A stretch of 55,829 bases of DNA, taken from NCBI GenBank assembly GCA_045561495.1, contig JBJKXR010000007.1, positions 1 to 55,829 on the forward strand. Reading direction: 5' to 3'. A program made the position numbers and the translations under genes. Below, piece by piece: positions 1 through 55,829 of this stretch. The notes beneath the pieces are model-generated. The model saw only the letters and a program-made list of their open reading frames with translations, searched no databases and had not been told where the DNA came from. The DNA is from Flavobacteriales bacterium. GTDB taxonomy: Bacteria; Bacteroidota; Bacteroidia; Flavobacteriales_C; GCA-002722245. Position 1 is the stretch's first letter, and each line of letters starts with the position of its first letter.

Positions 1-183
1 GCCTTTGGTTTGCCAATGAAGAAATTCAAATCTCAAACAGAGACCTTTGGATCTTTGGTATTTTTGGGATTTGGTTATTTCAATAGATCAAATTCCAATG
101 AAGGCCTATATGAAAATTACTTAAACATTAATGCAAGTATTATTTTAAACGATAAATGGTTTATTAAACGAAAATTTCAATAA
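1..183 (+). CDS. Partial (C-terminal end) outer-membrane beta-barrel protein, probably FadL-like
   Basis: Frame 1 is open from base 1 to TAA at 181-183: ...GLPMKK...ENYLNINASIILNDKWFIKRKFQ*. It has amphipathic strands and a WF-x-KRK tail, as in the barrel gene that precedes TPR-lptC in Bacteroidota. Not in the ORF track. Confidence 0.7.
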   Translation, partial: AFGLPMKKFKSQTETFGSLVFLGFGYFNRSNSNEGLYENYLNINASIILNDKWFIKRKFQ

Positions 184-186
184 CAC

Positions 187-1506
187 ATGAAAACAATAAT
201 CAAGGTCACTTTTCTATTCATGACACTATGTTTTTCAAGCATGGCTCAAGAAGCTAAAGAAGTTAATTATGGAGAAAATCCAGAAGAGTGTAAGAAAAAT
301 CTTACCATCATGCAAACTTACTATAAGCAAAAGGCATATGAAGATGCTGTTCGATCCTATAGGAAATGTTTAGACGGATGTCCGGAATCTTCAAAAAACA
401 TTTACATAGTTGGTGAAAGAATAATGAAGCATTACATCAAGAAAAATAAGGAAAATAAGGAATTGAAAAGTAAGTATGTAGATTCTTTGTTAATGGTTTA
501 CGACTTAAGATTGAAGTATTTTCCTGGAGATGAAAAATCTCAAATGAAAATACTTGAATCTAAAGGAAAAGCCTTGGCACAATATAGAATAAATGAATCG
601 ATGGAAGAAGCTTATGCTCTTCTTGACTCCTCAGTCAATTACACCTTTCCTAAAACTAAGTCATCTACAGCTACCCGATATATGTACGTGACAAAAATTA
701 TGAATAAAAAAGGAAAATTAGAGTGTGAAAAAGTGATTGAGAACTACTTGAAAATTGAAAACATTGTTAACCAATATCCCGAAAATAAAAGCTACACTAA
801 ACTCAAGAAAAAAAGTTTAAATTATGCTGATGAATGTTTAGGTTGCGATTTATTAGACTCTTTATACACTTTAAACTTTGAGCAAAATCAAAATGACACG
901 AATTGGTTGGATGCGGGAATAAGCTTATTGTATGAGAAAAAATGTACTTCTAGCGAAATCCTGGTAAAAATGATGGAGAAAAGGTTCGAAAGTTCTCCAG
1001 CTGCAAAAACAGCAATTGTCTTGGCATTATATTTTGGAAACAAAGAAGAAAATGATAAAGCATTAGATTATTTTGATAAAGCCATTGTAATGCAAAAAGA
1101 CTCTTTGAAACTCACAAAATATTTAATTAAGAAAGCAAAATTTCAGAACAAAATAGGGAATTATCCAGGAGCAAGATCAACCGCAAGTAAAGCTTTAGCT
1201 ATTGACCCAAAAAAGGCTGAAGCGTGTATTGTTATCGGGAACGCAATAAGTTATGGGGCGAGCAACTGTAAAACATTGAAATTTGGAGGGCCAGAAGTTT
1301 TTTGGGTGGCTGTTGATTATTACAACAAAGCGGCGTCTATTGCTGAAGATCCTGAAATAAAAGCTAAAGCATTAAAAAAAGCAGCTAAAAACTCAAATTA
1401 TTTCCCGCGTGAGCAAGATATTTTTCTTAAAACATTAAATGTGGGTGATTCGTACCAAGTAGGGTGTTGGGTAAATGCCTCTACAACTATTCGTGCAAAA
1501 AAGTAA
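187..1506 (+). CDS. Secreted tetratricopeptide-repeat protein
   Basis: Signal peptide, TPR-like helices, and C-terminal motif W.AVDYY.KA...YFP...DIF...G....VGCWVN; conserved position upstream of lptC. Confidence 0.8.
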   Translation: MKTIIKVTFLFMTLCFSSMAQEAKEVNYGENPEECKKNLTIMQTYYKQKAYEDAVRSYRKCLDGCPESSKNIYIVGERIMKHYIKKNKENKELKSKYVDSLLMVYDLRLKYFPGDEKSQMKILESKGKALAQYRINESMEEAYALLDSSVNYTFPKTKSSTATRYMYVTKIMNKKGKLECEKVIENYLKIENIVNQYPENKSYTKLKKKSLNYADECLGCDLLDSLYTLNFEQNQNDTNWLDAGISLLYEKKCTSSEILVKMMEKRFESSPAAKTAIVLALYFGNKEENDKALDYFDKAIVMQKDSLKLTKYLIKKAKFQNKIGNYPGARSTASKALAIDPKKAEACIVIGNAISYGASNCKTLKFGGPEVFWVAVDYYNKAASIAEDPEIKAKALKKAAKNSNYFPREQDIFLKTLNVGDSYQVGCWVNASTTIRAKK

Positions 1507-2094
1507 TTGAAAAGACGATTCATTATACTGCTAAAAAGCATTAGTACTTTGGTACTAGTGCTTTTTATTTGTTCTTGTCAAAGCGATCTAGATCAACTTA
1601 ATAAAAATGGTATTGAAATAACAGGAACGGTTCCAGATGCTTACTACACAAATTTTAATATTATATATTCTGATTCTGGTATTCTAAAAGTAAAAATAAC
1701 TGGACATATTCTCGAACAATATTCCAAGGGAAAAGATAAACCAGGAAAAGATATAATGCGTGATAGTGTGCATGTTCGGTTTTACAATCAAAACCAAATC
1801 GTATCAAGTGAATTGTTTGCAGATTATGCAGTTAGAAACAATGGTACGAATGAAATGAATGCTCGAGGAAATGTAGTTGTGATAAATAGTAAAAAAGAAA
1901 AATTAAATACTGAACGACTAACTTGGAACTCTCAAACAAAAAAGATAATTTGCGATACCACAGTTGTGATCACCAAACCCAATGGTCAAAAGATAGTTGG
2001 CAACAGTTTGGAGTCTGATGAGAAATTTGAAGATTATAAAATCACAAAAGTTAGTGGAGAATTGCCGTTTAAACGTGAAGAAACGCCTAAATAA
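1507..2094 (+). CDS. lptC: LPS export ABC transporter periplasmic protein LptC
   Basis: Lipoprotein-like N-terminus (ICSC), beta-jellyroll motifs (YSDSG, ARGNVVV, LNTERLTW, GNSLESDE), synteny. TTG start. Confidence 0.85.
   Translation: MKRRFIILLKSISTLVLVLFICSCQSDLDQLNKNGIEITGTVPDAYYTNFNIIYSDSGILKVKITGHILEQYSKGKDKPGKDIMRDSVHVRFYNQNQIVSSELFADYAVRNNGTNEMNARGNVVVINSKKEKLNTERLTWNSQTKKIICDTTVVITKPNGQKIVGNSLESDEKFEDYKITKVSGELPFKREETPK
1533..1566 (+). terminator. Terminator-like hairpin inside the 5' end of lptC
   Basis: AAAAAGCATTAGTAC-TTTG-GTACTAGTGCTTTTT: 15-bp stem with one G-U pair, ending in a U-run. Confidence 0.5.
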
Positions 2095-2266
2095 AATATT
2101 TGAAATCGCCTGGTTAATTATTGGAATTAGTTCAATAATCGCATTTATTTACTATTATTTCAACTACGGTTTAGAGCCTGTAAAACCTCTTTTACTTATC
2201 ATTCCTGTTTCTGGAATATTCTATTATTCAAGACGTCAAAGAGGAAAAAAAATGGATGCTGAATAA
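2075..2266 (+). CDS. Small two-TM membrane protein
   Basis: GTG start at 2075 overlaps the lptC end; two hydrophobic segments and a basic tail; stop overlaps the next ATG (TAATG). Confidence 0.65.
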   Translation: MKKRLNKIFEIAWLIIGISSIIAFIYYYFNYGLEPVKPLLLIIPVSGIFYYSRRQRGKKMDAE

Positions 2267-3531
2267 TGACTTGGATTATATTAATTTCTACCATTATATT
2301 ATCTGCAATTTTTTCTGGATTAGAAATAGCCTTTGTTACCGCCGACAAAATGCAAATTGAAATCATTAACAAACGAGGAGGTTTAATTGCTAAAGTTTTG
2401 AATTCTTTTATATCCTATCCTTCAAGATTCATTGCTACATTGTTAATTGGCAATAACCTAGCACTTGTAACCTTTGGTATTTATATAGAAAAAATTTTAG
2501 AGCCCAAAGTAACCTTATTCACAGACAATACAATTCTTGTATTACTGATTCAAACAATTATCTCCACCACCATCATCTTATTGTTTGCAGAATATATTCC
2601 GAAAACTATTTTTCGACTAAAACCAAATCATGCATTAAGAGTTTTTGCTTACCCTATGTTCCTACTCTTTTGGGGGTTGAAATGGGTAGTAAACAGTGTT
2701 GTTGGATTCTCTAAATTCATTTTAAAAAAGTTTTTAAAAGTTGATATTCAGGAAGATCGTCCAATTATTGGTAGATTAGAACTCCAACAATATTTGGAAA
2801 AACGAGTTGAAAACACTGAAAACACTGATGAATTAGATGCAGAAGTGCAGTACTATAAAAACGTCCTTGATTTTCAATCGGTAAGAGTTCGAGAATGCAT
2901 GGTTCCTAGAACTGAAATTGTTGCCTTGGATGTAAATACATCCATTGAGAAATTAAATAAAATATTTATTGAAACAGGGCACTCAAAAATTCTAATTTTT
3001 AAAGAATCTGTTGATGAAGTGATTGGCTTTGTGCATTCTAAAGAAGTCTTTAAACAACCAGAAAACATTTCTTCCATCATTTTACCGATTGGTTTTGTAC
3101 CCGAGTCCATGACAGCCCAAAGAGCATTAAACACATTTATTCATTTAAGAAGAAGTGTTTTAGTAGTGGTGAACGAATTTGGTGGTACTGCTGGAATGCT
3201 AACCGTTGAAGATATTTTAGAAGAGATTTTAGGTGAAATTGAAGACGAACACGATATAGTAGATCACGTTGAAGAGAAAATATCTGAAAATGAATTTTTA
3301 TTTTCCGGGAGATTAAAAGTGGATCTTCTAAATGAAAAATATAACTTAAACATTCCTACAGATGAGAGTTATGAAACACTAGCGGGGTATATTTTCACCC
3401 ATACCGAAGCAATTCCGAAAAAAGGAGCTACAATTGAAATCGATCATTTTTCATTTCAAATCGAAAAAGTTGGTGAAACAAGAATTGAACTCATTAAACT
3501 ATTAGTATACCCTGTTAATTCTAAAAAATAA
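2266..3531 (+). CDS. Hemolysin/HlyC-CorC family transporter (CNNM-CBS-CBS-CorC)
   Basis: FSGLEIAF, LLIGNN, AEYIPK, MVPRTEI, VVNEFGGTAGMLTVEDILEEILGEIEDEHD, YETLAG motifs. Confidence 0.92.
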   Translation: MTWIILISTIILSAIFSGLEIAFVTADKMQIEIINKRGGLIAKVLNSFISYPSRFIATLLIGNNLALVTFGIYIEKILEPKVTLFTDNTILVLLIQTIISTTIILLFAEYIPKTIFRLKPNHALRVFAYPMFLLFWGLKWVVNSVVGFSKFILKKFLKVDIQEDRPIIGRLELQQYLEKRVENTENTDELDAEVQYYKNVLDFQSVRVRECMVPRTEIVALDVNTSIEKLNKIFIETGHSKILIFKESVDEVIGFVHSKEVFKQPENISSIILPIGFVPESMTAQRALNTFIHLRRSVLVVVNEFGGTAGMLTVEDILEEILGEIEDEHDIVDHVEEKISENEFLFSGRLKVDLLNEKYNLNIPTDESYETLAGYIFTHTEAIPKKGATIEIDHFSFQIEKVGETRIELIKLLVYPVNSKK

Positions 3532-3605
3532 ACCAGTATCTCGAAACAACTGCTTTTAAAGACCAATTATCACCCGATATTTTTCATTTATCAATGAAAC
3601 TGTAA

Positions 3606-3613
3606 TATATTTG
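3606..3613 (+). promoter_or_regulatory. Bacteroidota -7 promoter element
   Basis: TATATTTG matches TAnnTTTG, just upstream of ATG 3637. Confidence 0.55.
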
Positions 3614-3636
3614 TACACCTTTAAATTTTGCATAAA

Positions 3637-5898
3637 ATGGGAATAATTCAAAAAACAAGAGACAATTCAGCTTTAATGTTAATTGTTATCGGTGGAGCTT
3701 TGTTGGCTTTTATTCTTACTGAGTATTTAAGTTCTAGTAATTCAACTAGTGAACTGGACACGACGGTAGGAGAATTCAATGGAGTTGAAATATCAGATAA
3801 AGAATTTGCTTCTGAAAGAGAAAAAATAGTATTTCTTACGAATGGTGGGGAATCCTTTGCTTCCTCCACACAAAAACAAAAAGCCTCTTTTACAGATGAT
3901 ACTTGGAGACAAATATTACGAGATAAATTCCATCAAAATCAAGCCGAAGAACTTGGAATTAAAGTAACCGGTGAAGAAGAAGAAGAGATGCTCGTTGGAA
4001 ACCTAGAAACAAAAACTCCCGCTTTTTATTTTTACGTGAACTACTTATTTGGCGGTTCTGATTTGTTCCAGAAAAACAGAGATGAAATTGCTCAAAATCC
4101 ATCAGACATCTCTAAATATGCTTATATGGCTGTTATTAACCGTCAAAGCAACCAAATAATTAAACAAGTTCGTTTGGATAATGGAAAAGATCTCTGGGTA
4201 AGAGACTTTGGAATCAAACTAAAAGAGCAAGAAAAACTTCAACGGGTTTTGTCAAGTTGTTTTTATACCACAACCAGTTTAGCAAAGGATGAGTTTTTAG
4301 CGAATAATTCAAATAAAGATGTAGAAGTAGGTTTTGTAGCATACAGTTCTATTAATGATTCATCCATAGAACCAACCATGCAGGAAATAGAAGCTGCTTA
4401 TGAAGAAATAAAATATCAATTTGTTGAAAAGGAAAATTCAAGAAAATTGGTTTTTGCAACTTTTGACTTGCAGCCATCTAAAGAAGACAAGCAGGCTGTT
4501 TTAGAAGATATTGCAGGTCTTAAAATCACATTAGATGAGGAAGAAAATACTAAGTTGTTTATCAAAAATGAAACCGATGCAAACGAATTGGTTGATTTTA
4601 GCTACTATAAAAAAGGTGAATACCCCGAGAAAATAGCAGGAATTGATACTAAATTATTCCAGCTGAAGAAAGGCGATACGTATGGCCCATTTACAAATCC
4701 AGATCAAAGTAAATATGGAGTTGCAAAAGTGTTAGATGTTAAACAACTTTCCGATTCAGCCAAATTTGAAATGGCTCGTGTTGAATATCAGCCAGCATTA
4801 GACAAAATTGCAGCAGGCGATTCAGCATACGAATATTCCGCCGAAGATCAACAAAAATTCCAGACACTATACTCAGAACTCGCGGATAGTTTATTAGAAG
4901 AGGTACAATCGAAAAAGTTCTCTTCTATTTCTAAGGATTTTCTTTATATCGATTCAAGTTATATTAAAGATGGAAAATTACAATGGACTCAGTTATCTGC
5001 CAACATCTATGGTAGAGACTTTATGGATAGCATTATAACTTGTAAGGTAGGAGATGTTAAGAAAGTTTTTATTCCTACAAAACAAGGTGGTTTTTTCGCT
5101 TTAATTAAGATTAGAAAATTTGGTGTAAAATCGAAAAAAATGCAAATTGGAACGATAATAAAGAATGTTTTACCGGGAGATAATACTCAAGAGGATTATA
5201 TGTCCAGAGCAAATCAAGTTGCCTTCATAATCAAAGAAGGAAAGGACTTAACTTCATTTTCCGATAGTCTAAATTACGTTCTTGATTCTGCAAACGTTAA
5301 GGGATCAACTTATAGTTTAAATGGTATTACTGACTCTAGGAAAATTATTTACTGGGCATTTAATACTGAATTTAATGAACCATCGAATGTATTTACTACA
5401 CCAGAGAAATATATTGTAGGTGTGGTTAAAAGTGAGAACAAAAGTAAATTTAAATCGCTAGAAGACCCATATGTGAAATATGTTTGTGAAGCCCATGCTC
5501 GAAAACAAAAACAAAAAGCGAATATTTTAAATAACTTTCCGGAGATAACTGCAAACAATCTTCAATCTCTAGCCGAGGCTTACAATGCTTTAAAAGTAAC
5601 CAAAGAGTCCGCCGTGAATTTGAAAAAAGGTTCTTCTAAGTTTTCCAGAGAATCTGAAGTAAATGGAAATATTGCTGGACTTTCTAAGGATAAGACTTCA
5701 GATATAATTGAAGGTGAAGATGGGGTTTATGTGGTGAAAGTACTCAATGAATATGACGCTGAAATAACAGAAAACACCACTTTTGATCTTGAAAAAAACC
5801 AGTTGCAGTATGCTGCCCAAAGAAATAGTAATTTACTAGTTGACGAATACATTACTGAAAAAGCAGATTTAACGGATAACAGAAAAATACTTAGATAA
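3637..5898 (+). CDS. Membrane-anchored periplasmic chaperone, SurA N-terminal / PpiD-like peptidyl-prolyl isomerase
   Basis: MGIIQK.R...L.IVIG.ALLAFIL N-terminal anchor, VGEFNG.EIS, IEGEDGVYVVKV, and C-terminal A.LTDNR; conserved after the CorC gene in Bacteroidota. Confidence 0.8.
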   Translation: MGIIQKTRDNSALMLIVIGGALLAFILTEYLSSSNSTSELDTTVGEFNGVEISDKEFASEREKIVFLTNGGESFASSTQKQKASFTDDTWRQILRDKFHQNQAEELGIKVTGEEEEEMLVGNLETKTPAFYFYVNYLFGGSDLFQKNRDEIAQNPSDISKYAYMAVINRQSNQIIKQVRLDNGKDLWVRDFGIKLKEQEKLQRVLSSCFYTTTSLAKDEFLANNSNKDVEVGFVAYSSINDSSIEPTMQEIEAAYEEIKYQFVEKENSRKLVFATFDLQPSKEDKQAVLEDIAGLKITLDEEENTKLFIKNETDANELVDFSYYKKGEYPEKIAGIDTKLFQLKKGDTYGPFTNPDQSKYGVAKVLDVKQLSDSAKFEMARVEYQPALDKIAAGDSAYEYSAEDQQKFQTLYSELADSLLEEVQSKKFSSISKDFLYIDSSYIKDGKLQWTQLSANIYGRDFMDSIITCKVGDVKKVFIPTKQGGFFALIKIRKFGVKSKKMQIGTIIKNVLPGDNTQEDYMSRANQVAFIIKEGKDLTSFSDSLNYVLDSANVKGSTYSLNGITDSRKIIYWAFNTEFNEPSNVFTTPEKYIVGVVKSENKSKFKSLEDPYVKYVCEAHARKQKQKANILNNFPEITANNLQSLAEAYNALKVTKESAVNLKKGSSKFSRESEVNGNIAGLSKDKTSDIIEGEDGVYVVKVLNEYDAEITENTTFDLEKNQLQYAAQRNSNLLVDEYITEKADLTDNRKILR

Positions 5899-5947
5899 AG
5901 GTCTCTTTAAAAGGAGCCATATTTCCTGTAGATCTAAATAAAGATAG

Positions 5948-5981
5948 AAAAAAGCCGTCTAGTAATTTAGACGGCTTTTTT
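5948..5981. terminator. Bidirectional intrinsic terminator
   Basis: AAAAAA-GCCGTCTA-GTAATT-TAGACGGC-TTTTTT between convergent genes. Confidence 0.88.
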
Positions 5982-6005
5982 AATTAGTTAATATCAAACT
6001 TAACT

Positions 6006-6722
6006 TTATGCCTTTCCACAACATTGCTTATACTTCTTACCACTTCCACAAGGACAAGGATCATTTCTTCCAACTGTTTTTTGTGCTATAACCGGTTTTT
6101 TTGAATCCTCAGCAACCGATCCATTTACATCACCCCTTGATGCAATCACTTTTGGAATTGGGGCTGCTTTTGGTGCCGAAGCAAGAGCTGCCGATTTTTG
6201 TTGATTTGGATCTTGTTGTAAAATCCCCGCCTTCATAAGAAAAGAGGCCACTTCTGTATTGATTTTATCCATCATAACCAAGAAAACATCATAAGACTCC
6301 CTTTTGTATATAAGTAGAGGGTCCTTTTGTTCAACAGATGCGTTCTGAACGTTTGTTCTTAAATCATCCATCTCTCTTAAATGCTCTTTCCATTCTGCAT
6401 CAATAATAGCTAAGGTGATTCCTCTTTCAAATTGCTTAACAACTTCTTGACCTTTTGACTCATAGGCCTTTTCAAGGTTTACGGATATATTTAAAATCTT
6501 TTTACCATTGGTGAAAGGAATATTAATGGAAGAGTATTCACCACCTTGATTTTGATACACATCTTGTATAAAAGGTAATGTTGTAAGTGCTAAACCGTCT
6601 TTTTTTGCCTTGTAGGATTCAGATACTTTTTTTGCAACAGCTTCAAATATTATTTTATCAGAGGAGCTTTCAAATTCTTCACTTGAAAATGGACTTTCTA
6701 TCCCCAACTGTGTGATTAAATC
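6006..6722 (-). CDS. secA: SecA, C-terminal part (after apparent 1-nt frameshift)
   Basis: [29 protein letters not shown] motif [19 protein letters not shown]. The frame is open back to 6722 ([12 protein letters not shown]). Confidence 0.9.
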
Positions 6723-9286
6723 TTAAACGCTTCAAAATCTTTTCTATGCGAATATTTCAGAACTAGAGCTTCTATTGCATCCATAAACATATTGGATACA
6801 TCTACAGATAAACGATCACCGTAAAGCGCATTTCTTCTCTTTGTATAAATAACTTCTCTTTGAGCATTTAAAATGTCATCATACTCTAACAAACGCTTTC
6901 GCATTCCAAAGTTATTTTCCTCTACTTTCTTTTGTGCCCTTTCTATCGATTTTGAAATCATGGAGTGTTGTATAACTTCCCCTTCTTTTAGGCCCATTCT
7001 ATCCATTAATTTCGAAATACGCTCCGAACCAAATAATCTCATTAGGGGATCTTCAAGCGCTACAAAGAATTGTGAAGAACCAGGATCTCCCTGACGTCCT
7101 GAACGACCCCTCAACTGACGGTCAACTCTACGAGATTCATGACGCTCAGTGGCGATTATTGCTAAACCTCCCTTTTCTTTAACTTCATTAGAAAGTTTAA
7201 TGTCAGTTCCTCTACCTGCCATATTTGTAGCAATAGTAACCATATTAGCCTGGCCTGCCTCACGAACAATTTGAGCCTCCTGCCCATGACGTTTTGCATT
7301 AAGTACATTATGCTTAATGCCACGCATTTTTAATGTTCTACTTAATAATTCAGATATTTCAACTGAAGTAGTACCAACAAGAATTGGACGTCCTTGTTTT
7401 GTAATTTCTCCAATTTCCTCAATTACAGCATTAAATTTTTCTCTTTGTGTTTTGTAAACCTTATCGTTACGATCATCTCTTACAATAGGTCGATTGGTGG
7501 GGATTTCAACGACATCCAACTTATAAATATCCCAAAATTCTGCTGCCTCGGTAATTGCTGTACCGGTCATACCACATAATTTGTGGTACATTCTAAAGTA
7601 ATTTTGCAAGGTAACAGAAGCATACGTTTGGGATGCGGCTTCTATTTTTACACCTTCTTTTGCTTCTACTGCTTGGTGCAAACCATCACTCCATCTTCTT
7701 CCATCCATTATACGCCCGGTAGACTCATCAACAATTTTAACGGCATTATCCATTACAACATAGTCTTTCTCCTTTTCAAAGAGTGTAAATGCTTTTAACA
7801 ATTGCTGCATTGTATGCAAACGTTCTACCTTAATACTATATTCTTGAGTAACTTTTGTTTTAGCCTGGGCTTTTTCTTGGTCGGTTCCACTCATTTGATC
7901 AACTCCAGCAAGCAAACTCCCTAAATCAGGCATTACAAAGAAATCTTTGTCTTCAATAGATTGAGATATCAAATCAACTCCTTTATCTTTTAATTCAATA
8001 GAGTTGGCTTTTTCATCAATCACAAAGAATAACTCATCATCCACAACATGCATGTGTTTTCCTTGCTCTTGCATGTAGTGGTTTTCTGTTTTTTGAAGCA
8101 GTTGTTTGGCACCAGGCTGAGATAAAAACTTAATTAACGCTTTATTTTTTGGTAAACCTCTAAATGCACGTAAAATTTCAATTCCCGCCTCCTTTGAATT
8201 TTCATCTTTAAATAACTTTTTAGCTTCGGCTAACTTTTTAGTTACAAATTGACGTTGAGCTTGAACCAGTTGATTGACAAAAGGTTTTAATTTATCAAAC
8301 TCCATATTGGTTTTCCGTGTCATTTGACCAGAAATAATGAGTGGTGTTCTAGCGTCATCAATTAAAACAGAATCTACCTCATCCACGATCGCATAATGAT
8401 GTTTTCTTTGAACTAAATCATCAACATCACTGGCCATGTTATCTCTCAAATAATCAAATCCAAATTCATTATTTGTACCATAAGTAACATCGCAATTATA
8501 AGCTGCTCTTCTTTCTTCACTATTGGGTTGATACTTATCAATACAATCAATGGAAAGGTTATGAAACTCAAAAAGTGGTCGCATCCACTCACAGTCACGA
8601 GTTGCTAAATAATCATTCACCGTTACTAAATGAACTCCTTTATTGGCTAACGCATTTAAATACACAGGAAGTGTTGCTACTAATGTTTTACCCTCTCCCG
8701 TAGCCATTTCACCTATTTTACCAGAATGCAAAACAATTCCTCCTACTAATTGCACTTGGTAGTGCTCCATATCCCATTTTATCTCATTCCCACCAGCTTC
8801 CCAAGTAGTTGAATATATAGCCTTATCACCTTGAATTTCAAAATTATCTCTCAAATGAGCGATGCTTTTTTCAAATTCAGAAGCAGTAACTTCAATGGTT
8901 TCATTGTCCTTAAACCTTCTTGCCGTTTCTCGAATATTCGCAAATGCTTTTGGTAAAATTTTATTCAGAACTTCTTCTATTTTTTCATCAATTTCTTTAT
9001 TGATCTCATCAATTTGCTTGTAGAGCGCTTCTTTTTCTTTTACAGGAACACCTAGCTTATCCGCGTTTGACTTAATTTTTAGAATCTGATCTTCTTCAGG
9101 CTTTATATATTCTTGAATTTCTAAACGAAATTTATCCGAATTCGCTCTTAACTCATCCGATGAAGAATCCTTTAATTTATCTTGTTCAAGTAAAACTTGA
9201 TTTACAAGTGGTGAAATATCTTTAACGTCCTTATCACTTTTTTTTCCAAAAAGCTTGGTAATTACATTTCCTATTGAACCTATCAT
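6716..9286 (-). CDS. secA: Preprotein translocase ATPase SecA, N-terminal part (premature stop from frameshift)
   Basis: [69 protein letters not shown]. Confidence 0.96.
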
Positions 9287-9392
9287 TGGGTATTTATTTC
9301 TAGTATTACTTAAGCATTCTTATCAAAAAGAATGCAAAGTATAAATTTAAACTAAATCCCTGTAAAATCGGCAGGAAAAGTGGGTTTCTGCA

Positions 9393-9405
9393 TGACAAAT
9401 TGTTG
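9393..9405. promoter_or_regulatory. Degenerate TGACA-N3-TGTCA box upstream of secA
   Basis: TGACA-AAT-TGTTG; resembles the boxes at 34500-34512 and 39066-39078. Confidence 0.35.
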
Positions 9406-9478
9406 CTTAAAAGCTACTTATACAGAAGTTTTCCTTGATTCTATAATTGTTTAAAAAAGTACGCTTTTACTTTTGAAA

Positions 9479-11269
9479 TTAATCGTTCAGCTTCAAAACA
9501 GCTAAAAAGGCACTCTGTGGTATTTCTACAGAGCCAATTTGTCGCATTTTTTTCTTACCCGCTTTTTGTTTTTCCAATAATTTGCGTTTTCTAGAAATAT
9601 CACCACCATAACACTTCGCGGTAACATCTTTTCGCAATGCTGAAATGGTTTCTCTGGCAATAATTTTTGCTCCAATGGCGGCTTGTATGGCAATTACAAA
9701 TTGCTGACGAGGAATTAATTCTTTTAACTTTTTACAGATTTTTTTCCCTAGAGTAAATGCATTATCTGCATGAATTAAAGCTGAAAGAGCATCTACATGG
9801 TCTCCATTTAATAGAATGTCCATTTTCTTCAAGTTGGATTGACGCATTCCTGATGGATAATAATCAAATGATGCGTATCCTTTGGATACGGACTTTAATC
9901 TGTCATAAAAATCAAATACAATTTCAGCTAAAGGCATTTCAAAAGAAAGCTCTACTCTGTCTGCACTTAAATACACTTGATTGCTTAACTCTCCTCGCTT
10001 TTCAATTGCTAAAGTCATAACAGATCCAACGTAATCAGACTTGGTTATAACCTGAGCTTTGATATAAGGCTCTTCAATCCAATCAATAAAAGATGGATCG
10101 GGCAACTCCGAAGGATTATTTACTAAAATTTCTTCTCCTTTTTTAGTATACGCCATGTAAGATACATTCGGAACAGTAGTTATAACGTCCATTTCAAACT
10201 CTCGCTCTAATCTTTCTGTAATAATTTCCATGTGCAACATCCCCAAAAATCCACAACGAAAACCAAATCCCAATGCTGCAGAACTTTCAGGCTCAAAAGT
10301 CAAAGAGGCATCATTCAGCTGAAGTTTTTCCATGGCGTTACGCAAATCTTCATAATCTTCAGTAACTACGGGGTAAAGTCCGGCAAAAACCATTGGCTTT
10401 ACATCTTCAAAACCATCAACGGCTTCATTACAAGGGTGCTCAAAGTTGGTTAAAGTATCTCCCACTTTTACATCTGCTGCACTTTTAATCCCTGATATAA
10501 TATAGCCTACATCACCTGTTTTAACTTCTTTCCTTGGTTCCATCTCCAAACGAAGTATTCCAATCTCATCGGCATTGTAACTCTTTCCTGTATTGAAAAA
10601 CTTAACCTTATCTCCTTTTTTAATGGAACCATTTAATACTCGATAATAGGCTATAATCCCCCGAAAGGAATTGAAAACTGAATCAAAGACCATGGCCTGT
10701 AATGGTGCTTCAGACTGACCTTTTGGTGCAGGAACTTCAGCAACAATTGCTGTTAAAATATCAGTAACTCCCAAACCTGTTTTTCCTGATGCAGGAATAA
10801 TTTTATCGCGTTCACATCCAATTAAATCAACTATTTGATCTTTTACTTCCTCAGGTTGTGCGCCAGGAAGATCCATTTTATTTAAAATTGGAATAATTTC
10901 TAAATCATTTTCTAATGCTAAGTAGAGATTGGATATTGTTTGTGCTTGAATACCTTGCGCTGCATCAACAATCAAGAGGGCTCCCTCACAAGCTGCTATA
11001 CTTCTTGAAACTTCATATGAAAAATCAACATGACCTGGTGTATCAATTAAGTTGAGCACATAGTGTTCACCATCTTGCTCATAATCCATTTGAATTGCAT
11101 GAGACTTAATGGTAATTCCCCTTTCTTTCTCCAAATCCATATCGTCAAGAGTTTGTTCCCCAAGTTCTCTATCGGATACTGTATTTGTTTCTTGTAATAA
11201 TCTATCCGCTAAGGTCGACTTTCCGTGATCAATATGGGCAATTATACAGAAGTTTCTAATATTCTTCAT
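9479..11269 (-). CDS. lepA: Translation elongation factor 4 (LepA)
   Basis: [53 protein letters not shown]. Confidence 0.98.
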
Positions 11270-11338
11270 ATCTGTAAAAATACATTAAAAAACAACCATA
11301 GGCACAACACCCAAGGCTTCTTGTCATTTTTTAAACTA

Positions 11339-12688
11339 TTATCTGGCAAAAATTAATTTTTGGGATGGATTTGAAGCAGGCTCAATAATTATTCCATCAT
11401 CATACACTTTTACACCATTCACAAAAGTAGCCTTAATTTGTGCAGCAAATTCTTGCCCTTCAAATGGAGACCATCCACATTTATATAAGATGTTTGATTG
11501 TGTAACTACCCAAGGATTATTCAGGTTTACCAAAACCATATCTGCTTGAAAGCCTTTTTTGATATATCCTCGATTTGGAATTTGAAACAATTCAGCAGGA
11601 GCATGACACATTTTCTCAACTGCCTTTGTTAATGTGATTTTTCCTTGTCTTACCAATTCCAAAACACTTACCATTGCATGCTGAACCAATGGACCTCCTG
11701 ATGGTGCCGAAAAATAGTTGTTGTTTTTTTCATCCAAAGTGTGCGGTGCATGATCTGTGGCTATGATATCAATTCTATTATCCAAAACAGCCTGAAGTAC
11801 TCCTTCCCTATCCGCTGAAGATTTTACTGCGGGATTCCATTTAATATGGGTTCCTTTTGTTTCATATTCCTCATCTGTAAACCATAAATGGTGGATACAA
11901 GCTTCAGCAGTAATTCTTTTCTCTTTAAGGGGAATATCATTTCTAAAAAGATTTGTCTCCTTAGCTGTCGATATGTGCAAAACATGCAACCTTGCATCCA
12001 ATTCTTTAGCCAATTCAACAGCCATACTTGATGATTTGTAACAGGCTTCCACATCTCGAATTATCGGGTGATATTTTATAGGCAGTTCTTCACCAAATTG
12101 AGCCTTATATTTTGCTTCATTTCCGCGAACAGTTGCTTCATCTTCGCAATGGGTGGCTATTAGTAAGTCACATTTGCCGAAAATATTCCTAAGAGTTTCT
12201 CGGTTATCAACCAACATATTTCCTGTAGAGGAACCCATAAATATTTTAATCCCACACACATTTTTTCCATCAACGGCCAATACCTCATCGATATTTTCAT
12301 TTGTAGCACCAAAGAAAAAAGAATGATTGGCTAAAGCATCCTTAGATGCAATTTCAAATTTATTTTCTAATTGAGAATGAGTAGTGGTTTGAGGATTTGT
12401 ATTGGGCATTTCCATAAAAGAAGTAATGCCGCCCGCAACAGCAGCTCTACTTTCTGTTCGGATATTTGCTTTATGGGTTAAACCTGGTTCACGGAAATGG
12501 ACTTGATCATCAATCATTCCTGGCAAAAGATGTAGTCCACTTGCATCAAATATCTCCGCATTTTCATCGGAAAAATTATAATCTCCTTTAATTACGTCTT
12601 TAATTTTACCCTCCTCAACAACAACATTTCCGATAAATTCTTCTCCCTCATTTACGATTGTTGCATTTTTGATATATAATGTGGACAT
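11339..12688 (-). CDS. pyrC: Dihydroorotase
   Basis: IDDQVHFREPG, MPNT, KIFMGSSTG, HCEDE, KWNP, ATDHAPH, KCGWSPFEG. Confidence 0.92.
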   Translation of the reverse strand: MSTLYIKNATIVNEGEEFIGNVVVEEGKIKDVIKGDYNFSDENAEIFDASGLHLLPGMIDDQVHFREPGLTHKANIRTESRAAVAGGITSFMEMPNTNPQTTTHSQLENKFEIASKDALANHSFFFGATNENIDEVLAVDGKNVCGIKIFMGSSTGNMLVDNRETLRNIFGKCDLLIATHCEDEATVRGNEAKYKAQFGEELPIKYHPIIRDVEACYKSSSMAVELAKELDARLHVLHISTAKETNLFRNDIPLKEKRITAEACIHHLWFTDEEYETKGTHIKWNPAVKSSADREGVLQAVLDNRIDIIATDHAPHTLDEKNNNYFSAPSGGPLVQHAMVSVLELVRQGKITLTKAVEKMCHAPAELFQIPNRGYIKKGFQADMVLVNLNNPWVVTQSNILYKCGWSPFEGQEFAAQIKATFVNGVKVYDDGIIIEPASNPSQKLIFAR

Positions 12689-12706
12689 AATCTAATTTTT
12701 TGCGTA

Positions 12707-12714
12707 CAAAAATA
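12707..12714 (-). promoter_or_regulatory. Bacteroidota -7 promoter element (pyrC-lepA)
   Basis: The minus strand reads TATTTTTG, about 20 nt upstream of the start codon. Confidence 0.5.
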
Positions 12715-12775
12715 ACACTTTAAAAACTGCTGAAAACAACTTTAAAGAGTAAACTTCTAAATAAACTACTGAGAA

Positions 12776-13501
12776 TTAATATTTCTTGAACCAAGATTTG
12801 ATTTTCATGAACAAGACCCCTAAAATAGCTTCTTTGAAAATTGATGAGCTCATTTTAGACTGACCTTTCTTACGGTCGGTAAAAATTATTGGAACTTCTT
12901 TTATGTTAAATCCTAATCGCCAAGCAGTGAATTTCATTTCAATTTGAAAAGCATATCCCACAAAATTGATTTTATCCAAGCGAATTCTTTCCAAAACAGA
13001 ACGGTTGTAACACACAAAACCTGCAGTAGTATCTTGAACGGGCATGCGGGTAACCCAACGAACATAAACAGAAGCAAAATAACTCATAAGAACTCTACTC
13101 ATTGGCCAGTTGACTACATTAACCCCACTTACATATCTTGAACCTACTGACACATCTGCTCCATCTTTTACGCAGGCATCATAAAGCTCTATTAATGATG
13201 AAGGCGGATGCGAAAAATCAGCATCCATTTCAATTACATAATTATAACCTCTTTTTAAAGACCACTCAAAACCATGAATATAAGCTGTTCCTAAACCTAA
13301 CTTACCTTTTCTTTCTTCAATATGAAGTTGTTCAGGAAATTCGTTTTGCATTTTTTTAACAACATCCGCAGTTCCATCTGGAGAACCATCATCTACAATT
13401 AAAACATGATATACTTTTTCCAAATCAAAAACCACACGAAGAATTTCCTCGATATTATCAATTTCATTGTACGTTGGTATAATTATTAAAGTATCCGACA
13501 T
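12776..13501 (-). CDS. Polyprenol monophosphomannose synthase (GT2, DPM1-like)
   Basis: IIPTYNE, VDDGSPDGT, GLGTAY, EMDADFSH, GSRY, GYAFQIE, FTDR..G.SKMS. Confidence 0.92.
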   Translation of the reverse strand: MSDTLIIIPTYNEIDNIEEILRVVFDLEKVYHVLIVDDGSPDGTADVVKKMQNEFPEQLHIEERKGKLGLGTAYIHGFEWSLKRGYNYVIEMDADFSHPPSSLIELYDACVKDGADVSVGSRYVSGVNVVNWPMSRVLMSYFASVYVRWVTRMPVQDTTAGFVCYNRSVLERIRLDKINFVGYAFQIEMKFTAWRLGFNIKEVPIIFTDRKKGQSKMSSSIFKEAILGVLFMKIKSWFKKY

Positions 13502-13544
13502 TTTCAAAGTGAACCAAGATAATTATAAAATTTAAACGGGTAAT

Positions 13545-14309
13545 TTATTTAAGAAAATTTAATACCTCGTCAAAAAAATGTTTTGGGTTTTCCGCATGCA
13601 TCCAATGTCCAGAATTTTCAATTGTTGAGTACTGAGCCATTGGAAATATCTCTTCTATAGTATCAATATCTTCAAGAGTTATATAATCAGAATTTTCCCC
13701 TCTTATGAAGAGTGTAGGGTTTGTAAAATAAGCAAACCCCTCAAGTTCTTCACCAATATTTTCAATTTTTTTATCCAGCACCTTCAGATTAAACTTCCAA
13801 CCCAATTGTTCTTTATTAATCCATGTTAATCCTTTCATTAAAAACTGAACAATTCCTTGATCCGCAATTGTCTCCTCTATTTTGGCTTGTACTTTTTTTC
13901 TGTTTGTTTGGACTGAAAAATCAACTGATTTTAGGGCTGAAATTACATCTTGATGATGCGGAGGATAATATTTAGGAGCAATGTCTGCGACAATCATTTT
14001 TTTAATGAATTGTGGTTCTTGAATGGAAAACTGCATAACTGTTTTACCCCCCATTGAATGCCCTAACAAATTTGTTTCCTCAATACCTTGCTGCTGTAAA
14101 AATTCTTTTAGGTCAGAAGCCATGGCCGAATAATTGTGCTCATCAAAATGAGGCGATTTACCATGATTTCTTTGATCAACAATATACGTTGTAAAGTAAT
14201 TTCCGAATTGTTTTCCAAGCGATTGCCAATTGTCCAAAGAACCAAACAATCCATGAAGAATCACCAAGTTATCACTTCCCTCGCCATATTTTTTATAGTT
14301 CAATCCCAT
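13545..14309 (-). CDS. Alpha/beta hydrolase (YbfF/ABHD11-like esterase)
   Basis: [18 protein letters not shown], nucleophile [15 protein letters not shown]. Confidence 0.9.
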
Positions 14310-15027
14310 ATTTACTATTTAGAGCTCTTCTATATAATTGAATTGTGTTTTCTAATCCTAGGTACAATGCATCCGAAATCAACGCATGTCCAATACTTAC
14401 TTCGTCAACTTCAGGAATCTCACTTGCCCAAAAATTTAAATTATTCAAATTTAAATCATGACCTGCATTCAACCCCAAGCCTATTTCTTTTGCAAATTTA
14501 GCCGCGTCTTTATATGGTTGGATTCCATTTTTATTGCCTTTTCCATATTGGAAAGCAAAATCCTCTGTATACAATTCTATTCTATCAGCACCTGTTTTTT
14601 TTGCCCATTCAATTTGATTTAAAACCGGATCCATAAAAACAGACACTCGAATTCCATTATTTTTAAATTCTCCAACAATCTCCGTCAAAAATTCAAAATT
14701 ACTCTTGGCATCCCATCCTGCATTGCTTGTAATTGCATTTGGTGGATCAGGAACAAGTGTAACTTGGGCAGGTGTATTTTCATTTACCAATTCAACAAAA
14801 CCATCTCCCGGATATCCTTCTATATTAAATTCTGTAGATAAGATGGGCTTTAAGTCTCTTACATCTTGATATTTAATATGCCTTTCATCAGGACGAGGAT
14901 GAACCGTTATTCCTTGTGCTCCAAATCGCTCACAATCCTTGGCAACCTTTATCAAATTAGGAACATCCCCCCCGCGAGAATTTCGAAGTGTAGCAATCTT
15001 ATTTATGTTCACACTCAGTAACGTCAT
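14293..15027 (-). CDS. pdxJ: Pyridoxine 5'-phosphate synthase
   Basis: [47 protein letters not shown]. Confidence 0.97.
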
Positions 15028-15050
15028 TACTTTTATTTATAAATCCAACA

Positions 15051-15058
15051 CAAAGCTA
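15051..15058 (-). promoter_or_regulatory. Bacteroidota -7 promoter element (pdxJ)
   Basis: The minus strand reads TAGCTTTG. Confidence 0.5.
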
Positions 15059-15160
15059 AAAAAATACTACTTTTATAACTTGAATTCGAACACAATTTCT
15101 AATTCAGATTTCCTGTATATAAAAATTGTTCATTTATAAATTGTAAAATATTAAATAACA

Positions 15161-15823
15161 TTGATCGCTAAAGAGTTAATATCCATCCACATCCCATCTA
15201 TATCTCGCAATGATGATGGAGAAAAAGCATTGTTGATTATGGATGAAAACCGTGTTTCTCATCTTGCTGTTGTTGACAATGGAGAATATCATGGATTAAT
15301 TTCAGATACTGAGATTTATGATTTGGAGGATACTTTTGTTCCTATAAATAAGTTGAAACCTGTACTAATTAATCCTTCGGTTAAACAGTATGATTACATT
15401 TATGACATTTTAGGAATATTTGCTGAAAACAACATTACTGCCCTTCCTGTTTTAGATGATAATGATCAATACCTTGGAGTTATTGGCCAGGAACAAATTG
15501 TTAAGGCGCTTCGAAAAATAACGAATGCAAATGAACCTGGTGGTGTAATTGTGCTAGGGTTAAACATAAGAGACTATTCGATGGTTCAGGTAGCCCAAAT
15601 AGTTGAAAGTGAAGGTGCTAAAATATTATCTGCATACACCAGCACACAAGAAAACTCGCTAAAAATGGACTTGGTGCTTAAAATTAACAAGTCCGATTTA
15701 TCCCCTTTAATTGCAAGTTTTGATCGCTTCAATTATGAAATTAAGGCTTCTTTTCATGAAAGTTCTCATGAAGAAGATTTGCAAAGCCGATATGACCAAT
15801 TTTTAAAGTATTTAAACATCTAA
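15161..15823 (+). CDS. CBS-domain protein (AcuB-like, CBS-CBS plus ACT-like)
   Basis: Two CBS repeats (HLAVVD...GLIS; LPVLDD...LGVI), EPGGVIVL...DYS..QVAQIVES; conserved upstream of nadK. Confidence 0.88.
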   Translation: MIAKELISIHIPSISRNDDGEKALLIMDENRVSHLAVVDNGEYHGLISDTEIYDLEDTFVPINKLKPVLINPSVKQYDYIYDILGIFAENNITALPVLDDNDQYLGVIGQEQIVKALRKITNANEPGGVIVLGLNIRDYSMVQVAQIVESEGAKILSAYTSTQENSLKMDLVLKINKSDLSPLIASFDRFNYEIKASFHESSHEEDLQSRYDQFLKYLNI

Positions 15824-15828
15824 TTTCC

Positions 15829-17199
15829 GTGCGAGGTTATTGGATTGGGATACTTTTTTGTTTTGCGCTTCTTGATAGCCAAAGTCAGGCTGTCCAGAGC
15901 ATAAAAATCGTTGGAAATAAAACTACAAAGGAAAAAATAATATTCAGAGAATTGTCCTTTTGTGTTGGACAGACCGTTTTAGCAACTGATACAGCAGAAC
16001 ATAAAATAAAATCTGAGAATAACTTATTCAATACGTCACTTTTCAATTTCACCAAAATAAACTTTAAGGACTCCCTAGGCAACTGGGTAGTTCTTATTGA
16101 GCTTCAAGAAAGATGGTATATCTGGCCAGAGGTAATTGTTAAATTTCAAGAGAGAAATTTCGCAGAGTGGTGGAAAAATAAAAATTTCTCTAGAGTAGAT
16201 TTTGGTTTACATCTAAACAAACTGAATTTCTTGGGATTAAACCAAACTGTTCAAGTAAATTCATATTTGGGATTCACAGAAAGCTTTGGGTTCCTATACA
16301 AAGTCCCTTATTTTAATAAAAAACTAAAAGATGGTTTTAAAATTTCTGCTGAATATGCAACTCAAAATGAAGTTTTTGTAGAGATTGATAACGATGAAAT
16401 GGTGTACATTAAAAACGACTCTATTCCCATTCAATCTTCATTAAAATTTCAATTAGAATATTTTAGACGAACTGGATTTTACCAAACACAATTTTTTAAT
16501 GCTCGATTTATACAACTCAAGGGTTGGGATATCTTACGCCCTTTATCGGAAACTTATTTTGGAAATTCGAAGTCATCGTTGCAGTTTGTTAATTTAAGTT
16601 ATCGCTATAAGTTTGATAAACGGTTCAGTCAAAACTACCCTCTAAATGGATACTTTTTTGATGTTCAAATTGACCAATTTGGATTAGGGAACATAGATAA
16701 ATCAAGTATTTTTGTTACTCGACTACTTTCCAGTTATCGAAAATATTGGAAAATAAACCATCGATATTTTTTTGCAGCAGGTGCCTACCTGAACCATTAT
16801 TTTAATGAAAAAACACCGTTTTATTTACAAGGCGGATTAGGGTTTAGTAGCTACGTAAGAGGTTATGAACCATACATTATTTATGGAAAAACTTCAGGTT
16901 TAGTAAAAACTAATTTTAAAACTAAACTGGTAAAAACAAAAGCCGTTACAATTCCAATGATTAAAAAAATTAAAAAATTTAGTAAAATTCATTTTGCTGT
17001 ATATTGGAATTGCTATCTAGACATGGGTTATGTTCATCTAGCCAACCCCTTGAACAATACCTTAGCCAATCAACTTTTAATTGGCGGTGGTTCCGGTGTA
17101 GATTGGGTAACATATTATGATATTGTGATTCGTACAGAATACTCGATAAACCAATTCGGGAACACAAACTTTAACATCAGTTTTGTGTCACCACTTTAA
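15829..17199 (+). CDS. Omp85 (BamA/TamA)-family outer membrane protein with a single POTRA domain
   Basis: IVGNKTTKEKIIFREL POTRA start, ERWYIWP, NFLGLNQ, YVRGYE lid-loop motif, aromatic-rich barrel. Confidence 0.82.
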   Translation: MRGYWIGILFCFALLDSQSQAVQSIKIVGNKTTKEKIIFRELSFCVGQTVLATDTAEHKIKSENNLFNTSLFNFTKINFKDSLGNWVVLIELQERWYIWPEVIVKFQERNFAEWWKNKNFSRVDFGLHLNKLNFLGLNQTVQVNSYLGFTESFGFLYKVPYFNKKLKDGFKISAEYATQNEVFVEIDNDEMVYIKNDSIPIQSSLKFQLEYFRRTGFYQTQFFNARFIQLKGWDILRPLSETYFGNSKSSLQFVNLSYRYKFDKRFSQNYPLNGYFFDVQIDQFGLGNIDKSSIFVTRLLSSYRKYWKINHRYFFAAGAYLNHYFNEKTPFYLQGGLGFSSYVRGYEPYIIYGKTSGLVKTNFKTKLVKTKAVTIPMIKKIKKFSKIHFAVYWNCYLDMGYVHLANPLNNTLANQLLIGGGSGVDWVTYYDIVIRTEYSINQFGNTNFNISFVSPL

Positions 17200-17261
17200 C
17201 CTACATTTATTGTAACCTCATCGACCATTTATTTGTACATTAGAGTCAGATTGAATTAACT

Positions 17262-18143
17262 ATGAAAATAGGCGTTTACGGAATAAAGTTTAATCCTGAT
17301 AAATTAAGTACTTTTCAAAATTTGTTTACTTATTTAAAAACAAAGCTTGATAAAAACACAATATCAATATACTCAGGGTTATATAAGCAATTGGTAGGTA
17401 ATGTGAAAGACATTGATGATTTCGATAATTTTTCCTACTCAGATGAAATAAAAAATTACGATTTGCTAATTTGTTTAGGAGGTGATGGTTCAATTTTAGA
17501 TTCACTTTCGATTGTTCGAAGTTCAAATGTCCCTGTTTTTGGTATAAATACTGGAAGACTAGGATTCTTGTCCAGTGTATCCTCTGAAGAAGTAAAAAAG
17601 CCTCTGGATAAAATACTTTCAGGCAATTTAAAATATGATCGAAGAAGTATCTTAAAACTATCTACGAAATCAAACCATTTTGGTGACATTAATTATGCCT
17701 TAAATGAAGTAACTGTCCAAAAGAAAGATTCGTCGTCTATGATGACAATTCACGCATATGTAGATGATGAGTATTTAAATTCCTATTGGGCGGATGGTTT
17801 AATTGTTTCTACTCCAACTGGATCAACGGGCTACAACCTAAGTTGTTCTGGGCCTATAATTATGCCTGGAAGCGAAGTTTTTATAATTACTCCAATTGCT
17901 CCTCACAATTTAAATGTACGACCTCTAATAATCCCGGATAATAAAAAAATCACATTAAAACTAGAGGGACGTGATGATGAATTTCTTGTTGCTTTAGATG
18001 CTCGAAGTGAACCTATAAAAATTAATGAAGAACTTACAATTGAACATGGTGAATTTTACATGAATGTAGTTAGAACTCCCAATCACTCTTTCTTTTCAAC
18101 CATACGCAATAAGCTAAACTGGGGATTGGACAGTAGAAACTAA
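17262..18143 (+). CDS. nadK: NAD kinase
   Basis: GGDGS, GINTGRLGFL, LNE, ADGLIVSTPTGSTGY, PIAPH. Confidence 0.96.
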   Translation: MKIGVYGIKFNPDKLSTFQNLFTYLKTKLDKNTISIYSGLYKQLVGNVKDIDDFDNFSYSDEIKNYDLLICLGGDGSILDSLSIVRSSNVPVFGINTGRLGFLSSVSSEEVKKPLDKILSGNLKYDRRSILKLSTKSNHFGDINYALNEVTVQKKDSSSMMTIHAYVDDEYLNSYWADGLIVSTPTGSTGYNLSCSGPIIMPGSEVFIITPIAPHNLNVRPLIIPDNKKITLKLEGRDDEFLVALDARSEPIKINEELTIEHGEFYMNVVRTPNHSFFSTIRNKLNWGLDSRN

Positions 18144-18185
18144 AAATTAATTCATACATGTTGTCGACGAAAACTTTGAAATTTA

Positions 18186-18193
18186 TATATTTG
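18186..18193 (+). promoter_or_regulatory. Bacteroidota -7 promoter element
   Basis: TATATTTG about 30 nt upstream of ATG 18223. Confidence 0.5.
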
Positions 18194-18222
18194 TTGACTT
18201 GTAGTGTTCTAAATAATTAAAA

Positions 18223-19116
18223 ATGAGAACAAAAGTACTTTTACTTGTCGTTTTATTAGGAGCCTTTTTTAGTTCCGATGCTCAACGTTGGAAGAGATAT
18301 AGATGGGAAACTATTTACGGAATTGGTGCGTCTAATTTTCTTGGTGAGCTTGGAGGGGCTAATCAGGTTGGTACCAACTACATGAAAGATTATGACTGGA
18401 AAGCAACAAGACCAGCTCTTATGGTGGGAATGCGTTTCAAACAAACCCAACAAATTTCTCACAAAGCAAGTTTAACTTTAGGAATGGTTTCCGGAGATGA
18501 TTCTTGGACTACAGAATACTACAGAAGCTTAAGAAACTTAAATTTTAGAGCTCCAATTATTGAACTGGGATATAATTTTGAATTCTATTTGAAAAAAGAA
18601 AAAAGAGGACACCGTTTTAAATTAAGAGGGGTTCGAGGATTAAAAAACATGGGACTATACCCTTATGGTTTCTTTGGTGTTTCAGGTTTCTTTTTTTCGC
18701 CTCAAGGTAAGGTTGGAGGAGATTGGAAGTGGTTAAAACCATTAAAAACTGAAGGTCAAACTTTGTCACCATCTAGAAAACCCTACAGTTTAGTTCAAGT
18801 AGCAATTCCTCTTGGAGTTGGAATAAAGTATGCTGTTGATAGAAGATGGTTAGTAAGTATAGAATATGGTATACGAAAAACATTCACGGATTACATTGAT
18901 GATGTAAGCTCAACTTATTTCCCCAATGATATTATTTTAGCTGAAGTAGGATCCGTTGCCGCATTGGCAGCAGACCCAACCGAGGGAACATGGATAGGTT
19001 CACAATCGTATCAACAGCGTGGTGATCCTACAAATAATGATTCGTATATGTTTTTAATAATAGGTGCCAATTATAAATTAAAAACTACAAGAGGCGGTTT
19101 GCCTAAATTTAGATAG
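18223..19116 (+). CDS. DUF6089 / PorG-like outer membrane beta-barrel protein
   Basis: G.SNFLGEL, RNLNFR, TEGQ, IPLGVGIKY, RKTFTDYIDDVS, RGDPTNNDSY. Confidence 0.8.
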   Translation: MRTKVLLLVVLLGAFFSSDAQRWKRYRWETIYGIGASNFLGELGGANQVGTNYMKDYDWKATRPALMVGMRFKQTQQISHKASLTLGMVSGDDSWTTEYYRSLRNLNFRAPIIELGYNFEFYLKKEKRGHRFKLRGVRGLKNMGLYPYGFFGVSGFFFSPQGKVGGDWKWLKPLKTEGQTLSPSRKPYSLVQVAIPLGVGIKYAVDRRWLVSIEYGIRKTFTDYIDDVSSTYFPNDIILAEVGSVAALAADPTEGTWIGSQSYQQRGDPTNNDSYMFLIIGANYKLKTTRGGLPKFR

Positions 19117-19141
19117 TATTTTATATTGCTCAAAAACACTA

Positions 19142-19168
19142 AAAACCTAAACATTGCGTTTAGGTTTT
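19142..19168. terminator. Intergenic hairpin between the two PorG-like genes
   Basis: AAAACCTAAAC-ATTGC-GTTTAGGTTTT, perfect 11-bp stem. Confidence 0.55.
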
Positions 19169-19175
19169 GTCTTTT

Positions 19176-19952
19176 ATGAAAAGGAAACTTTATCACATAC
19201 TTGTATTATTAACATTTACTTTAGCAGGGTTTTGTCAAACACCATATTCCAGCTGGGAATTAGGAATATATGGTGGAGAATCTTACTATTTAGGCGACCT
19301 TAATCAAACTCATTTTCAGCCTTTTAACCTTTCGTTCGGACCTCGTTTGCGGTATAATTATGATCAAAGAATTGGACTAAAAGGATTATTAACTATTGGT
19401 GAAATTAGTGCAGATGACGCTAACAGCAATAACTCGTTTGATAGAGATAGAAATTTTGCTTTCACCTCACAACTAATTGAGGGGGCTTTAGTTGGAGAAT
19501 TTAATTTCCTTCCCTACTCTGCTTTAGATAGCAAGTCAAGATTAGCTACTCCATTCTTATTTTTAGGTGTTGGATACACAAAACACAACCCTAAAGCACA
19601 ATTGAATGGGATTTTACTAAGTACACAAGGGTTACAAACTGAAGGTGTGAATTTTAAAAAAAACATCCTTTCTGTACCCATTGGAGTTGGGTATAAAATT
19701 AGGACCAATAGGTTTGGATTTGAGTTTACTTGGGGAATTAGGAAAACCAATTCTGATTACTTAGATGATGTCAGCACCAATTTTATTGACGCTTCTAACT
19801 CTTCTGGTCAAACAAATATTGCTAATACAACACAATACGAAAATGTAGCTAACGTTAAGCGAGGTGATCAATACAACAAAGACTGGTACGTTTTTACTGG
19901 ATTAACAATTTTTGTGAATCTAACTCCTGAAGAGGTATGCAGAAAAATGTAA
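19176..19952 (+). CDS. porG: Type IX secretion-associated PorG (DUF6089) beta-barrel protein
   Basis: GG.SYYLGDLN, RNFAF, EFNFLPY, SDYLDDVS, DWYVFTGLT, C-terminal Cys; canonical position immediately upstream of uppS-bamA. Confidence 0.75.
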   Translation: MKRKLYHILVLLTFTLAGFCQTPYSSWELGIYGGESYYLGDLNQTHFQPFNLSFGPRLRYNYDQRIGLKGLLTIGEISADDANSNNSFDRDRNFAFTSQLIEGALVGEFNFLPYSALDSKSRLATPFLFLGVGYTKHNPKAQLNGILLSTQGLQTEGVNFKKNILSVPIGVGYKIRTNRFGFEFTWGIRKTNSDYLDDVSTNFIDASNSSGQTNIANTTQYENVANVKRGDQYNKDWYVFTGLTIFVNLTPEEVCRKM

Positions 19953-19996
19953 TTAAAAGCTTATTTTTGTGGATTAATAGCTAGAAAAAGTAGTTA

Positions 19997-20746
19997 ATGG
20001 CTGAATTCAACGAAGTTAATAAAGAGAATATTCCCAAGCATGTTGCAATTATTATGGACGGCAATGGACGATGGGCTACCCAAAAAGGGAAACTTCGTGT
20101 CTTTGGACATAGAAATGGTGTAAAAGCCGTTCAGTCTACAATTGAAGGAGCTGCAAAAATTGGTATTCAATACATTACCCTTTACGCATTTTCTACTGAA
20201 AATTGGAATCGACCTAAATTTGAAGTAAATGCATTAATGGAATTATTGGTGGATACCATTCAAAAAGAAATCAATACTTTAAATAAAAACAAAATTCGCT
20301 TACAAGCAATCGGAGATTTAAAGTCTCTACCCAAAAAAGCAAAAGAAAAATTAGAAAATGCCATCAATGAAACTGCCCAAAACGACCATATGACTTTGAT
20401 TTTAGCCTTAAGCTATTCCTCAAAATGGGAAATTATTAATGCAGTAAGAGAAATATCTGATAAAGTTAAATCGGGAGAAATATCCACCGATCAAATTAAC
20501 GAAGGTTTAATGGACAAATCTTTATCAACAACAGGCATTCCTGACCCTGAATTAATGATTAGAACCTCGGGTGAGCATCGTATAAGTAACTTTCTGCTTT
20601 GGCAATTGGCTTATGCAGAACTCTATTTCACACCTAAACTCTGGCCAGACTTTAGAGAAAAAGATTTGTATGAAGCATTATTGAGCTTTCAAAAAAGAGA
20701 GAGACGCTTTGGGAAAACAAGTGAACAAATTACTGAATCAAATTAA
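19997..20746 (+). CDS. uppS: Isoprenyl transferase (undecaprenyl diphosphate synthase)
   Basis: PKHVAIIMDGNGRWA, YAFSTENW.RP, IRTSGE.RISNFLLWQ, RERRFG. TATTTTTG -7 element at 19962-19969. Confidence 0.97.
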   Translation: MAEFNEVNKENIPKHVAIIMDGNGRWATQKGKLRVFGHRNGVKAVQSTIEGAAKIGIQYITLYAFSTENWNRPKFEVNALMELLVDTIQKEINTLNKNKIRLQAIGDLKSLPKKAKEKLENAINETAQNDHMTLILALSYSSKWEIINAVREISDKVKSGEISTDQINEGLMDKSLSTTGIPDPELMIRTSGEHRISNFLLWQLAYAELYFTPKLWPDFREKDLYEALLSFQKRERRFGKTSEQITESN

Positions 20747-23316
20747 TGAGACACCAACTACTTGTATATTCCTTGCTTCTCTTAACGGTTTCCGTTTTTG
20801 CACAGTCAGATTCTGTTTCTAGCTTAATTGATTCTAGTGAACTAGAATTATCTCTTCCTAAAGAGAAAATTATTACCCTTGAAACAGGTAAGGTGTATAC
20901 TGTTAAAAAAATTGAACTTCAAGGGACAAATAGAAATAAAAGTGCAGTTTTAATAAGAAGTGGTTTAGCAGAAGGAGATAAAATTAAAATTCCAAGTGAG
21001 ATTACTCGTGAGGCAATTCGAAAACTCTGGGAATCGAAGTTGTTTATAGATGTGAAACTCTATGTGAAAAAAATTGAAGGAGAAGAGATCACACTTCTTT
21101 TTAAATTCAAAGAAACTCCTCAAATAGGAAAAATAAGAGTGGTGAAATCTGAAATAGGAAAAAGCCCATCGAAAAGCGAACGAGAAGATCTTGAAGGTAA
21201 TTTAAAAAACCTCACCTATCGCTCATACAATCCCAACGTAGTTTTTAGAGCAACAGAAATTATTGAGAAATACTATTCTGAAGAAGGGAAATTATACCCT
21301 AAAATCACTCACTACACAAAAAACGACACAACAAAAAACAATAAATTAATTCTTTTCTTTGAAATTGACGAAGGTCCAAAAGTCAAAATAGAAGACATTG
21401 TTTTTAAAGGAAATAGAGCACTTCCTGATTCAAAATTAAGGAAGGCAATGAAAGAAACAAAAAGAAAAATATGGTGGAATGTTATTAGAGGAGCAAAATT
21501 TGTTGAGCCAGAATATATTGAAGATTTAAAGCTTGTAAAAGCAGCATATCTGCAATATGGTTTTAGAGACATGAAGGTGGTTAGTGATTCTATTATTAAA
21601 ACTGAAGATGATAAGGTTAAACTTCTAATAACCGTTGATGAAGGAAAACGATATTATTTTAGAAAAATAAGATTTGCAGGAAACACGAAGTATACAAGTG
21701 AGTTTTTAACAAAATATCTAGACATTCAAAAGGGTGATGTGTATAATGAGCAACGATTACAGCAACGATTATCTATGGATCCTAGGCAAACTGATGTTAG
21801 TTCATTATATCTTGATGATGGATACTTATTTTTCAATCTTAACACCAAGGAAATAAAAATAGAAAATGACTCTGTTGATTTGGAAATTCAGATTTTTGAA
21901 GGAAAACAAGCCATTGTAGGACAAATTACAATTGTAGGCAACACAAAAACCAGTGATCATGTTATACTAAGGGAAATCTTTATGCGTCCTGGAGATTTAT
22001 TCAAAAGATCAGACATAATTCGTTCACAACAAGCTTTAAATGCCCTTAGGTATTTTGCTCCAGAAAAATTACAAGTTAATCCAAAACCTAATCCTGCTAA
22101 TGGAACTGTAGATATTGAGTTTGTTGTTGAGGAACAACCTTCTGATCAATTTGAATTGCAAGGTGGATTTGGAGCTGGAAGAGTGGTTGGAACATTAGGG
22201 CTTAGTTTTAATAATTTTTCTACAAAACGATTTTGGAAAAGAAAATATTGGACACCTGTTCCTTCTGGAGATGGACAAACCTTAACATTAAGAGCTCAGT
22301 CCTCCGGACCTTGGTACCAATCCTATAATTTTAGTTTTGTTGAGCCCTGGTTTCGCGGTAAAAAACCCAATGCTCTAAGTACATCGGTATACCATACAAG
22401 ACTTCAAAGTACGTCTACAGGAGGTTATCAATACATTACCGGGGCGACACTAGGTTTAGGAAAAAGGCTTAAATGGCCAGATAATTTTTTCAGAGTTCAG
22501 TATTCTCTTGGCTATCAAAGGTATAACGTGTTTAATTATGCTGGATTAAATATTGCTACTGATGAACCAGGAGACTTTAACAACTTAAACACAAAAATTA
22601 AAATTTCTAGAAGTAGTATTGATCAACCCTTGTATCCTAGGTCCGGTTCAGAATTCAATTTGATTGCTCAACTTACAGCTCCTTTTGTTTCACTATTGAA
22701 TTCTTCTAATGCAATAAAAGGAATGAATGAGGTGGATCAATATACATGGATTGAGTACCATAAATATAAATTTCACGCAGGTTGGTACAATAAAATAGTA
22801 GATAATTTAGTTTTATATTCAAAGGTGAACTTTGGAATTTTGGCTTCTTACAATAAAAATATCCCGATTTCTCCCTTTGAAAGATTTTACATGGGAGGTT
22901 CTGGTTTAACTGGATTTAACATCGATGGAAGAGAGATTATCCCTTTAAGGGGTTTTGCTGAAGCGAACTCAAACAATGTCGTTTATGAAGGAGATGGGGT
23001 TAACGGAGGTGTGGGGGCAATAAAGTATACGTTTGAACTGAGATATCCCATTAGTTTAGAACAACAAGCTACAATTTATGCGCTAGCATTTGCTGAGGCA
23101 GGAAATACATTTGCATCTTTGCGACAATTTGATCCATTTGATGTAAAGAAGGCTGCAGGAATGGGCATTCGATTATATCTTCCAATGCTTGGAATGCTAG
23201 GATTTGACTATGGATTTCCTTTCGATTCTGCCAACAGGTCATTAGACCGTTCATTCAATTTTTTGACTCCTGGCCAATTTACATTTACCTTTGGGGGAAA
23301 TATCAGTGGTTGGTAA
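20746..23316 (+). CDS. bamA: Outer membrane protein assembly factor BamA
   Basis: Multiple POTRA domains (GNTKTSDHVILRE), GDGQTL, ERFYMGG, LRGF, FAEAGN; located between uppS and skp. Confidence 0.95.
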   Translation: MRHQLLVYSLLLLTVSVFAQSDSVSSLIDSSELELSLPKEKIITLETGKVYTVKKIELQGTNRNKSAVLIRSGLAEGDKIKIPSEITREAIRKLWESKLFIDVKLYVKKIEGEEITLLFKFKETPQIGKIRVVKSEIGKSPSKSEREDLEGNLKNLTYRSYNPNVVFRATEIIEKYYSEEGKLYPKITHYTKNDTTKNNKLILFFEIDEGPKVKIEDIVFKGNRALPDSKLRKAMKETKRKIWWNVIRGAKFVEPEYIEDLKLVKAAYLQYGFRDMKVVSDSIIKTEDDKVKLLITVDEGKRYYFRKIRFAGNTKYTSEFLTKYLDIQKGDVYNEQRLQQRLSMDPRQTDVSSLYLDDGYLFFNLNTKEIKIENDSVDLEIQIFEGKQAIVGQITIVGNTKTSDHVILREIFMRPGDLFKRSDIIRSQQALNALRYFAPEKLQVNPKPNPANGTVDIEFVVEEQPSDQFELQGGFGAGRVVGTLGLSFNNFSTKRFWKRKYWTPVPSGDGQTLTLRAQSSGPWYQSYNFSFVEPWFRGKKPNALSTSVYHTRLQSTSTGGYQYITGATLGLGKRLKWPDNFFRVQYSLGYQRYNVFNYAGLNIATDEPGDFNNLNTKIKISRSSIDQPLYPRSGSEFNLIAQLTAPFVSLLNSSNAIKGMNEVDQYTWIEYHKYKFHAGWYNKIVDNLVLYSKVNFGILASYNKNIPISPFERFYMGGSGLTGFNIDGREIIPLRGFAEANSNNVVYEGDGVNGGVGAIKYTFELRYPISLEQQATIYALAFAEAGNTFASLRQFDPFDVKKAAGMGIRLYLPMLGMLGFDYGFPFDSANRSLDRSFNFLTPGQFTFTFGGNISGW

Positions 23317-23327
23317 AACGAAATATT

Positions 23328-23834
23328 ATGAAAAAAATACTTTTATTATTTGGTATATTGTTTGCACTATCAAGTCAGGCACAAAAAATAGCTTTTGTTA
23401 ATACGGACAAAATTTTAGAGAAAATTCCTGAGTATAAAAGTGCACAAGAAAAATTAGATGCTTTGGCGCTCCAATACCAAAAAGAAATAGAAGAAAAGCA
23501 AGATGCAATAAATCAATTAAACGCTTCTTTTCAAGCCGATAAAATTTTGCTTTCAAAATCAATGCGAATTAAAAGAAGTGAGGAAGTTAATAAAGCAGAA
23601 TTTGAGCTCTCCGAATTGAGAAAAAAATATTTTGGCCCGAAAGGAAATTTATTCAAAGAACGACAAAAAATGGTAAAACCAATACAAGACAAAGTTTATA
23701 AAGCTATTCAAGAAATGGCTGACTCTGGAAGGTTTGCTTTTGTATTGGATTCCTCTTCTGAAATAGCAGTATTGTATTATAGCGATAAGTACGATAAAAC
23801 AGATGCTGTTCTCAAGAATCTAGGATATTTATAG
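23328..23834 (+). CDS. skp: OmpH/Skp periplasmic chaperone
   Basis: AQKIAFVNT..IL...PEY..AQ, FGPKG.LF..RQ..VKPIQD. Confidence 0.92.
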   Translation: MKKILLLFGILFALSSQAQKIAFVNTDKILEKIPEYKSAQEKLDALALQYQKEIEEKQDAINQLNASFQADKILLSKSMRIKRSEEVNKAEFELSELRKKYFGPKGNLFKERQKMVKPIQDKVYKAIQEMADSGRFAFVLDSSSEIAVLYYSDKYDKTDAVLKNLGYL

Positions 23835-23859
23835 TATTTTTGTTCCTCTTTTAAAAGAT

Positions 23860-24438
23860 ATGATTATGAAAAAAAGCATCTTATTGCTAATCCTTGGTTT
23901 TAGCACATCCATAGTATTTGGTCAAAAACAAAAAATAGGGCATGTCAACACGCAAGAAATCATGCAATCTATGTACATCAAAGATTCTGTGCAATTTAAA
24001 TTAATGGATTTTCAGAAAATGCTAGAAGAGGAATCAAGAAGAATCCAATCTAAACTTTACAATGAGCAACTTGAATTGGAAAGATTAAAAGATTCCTTAC
24101 CTACTGAGATTTTTAATCAAAGATATCAGGGTTTAATGAACGATAGTAAGCGTTTTCAGGAAGAAACACTTCCTCAAATGCAAAACAGTTTGAAAAATAG
24201 GGAATTATTTTACCTATCGCCAATTGAAGAAAAAATCACCAAAGCAATTGAAAAAATAGCCAAAGAAAATTCATTTACTTACGTCATAAGTAAAGAGGCT
24301 ATTTTGTTTGCTGGAGGAGAAGACATTACAAAATTAGTACGCTTAGAATTGGGGCTTCCTGAAGAAGCTGAATCACCAACTGCTAATGGTGGGCTCCAAG
24401 GAGGAGCTGGAGAAGTTGGTTATCCAATAGGTCGATAA
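23860..24438 (+). CDS. skp: Second OmpH/Skp family protein
   Basis: QKIGHVN.QEI, coiled coil, PI.EKI.KAI..IAKE..F.YV, DIT.LV..ELG; has a Gly-rich C-terminal extension. Confidence 0.82.
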   Translation: MIMKKSILLLILGFSTSIVFGQKQKIGHVNTQEIMQSMYIKDSVQFKLMDFQKMLEEESRRIQSKLYNEQLELERLKDSLPTEIFNQRYQGLMNDSKRFQEETLPQMQNSLKNRELFYLSPIEEKITKAIEKIAKENSFTYVISKEAILFAGGEDITKLVRLELGLPEEAESPTANGGLQGGAGEVGYPIGR

Positions 24439-24460
24439 AATAATTTAAATAGTACGTGTT

Positions 24461-24490
24461 AAAAGTCCTCATGTTTATGAGGACTTTTTT
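24461..24490 (+). terminator. Intrinsic terminator after skp
   Basis: AAAAGTCCTCAT-GTTT-ATGAGGACTTTTTT. Confidence 0.88.
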
Positions 24491-24519
24491 ATTATCGATA
24501 AAATCCATACTTTGAGGAA

Positions 24520-25296
24520 GTGGAAATTTCAATTACAACCATACAAGCAGATTTACACTGGGAGAATAAAGAAAAGAATTACGAACTATTTTCCAAAGCT
24601 ATTCAACAAGCTTCAGCAAAGTCGAGTCTTATTGTACTTCCTGAAATGTTTACCACAGGTTTTTCAATGAATACTGAAAATCAAGCGGAAGAAATGGATG
24701 GTCCTTCTGTTCATTGGATGAAAGCTAAAGCAAAAGATATTGAAAAGTACCTTGTAGGAAGTCTAATTATTAAAGAAAACAACCATTTTTTTAATCGATT
24801 AATAGTAGCTTATCCAAATGGAGAAATTAAACATTATGATAAAAAACATTTGTTTAGTTATGCAAACGAAAATCAACACTATTCACCAGGAGATCAAGAA
24901 TTAATTCTAAATATTAAAGGTGTTAAAATAGCTTTTTTTATATGTTATGATCTCAGATTTCCAGTTTGGTGTAGAAATTCGAAACTCAAATATGATATTG
25001 CTATGTATATTGCAAACTGGCCTGAAAAGCGAAAAAATCACTGGACAGCCTTATTACAGGCTAGGGCCATAGAAAATCAATCGTATGTTGTTGGTGTTAA
25101 CAGGATTGGTTGCGATGGTAAAGGAATATATTACTCTGGAGATTCAGCCATTTATAATTATTTAGGAGAAAAAATATCCACTACTGAATCCAATAAATAT
25201 GCCGTTGAAAATATTAGCCTTAATATTAATTCTTTAAAGGAGTATAGGGCTAAATTCCCTGCTCATTTAGATGCTGATGATTTCAAAATTCAGTAA
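24520..25296 (+). CDS. Nitrilase-family amidohydrolase (omega-amidase YafV-like)
   Basis: LPEMFTTGF, YDKKHLF, ICYDLRFPVW, ANWP, ARAIENQ (E-K-C triad). Confidence 0.92.
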   Translation: MEISITTIQADLHWENKEKNYELFSKAIQQASAKSSLIVLPEMFTTGFSMNTENQAEEMDGPSVHWMKAKAKDIEKYLVGSLIIKENNHFFNRLIVAYPNGEIKHYDKKHLFSYANENQHYSPGDQELILNIKGVKIAFFICYDLRFPVWCRNSKLKYDIAMYIANWPEKRKNHWTALLQARAIENQSYVVGVNRIGCDGKGIYYSGDSAIYNYLGEKISTTESNKYAVENISLNINSLKEYRAKFPAHLDADDFKIQ

Positions 25297-25300
25297 CACT

Positions 25301-27199
25301 TTATTTTTCTACCCAATCTCCATATTCTCGAATAAGTTCAATGAGCTTATCTACTGCTTCAGCTGATGGAATAGCTTTCTCAACAACTTCTTGACCTTTA
25401 TACAATGTGATGCGCCCATGTCCAGAACCAACGTAACCATAATCAGCATCTGCCATCTCTCCAGGACCATTTACAATGCATCCCATAATACCAATTTTAA
25501 CCCCTTTTAGATGAGAGGTCCTCGACCGAATCAATTGAGTAGTTTCTTGTAAATCAAATAAGGTTCTTCCACAACTAGGGCAGGAGATGTATTCTGTTTT
25601 GGAAATTCTTGTTCGAGTGGCTTGGAAAAAACCAAAAATTGTTGCCATAATTCTGCGTGAGGGTAAGTCCGATTCAACCCAAACACCATCACTTAAACCA
25701 TCGATTAATAAAGCTCCAAAATCAGTAGATGCGTGAAGCTGAAAGGTATCATCAGAAAGCCCATTATATAATCTTTTAACGATAATTGGGTTCTGAATAC
25801 CTTCAGTAAAAAACTTATTGAAAACTCTCCGATGATCGGCCATTCCGTGAGCATGCGTAGTTGTAAGAATTAAAACAGCGTTCGTTGGAAGTTCAATTGC
25901 TTCATTAATGACTTCTTCTGTTTTAGCCTCTATGAAGCACAACCCTTTTTCATCAATATCATCTCCATATTCATATACCGGGTAATGTCTATCTTTTTGT
26001 TCCCAATTACTTCTATTTTGAATAACCCCTAAGGTTCCTGGAATATCAAAATCAATTGATTTATCGCCAACATACAAATAATCTACTGAAACATCTTGAA
26101 TTGTCCATTTGTCATCGCTTACATTATAAACGTAACCAAATGGATATAAATGAGAAGGTTTTATTTCATCAAAATCACTTATGTCAACAATAACTCTTGG
26201 AACTTCAGAACCACCTATATTTTCAACTTGAATGGTTGTTCTTCTTTTATATTCAAAAGGATTAATTACGATTTTATCAACTTTGGACAATTTTGGCGCT
26301 TTTGCTCTTAATGAGTACCTATCTGCTAAAGCTTTTGCCACTGGAGCTTCATACTCTGGATCTTCTGTTAATGAAACACGAATAGTGTCCCCTATTCCAT
26401 CTTCTAAAAGAGCTCCTATTCCAGCTGCACTTTTTATTCTGCCGTCTTCCCCGTCCCCAGCCTCTGTCACCCCTAAATGAAGTGGGTAATTCATTCCAGC
26501 CTCCATCATTTTATTTACCAAAAGCCTATAGGCATGAACCATAACTTTTGGGTTACTGGCTTTCATAGATAGAACTAAATTGTGAAAATTTAAATCTTCA
26601 GATATTCGTAAAAACTCCATGGCTGACTCAACCATGCCAATTGGAGTATCTCCATATCTACTTAAAATTCTATCCGACAATGATCCATGATTTGTACCTA
26701 TTCGTATAGCTGTACCATACTCTTTACAAATCTTTACTAGTGGTGTGAATTTTTGACGAATTCTATCCAATTCCGCGGCATACTCTAACTCTGTGTAATC
26801 AATTTGCTGGAATCTTTTTTTATCCGCATAGTTCCCCGGATTAACTCGAACCTTTTCAATAAGGCGCGCTGCAATTTCAGCTGCATTTGGGGTATAATGA
26901 ATATCGGCAATTAAGGGGACATTATACCCTCTCTTTTTCAGTTCATGTTTAATCTGACCAAGATTTTGAGCGCTTTTCTTTGTGGGAGCAGTTATTCGGA
27001 TATATTCACAACCTGATTCAACCATCCGGATAGTTTGTTCAACTGTTCCAATAGTATCCATAGTATCTGTTGTTGTCATACTTTGAATACGTATAGGATT
27101 TTCCCCACCAAGGGATATATCTCCTATATTAACTTCCCTGGTTAAAAACCGAGAATAGTTTACATAATCGTTACAATACTTCCAATTGCTTTTTGACAT
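25301..27199 (-). CDS. ispG: 4-hydroxy-3-methylbut-2-en-1-yl diphosphate synthase (long, insert-containing form)
   Basis: IQSMT, ADIH, RVNPGN, RIGTNHGSLS, HLGVTEAG, GDTIRVSLT, CPSCGRT, MGCIVNGPGE. Confidence 0.97.
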   Translation of the reverse strand: MSKSNWKYCNDYVNYSRFLTREVNIGDISLGGENPIRIQSMTTTDTMDTIGTVEQTIRMVESGCEYIRITAPTKKSAQNLGQIKHELKKRGYNVPLIADIHYTPNAAEIAARLIEKVRVNPGNYADKKRFQQIDYTELEYAAELDRIRQKFTPLVKICKEYGTAIRIGTNHGSLSDRILSRYGDTPIGMVESAMEFLRISEDLNFHNLVLSMKASNPKVMVHAYRLLVNKMMEAGMNYPLHLGVTEAGDGEDGRIKSAAGIGALLEDGIGDTIRVSLTEDPEYEAPVAKALADRYSLRAKAPKLSKVDKIVINPFEYKRRTTIQVENIGGSEVPRVIVDISDFDEIKPSHLYPFGYVYNVSDDKWTIQDVSVDYLYVGDKSIDFDIPGTLGVIQNRSNWEQKDRHYPVYEYGDDIDEKGLCFIEAKTEEVINEAIELPTNAVLILTTTHAHGMADHRRVFNKFFTEGIQNPIIVKRLYNGLSDDTFQLHASTDFGALLIDGLSDGVWVESDLPSRRIMATIFGFFQATRTRISKTEYISCPSCGRTLFDLQETTQLIRSRTSHLKGVKIGIMGCIVNGPGEMADADYGYVGSGHGRITLYKGQEVVEKAIPSAEAVDKLIELIREYGDWVEK

Positions 27200-27417
27200 C
27201 CAAGCAGATTTTGTTCAAAAATAAACAAAACCACAATGCTGTGGTAGAGTTTTAACGCAGTTTAACAGGAGTTTTTATCATTTTTTATCAAATGAACTGT
27301 CTTTGTTTAAGTCAAAATGAAATTTAAGTTCTTTTTCAGCAAGTAAAGTAGAATTTACTTCCAATCAAATTTAAGGTGAACACAAGGTCAAAACTCCTTA
27401 AAAGTGATTGTTTTTAT

Positions 27418-27425
27418 TACCTTTG
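27418..27425 (+). promoter_or_regulatory. Bacteroidota -7 promoter element
   Basis: TACCTTTG; supports GTG 27434 rather than 27404 as the start. Confidence 0.55.
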
Positions 27426-27433
27426 GTTACCAA

Positions 27434-28591
27434 GTGAATACAAATAACATATATTTAGATTATGCAGCATCAACACCTGTTTCCGAAAAGGTGCTTGAAA
27501 AAATGCTGCCATTTTTTACCAATCATTTCGGAAATTCCAGTAGCGCGACCCACCAACATGGCTGGTATGCAAATGGCGCGATAAAAAGAGCCCGAAAACA
27601 AGTAGCAAAGGCAATAAACTGTGAAGAATCCGAAATCATTTTCACTTCTGGTGCTACCGAAGGAATTAACCAAGCTATTCGAGCTATTTATCAACTCTAC
27701 CATAAAAAAGGGAATCATATTGTTGTATCAAAAACTGAACATAAAGCCGTTTTAGATACAGTTCGTGATTTGGAAAAAAAAGGAGCTGATGTAACTTATT
27801 TAGACGTTAATTCTGAAGGTTTAATAAATCTCTCTGATTTTGTAAATGCTTTGAAGAACACAACTGTTTTAGTTGCAGTTATGTGGGTAAATAACGAAAC
27901 AGGTGTTATCCAAAATGTAAAAGAACTCTCAGAAAAAGCGTACGAAAATAACATTCCATTTTTAAGCGACGGTACTCAAGCTATTGGTAAATTACCCGTA
28001 AATATGCAAGATAATAAAATTGGTGTGCTTCCAATTTCAGCACATAAATTTCATGGACCAAAGGGAGTTGGAGCCTTATACATTAGAAGAAAAAAACCAA
28101 GAATTACTATTGCTCCTTTAATTACAGGAGGAGGTCAAGAAAACAAACTTAGAGCCGGGACATTAAATACACCCGGAATTGTAGGACTTGGTGAAGCTAT
28201 TGAATTGGCAATACATGAATTAGAAGAGAACACAAAGCGGTTGAAAATTATTAAAAAAGAGTTTAAAGATTTTTTCTTAACGTATAATGCCACATTTAAT
28301 GAATCGAAGAAATATACTAGTAATCATATCTTGAACATTACTCTTCCCGGAATAAAAGCAAACAATCTACTAAAAAAAACTAGACATTTAAGTTACTCGT
28401 TAGGATCTGCTTGCACATCAGAAACACTAGACCCTTCTCCAGTGCTTACTGCAATGGGAATTACCAAAGAAAATTGTTTTTGTTCTTTTCGACTTTCCTT
28501 CTCAGCTGAAATAACACAATCTGAAATAGAACAGGTAAAAGATATATTTACTGATGCTTTAAATTTTGATGATGAAACTGTAAAAACTTAG
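27434..28591 (+). CDS. iscS: Group I cysteine desulfurase (IscS/NifS-like)
   Basis: YLDYAASTP, FTSGATE, NNETG, SAHKFHGPKG (PLP Lys), GSAC catalytic Cys. Confidence 0.9.
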   Translation: MNTNNIYLDYAASTPVSEKVLEKMLPFFTNHFGNSSSATHQHGWYANGAIKRARKQVAKAINCEESEIIFTSGATEGINQAIRAIYQLYHKKGNHIVVSKTEHKAVLDTVRDLEKKGADVTYLDVNSEGLINLSDFVNALKNTTVLVAVMWVNNETGVIQNVKELSEKAYENNIPFLSDGTQAIGKLPVNMQDNKIGVLPISAHKFHGPKGVGALYIRRKKPRITIAPLITGGGQENKLRAGTLNTPGIVGLGEAIELAIHELEENTKRLKIIKKEFKDFFLTYNATFNESKKYTSNHILNITLPGIKANNLLKKTRHLSYSLGSACTSETLDPSPVLTAMGITKENCFCSFRLSFSAEITQSEIEQVKDIFTDALNFDDETVKT

Positions 28592-28598
28592 GCGATTT

Positions 28599-29363
28599 TT
28601 ATCGTTTTTTGAAGTTTTCTCTAACTTCCTTCATAAAATTAGAGGCATATACAAAATCTACCACTTCCTGGTTGTCACTATTTAGTATATCATCTCTTGA
28701 TCCTTCCCACCATTTTTGGCCTTGATGAATAAATGAAATAAAATCAGAAATTTCCATAACACTATTCATATCATGCGATATAACAACGGTAGTGATATCA
28801 AATTCCAAAGTAATTTCTTTAATTAAATTATCAATTACAATAGAGGTTTGTGGATCTAAACCTGAGTTAGGTTCGTCACAGAACAAATAGCGCGGCTGTA
28901 AGGCAATTGCTCTTGCAATTGCTACTCTTTTTTTCATACCTCCGGATATTTCAGCAGGGAAAAGATGATTGTCTTGTTCTTCAATATTAACCCGTCTCAA
29001 ACAAAACAATGCTCTCTCTTTAATTTCTTCTTGCGTTTTGCCTGAAAATATAGTCAAGGGAAACATTACATTTTCCAAAACAGATTTGGAGTCAAATAAT
29101 GCTGAACCTTGAAATAACATTCCAACCTCTTTTCTAATCTCTTTTTTCTTTTGATAGCCCATTTCTGAAAATGGTCGCCCATCATAAAGAATACTTCCCG
29201 CATCAATATCGAAAAGTCCAACCAGGCACTTTAACAAAACTGATTTTCCCGCACCACTTTTACCTATTATCATATTCACCTTTCCTCGTTCAAGGTTAAG
29301 GTTGATATCGGTTAAAACCTCCTTACTTTCAAATGATTTTGATATGCCTTTTATTTCAATCAC
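28599..29363 (-). CDS. mlaF: ABC transporter ATP-binding protein, MlaF/Mkl family
   Basis: GKSGAGKS, FQGSALFDS, ISGGMKKRV, DEPNSGLDP; overlaps the mlaE stop. Confidence 0.9.
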   Translation of the reverse strand: MIEIKGISKSFESKEVLTDINLNLERGKVNMIIGKSGAGKSVLLKCLVGLFDIDAGSILYDGRPFSEMGYQKKKEIRKEVGMLFQGSALFDSKSVLENVMFPLTIFSGKTQEEIKERALFCLRRVNIEEQDNHLFPAEISGGMKKRVAIARAIALQPRYLFCDEPNSGLDPQTSIVIDNLIKEITLEFDITTVVISHDMNSVMEISDFISFIHQGQKWWEGSRDDILNSDNQEVVDFVYASNFMKEVRENFKKR

Positions 29364-30106
29364 TAAGCAGTAAGTAATAATTGGGTTAATATTAAATCAA
29401 AAAGTAAAATAATAATACAACTGTAAACAACGGCTCTAGTTCCACTATCCCCTACCTCTTTGGCTCCTCCAAAAGTTATAAAACCTTGATATGATGATAC
29501 AGATGTAATAATTAGGGCAAAAAACTCTGATTTCACAAGCGCATAAGTAATATAGTAAGGTTCAAATTCATACCTTATACCGTAAACATATTGTTCAATT
29601 GAAACAACTCCTGTAAGCATTGAGGCCAGATAGCCCCCCATTACTCCAAGAAAGATAGAAGTGATGACTATAAATGGAAAAACAAATAATGCCGCTACCA
29701 TCTTGGGCATAATTAAATAACTTTGTGGATTAACACCCATAATTTCTAGGGCATCAATTTGCTCGGTTACTTTCATTGTACCTAAATTACCTGCAATAGA
29801 ACTTCCTACTTTACCCGCTAAAATCAAGGATATAATTGTTGGAGCAAATTCTAAGATCATAGTATCTCTTGTTGCTAATCCTTCTGTATAACTAGGAACT
29901 AATGGATTCGTGAAATTATAAGCCATTTGCAATAAGGTTACTGCTCCCATGAAAACAGAAAGGATTGCCACTATTGGTATTGAACCTACGCCAATAGCAA
30001 GCATTTCATCAATTACTCGTCTCCAAACAACTTTAAATTTATCTGGTTTAGCAAACGCTTGCAACATTAAAATGTAATATTTTCCTAAGTGTGAAAAAAT
30101 TGACAT
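29363..30106 (-). CDS. mlaE: MlaE family ABC transporter permease
   Basis: EFAP, AGKVGS, LGTMKVTEQIDALE.MG, GGAKEVG...T.AVV. Confidence 0.92.
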   Translation of the reverse strand: MSIFSHLGKYYILMLQAFAKPDKFKVVWRRVIDEMLAIGVGSIPIVAILSVFMGAVTLLQMAYNFTNPLVPSYTEGLATRDTMILEFAPTIISLILAGKVGSSIAGNLGTMKVTEQIDALEIMGVNPQSYLIMPKMVAALFVFPFIVITSIFLGVMGGYLASMLTGVVSIEQYVYGIRYEFEPYYITYALVKSEFFALIITSVSSYQGFITFGGAKEVGDSGTRAVVYSCIIILLFDLILTQLLLTA

Positions 30107-30295
30107 AAAGTAAAAATAGTGTTTTTTGGTTATTAGTTAATATTTGAAAGCTATTTCATTGGTTTTAATAATAACGGATATTCTAATGATTAATTATTTA
30201 TGAATAATAAACATCAAAAAAGAATCATAATATAACAACAACCTCTTAACTATAAATTTTTAAGTACGTTTCTTTAAGGATTTAGTTTTAAAATA

Positions 30296-30856
30296 TCATA
30301 TATCACCAACCTTTTCCATTTCTTCATACCATTCTTTACCAAAACGTTTTATGAGTGGATCTTTAAGGAATTTATATACAGGAACTTCAAATGCTTTTCC
30401 AAGACTACAAGCAGATTCACATATCTCTAAAAACTGAACGTTTACAGCCGTAAAGGTTGGGTATTCGTTTATTCTAACTGGAAAAAGCTCACAAGATATA
30501 GGCTTTTTCCAATCAATTTCACCTTTTTCATAGGCTGCTTCAATAGCACATCTTGTTCCGCCATCTTCAGCAAAATACACATAAGCACATTCCCTGTTAT
30601 TGACTAAGGGAGTAACCAAATCTTCGTCTGTATCAACTACAAAAGCACCTTGCTCTTCAACAGCTTTTATTCCTTCCGGACGCATGTATGGCTTTACCTT
30701 ATCAAAGATGTCATCAAGCGTATTGCACTCTTCTTCCTCTAAGGGAGCACCACTGTCTCCTTCAACACAACATGCTCCTTTACATGAATTTAAATCACAT
30801 AAAAATTTACGTTCGTATAAATCATCAGAAATAAGTATGTTATTAATTTCAAACAT
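30296..30856 (-). CDS. DUF3109 family Cys-rich protein
   Basis: FLCDLNSCKGACCVEGDSGAPL, ECAY, CAIE, KPISC.LFPVR. Likely start MFEINN at 30856. Confidence 0.88.
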   Translation of the reverse strand: MFEINNILISDDLYERKFLCDLNSCKGACCVEGDSGAPLEEEECNTLDDIFDKVKPYMRPEGIKAVEEQGAFVVDTDEDLVTPLVNNRECAYVYFAEDGGTRCAIEAAYEKGEIDWKKPISCELFPVRINEYPTFTAVNVQFLEICESACSLGKAFEVPVYKFLKDPLIKRFGKEWYEEMEKVGDI

Positions 30857-30857
30857 C

Positions 30858-32024
30858 CTATGATAATTTTTGAAAGGTTTGATACCATCTATTTGGTACT
30901 TCTCCACTTAATGCTGCTTCATAATCGGAATAACTACAAGGAACCATCTGATGACGAACAAAACGACTATTGAAGTCTGAAGGATGCGGAACTTCCATCC
31001 ACCACCTTCCACTATCACTCTTATAAAATATAAGTTCATGCTCCTTGTTTTTTTCAATGGCTACATGATATTTTTTATATTTTGATTTGTTCGCCACAGG
31101 ATAATCACCCTTTCTTTCACGATACCCTTGTATAAAATACCAAATCATTTGAGACAATAACATTGCTCCATTTTTAGTTGGATCATGAATAGGATTATAA
31201 TTATATATTCCAAATGAAGTCAACTTATCGGATAATCCTGCGTAACGAGAGATCCTACAGATTTCATCACTTAAAAACCCATTTGGATTGGGTTTAGAAT
31301 ACCCTGAAAATTCAGATCCTTTAATGGCATTTACATCAAAACTTAGTATATCAGCATTTCTTACAATCGCCTCCATTTCTTCTATATTTTGACGAACTGC
31401 ACCTAGACGATATGCATCAAAATGCATTCGTTCCATCATTGCATCAATTTCTTTTTCAACGAAATATGATTGGTAACCCACTGAGCTAAAGTTAAATAAG
31501 AAGTTTGGCTGATGCATAATTATATGATTGATAAAATTATCCTCCGTAATCTCATTTTCAATCACTCCTAAGTCAATTGATCGATCAATACTAACTAAAT
31601 TAACAACCTGTTCTAAGTTCTCATAGGCCTGATAGTTCGCATAAGTTAAATCATGACTTCCCCCAATTATGATTGGGACAACTTCTTTTTTAACCAATTC
31701 TGTGACTACAGAAGTTAATGCAAAGTAAGTATCCTTATACGTGTTTCCAGCCAATACATTTCCTAAATCTAGTATTTTTATATTTTCTCCAAAACGATGA
31801 TAAAGACTATACAGTTGCTCTCTAATTCTGTCTGGAGCAGATCCACAGCCATCATTACCACTATTACCACGTTGCTCCATTACGCCAATAACAGCAATAT
31901 CAAAATCGAACAAATTTACATCTTCCGAATATTGAGTAACAGTCTTTCCAATTGTATTTTTATTCCAATTTTCCTTAGATACAATGCTTTTGTCAAGTTG
32001 ATTCAAGTAAATACTTAAGCTCAT
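30858..32024 (-). CDS. Arginase-family protein (formimidoylglutamase-like)
   Basis: DLGN, IIGGSHDLT, GYQSY, PNGF, RYAG.SDK, RWWMEV; TGATG overlap with topA, conserved order in Bacteroidota. Confidence 0.82.
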   Translation of the reverse strand: MSLSIYLNQLDKSIVSKENWNKNTIGKTVTQYSEDVNLFDFDIAVIGVMEQRGNSGNDGCGSAPDRIREQLYSLYHRFGENIKILDLGNVLAGNTYKDTYFALTSVVTELVKKEVVPIIIGGSHDLTYANYQAYENLEQVVNLVSIDRSIDLGVIENEITEDNFINHIIMHQPNFLFNFSSVGYQSYFVEKEIDAMMERMHFDAYRLGAVRQNIEEMEAIVRNADILSFDVNAIKGSEFSGYSKPNPNGFLSDEICRISRYAGLSDKLTSFGIYNYNPIHDPTKNGAMLLSQMIWYFIQGYRERKGDYPVANKSKYKKYHVAIEKNKEHELIFYKSDSGRWWMEVPHPSDFNSRFVRHQMVPCSYSDYEAALSGEVPNRWYQTFQKLS

Positions 32025-34357
32025 CACTTCTTCTTAGTTGAATTTTTCTTAGTAGTTTTTCTTTTTGCCCCCTTTTTAGGTTGATTCTTCATAATATGAA
32101 CCACTTCATCAAATGCTAGGTCTTTGGCCTCAACATCTTTTGGAATTTTATAATTTTTTCGACCTTGTTTGATATAAGGTCCCCAACGTCCATTTAATAC
32201 TTGAATTTCTCCATCCTCATGATCAAAAGCGTTGATGAATTTTTCAGCATCCGCTTTCTTTTTGGCGGCAATTAGTTCTAAAGCTCTATCAAGAGTAATA
32301 TCTAACGGATCTTCCTCTTTTGGAATACTTGCAAACAAAGAACCGTTTTGAACATAGGGTCCAAACCTTCCAATATTTGCTTTAACGGGTTTCCCTTCCA
32401 ATTCACCAAGTGTTCTTGGCAGCTTAAACAGCTCCAATGCATCTTCTAAACTGAGATTTTGTATACTCTGACCTTTTCGTAAGCCGGAAAATTTAGGCTT
32501 TTCCTCACTACCCTCAACGATTTCTCCAATTTGTGCAATGGGGCCAAACTTCCCCATTCGAACAATTACCTTTTTACCTGATTTTGGATCAATACCCAAT
32601 TCACGTTCACCAGTAATCCTTTCCGAATTTTCAATTGTTTCTTCAACATTTTCATGAAACGGATGATAAAAAGAATCGATCATCGATTTCCAATCTTTCA
32701 ATCCTTGAGCAATTTGATCAAACTGCTGCTCAACTTCAGCTGTAAAACCATAATCAACAATCTTACTGAAATTCTGAACTAAAAAATCATTTACCAACAT
32801 TCCTATATCCGTAGGAAAGAGTTTATTTTTTTCGGCCCCTGTAATTTCGGTCCGATCAAATGAATTTAGGTGACCTCCTTCTAAAGTGATAAACTTATAT
32901 TGTCGCTCCAAGCCTTCTCGCTCTTCCTTAATTACATATGTCCTTTTTTGAATGGTTGATATTGTTGGTGCATACGTAGAAGGTCGACCAATACCCTTAT
33001 CTTCCATTGCTTTTACTAAACTAGATTCTGTATATCTCGGAGGGTGCTTTGTGAAACGTTCACGTGCATTCATATTGGTTAAAACTAACTCTTCACCATT
33101 TATCAAATTAGGCAACATTCCTTCTTCCTCTTCTTGGTCTTCATCTGTAGATTCTAAATATAATTTTAAAAACCCATCAAACTTCAACACCTCACCTTTA
33201 GCTACTAAATCTTTCTCTGCCTTAGACACATTTATCGTAACGGTTGTGCGCTCTAGTTCAGCATCAGACATCTGAGAAGCTACAGCCCGTTTCCATATTA
33301 ATTCGTACAACCTTTGATTTTGATAATCTCCATCGACTTGACGCTTGCTAAAATCAGTTGGACGAATAGCCTCGTGAGCCTCCTGCGCATCTTTGTTTTT
33401 AGTTCTAAAAATGCGTTTATTATGGTACTCAGGACCATAGGAACTTACAACCTCATCTCTAATTCCATCAAGTGCGAAATTGGACATGTTTGTAGAGTCC
33501 GTTCTCATGTATGTTATATGCCCCTGTTCATACAGTTTTTGAGCTACAGACATCGTTTGTCCAACGGCATATCCTAATTTGCGACCGGCTTCCTGTTGAA
33601 GAGTAGAGGTTGTGAATGGAGCAACTGGACTTTTCTTGGCTGGTTTTTTATCTAATTTTACTACTGAAAAGATAGAATCTGCACTCTTTTGCAAAAATTC
33701 AAGTGCCTCAGATTCTGTTTTTAAATTTCTGGATAATGTCGCTTGGAATACATTTCCTTTAGCATCAAAATGAGCAACAACTCTAAATGAACTTTCTGAA
33801 CTAAAATCTTGTATTTCTCTTTCACGTTCAACAATTAGCCGCACAGCAACCGACTGCACTCTACCTGCAGAAAGTGAAGGCTTAACTTTCCTCCACAAAA
33901 CTGGAGATAATTCAAAACCAACTAATCTATCCAATACCCTTCTTGCTTGTTGTGCATTCACCAAATTAAAGTCAATTGATCTTGGCTTGTTGATGGCTTT
34001 TAAAATGGCATCTTTAGTGATTTCATTGTACACAACTCTTCTTGTTTTAGATTCATCCAATTTCAAGGCCTCTAACAAGTGCCAAGAAATAGCCTCTCCT
34101 TCACGGTCTTCATCAGTTGCTAACCAAACAACATCTGCTTTTTTGGCTAAATCCTTTAACTCTTTAACCACAGCTTTTTTATCTGGTGAAATTTCATAAG
34201 TGGGTTCAAAATTATTTTCAGTATCAACACCCAATCCTTTCTTCACCAAATCTCTTATATGTCCTATACTAGATCGAACCGTATAATCTTTGCCCAAATA
34301 TTTCTCAATTGTTTTCGCCTTAGCTGGAGACTCGACAATAACTAGGTTTTTTGCCAT
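32024..34357 (-). CDS. topA: DNA topoisomerase I
   Basis: VIVESPAKAKTI, ATDEDREGE, SAGRVQS, ITYMRTDS, QEAHEAIRPT, GRPSTY, C-terminal GRFGPY repeats. Confidence 0.98.
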   Translation of the reverse strand: MAKNLVIVESPAKAKTIEKYLGKDYTVRSSIGHIRDLVKKGLGVDTENNFEPTYEISPDKKAVVKELKDLAKKADVVWLATDEDREGEAISWHLLEALKLDESKTRRVVYNEITKDAILKAINKPRSIDFNLVNAQQARRVLDRLVGFELSPVLWRKVKPSLSAGRVQSVAVRLIVEREREIQDFSSESSFRVVAHFDAKGNVFQATLSRNLKTESEALEFLQKSADSIFSVVKLDKKPAKKSPVAPFTTSTLQQEAGRKLGYAVGQTMSVAQKLYEQGHITYMRTDSTNMSNFALDGIRDEVVSSYGPEYHNKRIFRTKNKDAQEAHEAIRPTDFSKRQVDGDYQNQRLYELIWKRAVASQMSDAELERTTVTINVSKAEKDLVAKGEVLKFDGFLKLYLESTDEDQEEEEGMLPNLINGEELVLTNMNARERFTKHPPRYTESSLVKAMEDKGIGRPSTYAPTISTIQKRTYVIKEEREGLERQYKFITLEGGHLNSFDRTEITGAEKNKLFPTDIGMLVNDFLVQNFSKIVDYGFTAEVEQQFDQIAQGLKDWKSMIDSFYHPFHENVEETIENSERITGERELGIDPKSGKKVIVRMGKFGPIAQIGEIVEGSEEKPKFSGLRKGQSIQNLSLEDALELFKLPRTLGELEGKPVKANIGRFGPYVQNGSLFASIPKEEDPLDITLDRALELIAAKKKADAEKFINAFDHEDGEIQVLNGRWGPYIKQGRKNYKIPKDVEAKDLAFDEVVHIMKNQPKKGAKRKTTKKNSTKKK

Positions 34358-34467
34358 ATATATTGTTTTTAAAAACTAGTAACACACAATACTAGAATTT
34401 GCAAAATAAAGCATTTCATCTTATATATTCCAAATCCTTTTTACAAGATAAACGGTTAGTTAATCCT

Positions 34468-34485
34468 ATTAACCTATAGGTTAAT
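34468..34485. promoter_or_regulatory. Perfect 18-bp palindrome in the divergent topA/miaB region
   Basis: ATTAACCTATAGGTTAAT is its own reverse complement. Confidence 0.5.
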
Positions 34486-34498
34486 GATTTTTAACGAT

Positions 34499-34537
34499 AT
34501 GACATATTGTCATTTATTCAATTAAAACGTACCTTTG
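34499..34537 (+). promoter_or_regulatory. miaB operon promoter with overlapping TGACA-N3-TGTCA operator
   Basis: The ATGACA-TAT-TGTCAT palindrome (34499-34513) overlaps TTG (-33, 34507-34509), which lies 20 nt before TACCTTTG (-7, 34530-34537). Confidence 0.6.
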
Positions 34538-34554
34538 TAATTCAATTTTTCAAA

Positions 34555-36009
34555 ATGGGAGAACAGGAGGAAATGTTAGAGGAAAGTCGTCAGGGTGAGG
34601 TTTTAGAACTGAATCCCTTTAACGAAACCCAGACAGGTAAGAAATTGTACATCGAAAGCTATGGGTGTCAAATGAACTTTGCCGATAGTGAAATCGTGGC
34701 TTCCGTTTTAGGAAATGAAGGGTACACTACTACAACAAATATGGAAGAAGCTGATTTAGTTTTTCTAAATACGTGTTCCATCCGCGACAAAGCTGAAGAA
34801 ACCATACGCAAAAGACTTAAAACCATTAAACACGACCCTAAAAAGAAAAAGGATGTTAAGATTGGAGTTTTGGGTTGTATGGCCGAACGATTAAAAGAGA
34901 AATTATTAGAAGAGGAAAAATTAGTTGACTTGGTTGCTGGACCAGACGCTTATCGAAAATTACCTGAATTGGTTGACGATATTGAGGATGGGCAAAAAGC
35001 TGTTAACGTTCTATTATCTCGAGAAGAAACTTATGATGATATTGAGCCTGTAAGAATAAATTCCAATGGGGTTACTGCATTTGTTTCAATTATGAGAGGT
35101 TGTGATAATATGTGTACATTCTGCGTTGTTCCTTTCACAAGAGGGAGAGAGCGATCAAGAAATGCAGAATCTATAGTAAACGAATGTAAAGACCTTCACA
35201 GAAAAGGATATAAAGAAGTTACTTTATTGGGTCAGAATGTTGATTCCTATCGTTGGTCTGAAAATCGAAATTTAAGAGGGAGGAAATTAAGAGAAGCTCC
35301 AAGAGACGAAGTAATTGATTTCGCTAAATTACTCATAATGGTAGCTGAAATCTCACCGAGTTTAAGAGTTCGATTTAGCACTTCTCATCCTAAAGATATT
35401 ATTGATGAAGTAATGTTTGCTATTCGAGATTATAAAAACATATGCGAATACATTCATTTACCTGCTCAAAGTGGTAATACTAGGATATTGAAAAAAATGA
35501 ACCGCACCTACACTCGAGAATGGTACGATGCAAAAATTAACCGGATACGAGAAGTTATTCCAAACTGTGCTATTTCCACTGATATCATAACAGGTTTTTG
35601 CTCTGAGACTGATGAAGAACACCAAGACACTGTTTCATTAATGAAACAAGTTCGTTATGAACTTGCCTACATGTTCTTTTATTCCGAAAGACCAGGGACT
35701 TTAGCACAAAAGAAATTTGAAGATGATGTTTCAGAGGATGTTAAAAAAAGTAGATTAAAGGAAATTATTGATGTTCAAACTAAAATAAACAAAGAGCTAA
35801 ACGAGGAAGAAATAGGTGAAATCTATGAAGTTTTAGCTGAGGGAATTTCCAAACGAGATGAAAATGATTTCAGAGGAAGAAACAGTCAAAACAAAGTGAT
35901 TATATTCCCTAGAGAAAATTTCAAGATAGGGGACTATATAAAAGTGAAAGTTGAAAAATCTACATCGGCCACTTTAATTGGTAAAGCTGTAGGAATAGTA
36001 AACTATTAA
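34555..36009 (+). CDS. miaB: tRNA-2-methylthio-N6-dimethylallyladenosine synthase MiaB
   Basis: YGCQMN, NTCSIR, GCMAER, radical [15 protein letters not shown] domain. Start ATG 34555 lies downstream of the promoter. Confidence 0.97.
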
Positions 36010-36017
36010 GAATTAAT

Positions 36018-37283
36018 ATGAATGCAACGCTTACGGGTATAAAACAACGGTTTGGAATAATTGGCAATTCTAAATTATTAAATGATGCTATTGATGTAGC
36101 TATGCAGGTAGCACCTACTGACCTATCCGTTTTAGTAACAGGCGGAAGTGGAGTTGGTAAAGAAAGTTTTGCTAAAATTATACATTATCAAAGCGCAAGA
36201 AAACACAACGACTTTATTGCTGTAAACTGTGGAGCCATTCCAGACGGTACTATTGATTCAGAATTGTTTGGTCATGAAAAAGGAGCCTTTACTGGTGCAG
36301 TTGATCAAAGAAAAGGCTATTTTGAAGTAGCCAATAATGGAACAATATTCCTTGATGAAGTAGGTGAACTACCTATGAGTACTCAAGCTAGACTGCTTAG
36401 AGTCTTAGAGGCTGGCGAATTCATAAAAGTAGGTTCATCTAAAGTTCAAAAAGTAAACATAAGAGTTGTTGCGGCAACCAACCTAGATATTCCTAAAGCA
36501 ATTAAAAGAGGTAAATTTAGAGAAGATTTATATTACCGTTTAAACACAATTCCCATTAAAGTACCTTCATTACGTGAACGCAAAGAAGATATTTATTTGC
36601 TTTTTAGAAAGTTCTCTATTGATTTGGCTGAAAAGTACAGGATGCCGCCTTTACGATTGGATGAAGAATCTAGAGAAATCTTAGAAAATTACAGATGGCC
36701 TGGAAATATCCGTCAACTAAAAAATATTGCTGAACAAATTTCAGTTATTGAAGAAAACAGACTAGTTACCCGAAACCAACTTTTGAAATACCTTCCAGAA
36801 GCTGGCTCATCAAACCTACCTATAATTATTGGTAAAGGTGGAGAACATGATTATGATTCTTTTCAAAACACCGAATGGAAAAAAGAACGAGAGTTGCTTT
36901 ATAAAGCTCTATTCGATATGAAAAAAGAGCTCGGTGACTTGAAAAGTGTAGTTGCGGAATTGGTTAAAAACAGAGGTGATGTTGGAGATACAGAAAAAGC
37001 CTACCAACAGTTGCACTTAGACTCTGATGTAGCTCCAACGCAAGATTATTCTGCTTATCCTATGGCTGTTAATACTCCTTTCAAAACAAAATCAAACCAA
37101 GATGACTTTGACGAAAGCCATGAAGTGGTTGAGGAAAGTTTATCTTTAGCTGAGAGAGAAAAAGAATTCATAATCAAAGCGCTTGAAAAACATAAAGGAA
37201 GAAGAAAAAATGCAGCTCAAGAATTGGGGATTTCAGAACGGACTTTGTATCGAAAAATAAAAGAATACGATATTCAACAATGA
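36018..37283 (+). CDS. Sigma54-dependent transcriptional activator (AAA+ plus Fis HTH, no N-terminal sensory domain)
   Basis: GGSGVGKE Walker A, intact GAFTGA, FLDE, FREDLYYRL, WPGNIRQL, AAQELGISERTLYRK. Confidence 0.93.
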   Translation: MNATLTGIKQRFGIIGNSKLLNDAIDVAMQVAPTDLSVLVTGGSGVGKESFAKIIHYQSARKHNDFIAVNCGAIPDGTIDSELFGHEKGAFTGAVDQRKGYFEVANNGTIFLDEVGELPMSTQARLLRVLEAGEFIKVGSSKVQKVNIRVVAATNLDIPKAIKRGKFREDLYYRLNTIPIKVPSLRERKEDIYLLFRKFSIDLAEKYRMPPLRLDEESREILENYRWPGNIRQLKNIAEQISVIEENRLVTRNQLLKYLPEAGSSNLPIIIGKGGEHDYDSFQNTEWKKERELLYKALFDMKKELGDLKSVVAELVKNRGDVGDTEKAYQQLHLDSDVAPTQDYSAYPMAVNTPFKTKSNQDDFDESHEVVEESLSLAEREKEFIIKALEKHKGRRKNAAQELGISERTLYRKIKEYDIQQ

Positions 37284-37771
37284 AAAAACTACTGATAATC
37301 GCTTTATCATGCATTGCCCTAGGGTGTAAAGTAAGCTATTCTTTTAGAGGGGGTGAAATACCTGGACAAACCTTTAGCATAGAAAGCTTCACCAATACAG
37401 CTACACTAGTAAACCCTAATTTGGCTATAGTGATGCAAGATGAATTGCAAGAAAGGTTTACCAATGAATCAAATTTAAAATATACCAACGGAGTTGGCGA
37501 GGCGCATTTCAAAGGGGTAATTACTAAATATGCTATAACCCCCCTTCAAGGTACTGGAAATGAAATCGTAGCATTGAACCGATTAACGATTTCTGTTAAA
37601 GTAACCTACACCAACTCCGAAAATGATGCTCAAGATTTTGATAAAACATTCACAAGCTTTGATGATTTCGAATCAACCGAAGATTTTTCCTCAATTGAGG
37701 ATGCATTAATGGAAAGTATTTCAGAAAAATTGGTAGCTTTAGTTTACAATGAGACATTAATGGAATGGTAA
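37280..37771 (+). CDS. lptE: LPS assembly lipoprotein LptE family
   Basis: Lipobox LGC, YSF.G, F.N.A.LV.P, RLTISVKV.Y.N, terminal W; conserved after the activator. Confidence 0.82.
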   Translation: MKKLLIIALSCIALGCKVSYSFRGGEIPGQTFSIESFTNTATLVNPNLAIVMQDELQERFTNESNLKYTNGVGEAHFKGVITKYAITPLQGTGNEIVALNRLTISVKVTYTNSENDAQDFDKTFTSFDDFESTEDFSSIEDALMESISEKLVALVYNETLMEW

Positions 37772-37774
37772 ATT

Positions 37775-38743
37775 ATGAATAAGGAAATTTTCAACCAACT
37801 CATAAAAAACCCTGCAAATGTTCATCCTAAATATAAGGACAATCTGAAAACATTAGTCGATGCTTTTCCATATGCAACGAACATTAGATTGCTTTACCTA
37901 TCCTCACTACTAAATGATGCTGATGTTCTTTTTGAACAAGAGCTCAAAAAAACGGCAGCATATATTTCAGACAGAAGAATTCTTAAACAAATAATTTCAA
38001 AAACTCCTCCGAAAGAGAATTACATTATTCAAGAGCCAATAATGAAAGTGGTTGCCAAAGAAACAGAAAATTCTGTTCCGGATAACGACAAAATTACAAC
38101 TCAAAAGGAACCTGAAACTAAAAACACAATCGAATCTAAGGATGATGAAAACAATACAACAAAAAAACCGAAATCTTTAAATGAATCTTTAGAAAAGGTA
38201 AAGGACAGTGAAAGCTCATTAAAAAAACCGGAAGAAATAAATAAAGAATCAAATACAACTGAAAAAAACAAATCAATTAAGGAGCTTGATGATTTGATTG
38301 TCAGCTCAGCTATTGGCGCATCTATTTCCTTAGATATAGATGTAGTTTCCACTGAAATTAATAAAGAAAAAGTTGAAGAAAACAATACTCCTAAATCATT
38401 TTTAGAATGGATTAAAGCCTCTGAAGCTAAAGAAATTAGACCTGAACTTAATCCTAAACAAAAAGAACGTATTGAATTTAAAGAGAGAGCTGAAGTATTA
38501 ATTAATCAATTCATTCAAAACCAACCAAAAATTAAACCCAAAGCCGAATTTTACTCTGCTGAAAACATGGCTAAAAAAAGCATTGAAGATTCAGAAGAGA
38601 TTGTAACAGAAACATTAGCTAAGGTATATGCTGTACAGGGAAATATAGCTAAGGCAAAAAGTATTTATAATCAGTTAATTTTGAAAAATCCAGAAAAAAA
38701 GAGTTACTTTGCATCCCTCATTAACGGTTTGAGGTCAGAATAG
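37775..38743 (+). CDS. Conserved hypothetical protein with C-terminal TPR-like motif
   Basis: N-terminal FPY motif, low-complexity linker, LI.QFI...PKI, TETLAKVY..QG...KA..IY..L.LKNPEKKSYFA. Confidence 0.8.
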   Translation: MNKEIFNQLIKNPANVHPKYKDNLKTLVDAFPYATNIRLLYLSSLLNDADVLFEQELKKTAAYISDRRILKQIISKTPPKENYIIQEPIMKVVAKETENSVPDNDKITTQKEPETKNTIESKDDENNTTKKPKSLNESLEKVKDSESSLKKPEEINKESNTTEKNKSIKELDDLIVSSAIGASISLDIDVVSTEINKEKVEENNTPKSFLEWIKASEAKEIRPELNPKQKERIEFKERAEVLINQFIQNQPKIKPKAEFYSAENMAKKSIEDSEEIVTETLAKVYAVQGNIAKAKSIYNQLILKNPEKKSYFASLINGLRSE

Positions 38744-38752
38744 ATATTAGAC

Positions 38753-39040
38753 ATGACTTTATTAAGTATATTAATTATAATAATTTCGGTACTACTAGTG
38801 TTAGTAGTAATTATTCAAAATAGTAAGGGTGGTGGTTTAGATGCCAATATAGCTTCTCAAAACCAATCTTTCGGAGCAAAAAAAACTACTGAAATTGTAG
38901 AGAAGGTAACTTGGTATTTAATTGGTGCTTTGGCTATTTTATGTATTGTATCGACTAAATCAGTTTCAACTGGAGAATCAGAATCTGGTCAAGAGAATTC
39001 TACAAACCAAACTACGCAGCAAGATGATACTGGAAAATAA
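38753..39040 (+). CDS. secG: Preprotein translocase subunit SecG
   Basis: Two TM helices, QNSKGGGL, G.KKTT..VEK.TW. Confidence 0.93.
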   Translation: MTLLSILIIIISVLLVLVVIIQNSKGGGLDANIASQNQSFGAKKTTEIVEKVTWYLIGALAILCIVSTKSVSTGESESGQENSTNQTTQQDDTGK

Positions 39041-39065
39041 TGCTCTAATTCATTAAAATAAAAAA

Positions 39066-39090
39066 TGCCAGCCTGTCATCACTGCTGACA
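39066..39090. promoter_or_regulatory. Candidate upstream activator sequence for groESL
   Basis: TGCCA-GCC-TGTCA-TCACTGC-TGACA, centred about 110 bp upstream of the predicted sigma54 start site. Confidence 0.5.
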
Positions 39091-39162
39091 CTATTTATTT
39101 CATCCTATCATAAATCGGTAATATTGACGTATAAAAAGACTATTTTTATACACTTTATTAAA

Positions 39163-39178
39163 TGGCATGCAAAGTGCT
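39163..39178 (+). promoter_or_regulatory. Sigma54 (-24/-12) promoter of groESL
   Basis: TGGCATG-CAAA-GTGCT versus consensus TGGCAYR-N4-TTGCW; GG-N10-GC spacing is exact. Confidence 0.7.
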
Positions 39179-39214
39179 AAACAAAATAAAATTTATAACC
39201 TTAATATTTAGAAA

Positions 39215-39490
39215 ATGTCAGTAAGTGTAAAACCATTAGGAGACAGAGTTTTAATTAAGCCTGCTCTAGCAGAAGAAAAAACTGCTTCGGGAATAATTAT
39301 ACCCGATACGGCAAAAGAAAAACCTCAAAAAGGCGAGATTATAGCTATTGGGGATGGGAAAAAAGATGAACCTTTAAATGTAAAAGTTGGTGATACTGTA
39401 ATTTATGGAAAGTATTCAGGAACAGAGTTAGCTTATGAAGGGGTTGATTATTTAATTATGAGAGAAGCGGATATTTTCGCAATCGTTTAA
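39215..39490 (+). CDS. groES: Co-chaperonin GroES
   Basis: [34 protein letters not shown]. Confidence 0.98.
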
Positions 39491-39502
39491 AAAACAGTTT
39501 AA

Positions 39503-41143
<1,641 letters not shown>

Positions 41144-41166
41144 AATACATTTTTATTCAAATAAAT

Positions 41167-41195
41167 AAAAGAGCCCGTATAATCGGGCTTTTTTT
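41167..41195 (+). terminator. Intrinsic terminator after groEL
   Basis: AAAAGAGCCCG-TATAAT-CGGGCTTTTTTT. Confidence 0.9.
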
Positions 41196-41273
41196 ATGCC
41201 CAGTTCAGAAACAATAGTTACAAAAATCTCGTAACTTAAATAGCCTAGCAAAACTAAAATTATATTATATACG

Positions 41274-42017
41274 TTGAATTTTAAAAGGAAAAATATTATC
41301 CTAACAGGGTTTCTTTGCCTTGTTTATACTTTTCTGTTTTCAGGAGAAAAGTACGTAAAGTATGGAATGGGCTACAAAACTTATGAATTCACCTCCCACA
41401 ACAATTTAATTCATTCGGGAAGATATCTTTATGGGGGGTTTTCCTACGAATTCGGAAACCAATATTTAAATAGGGTGCAGTTTCAAGTTTCCAATTCTAA
41501 TCGTGAAGTCAAACTTGACATCCTTTACGTATCTGCAGCTACAGCAGCAAATATTTATTATGACTTTGCAATCCAGACGATCTCTCTAAAAAAGTATACG
41601 CATTATTTTGGGCTTCACGTAGGTAATGATTTCAATTTGAACTTTTTTCCAAAAATAGATGCTAGAAACCTTTTATGGTTTAATCAATCTTTTACTGGGA
41701 TATCAATGATGAGCAAATACAAACTAAACAACAATAACCGTATAGATTTTAGTACCCACATTCCGATTCTATCAACTATTTTACACAATAGATTAAACCG
41801 CCTAACAAGTGAAATTCCTGGAAATAGGCTAATTCAATCCTACTCAGGACTTGCCAATAAGCTATTTAATGCCGATGCAGAAATCGGATATATATTTTCA
41901 AAATTCGGGTTTGGTTGGGGAATATATTATCAGATTGAAATAAATAGAATGAGCGAAACAGCCAGTAATCGTTTAACCGGCATAGCACAATCAGCCTCAT
42001 TAAGAATAATATATTGA
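41274..42017 (+). CDS. Hypothetical secreted protein, probable outer-membrane beta-barrel
   Basis: Signal-like N-terminus, alternating aromatic/Gly strands, C-terminal SLRIIY. Confidence 0.6.
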   Translation: MNFKRKNIILTGFLCLVYTFLFSGEKYVKYGMGYKTYEFTSHNNLIHSGRYLYGGFSYEFGNQYLNRVQFQVSNSNREVKLDILYVSAATAANIYYDFAIQTISLKKYTHYFGLHVGNDFNLNFFPKIDARNLLWFNQSFTGISMMSKYKLNNNNRIDFSTHIPILSTILHNRLNRLTSEIPGNRLIQSYSGLANKLFNADAEIGYIFSKFGFGWGIYYQIEINRMSETASNRLTGIAQSASLRIIY

Positions 42018-42071
42018 TAAATAAACGCTCGTTTATAAAATTCATCAAATTAAGCGTTTACCTTTACCTTA

Positions 42072-42692
42072 TTGAAGACAATTAAAGAAAATATAGGCGC
42101 TTTTAGCATTTTCATTCTCTTTTTTATTACTGGATTTGCTTTTGTTATTTCTTTTCCAAAACTCGAAATACAACAATATATAAACTCTTTTTATCACCCC
42201 ATTGGAAATAGTATATTTAAATTTATAACTCACTTAGCTGAGGGATGGCTTACTGTACCTCTCTTAATTTTTCTTCTTATCTACAATTGGAGAAAAGGCT
42301 TATATATAGGTTTTTCATATGCGATATCCTCAATATTAGTTGCTCTTTTAAAACGTCTTGTTTTCTCAAATTTTAAAAGACCGCATGGGTTTAAAGAATT
42401 AATTGAAAATAAAGAATACAATTGGCTGTACGAGGTTGAAATGCCGTCTAACCTTAGCTTTCCTAGCGGACACACTACTGTGGCTTTTTGTGTTTTCTTT
42501 GGATTAGCACTCATTATTCCCAATAAAACAATAGGAACTGCTTTAGTCGTATTAGCCGTATTAGTTGGCTTTTCTAGAACGTATCTTTCTTATCATTTTT
42601 TAATGGATGTGGTGGCGGGATCACTACTTGGTATTGTAACTGCAATAGGAATGTATTATGCGCTAAGAAAAAAGTTAAAACTGCAATTTTAG
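42072..42692 (+). CDS. PAP2-family membrane phosphatase
   Basis: K......RP, SFPSGH, SRTYLSYHF..DV.AG. Confidence 0.92.
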   Translation: MKTIKENIGAFSIFILFFITGFAFVISFPKLEIQQYINSFYHPIGNSIFKFITHLAEGWLTVPLLIFLLIYNWRKGLYIGFSYAISSILVALLKRLVFSNFKRPHGFKELIENKEYNWLYEVEMPSNLSFPSGHTTVAFCVFFGLALIIPNKTIGTALVVLAVLVGFSRTYLSYHFLMDVVAGSLLGIVTAIGMYYALRKKLKLQF

Positions 42693-42732
42693 ATGAATTG
42701 CGCTTGTTTTCATCCATCCTTTAATAAAAATA

Positions 42733-43860
42733 TTAAATCTCAAAAAATTCACTAGTAATATAATCAGCCATGAGTTTACCTTGATTGGTTAAGCGATATT
42801 CATCACCAAAAAAAGCCAGTTGACCTGCTCTCAAAAACGTAGCTGTTTTTGCTCTAAACCCTTCAATATACATAGGAAATAAAAGTTCAAGCTCTCGGAC
42901 ATTTAAACCCTTTGAAGTTCTTAAACGCGTCATAACAAACTCATTAAAAAAATCTTTTTCTGTTAATTCTTCGGTTTCATAATAATCCGAACCAGATTCT
43001 ATTTTTTTAATATAACCTATGTTATTTGCAATATTAAAAGTTCTAACATTATTGTAAAAACTATGTGCTGATGGGCCGATACCTATGTATTGTTTTTGTT
43101 CCCAATAAGCCGAGTTATGCTTGCTTTTATATCCACTTTTAGCATAATTCGATATTTCATATTGCAAATATTTATGGTTACTCAACTTTTCCATGATAAG
43201 CTGAAATTGACGAATTGATTTTTCTTGGCTTAATTCTTCAATTTTCCCTTTTTTTATTAATTGTATTAATGCTGTTTGCTCTTCAACGGTTAAATTATAA
43301 CAAGAAATATGAGGAATATCTAGTTCAATAACCTTGTCTAAATTTTTAATTAACTGTTTATCCGATAATAGGGGAAGAGCAAACATGAAATCGATAGAAA
43401 AATTATCAAATCCTGCTAATTTTATATATTCAATAGCTTGTATGGCTTGTTTAGAATCATGCACCCTGTTCATTTGCTCTAAATCCTCCTCGAAAAAAGA
43501 TTGTACACCAAGACTAACCCTGTTAATCCCTTTTGATTTCCAATGCTTTAATTTTTGTAAACTTATATCCTCAGGATTTGCTTCAATCGTCATCTCTTCT
43601 ACTGAATTCGTTTCATAATTTGAATGTAGCGAAAGTAAAATAGCATCAATTTCGTGATTTTCCAGTAGTGAAGGCGTTCCTCCGCCAAAATATACTGTAC
43701 GAACCTTAACATTTTTAAACACAGACTTTTTATACTCTAATTCCGTACAAATCGAAGCAATCATTTCAGAGCGATAGCTTTCAAATGAAGTTGAAAAGTG
43801 AAAGTTACAATAGTAACAAGCTTGTTTACAAAATGGAATATGAATATAAATTCCAGACAT
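42733..43860 (-). CDS. hemW: Radical SAM heme chaperone HemW
   Basis: YIHIPFCKQACYYCNF, GGGTPS, EANP, YEISN, HNSAYW, GIGPSAHS. TACCTTTG -7 element on the minus strand at 43881-43888. Confidence 0.93.
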   Translation of the reverse strand: MSGIYIHIPFCKQACYYCNFHFSTSFESYRSEMIASICTELEYKKSVFKNVKVRTVYFGGGTPSLLENHEIDAILLSLHSNYETNSVEEMTIEANPEDISLQKLKHWKSKGINRVSLGVQSFFEEDLEQMNRVHDSKQAIQAIEYIKLAGFDNFSIDFMFALPLLSDKQLIKNLDKVIELDIPHISCYNLTVEEQTALIQLIKKGKIEELSQEKSIRQFQLIMEKLSNHKYLQYEISNYAKSGYKSKHNSAYWEQKQYIGIGPSAHSFYNNVRTFNIANNIGYIKKIESGSDYYETEELTEKDFFNEFVMTRLRTSKGLNVRELELLFPMYIEGFRAKTATFLRAGQLAFFGDEYRLTNQGKLMADYITSEFFEI

Positions 43861-43968
43861 AAAATGAGTTGATTAACCAACAAAGGTACGACTAATTAAC
43901 ATTTAGTTATGGAATAGGAATTGAATGTAATCATGTTATGTATCATGAACATTGTTATTTTGCAAACA

Positions 43969-46617
43969 ATGAAGGCCGTATTTTTTATATCATTTTTGTT
44001 TTTTGCTCTGACTGTTTTTAGTCAGAAGGAATATAAATATGCTGATATAAAAAAAAACTCTGCTAGAATTGAATTTTTAAATCTATCTAATGAAGCGTTT
44101 ATAGAACTTCCTTCAAAAATTGAAACATGCAAAAAACTTAAGAAATTAAAATTAAACAACAACCGTTTAACTTTTTTACCAACTTGGCTTAAAAATCTAG
44201 AGAACTTAGAAGAGCTTGATATTTCAGGAAATAGAACACTAAATATCAATCAAGCGTTTTCTATTATAAGCAAACTTCCTAAGCTTAAAAAGCTAGTTGC
44301 AAATCATTGCAATATGTTTTATTTACCCGTTGCAATAAGAAGAGTAGAAACATTAAAAGAGGTGAGTATCTCTGATAACCACATCAAGTACTTGCCCCCT
44401 ATTTTTGAATATACGTTTTGGGAAAAGTTAGATCTCTCCTACAACTGTATTGACACACTTCCAAGTACTTTAGTATTTATGAATACTTTGAAATCATTGG
44501 ATTTAAGTTACACGCCTGCAATTGAAAATAAATTCACTTACTATACTGTTGAATTTCTAAAAAACCTAGAAACACTTAAACTTTCAGGAGCCAATATGCT
44601 ACCAAAGGAAATTTGTAAACTTGACTTTATAAAAGAACTTATTTTAACCAATGGAACTTTTGAAAAACTTCCAGAAGAATTTCAAAAAATAAATAATTTA
44701 AGAAAGCTAGATGTTAGAGGTTGTGAAAACTTAAAAATTTCCGATTTAGTTGAGTCTCTAGTTGGTAGTTATTCAACACTTCTAGACCTGAAAATTGGTC
44801 ATAAATCCTTAAATACAATACCCTATAATATTTCAAAACTTAAAAAAATTAGAAGTTTAAAAATTAACAACTCTTGCTTAGAAAAATTATCAAGCTCTAT
44901 TGCTCGTTTTAGGGGGAAAGATATTTCGTTTACAAAATGTAGGTTCCCAAGTCCTTCTGATGTTTTTAAAGAAATAGGGAAGAGTAAAAAAATTAAACGA
45001 ATTTATATTAAAAATTGTGTTTTTGGAAGATCCGATTGGAAAATAGGAGCTTCTGAAAAATTTGAGGAAATTCATATCAACAATTGCTATTTAACCTACC
45101 TACCTTTAAATATTGAAGACTTTCCAAAGCTTAAACTTCTTAATTTATTAGGCAATAAAATTGCAAAAAATAAAATCACATGGAAAACCCCAAAAACAAT
45201 TATTGGAGCAGATTATCAGACTTTATCCTACAACCCTCAAGAACTAAACAACTGGAAATATAATCAAAATCAAAAAACAATAAAACGAATGATTTATACT
45301 GAAGTGGGTGATTTGTTTACACTTCCTTCAGGAGCAAAAGTTGAAGTTCCAGCCGAATGTTTTATTGGAACTGGTAACACTACTATTATTGGAAATGTTA
45401 AACTTGAAATCAAAGAGTTTAGAACCCAAGCTGATTATGCATATACCAAATACCCTACTTATTTGCCAAACGGGGAAGTAGCCGATACAAAATATGCTGT
45501 TGAAATTAGAGCCTTTCACAACAGCAAAGAAGTTTATGTGAAATCTGAGAAACCAATTTTAATTTTCCCTCGATTTAAAAAGGAATATGCTTTGGATAAA
45601 TATTTTTATTTAAACTACAAATCTGAATGGCAAACACTGAACCAAACCGCAAATATTTGCACAAACAATTCTGAGTCACAAATCACCCCTAATTGCATGG
45701 ATTATTCAAACATTCCGAAAATAACGCAAGATTTGAAAGTATCAAAGGTATTTGTTAAACTGATGCGAAAAAAAAAGAAGAAAAAACTAAACTTTGAAAT
45801 TACGCCTGAATATGGGTACAGAGAACAATTATTAAATCCTTTTGGAGATAAAATTAAAGGTTATCCAGAACTTAAACATTACAAAGGAATAAAATGGAGG
45901 TATGTTGGCGACAGTTTAGAAAATGATTTAAAAAGACTTTATTTCTTATCCGATGAGGCGAAAATTGAAAAATTGAAAAAATACAGCTCGCTAAAAGCTT
46001 ATGTTTTAGATATTAAAGACATTAGAATTTATCCTAATCCAAATGACGATAACTATTTAATTCAATGTATTCAAGGAAGAGATACATTTTCAATTGAAGC
46101 GCTTCCATTCATTACTGTTTATAAAGCAAAAAAAATTCAAAGATGGCATAAAGTGAAATATAGAAAATATAAGAAAGTATTGGAAAAAAGAAAAGAAAAA
46201 TGGTTGAAATTGGACACCACTTTTATCAATCGTTATGAAAACTTTGAAGCTCACTTAGAAGCCTTTAGAATTTATAATTTAAAGGCTCTATATTCCATTA
46301 ATAAACAAAATAACAGTAAAAAATCTGGACAAACTTTAAAAATCTTTAAACCTGGATTGTATCAAATGGCTATTCCATTACTCATTAACAAAGGAGAATT
46401 GAAAAAACCAATTTATTACATTAACGGAAAACGATTTCATCCTCAAAAAGTACTAGTTAGTAACGTATCCAAAGGCTATAATTTTTGGTCAAATCCAAAA
46501 GAAATTCCAAAAGAAAAAGGCGTTTATAAAATTAGCGCTGTTTTAGATGATGTTTTATATTCAGGTGTATGGGGAATAAATAATAAAGTAACCTTTGAAA
46601 AAGTTAAAGCAAAATGA
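43969..46617 (+). CDS. Large secreted leucine-rich-repeat protein with unknown C-terminal domains
   Basis: Signal peptide from ATG 43969, many LxxLxLxxN/C repeats over about the first 400 aa, then a beta-rich region and a Lys-rich region. Confidence 0.85.
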   Translation: MKAVFFISFLFFALTVFSQKEYKYADIKKNSARIEFLNLSNEAFIELPSKIETCKKLKKLKLNNNRLTFLPTWLKNLENLEELDISGNRTLNINQAFSIISKLPKLKKLVANHCNMFYLPVAIRRVETLKEVSISDNHIKYLPPIFEYTFWEKLDLSYNCIDTLPSTLVFMNTLKSLDLSYTPAIENKFTYYTVEFLKNLETLKLSGANMLPKEICKLDFIKELILTNGTFEKLPEEFQKINNLRKLDVRGCENLKISDLVESLVGSYSTLLDLKIGHKSLNTIPYNISKLKKIRSLKINNSCLEKLSSSIARFRGKDISFTKCRFPSPSDVFKEIGKSKKIKRIYIKNCVFGRSDWKIGASEKFEEIHINNCYLTYLPLNIEDFPKLKLLNLLGNKIAKNKITWKTPKTIIGADYQTLSYNPQELNNWKYNQNQKTIKRMIYTEVGDLFTLPSGAKVEVPAECFIGTGNTTIIGNVKLEIKEFRTQADYAYTKYPTYLPNGEVADTKYAVEIRAFHNSKEVYVKSEKPILIFPRFKKEYALDKYFYLNYKSEWQTLNQTANICTNNSESQITPNCMDYSNIPKITQDLKVSKVFVKLMRKKKKKKLNFEITPEYGYREQLLNPFGDKIKGYPELKHYKGIKWRYVGDSLENDLKRLYFLSDEAKIEKLKKYSSLKAYVLDIKDIRIYPNPNDDNYLIQCIQGRDTFSIEALPFITVYKAKKIQRWHKVKYRKYKKVLEKRKEKWLKLDTTFINRYENFEAHLEAFRIYNLKALYSINKQNNSKKSGQTLKIFKPGLYQMAIPLLINKGELKKPIYYINGKRFHPQKVLVSNVSKGYNFWSNPKEIPKEKGVYKISAVLDDVLYSGVWGINNKVTFEKVKAK

Positions 46618-47327
46618 TTAAATCTATTTTCTCTCTTCTACTCGTTCTCTCTGTGACAACAACAGAAAAAAATGTAAGTAAAAATCAAGACTATTTTAAT
46701 AAAGAGGTTTATCTCAAATCTGCCAAAACAAAAAAATTGGGTGTGAAAACATTAAATCATACGCTATTGAATGAAACCGTTTTCAAACTGGTGAATAACA
46801 AAAGACGAAAAAAAGGACTGGACGCTCTAACTTATGCTTCAGCCTTGAATAAAGTTTCCCTTAAATTTCAAGACAAACTTGAATTAAGACGTTTTGCAAA
46901 TACATCTTCCATAGAGAGAAAAATTAGCAGAACACTATACAACAAAACAAAAAGTGCAGGATTTGACGGTGGATTGGTTGTCCCTGTTGTGGGTGAATAT
47001 GAAGCTTTAGATTATGACGGCAAATCAGAATTCTTTTACAACAGGAACGAAAAACAATCAGAATTCAAATTGTTCTATGGTAAAAAGCCAAGAAAAAGTG
47101 AACTAAATCCTTCTAGAACAGAAATACAGGCTCTGGATTATTACAGTTTTGCAAAAAAAATCCTTAAAAAACTTGAATCTGAAAATAAAAAAGAACTCTA
47201 TTCAAAGGCCTATAAATGGGGAGGTGTACACTTACAATGGTATTATAAATCATTGAACAAAAGAAAAATACCTCAAATTAAGATGATTTTTATACTTGGG
47301 GGATATGCAACAGCTGGAATGCGATAG
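46614..47327 (+). CDS. Hypothetical secreted protein, degenerate CAP/SCP-like fold
   Basis: Signal peptide; LVNNKRRKKGLDAL...ALNKVS resembles the CAP helix 1 pattern; ATGA overlap with the LRR gene. Confidence 0.6.
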   Translation: MIKSIFSLLLVLSVTTTEKNVSKNQDYFNKEVYLKSAKTKKLGVKTLNHTLLNETVFKLVNNKRRKKGLDALTYASALNKVSLKFQDKLELRRFANTSSIERKISRTLYNKTKSAGFDGGLVVPVVGEYEALDYDGKSEFFYNRNEKQSEFKLFYGKKPRKSELNPSRTEIQALDYYSFAKKILKKLESENKKELYSKAYKWGGVHLQWYYKSLNKRKIPQIKMIFILGGYATAGMR

Positions 47328-47370
47328 AAAACCTTGATGCATAACACTTCATGATTGATGTGAAATGGTC

Positions 47371-47378
47371 TATCTTTG
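47371..47378 (+). promoter_or_regulatory. Bacteroidota -7 promoter element (cyoE operon)
   Basis: TATCTTTG about 20 nt before TTG 47397. Confidence 0.55.
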
Positions 47379-47396
47379 TAGTATATAATATTAGAT

Positions 47397-48308
47397 TTGG
47401 CAAGCACTAATACAAATAAAGATTACTCTTTAATCTATGACATTAAGGAGTTTATAAAGTTTCGATTGGCCTTATTGGTTGTTTTCACAGCTGCAATAAC
47501 ATACATAACTGCACTTAAATTTAACCACAAAGAAATAGATTGGATATCCGCATTTTGGTTATGTTTTGGTGGAATGCTCGTAACCGTTGGTTCAAATGGT
47601 TTTAATCAAATATTTGAAAAAAACTTGGACAAGTTAATGTCCAGAACTAAAAACCGTCCCCTACCAACGGGAAGAATGTCTTTAACAACTGCATGGTCCA
47701 TAACCTTAGTTTGTGGAATTTCTGGATCTTTGATTTTATGGTTTAAACTCAATCCTTTAACAGGTATACTAGGGTTGTTAAGTTTAATTTTATACTCTTT
47801 TGTATATACTCCAATGAAACAAAAAACACCTTGGGCAGTTTTAATTGGAGCATTTCCAGGAGCTGCGCCACCCCTAATTGGCTGGGCCGCTTGTGAAGCA
47901 GTTGATTTCATGTGGATATCACCAGTAGCTTTATCGGTATTTTGTATTCAATTTATGTGGCAATTCCCTCATTTTTGGGCAATAGCATGGAGATGCCACG
48001 ACGATTATCAAAAAGCTGGTTTTCAATTATTACCTTCTTCGGCTGGAAAAGATGCAAAAAGTGCGTTTCAAATATTAATATACACCTTATTTATGGTGCC
48101 AATTGCAATGCTGCCCTGCCATCCAGATTTTGGTCTCGCAGGTTTCACATCCAGCTTGATTGTTTTAACGCTAGGAATTATTATGCTATACCCGGCAATT
48201 ATGTTGATGAAAACATTAGATGAAAAATGGGCGACAAAATTAATGTTTGCCTCTTTTATATACTTACCGCTAGTGCTTATTACATTTTTAACCGATCAAT
48301 TTTATTAA
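47397..48308 (+). CDS. cyoE: Protoheme IX farnesyltransferase (heme o synthase)
   Basis: NQIFE...D.LMSRT.NRPLP.G, YT.MK, GAFPGA.PPLIGW, WQFPHFWAIAW. Confidence 0.96.
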   Translation: MASTNTNKDYSLIYDIKEFIKFRLALLVVFTAAITYITALKFNHKEIDWISAFWLCFGGMLVTVGSNGFNQIFEKNLDKLMSRTKNRPLPTGRMSLTTAWSITLVCGISGSLILWFKLNPLTGILGLLSLILYSFVYTPMKQKTPWAVLIGAFPGAAPPLIGWAACEAVDFMWISPVALSVFCIQFMWQFPHFWAIAWRCHDDYQKAGFQLLPSSAGKDAKSAFQILIYTLFMVPIAMLPCHPDFGLAGFTSSLIVLTLGIIMLYPAIMLMKTLDEKWATKLMFASFIYLPLVLITFLTDQFY

Positions 48309-48311
48309 GTT

Positions 48312-48827
48312 ATGAGAAGTAGTATTCCAAAAGAAGAAAGATTAGAAATTAAAAAGAAGACAAGTAAAAACATGATGTATTTGGCCATTGGGTCAATGAT
48401 TATGCTTTTTCTAGGGTTATCCAGTGGATATTACATTTCTAAATCTGGTCCAATATGGGTTTCAATAACCATTCCACAGGAGTTTTTTATTAGTTCAGGG
48501 ATTATAATAATAAGTAGTATTACTATTTTTATTGCTCTAAAATTGGCTAAAAAAGGAAACTTCAAACTGTTGCCTTTTTTTATGATTATCACATTAATCC
48601 TTGGTTTATTGTTTGTGAAGTTTCAAAGAGACGGCTGGAAACACATGAAATCTAGAGGTATGTATTTGAGTGATGTTGTTAAGATTGATGGGTTAATCAA
48701 AAATAAGGACGTTGAATATGGAGTAGATTACAAAATATTTATGAACGACAACGAATTAAAATACGAAGATGGAGTGTTTTATGACAAAAGAGATGATTAC
48801 AATTCAATTCTGTTTATCCAAGTTTAG
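48312..48827 (+). CDS. ctaE: Cytochrome c oxidase subunit III-like protein, N-terminal part (frameshifted)
   Basis: S.IMLF.GL.SGY, P..F.ISS.III.SS, LG.LF...Q..GW; continues in the -1 frame. Confidence 0.8.
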   Translation: MRSSIPKEERLEIKKKTSKNMMYLAIGSMIMLFLGLSSGYYISKSGPIWVSITIPQEFFISSGIIIISSITIFIALKLAKKGNFKLLPFFMIITLILGLLFVKFQRDGWKHMKSRGMYLSDVVKIDGLIKNKDVEYGVDYKIFMNDNELKYEDGVFYDKRDDYNSILFIQV

Positions 48828-49048
48828 ATGCAGACAATGTTTCAAGCAGCTGGATGTATATTTTAACGGGACTTCACCTCGCTCACCTTATCGGCGGTAT
48901 AATATCCTTAATTGTAGTGACAATCAAGAGTTTACTTAAAAAGTATACTGCAAATGATATTGTAGGAATTGAAGTTAGTTCTATTTATTGGCACTTTTTA
49001 GATTTTTTGTGGTTATCTTTATTGTCCCTACTCTATTTTGTAGGCTAA
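48797..49048 (+). CDS. ctaE: Cytochrome c oxidase subunit III-like protein, C-terminal part (frameshifted)
   Basis: The frame is open from 48797: ...VYPSLDADNVSSSWMYILTGLHLAHLIGG...YWHFLDFLW. Confidence 0.82.
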   Translation, partial: LQFNSVYPSLDADNVSSSWMYILTGLHLAHLIGGIISLIVVTIKSLLKKYTANDIVGIEVSSIYWHFLDFLWLSLLSLLYFVG

Positions 49049-49076
49049 TTGAGAAAAACTTAAATTTTTATTTAAA

Positions 49077-49766
49077 ATGGCAGGAGAAGTAAGCAAGGCT
49101 ATTCCAGCTAAAGAGCTTTGGGAAGGAGGAAGATCACCTTTTAGCATGAGTTATGGTAAAATGATGATGTGGCTCTTCCTGATTTCGGACGCATTAACAT
49201 TTGGAGCATTTATAGTTTCTTTGGGTTGGTTTCGTTATACCTACCCATCTTGGCCGGTTTCTGACCAAGTATTCTTTCACATCCCATTTGTTCATGGTAA
49301 TTTTCCTTTAGCCTATGTGGCTTTTATGACTTTTGTTTTAATCATTTCGTCGGTAACAATGGTTCTAGCTGTTGAAGCAGGGCACAGAAATGACAAATCA
49401 GGTGTTGTAAAATGGATGATTGCTACTATAATTGGAGGATTTATTTTCTTAGGATCTCAAGTTTGGGAGTGGTCAACGTTTATTGCTGGTACAGATGGTT
49501 TGATTCAAACTTGGTATGATAATGCAACCATTACATCCAATCCATATGGACCACCTCAATATGCTCAGTTTTTCTATTGCGTAACTGGATTCCATGGATT
49601 CCATGTGTTCTCAGGAGTAATTATTAATATTGTTATATGTATAAATGCCATAGGCGGAACTTACGCAAGAAGAGGACATTATGAAATGGTTGAAAAAGTA
49701 GGTTTGTATTGGCACTTTGTAGACTTAGTTTGGGTATTTGTCTTTACTTTTTACTACCTACTCTAA
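49077..49766 (+). CDS. ctaE: Cytochrome c oxidase subunit III
   Basis: GKMMMWLFL.SDA.TF, SSVTMV.AV, TGFHGFHV, GLYWHFVDLVW. Confidence 0.93.
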   Translation: MAGEVSKAIPAKELWEGGRSPFSMSYGKMMMWLFLISDALTFGAFIVSLGWFRYTYPSWPVSDQVFFHIPFVHGNFPLAYVAFMTFVLIISSVTMVLAVEAGHRNDKSGVVKWMIATIIGGFIFLGSQVWEWSTFIAGTDGLIQTWYDNATITSNPYGPPQYAQFFYCVTGFHGFHVFSGVIINIVICINAIGGTYARRGHYEMVEKVGLYWHFVDLVWVFVFTFYYLL

Positions 49767-49795
49767 ACGCGATTAATTAGAAATCATACAATCTA

Positions 49796-50176
49796 ATGGA
49801 AAGAGACGATATTAAAGAATATTCATTAGGAGCTCAACACTCTGAAGAGGAAGGAAGAAAAATCCGAAAGAACATAGTTAAAGTAACTATCCTTCTCACA
49901 ATAATCACAGCAGTTGAAGTAATTGTCGGGATATTGTATTCTAGAAGTAATCCCGATGTTTCAGAGCGTGCGTGGACTATGATTAAATATGGATATATAG
50001 TTCTCACGCTTGTAAAAGCAGGCTATATTGTTATGGAATTTATGCACTTGGGACATGAACGAAAAGGAATGAAGCTAACAGTTCTAGTTCCTTATATCGT
50101 TTTCGTTTTATACCTTATTTTTATTTCAATAACTGAGGCTCTCGCTGTAGGCGAATCTAATTTCCCTCTTAATTAA
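49796..50176 (+). CDS. Cytochrome c oxidase subunit IV family protein
   Basis: L.IIT.VEV, LTLVKA.YIV.EFMHL.HE. Confidence 0.88.
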   Translation: MERDDIKEYSLGAQHSEEEGRKIRKNIVKVTILLTIITAVEVIVGILYSRSNPDVSERAWTMIKYGYIVLTLVKAGYIVMEFMHLGHERKGMKLTVLVPYIVFVLYLIFISITEALAVGESNFPLN

Positions 50177-50190
50177 AAAACCCTGCGAAG

Positions 50191-50862
50191 ATGGTAGAAA
50201 AAAGAATATCATCTCCTAAAAAGAAATTACTTTACACAGGTCTTTTCATAGTTCCTTTTTTAATAGCAATGGGACTTATTTACATATCTGTAAATCTGGG
50301 CACTCTTCCTATAATGAATAGTGATAGCGAATTTGTAAAATTAAAATACAAAAACCCGCCCGAATACTACACTATCCCAGAGTTCTCTCTTCCAACATTC
50401 AGTAATGATAGCGTCCACTTTAGACATAAAGATTCTATATTATACATGATTACTATGTTCCATAAAGAAAATGTTAAAGAATGGGAGAAACATGTTTTAT
50501 ATATAGGTAGTAAAATTATCAAAAGAGCCAATAACATAAAGGTTATTTCAATTTTTGAAAATGATCCAAAAATGAATTTATGGAAGGAGTCTCCCATTGA
50601 ATATGTCAAATCTGTATCAAACAAATGGTATTTAGCTCATGCATCTGAGGATGAATTTGAAAAAATAAAAAATAGTTTAAAACTAGAACTAAATGATAGC
50701 ACTCAAATGTATGATTACGTTTTAGTCGATAAAGATGAACATATTCGAGCTCACTGTTCCATCAACGATGCAAAAGTTGCTCGAGACATTCCTAAAATGT
50801 TTAAATTATTAAACAATCAATATGTCCCAAGGAAACTGGATATTAAACAAATTAAAAAGTAG
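50191..50862 (+). CDS. Membrane-anchored hypothetical protein, degenerate SCO/thioredoxin-like
   Basis: N-terminal TM, YTIPEFS, VLVDKD.HIR as in SCO proteins, but no CxxxC. Confidence 0.6.
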   Translation: MVEKRISSPKKKLLYTGLFIVPFLIAMGLIYISVNLGTLPIMNSDSEFVKLKYKNPPEYYTIPEFSLPTFSNDSVHFRHKDSILYMITMFHKENVKEWEKHVLYIGSKIIKRANNIKVISIFENDPKMNLWKESPIEYVKSVSNKWYLAHASEDEFEKIKNSLKLELNDSTQMYDYVLVDKDEHIRAHCSINDAKVARDIPKMFKLLNNQYVPRKLDIKQIKK

Positions 50863-51442
50863 TTTATTGCTTTTTGTTATTGTTGCTTGCGGTTCCCCAA
50901 AGCAACCGCTTCCTGTATACGGCCAAAAGCAAATTAACAGTCAAGGTGAAGAAATTGACTATACCGTTTCTAACTTTAATTTTACAAATCAGTACAACCA
51001 AATTGTTACTCAGGATAAATATTCAAATCAAGTATATGTTACGGATTTCTTTTTTACTACTTGCCAAACAATATGTCCCAAAATGACCAATCAACTGGTC
51101 CGAGTTCAAAAAAAATTAAAAGGAGAAGACTTCTCTATTCTTTCACATACCGTTAATCCTGAATTTGATACCACTGATATATTATTAGAGTATGCTCTCA
51201 AGATGGGTGCCGAACTTAGCAACTGGGATTTTGTAACCGGCGATGCCCAAAAAATATACAGGCAAGCTGCTTCGTATAAATTAGCAGCAATAAAAGACAC
51301 GACCCAACTCATACCTTTTGTTCACAGTGAATACCTTGTATTGGTAGATAAAAAACGTAGAATACGAGGCTTGTATGATGGAACAGACACTTTAGAAGTT
51401 AATCAACTAATCGAAGATATACAATGGCTAATTCAGCATTAA
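50822..51442 (+). CDS. SCO family copper chaperone (lipoprotein)
   Basis: Lipobox VAC, DFFFTTCQTICPKM (CxxxC), HSE, LVDK.RRIRG.YDG. Confidence 0.92.
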   Translation: MSQGNWILNKLKSSLLLFVIVACGSPKQPLPVYGQKQINSQGEEIDYTVSNFNFTNQYNQIVTQDKYSNQVYVTDFFFTTCQTICPKMTNQLVRVQKKLKGEDFSILSHTVNPEFDTTDILLEYALKMGAELSNWDFVTGDAQKIYRQAASYKLAAIKDTTQLIPFVHSEYLVLVDKKRRIRGLYDGTDTLEVNQLIEDIQWLIQH

Positions 51443-51987
51443 ATCCAACACCACAATTTGAAGAAAAAAAGAGTGTCAAAATTGCTATCTGGTCATTTAC
51501 TGCTGTTGTTTTTTTGCTGGTGACCTTAATGGGGTCAAAAAATTTCCCAAGACCAGATGAAGCGCCAGAATTTACTAAAGCATTACCTGCTGTAAATGCA
51601 ATAATAAACTTTTCCTGTTTTATAACTCTGATTGTTTCCTTTGTGATGATTAAAAAAAAGAAGGTGATTATGCATATGCGTCTAAACACGTTTGCAATGA
51701 TTTTATCTGTTTTCTTTTTACTAAGTTATGTTTTGTATCACGTAACCAATCATGAAACTTCTTATGGTGGAGAAATGATTGGTGTTTACTATTTTATTTT
51801 AGCTACACACATTGTGCTTTCAGGAATTTCGTTGCCATTTATTTTGTTTTCCTATTACCGCGCTTTTATAGGAGATGTTAAAGGACATAAGAAAATAGTT
51901 AAATGGGCATATCCTGTTTGGCTTTATGTTGCTTTAACAGGACCGATTGTTTATTTAATGCTTTCACCCTATTACGGCAATAGTTGA
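51424..51987 (+). CDS. DUF420 family membrane protein (CtaM/YozB-like)
   Basis: LP.VNA.IN, FL.SYV.YH, YYFIL.THI.L, HKK...W..PVWLYV..TG. Confidence 0.9.
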   Translation: MANSALNPTPQFEEKKSVKIAIWSFTAVVFLLVTLMGSKNFPRPDEAPEFTKALPAVNAIINFSCFITLIVSFVMIKKKKVIMHMRLNTFAMILSVFFLLSYVLYHVTNHETSYGGEMIGVYYFILATHIVLSGISLPFILFSYYRAFIGDVKGHKKIVKWAYPVWLYVALTGPIVYLMLSPYYGNS

Positions 51988-52018
51988 CCTCTGTTGTACA
52001 ATTTAGTATTTTTGTAGC

Positions 52019-52222
52019 ATGTTTAAGTCACTGGTTTTATTTATTACCTCCTTTTTGTTTTCTCAATCTGCTCTTGCAATGTGCTCTCAATGTAAAGCTG
52101 TAGCCGAACAAAATGATGAAGGATGGGCAAATGGGCTGAATTCAGGTATTCTTTTCTTAATGATTCCTCCCTATCTTCTCTTAATTGCAATTGTTCTGCT
52201 TGGATTTAGAGGGGAAAATTAG
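52019..52222 (+). CDS. Small CxxC membrane protein (possibly extends to 52253 if one extra G is an error)
   Basis: Signal peptide, CSQCKA, GLN.GIL.LM..PY TM segment; TATTTTTG -7 element at 52007-52014. Confidence 0.75.
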   Translation: MFKSLVLFITSFLFSQSALAMCSQCKAVAEQNDEGWANGLNSGILFLMIPPYLLLIAIVLLGFRGEN

Positions 52223-52274
52223 AGCGGGAATAAAGAATTTCGTAAATTCGTAAAGTAATGTTCTTTTTTTAATT

Positions 52275-52372
52275 GCTTATCAAGAAAGGTGAAGGGAAAG
52301 GCCCTGTGAAACCTTAGCAACCCCAATCTTTTGGAAGGTGCCAAATCCAACCCGTAAAGGGAGTAGATAAAT
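52275..52372 (+). ncRNA. SAM-I (S-box) riboswitch
   Basis: TTATCAAGA...GGTGAAGGGA..GGCCC..TGAAACC..GCAACC...AAGGTGCCAAATCC...GATAA; P1 TTATC/GATAA; directly upstream of methionine synthase. Confidence 0.92.
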
Positions 52373-52446
52373 GAACAAAATCAAAGTATCTTATAGTATG
52401 CTATACCTCCCTCAAAAAACTTCTTGAGAGTTTTATTATTGTGAAA

Positions 52447-53445
52447 ATGAGTAAACCAGATATAAAAAATAGTTTAGAAAGTAGAATTCTTGTTTTAGAT
52501 GGCGCCATGGGCTCTCTGATTCAAACCTATAAATTAGAAGAAGAAGATTTTAGGGGAGAGCGATTTAAAGAGCATTCCCACCCATTAAAAGGAAATAATG
52601 ACTTACTAGCACTTGTTCGGCCAGATGTACTGAAGGAAATTCACTCCTTGTATTTAGAAGCCGGGGCAGATATATTAGAAACCAACACATTTTCAGGAAC
52701 TACTATTGCTCAGGCCGACTATGCATTAGAGGATGCTGTATATGATATTAATTTTCATTCTGCCAGAATTGCTAAAGAAGTAGTCAACGAATTTACTCAG
52801 AAGACACCCAATAAACCTAGGTATGTAGCCGGAGCAATTGGTCCAACAAACAGAACACTCTCTATTTCTCCAGATGTCAACGACCCTGGTTTTAGAGCCG
52901 TTACATGGGATGAAATGGTTCTTGCTTATAAAGAACAAACGACAGCTCTTATTGACGGAGGTATTGACATAGTGCTGGTCGAAACTATTTTTGACACCCT
53001 AAATGCGAAAGCCTGTTTATACGCAATTGATGAAGTTTTTGAAGAAAAGGGGATTAAACTCCCTATAATGGTTTCTGGAACAATCACAGATGCTTCTGGT
53101 AGAACATTAAGTGGGCAAACAGCAGACGCCTTTGTTACATCTGTTTCACACATAGATTTATTATCTGTTGGACTTAACTGTGCTTTAGGAGCGAATATGA
53201 TGAAACCATATTTAGAGATTATTTCAAAAAACACGAAATTTAGCGTTAGTGCTCATCCAAATGCTGGATTGCCTAATGAATTTGGAGAATATGATGAAAC
53301 ACCAGAGGACATGACTGCGCAAATAAAAGAATTTCTTGATGGGAATCTAATAAACATTATTGGAGGATGCTGCGGAACAACTCCTGCACATATTAAGGCA
53401 ATTTCAGATTTAGCATCTGAATATAAACCTAGAAAGATAGATTAA
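52447..53445 (+). CDS. metH: Methionine synthase, homocysteine S-methyltransferase module (split MetH, part 1)
   Basis: [59 protein letters not shown]. Confidence 0.95.
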
Positions 53446-55829
53446 ATGAGTTTACATCCGGATTACAAAGGGAAATACAAGTATAAATGGAACAATGTTC
53501 CTTATATGAGATTGAGTGGACTGGAGCCCCTTATTATTACTCCTGAGATGAACTTTATTAATGTTGGAGAAAGAACCAATGTAACAGGATCAAGGAAATT
53601 CTTACGCCTTATCAAAGAGGAACAATTTGATGAAGCTTTGGCTATTGCTCGCGAGCAAGTTGAAGGTGGGGCCCAAGTGATTGATATCAACATGGATGAA
53701 GGAATGATCGATGGAGTTGAATCAATGACTAAATTCCTAAACCTTATTGCTGCTGAACCAGATATAGCTAGAGTACCCATTATGATAGACTCTTCTAAAT
53801 GGGAAATTATTGAAGCTGGTTTAAAATGTGCTCAAGGTAAATGCGTAGTTAATTCTATCTCATTAAAAGGAGGTGAAGAAGAATTTATTCAGCAGGCAAA
53901 AAAAATTAAGCGATACGGAGCAGCTACCATTGTAATGGCTTTTGATGAAGTTGGACAAGCAGACACCTATGATAGAAGAATTGAAATCGTTCAGAGAAGC
54001 TATAATGTATTAGTTGGACCTAAAGTTGGATTTGCTCCTCAAGATATCATTTTTGATTTAAATATATTTCCTGTTGCTACTGGAATCGAAGAACATAGAA
54101 CCAATGCTTTAGATTTTATCCAGGCGACAAGATGGGTACGTGAAAACTTACCAGGAGCTCATGTAAGCGGGGGTGTATCAAATGTTTCATTTTCTTTTAG
54201 AGGGAACAATCCCGTTCGAGAAGCAATGCACTCTGCTTTTCTCTATCATGCTATCCATGACGGTATGGACATGGGGATTGTAAATCCAAGCATGCTAGAA
54301 GTTTACGACGATATCCCTGTTGATTTATTAGAACGTGTTGAGGATGTTCTTTTAAATAGAAGAGAGGACGCAACAGAAAGATTACTAGAATTTGCTGAAA
54401 CTGTAATAGGAACTGCAAAAGAAAAAGTTGTTGACAATGCATGGAGAGACCAGCCTATAGCTAAAAGGTTGGAACATGCTCTTGTTAAAGGCATCACAGA
54501 CTATATTGATGAAGATGTAGAAGAAGCTCGTCAGGCTCACGAAAAACCACTTCATGTCATAGAAGGTCCCCTGATGGATGGAATGAATGTAGTGGGAGAT
54601 TTATTTGGCTCTGGGAAAATGTTCTTACCTCAAGTTGTTAAATCGGCTCGAGTAATGAAGAAAGCAGTTGCATACCTATTTCCTTTCTTAGAAGAAGAAA
54701 AAGAAGAAGGGTCATCAGCAGGAAAAATCCTTTTAGCTACAGTAAAAGGGGATGTACATGATATTGGAAAAAACATTGTAGGTGTCGTTTTAGGTTGTAA
54801 TGGGTATGAAATTATCGATATTGGAGTAATGGTTCCTTCGGATAAAATATTAGCGGCTGCAAAAGAACACAATGTGGACATAATAGGATTAAGCGGATTA
54901 ATCACTCCTTCTCTTGACGAAATGATTACTGTTGCCAAGGAAATGGAAAAAAATGGAATGAAAATTCCATTATTGATTGGTGGTGCTACAACCTCTAAAA
55001 TTCATACCGCAGTAAAAATTGAAGAGCATTACAAAGGTGGGCAAACCGTATATGTACTTGATGCATCTAGATCAGTTACTGTTGCTACCAAATTATTAGG
55101 AGAAGAAAAAGATAATTATATTCAGGATATTCAGAAGGAGTATTCAAAAATGCGTGAACATCATAAAAACAGAAAAGCTTCCAAGAAGAAAATTTCCTGG
55201 GAGGATGCAAAAGCCAACCGCCAGCAAACAAAATGGAGCCAAGATATAGTTAAGACTCCAAATTTCATAGGAGTTAAATTATTTGATACTGTCTCGTTAC
55301 AAGAAATTAGAGACTATATTGATTGGACACCTTTCTTTCAAACCTGGGATTTACACGGTAGATATCCTAATATTTTAGAAGACAAAATTGTAGGCAAAGA
55401 AGCCAAAAAACTTCTTTCCGATGCCCTTAAAATGTTGGATACACTCATAGCTGAAAAATGGTTAGACAATAAAGCTGTTGTGGGCATTTGGCCAGCAAAT
55501 GCTGTTGGAGAGGATATTGAAGTGTATACAGACGAATCAAGAAATGAAGTAGCTGATAAATTCTATACTATCCGCCAACAACAGAAGAAGAAAGAAGGTT
55601 TGCCGAACCATTCATTAGTAGATTTTGTTGCGCCAAAAGAATCTGGAGTAAAAGACTACGTTGGAGGATTTGTTATTACTGCTGGTATTGGTATTGAAAA
55701 GCATGTTGAAGGTTTTGAAGCCGATCATGACGACTATAATTCTATAATGCTAAAGGCCTTAGCGGATAGATTTGCGGAAGCATTCACAGAATTAATGCAT
55801 GAAAAAGTAAGAAAAGAAATTTGGGGATA
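53446..55829 (+). CDS. metH: B12-dependent methionine synthase (pterin-binding, cobalamin-binding and activation domains; split MetH, part 2), truncated by the window end
   Basis: ATG 53446; [67 protein letters not shown] (B12 His), [14 protein letters not shown]. Open to the end of the window, so absent from the ORF track. Confidence 0.96.

Follow-up and report, generated by a model that had tools for sequence, protein, structure and literature searches.

A sigma-54 promoter in front of groESL and a candidate sensor-less activator of the Bacteroidota chaperone regulon

In the Flavobacteriales genome studied here, the groESL operon lies downstream of a gene for a sigma-54 enhancer-binding protein (EBP), raising the question of which promoter drives groESL and which regulator tells it when to fire. 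The Bacteroidota genomes searched contain neither RpoH nor HrcA, and how folding stress is sensed in this phylum is unsettled in the literature searched. Since sigma-54 stays silent until an activator acts on it, that activator must be the entry point of the stress signal. We analyzed a 55,829-nt stretch of DNA (the window) together with related genomes. We conclude that groESL is probably transcribed from a sigma-54 promoter and belongs to a regulon with dnaK, htpG and lon, which the EBP encoded 2 kb upstream would activate via TGWCA boxes (Table 1). This reading builds on observed promoter elements and their conservation, box enrichment, gene content and domain make-up.

Table 1. Features of the activator-groESL locus (window positions).
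Feature	Position	Strand	Details
Perfect dyad TGACA-TAT-TGTCA (TGACATATTGTCA)	34500..34512	+	Overlaps -33 region of miaB-activator operon promoter
TAccTTTG, Bacteroidota-type sigma-A -7 box, miaB operon	34530..34537	+	Read from sequence; kept in relatives
miaB (tRNA methylthiotransferase)	34555..36009	+	Pfam UPF0004, Radical_SAM and TRAM
Sigma-54 enhancer-binding protein gene (activator)	36018..37283	+	Pfam, translation motifs, orthologues, structure model
lptE-like lipoprotein gene, activator operon	37280..37771	+	Pfam LptE E 2e-10; synteny
Conserved Bacteroidota hypothetical protein, 322 aa, activator operon	37775..38743	+	No Pfam/NCBIfam family
secG, closing gene of activator operon	38753..39040	+	Pfam SecG E 4.9e-17
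Box cluster TGCCA-GCC-TGTCA-N7-TGACA	39066..39090	+	About -123 to -99 from predicted groES start
Fourth, imperfect box TGACG and AT-rich palindrome (39129-39151)	39125..39151	+	Comparison with relatives
Sigma-54 promoter TGGCATGCAAAGTGC	39163..39177	+	GG 39164-5, GC 39176-7; predicted start ~39189
groES (39215-39490) and groEL (39506-41143), target operon	39215..41143	+	Pfam Cpn10, Cpn60_TCP1

The activator carries a Sigma54_activat domain (PF00158, E 1.7e-67, residues 14-180) and an AAA_lid_14 domain, and ends in an HTH_8 domain (Pfam E 4.4e-15, residues 377-417; pLDDT ~97 in the structure model). Its translation contains Walker A (GGSGVGKE), Walker B (FLDEVGE) and the GHEKGAFTGA loop, of which G89, T92, G93 and A94 are invariant among 48 orthologues. 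Three features that define an EBP, namely PF00158 with both Walker motifs, the GAFTGA loop and the C-terminal HTH, are all present, and the protein is a putative ATP-dependent activator of the sigma-54 holoenzyme that would work at specific DNA sites. The AAA+ domain (14-264) is followed by a disordered linker, a conserved helix (282-317), a second disordered linker and the HTH. Because the AAA+ domain begins at residue 14, the activator has no N-terminal sensor domain; the first-pass annotation, which had described a sensor-less EBP with an intact GAFTGA loop and a Fis-type HTH, was thus accurate. The structure model makes this domain layout visible, not the mechanism. Membership of the PspF subfamily was considered and rejected (TIGR02974, 265.7 bits for a cut-off of 443.55; NF008622, 226.2 for 529), and none of the NCBIfam EBP models reached its cut-off among the matches listed (25 of 29). 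Full-length orthologues of 55-64% identity occur in 80 loci across Bacteroidota, and the class-wide search turned one up in 150 of 151 genomes, a tally that includes the unpublished genome G106, on which nothing else here depends.

How many competing regulators might there be? This assembly, which is 66.5% complete, encodes one EBP, and a 95% complete congener has one at the same locus. Most relatives have at least two EBPs, and there the activator is assigned by inference. Exactly one EBP was found in four near-complete genomes among the 151 (G036, at 0.5 Mb, G136, G153 and G163); in all four, which also have rpoN, it is a full-length activator orthologue (53-59% identity), an argument for the activator by elimination. 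In these genomes, bracketed -24/-12 elements with upstream box-like dyads or single TGWCA boxes occur at dnaK in all three usable loci and at groES in three of four, the groES region of G153 having only an unbracketed TTTGGCACG. A search for rpoN in our 66.5% complete assembly found no copy; the gene is present in six of seven congeners and in 24 of 24 high-quality relatives. Among 31 relatives, HrcA (PF01628) was found in none and no sigma factor scored above the RpoH cut-off (TIGR02392), in keeping with the earlier proposal of a circuit unlike RpoH or HrcA control. Inspection by eye likewise revealed no CIRCE element before groES, where a GTGCTAA in the -12 region lacks a partner half-site.

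We then considered the promoter of the activator's own operon. Its first gene encodes MiaB (421.8 bits against NCBIfam TIGR01574, cut-off 355.3) that likely starts at ATG 34555 rather than TTG 34507, and the 322-aa operon protein has Bacteroidota hypotheticals and TPR proteins as its Atlas neighbours. The perfect dyad is conserved in same-genus and family loci and lies 17 nt 5' of the -7 box, which fits the TAnnTTTG consensus for Bacteroidota quoted in the covered part of PMC9723704. Across the phylum, 48 of 56 loci have a TGNCA-N3-TGNCA dyad, one or both of its arms being TGWCA, in front of miaB, with about 1.3 expected, and the dyad remains at miaB even where the activator gene is 1-2 kb away (L030, L035, L043, L060). 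As the dyad overlaps the -33 region of a sigma-A promoter, its position suggests autoregulation of the miaB operon, probably by repression. In Flavobacterium psychrophilum, the mapped start of the activator gene has an SM5-type promoter with no box within the 61 nt printed in the covered part of PMC9723704, so autoregulation is not general.

The first-pass annotation had placed the same dyad at three promoters, those of the miaB operon, groES and secA, and had suggested that Sec genes may be driven by the activator as well. The dyad is conserved at the first two. The secA candidate (9393-9405) was rejected as a chance match: it has two mismatches, and such matches are fewer (17) than expected by chance (27.4). 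Its left arm is not conserved, a single TTGTCA being kept within the genus only. Upstream of family secA genes, a -24/-12 element was found in none of 20 regions and boxes numbered 10 versus 6.2 expected; the Sec proposal was therefore dropped, secG being simply a member of the activator operon.

Beyond groES, sigma-54 elements mark a set of proteostasis genes. In this genome, dnaK, htpG and lon carry TGGCAY-N5-TTGA 44-71 nt 5' of the start codon, and this strict form occurs six times in upstream regions versus 0.35 in shuffles. Of 73 family regions lying upstream of groES, dnaK, htpG or lon, 71 have a -24/-12 element. A looser pattern, TGG[CT]A[CT]N6[TA]G[ACT], was not enriched (13 sense, 12 antisense, 7.3 in shuffles), and eight of its 13 matches were unsupported, with zero or one box (C6_225, C15_100, C16_141, C16_274, C17_181, C21_188, the holB-like gene on C29 and C46_347); we therefore gave weight only to the strict form and to conserved sites. 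A position matrix built from groES sites proved too specific, left the window's own site under threshold and was dropped. In the 66.5% complete assembly, a PF01025 search for grpE gave nothing, and the best TIGR03346 match for clpB was below cut-off, ClpC-like and without a -24/-12 element.

TGWCA boxes are strongly enriched at the same promoters. In the 130 nt upstream, nine were seen in this genome versus 0.6 expected, 145 versus 14.5 in the family (about tenfold), and, at groES across the phylum, 116 versus 11.8 (about tenfold); box and element counts come from related genomes, which are not independent, and the motif was partly defined on the counted sites, with dnaK, htpG and lon serving as independent tests. 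The first-pass annotation had placed chaperone genes under sigma-54 and had seen TGACA/TGTCA boxes at the activator's operon and at groESL; both points were borne out. The arrangement of boxes is heterogeneous, comprising N3 and N7 pairs, at which adjacent-box spacing peaks in the family, and single boxes, in both orientations. In this genus the groES and dnaK boxes have the distance expected of an enhancer (about -100 to -120), and those of htpG and lon adjoin the -24 element on its upstream side (about -43), nearer the promoter than is classical for enhancers. In family and phylum loci, the commonest position is 17 nt upstream of TGGCA.

This last placement, which is unusual for an enhancer, lends some weight to a different reading, in which the sigma-54 promoters are real and the boxes bind some other protein, perhaps a nucleoid protein or a repressor dedicated to them, while the activator works from other sites or from solution. 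The miaB dyad would fit such a protein, sitting on a sigma-A promoter and tracking miaB rather than the activator gene, as would the boxless F. psychrophilum activator promoter in the covered part of PMC9723704. We nevertheless consider this reading unlikely. The groES and dnaK boxes of this genus are at classical enhancer distance, genomes with the activator as their only EBP retain box-like dyads at dnaK, and the activator's HTH is nearly invariant phylum-wide, in parallel with the conservation of the boxes. Moreover, the activator is the only regulator gene linked to this locus.

The box cluster in front of groES consists of TGCCAGCCTGTCA at 39066-39078, 7 nt and a TGACA at 39086-39090, and is conserved in relatives. 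The imperfect TGACG box (39125) reads TGACA in two congeners; a unit of TGACA and TATAAAAAGAC upstream of dnaK (contig C6) resembles the 39125-39151 unit of groES. Lying 3' of secG, the cluster can also be drawn as a hairpin (-7.2 kcal/mol, z -2.25), and in many Flavobacteriaceae loci (e.g. L059, L046, L067) a clear hairpin with a T-run is visible by eye. It might accordingly be merely the intrinsic terminator of the secG operon, resembling the miaB dyad by coincidence, but this is very improbable. The hairpin in the window is weak, its T-run is degenerate, and a terminator scan made no call at 39066-39100, so that no intrinsic terminator was recognized there. TGTCA-N7-TGACA has only two occurrences in the 1.37-Mb assembly, one at groES and one 5' of dnaK; the dnaK copy lies between divergent genes, neither of which has its 3' end there. 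The stem TGYCA...TGRCA is conserved between families, which sets it apart from ordinary terminator stems, and of the seven occurrences of the relaxed dyad in the assembly only those at miaB, groES and lon are intergenic.

Returning to the groES promoter, the element has the form TGGCAC-N5-TTGC, with its GG and GC doublets at the ten-base separation expected of a sigma-54 promoter, and lies 52 nt from the groES ATG; most orthologous groES sites have TTGA at -12. It is the sole TGGCA-N7-TGC in the window, where 1.2 are expected, so the count alone is at chance level. However, 14 of 15 family and 53 of 57 Bacteroidota loci have kept the element in this position, substantiating the sigma-54 promoter that had been proposed about 2 kb from the activator. 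At groES loci from several orders, TGGCA and a G at -13 keep a fixed spacing while the intervening bases vary. At F. psychrophilum groS, the covered part of PMC9723704 has a mapped start with the same element as here (TTGGCATAATTTCTGA), a tgtca upstream and a sigma-54 motif probability of 1. In RNA run X3, one exact 390-nt contig has its first base at 39191, only 2 nt off the predicted start, and extends through groES to reach groEL, at most a weak hint in favor of that start given by a single contig from one study; contigs of four RNA runs leave 39106-39190 uncovered, a gap that is uninformative. That the element is fortuitous and a sigma-A promoter serves groESL is hardly credible: a single match per window equals chance expectation and the Flavobacterium element contains TAATTTCTG, with a loose likeness to the TAnnTTTG -7 box, but the fixed spacing across orders, the mapped groS start and the same element at dnaK, htpG and lon all speak against it.

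The first-pass annotation knew of no experimental description, yet one exists. PMC9723704 (ISME Commun 2021), in its covered part, maps sigma-54-type starts of F. psychrophilum at groES, dnaK, grpE(-dnaJ), htpG, lon, clpB and skp. The sigma-54 chaperone/protease regulon is thus already known, and groESL is a member of it here. This SM4 set shares with our genome groES-groEL, dnaK, htpG and lon, the -24/-12 form (TGGCAY-N5-TTG[A/C/T]) and the activator-LptE ... groES locus, and includes grpE-dnaJ, clpB and skp in addition. Among 30 SM4 rows inspected by eye, exact TGWCA boxes lie upstream of groS and grpE and of none of 23 non-chaperone rows. The covered part of the study notes three EBPs and leaves open the activator of each co-expression cluster; the terms 'enhancer', 'TGTCA' and 'upstream activat' are absent from nine of its supplementary files. 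What we add to the set as covered, by inference only, is the assignment of the activator and the TGWCA boxes. PMC12316311 predicts the same sigma-54 enrichment in Bacteroidota and cites Sabree et al. 2009 for sigma-54 at grpE and groES, and the main text of PMC3162934 mentions neither Bacteroidetes nor groES, miaB, secG or lptE. None of the papers covered by our literature search, Sabree et al. 2009 not being among them, assigns the activator or its DNA boxes.

On the favored reading, the Fis-type HTH of the activator would recognize TGWCA pentamers, often as pairs N3 or N7 apart. With no sensor domain in the protein, control in trans seems most likely, for instance by chaperone titration or by an anti-activator, as for PspF, with the conserved helix 282-317 as a candidate contact. 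The activator is a well-supported candidate master heat-shock activator, and a testable one. It is a single named protein, linked to groESL, associated with a defined DNA box and left as the sole EBP in a 0.5-Mb reduced genome, and the question can be addressed directly in species that can be cultivated, Flavobacterium and Bacteroides among them. A bolder version is possible, though we hold it only tentatively and think it rather doubtful. In it, the orphan EBP would be the phylum-wide heat-shock master of Bacteroidota, a counterpart of sigma-32; with boxes often adjoining the -24 element, it would reach the holoenzyme by its long flexible linker instead of by looping, and would be set in trans by free DnaK or GroEL via helix 282-317. 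If true, a chaperone-set activator would close a type of feedback loop that is not known to have been described in sigma-54 systems.

Among known systems, PspF of Escherichia coli is a sensor-less EBP controlled in trans by PspA. The activator resembles it in combining AAA+ and HTH without an N-terminal regulatory domain, in having sites near its own gene and in serving a stress regulon. It differs in its extra linker of ~110 residues with the conserved helix, in lacking a pspA-like neighbour and in its targets, which are cytosolic chaperones. At glnAp2/glnAp1, the enhancer sites of NtrC also repress a sigma-70 promoter. Similarly, dyads here lie ~100-140 bp upstream of a sigma-54 promoter, like sites overlap a sigma-70-type promoter, recalling the negative autoregulation of NtrC, and TGTCA-N7-TGACA matches NtrC sites in its 17-bp dyad geometry; unlike NtrC, the activator has no receiver domain, and other boxes here form N3 pairs or stand singly beside the -24 element. 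With RpoH (sigma-32) and HrcA/CIRCE, finally, the circuit has its targets in common, namely groESL, dnaK, htpG and lon, and differs in mechanism.

The assembly that holds the window (1.37 Mb in 46 contigs, 66.5% complete; the window is contig C7) carries, from 34.5 to 41.1 kb and on the + strand throughout, miaB, a σ54 enhancer-binding protein (EBP), an LptE-like gene, a gene for a 322-aa hypothetical protein, secG, groES and groEL, with 174 nt between secG and groES. When one genome per species was scanned, full-length EBP orthologues of 55–63% identity turned up at 80 loci spanning Flavobacteriales, Sphingobacteriales, Chitinophagales, Cytophagales, Bacteroidales and others. At 57 of these, the EBP-lptE-x-secG block is followed by groES-groEL, Chitinophagales loci being among the exceptions. 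The 322-aa protein, for which no Pfam or NCBIfam family was found, has conserved ends and a middle rich in lysine and glutamate, and occupies the same lptE-secG position across the phylum; in the atlas it neighbours Bacteroidota hypotheticals and TPR proteins. Downstream of the locus, positions 43921-46617 encode an 898-aa leucine-rich-repeat protein (LRR_14, LRR_4, LRR_8).

Features of the miaB-groEL locus (window coordinates)
Feature	Position	Strand	Remark
Perfect dyad TGACATATTGTCA	34500-34512	+	miaB promoter
miaB	34555	+	likely start ATG
EBP	36018-37283	+	start 8 nt past miaB stop
322-aa protein	37775-38743	+	between lptE and secG; Bacteroidota-only hypothetical
groES box cluster TGCCA-GCC-TGTCA-N7-TGACA	39066-39090	+	
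-24/-12 element TGGCATGCAAAGTGC	39163-39177	+	52 nt before groES ATG

The -24/-12 element ahead of groES is the only match in the window, which equals chance expectation, so its weight rests on conservation. The pattern TGGCAN-N6-[T/A/C]G lies 25–160 nt ahead of groES in 53 of 57 loci across the phylum, with a -12 part that reads TGA in most and less often TGC; three of the other four loci (L015, L048, L061) keep TGGCAC but vary in the -12 part, and one (L028) has none. Within the window's own family the element is kept in 14 of 15 loci, the window counted, bearing out the σ54 promoter that the first-pass annotation had placed before groESL. In a metatranscriptome, one exact contig begins at 39191, 2 nt off the predicted groES start at 39189, a weak hint that fits this start. 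An AT-rich palindrome, GTATAAAAAGACTATTTTTATAC (39129-39151), separates the groES boxes from the -24 element, and the dnaK boxes (contig C6 of this genome) are followed by a similar one, TATAAAAAGACCTTTATAC; either could be a bending site or second operator.

A σ54 proteostasis regulon is already known. The first-pass annotation knew of no experimental description; in PMC9723704, however, transcription starts are mapped in Flavobacterium psychrophilum, and the SM4 (-24/-12) motif class is given to groES-groEL, lon, dnaK, grpE-dnaJ, htpG, skp, clpB and others. Its groS row shows a TTGGCATAATTTCTGA element with tgtca directly upstream, and we see this groES element across Flavobacteriaceae. PMC12316311 likewise reports predicted σ54 promoters enriched at GroEL, GroES, IbpA, GrpE, DnaJ and DnaK in Bacteroidota and Planctomycetota, referring to Sabree et al. 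2009 for grpE and groES.

In the crude, ORF-based gene set of this genome (1155 genes), TGGCAY-N5-TTGA occurs 44–71 nt ahead of the start codon at dnaK (C6:3849), htpG (C19:1527) and lon (C19:17670), whose identities were confirmed by Pfam. Upstream regions contain this strict pattern six times, where shuffles give 0.35; a loose -24/-12 pattern was not enriched in them. Among 18–20 family genomes, the element precedes dnaK in 18/18, htpG in 20/20 and lon in 19/20. Pairing of this element with the box motif, proposed earlier for chaperone genes and secA, was found at groES, dnaK, htpG and lon and not at secA; the grpE and clpB genes were not found in this 66.5%-complete assembly. Two other genes have -24/-12-like motifs and no TGWCA, a DjlA-like gene (TerB + DnaJ; C18:2915-3718, - strand; 39 nt upstream) and an outer-membrane beta-barrel gene (C21:4574-5137, - strand; 46 nt upstream); these are either chance matches or σ54 promoters of another kind.

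The four chaperone promoters of this genome hold nine TGWCA pentamers in 4 × 130 nt upstream versus 0.6 expected, the dnaK, htpG and lon counts being independent of the sites behind the original motif. The 1.37 Mb contain two copies of TGTCA-N7-TGACA, both intergenic, at dnaK and groES, and seven of a relaxed N3 dyad, of which three are intergenic, at miaB, groES and lon. At groES and dnaK the boxes share the layout box-N3-box-N7-box, some 100–120 nt before the predicted start and followed in each by a TGACR + TATAAAAAGAC unit; the htpG and lon boxes lie 16–24 nt upstream of TGGCA. Related genomes, whose counts overstate independence, give 145 boxes versus 14.5 expected in the family and 116 versus 11.8 at groES across the phylum, where at least one box precedes 52 of the 53 promoters and the -17 and -18 positions account for 29 boxes. 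Adjacent boxes in the family are most often N3 (15) or N7 (15) apart, and a box stands most often at -17, counted from the T of TGGCA. By eye, SM4 places 49–78 of 95 in F. psychrophilum (30 rows) show exact TGWCA upstream at groS and grpE and one-mismatch boxes at clpB and lon, but exact TGWCA in none of the 23 non-chaperone rows, which argues that the boxes mark the chaperone subset, not σ54 promoters generally. The groES cluster also serves as the terminator hairpin of secG in many Flavobacteriaceae; the window's hairpin is weak, and no terminator was called by the scan.

The TGACA-N3-TGTCA motif first proposed survives as TGWCA pairs, with its miaB and groES sites. Its secA site is one of 15 two-mismatch matches, and the 17 matches in all fall below the 27.4 expected by chance. 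In the secA region (6006-9286, - strand), the secA ORF encodes 856 aa versus 1091–1138 aa for 17 of the 19 relatives in the family, secA in the other two being cut by contig ends; the C-terminal part that it lacks is probably encoded by the adjoining ORF 6006-6707 (233 aa), so that the gene is either split or broken by an error of assembly or a frameshift error. Upstream of miaB, TGNCA-N3-TGTCA is present in 48 of 56 loci versus ~1.3 expected. In the window, 17 nt separate the end of the dyad from a perfect TAccTTTG -7 box, and the dyad hence overlaps the -33 region of a σA promoter. Since the dyad remains with miaB where the EBP gene is 1–2 kb away, and the EBP gene of F. psychrophilum is transcribed from a separate SM5-type start with the box absent from the 61 nt printed (PMC9723704), autoregulation is plausible in operons like the window's, not in general. 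A perfect 16-bp palindrome, TTAACCTATAGGTTAA (34469-34484), stands between the divergent genes topA and miaB, 15 nt ahead of the dyad; it is exact in four of seven same-genus loci, with one mismatch in one and diverged in two; family relatives have different palindromes there.

σ54 promoters require an EBP, and this assembly contains one. rpoN was not found in the 66.5%-complete assembly, and is present in 6/7 congeners and 24/24 high-quality relatives. The contrast with RpoH or HrcA control drawn in the first-pass annotation agrees with searches of 31 relatives, none of which yielded HrcA or a sigma factor above the RpoH cut-off; genomes G000–G030 each hold one to three sigma-70-family genes (~290 aa) scoring ~150–170 bits on the RpoH model (cut-off 323). 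A 95%-complete congener (G006) has one EBP at the same locus and retains promoters and boxes at dnaK, htpG, lon and groES. At least one EBP occurs in 150 of 151 class genomes, the orthologue being cut by a contig end in the exception (G034). Four near-complete genomes, G036 (0.5 Mb), G136, G153 and G163, have exactly one, a full-length orthologue of the window's EBP, together with rpoN. They keep the bracketed -24/-12 element at dnaK (3/3 usable loci) and groES (3/4 loci), with box-like dyads or single TGWCA upstream; groES of G153 has only an unbracketed TTTGGCACG.

Elimination, linkage to groESL and a near-invariant HTH paralleling the invariant boxes make this EBP the best candidate activator of the chaperone promoters. 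That a separate protein binds the TGWCA boxes is rather unlikely, in spite of boxes at about -43 being atypical of enhancer sites. Judged from sequence, the full chain, in which the EBP both drives these promoters and binds TGWCA, appears reasonably probable; we would place more trust in the activation and less in the binding. The F. psychrophilum genome has three EBPs, and the available text of PMC9723704 leaves the pairing of clusters to EBPs open. The first-pass finding reads a known regulon correctly, secA being its one error, and the assignment of the EBP as chaperone activator would be new so far as the literature was searched.

In the EBP, the σ54 interaction domain starts at residue 14 and is accompanied by an AAA lid and a Fis-type HTH (377-417); GAFTGA loop and Walker motifs are intact and there is no N-terminal domain, and the loop, the HTH and the lack of a sensor agree with the first-pass annotation. 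It scored below cut-off on every NCBIfam EBP model among the 25 of 29 matches listed. An AlphaFold model from 48 orthologues (mean pLDDT 81.5) is confident for the AAA+ domain and HTH, and places a long helix, 282-317 (encoded at 36861-36968), between two stretches of disorder (264-284 and 329-375). In the core of this helix, E290 and R291 are invariant phylum-wide, and Y295, F299, D300, M301, D304, L308 and K309 are at least 90% conserved; the helix may be an element for oligomerisation or partner binding that is particular to this EBP subfamily. Given the lack of a sensor domain, a feature shared with the trans-controlled PspF, the EBP would likewise be controlled in trans.
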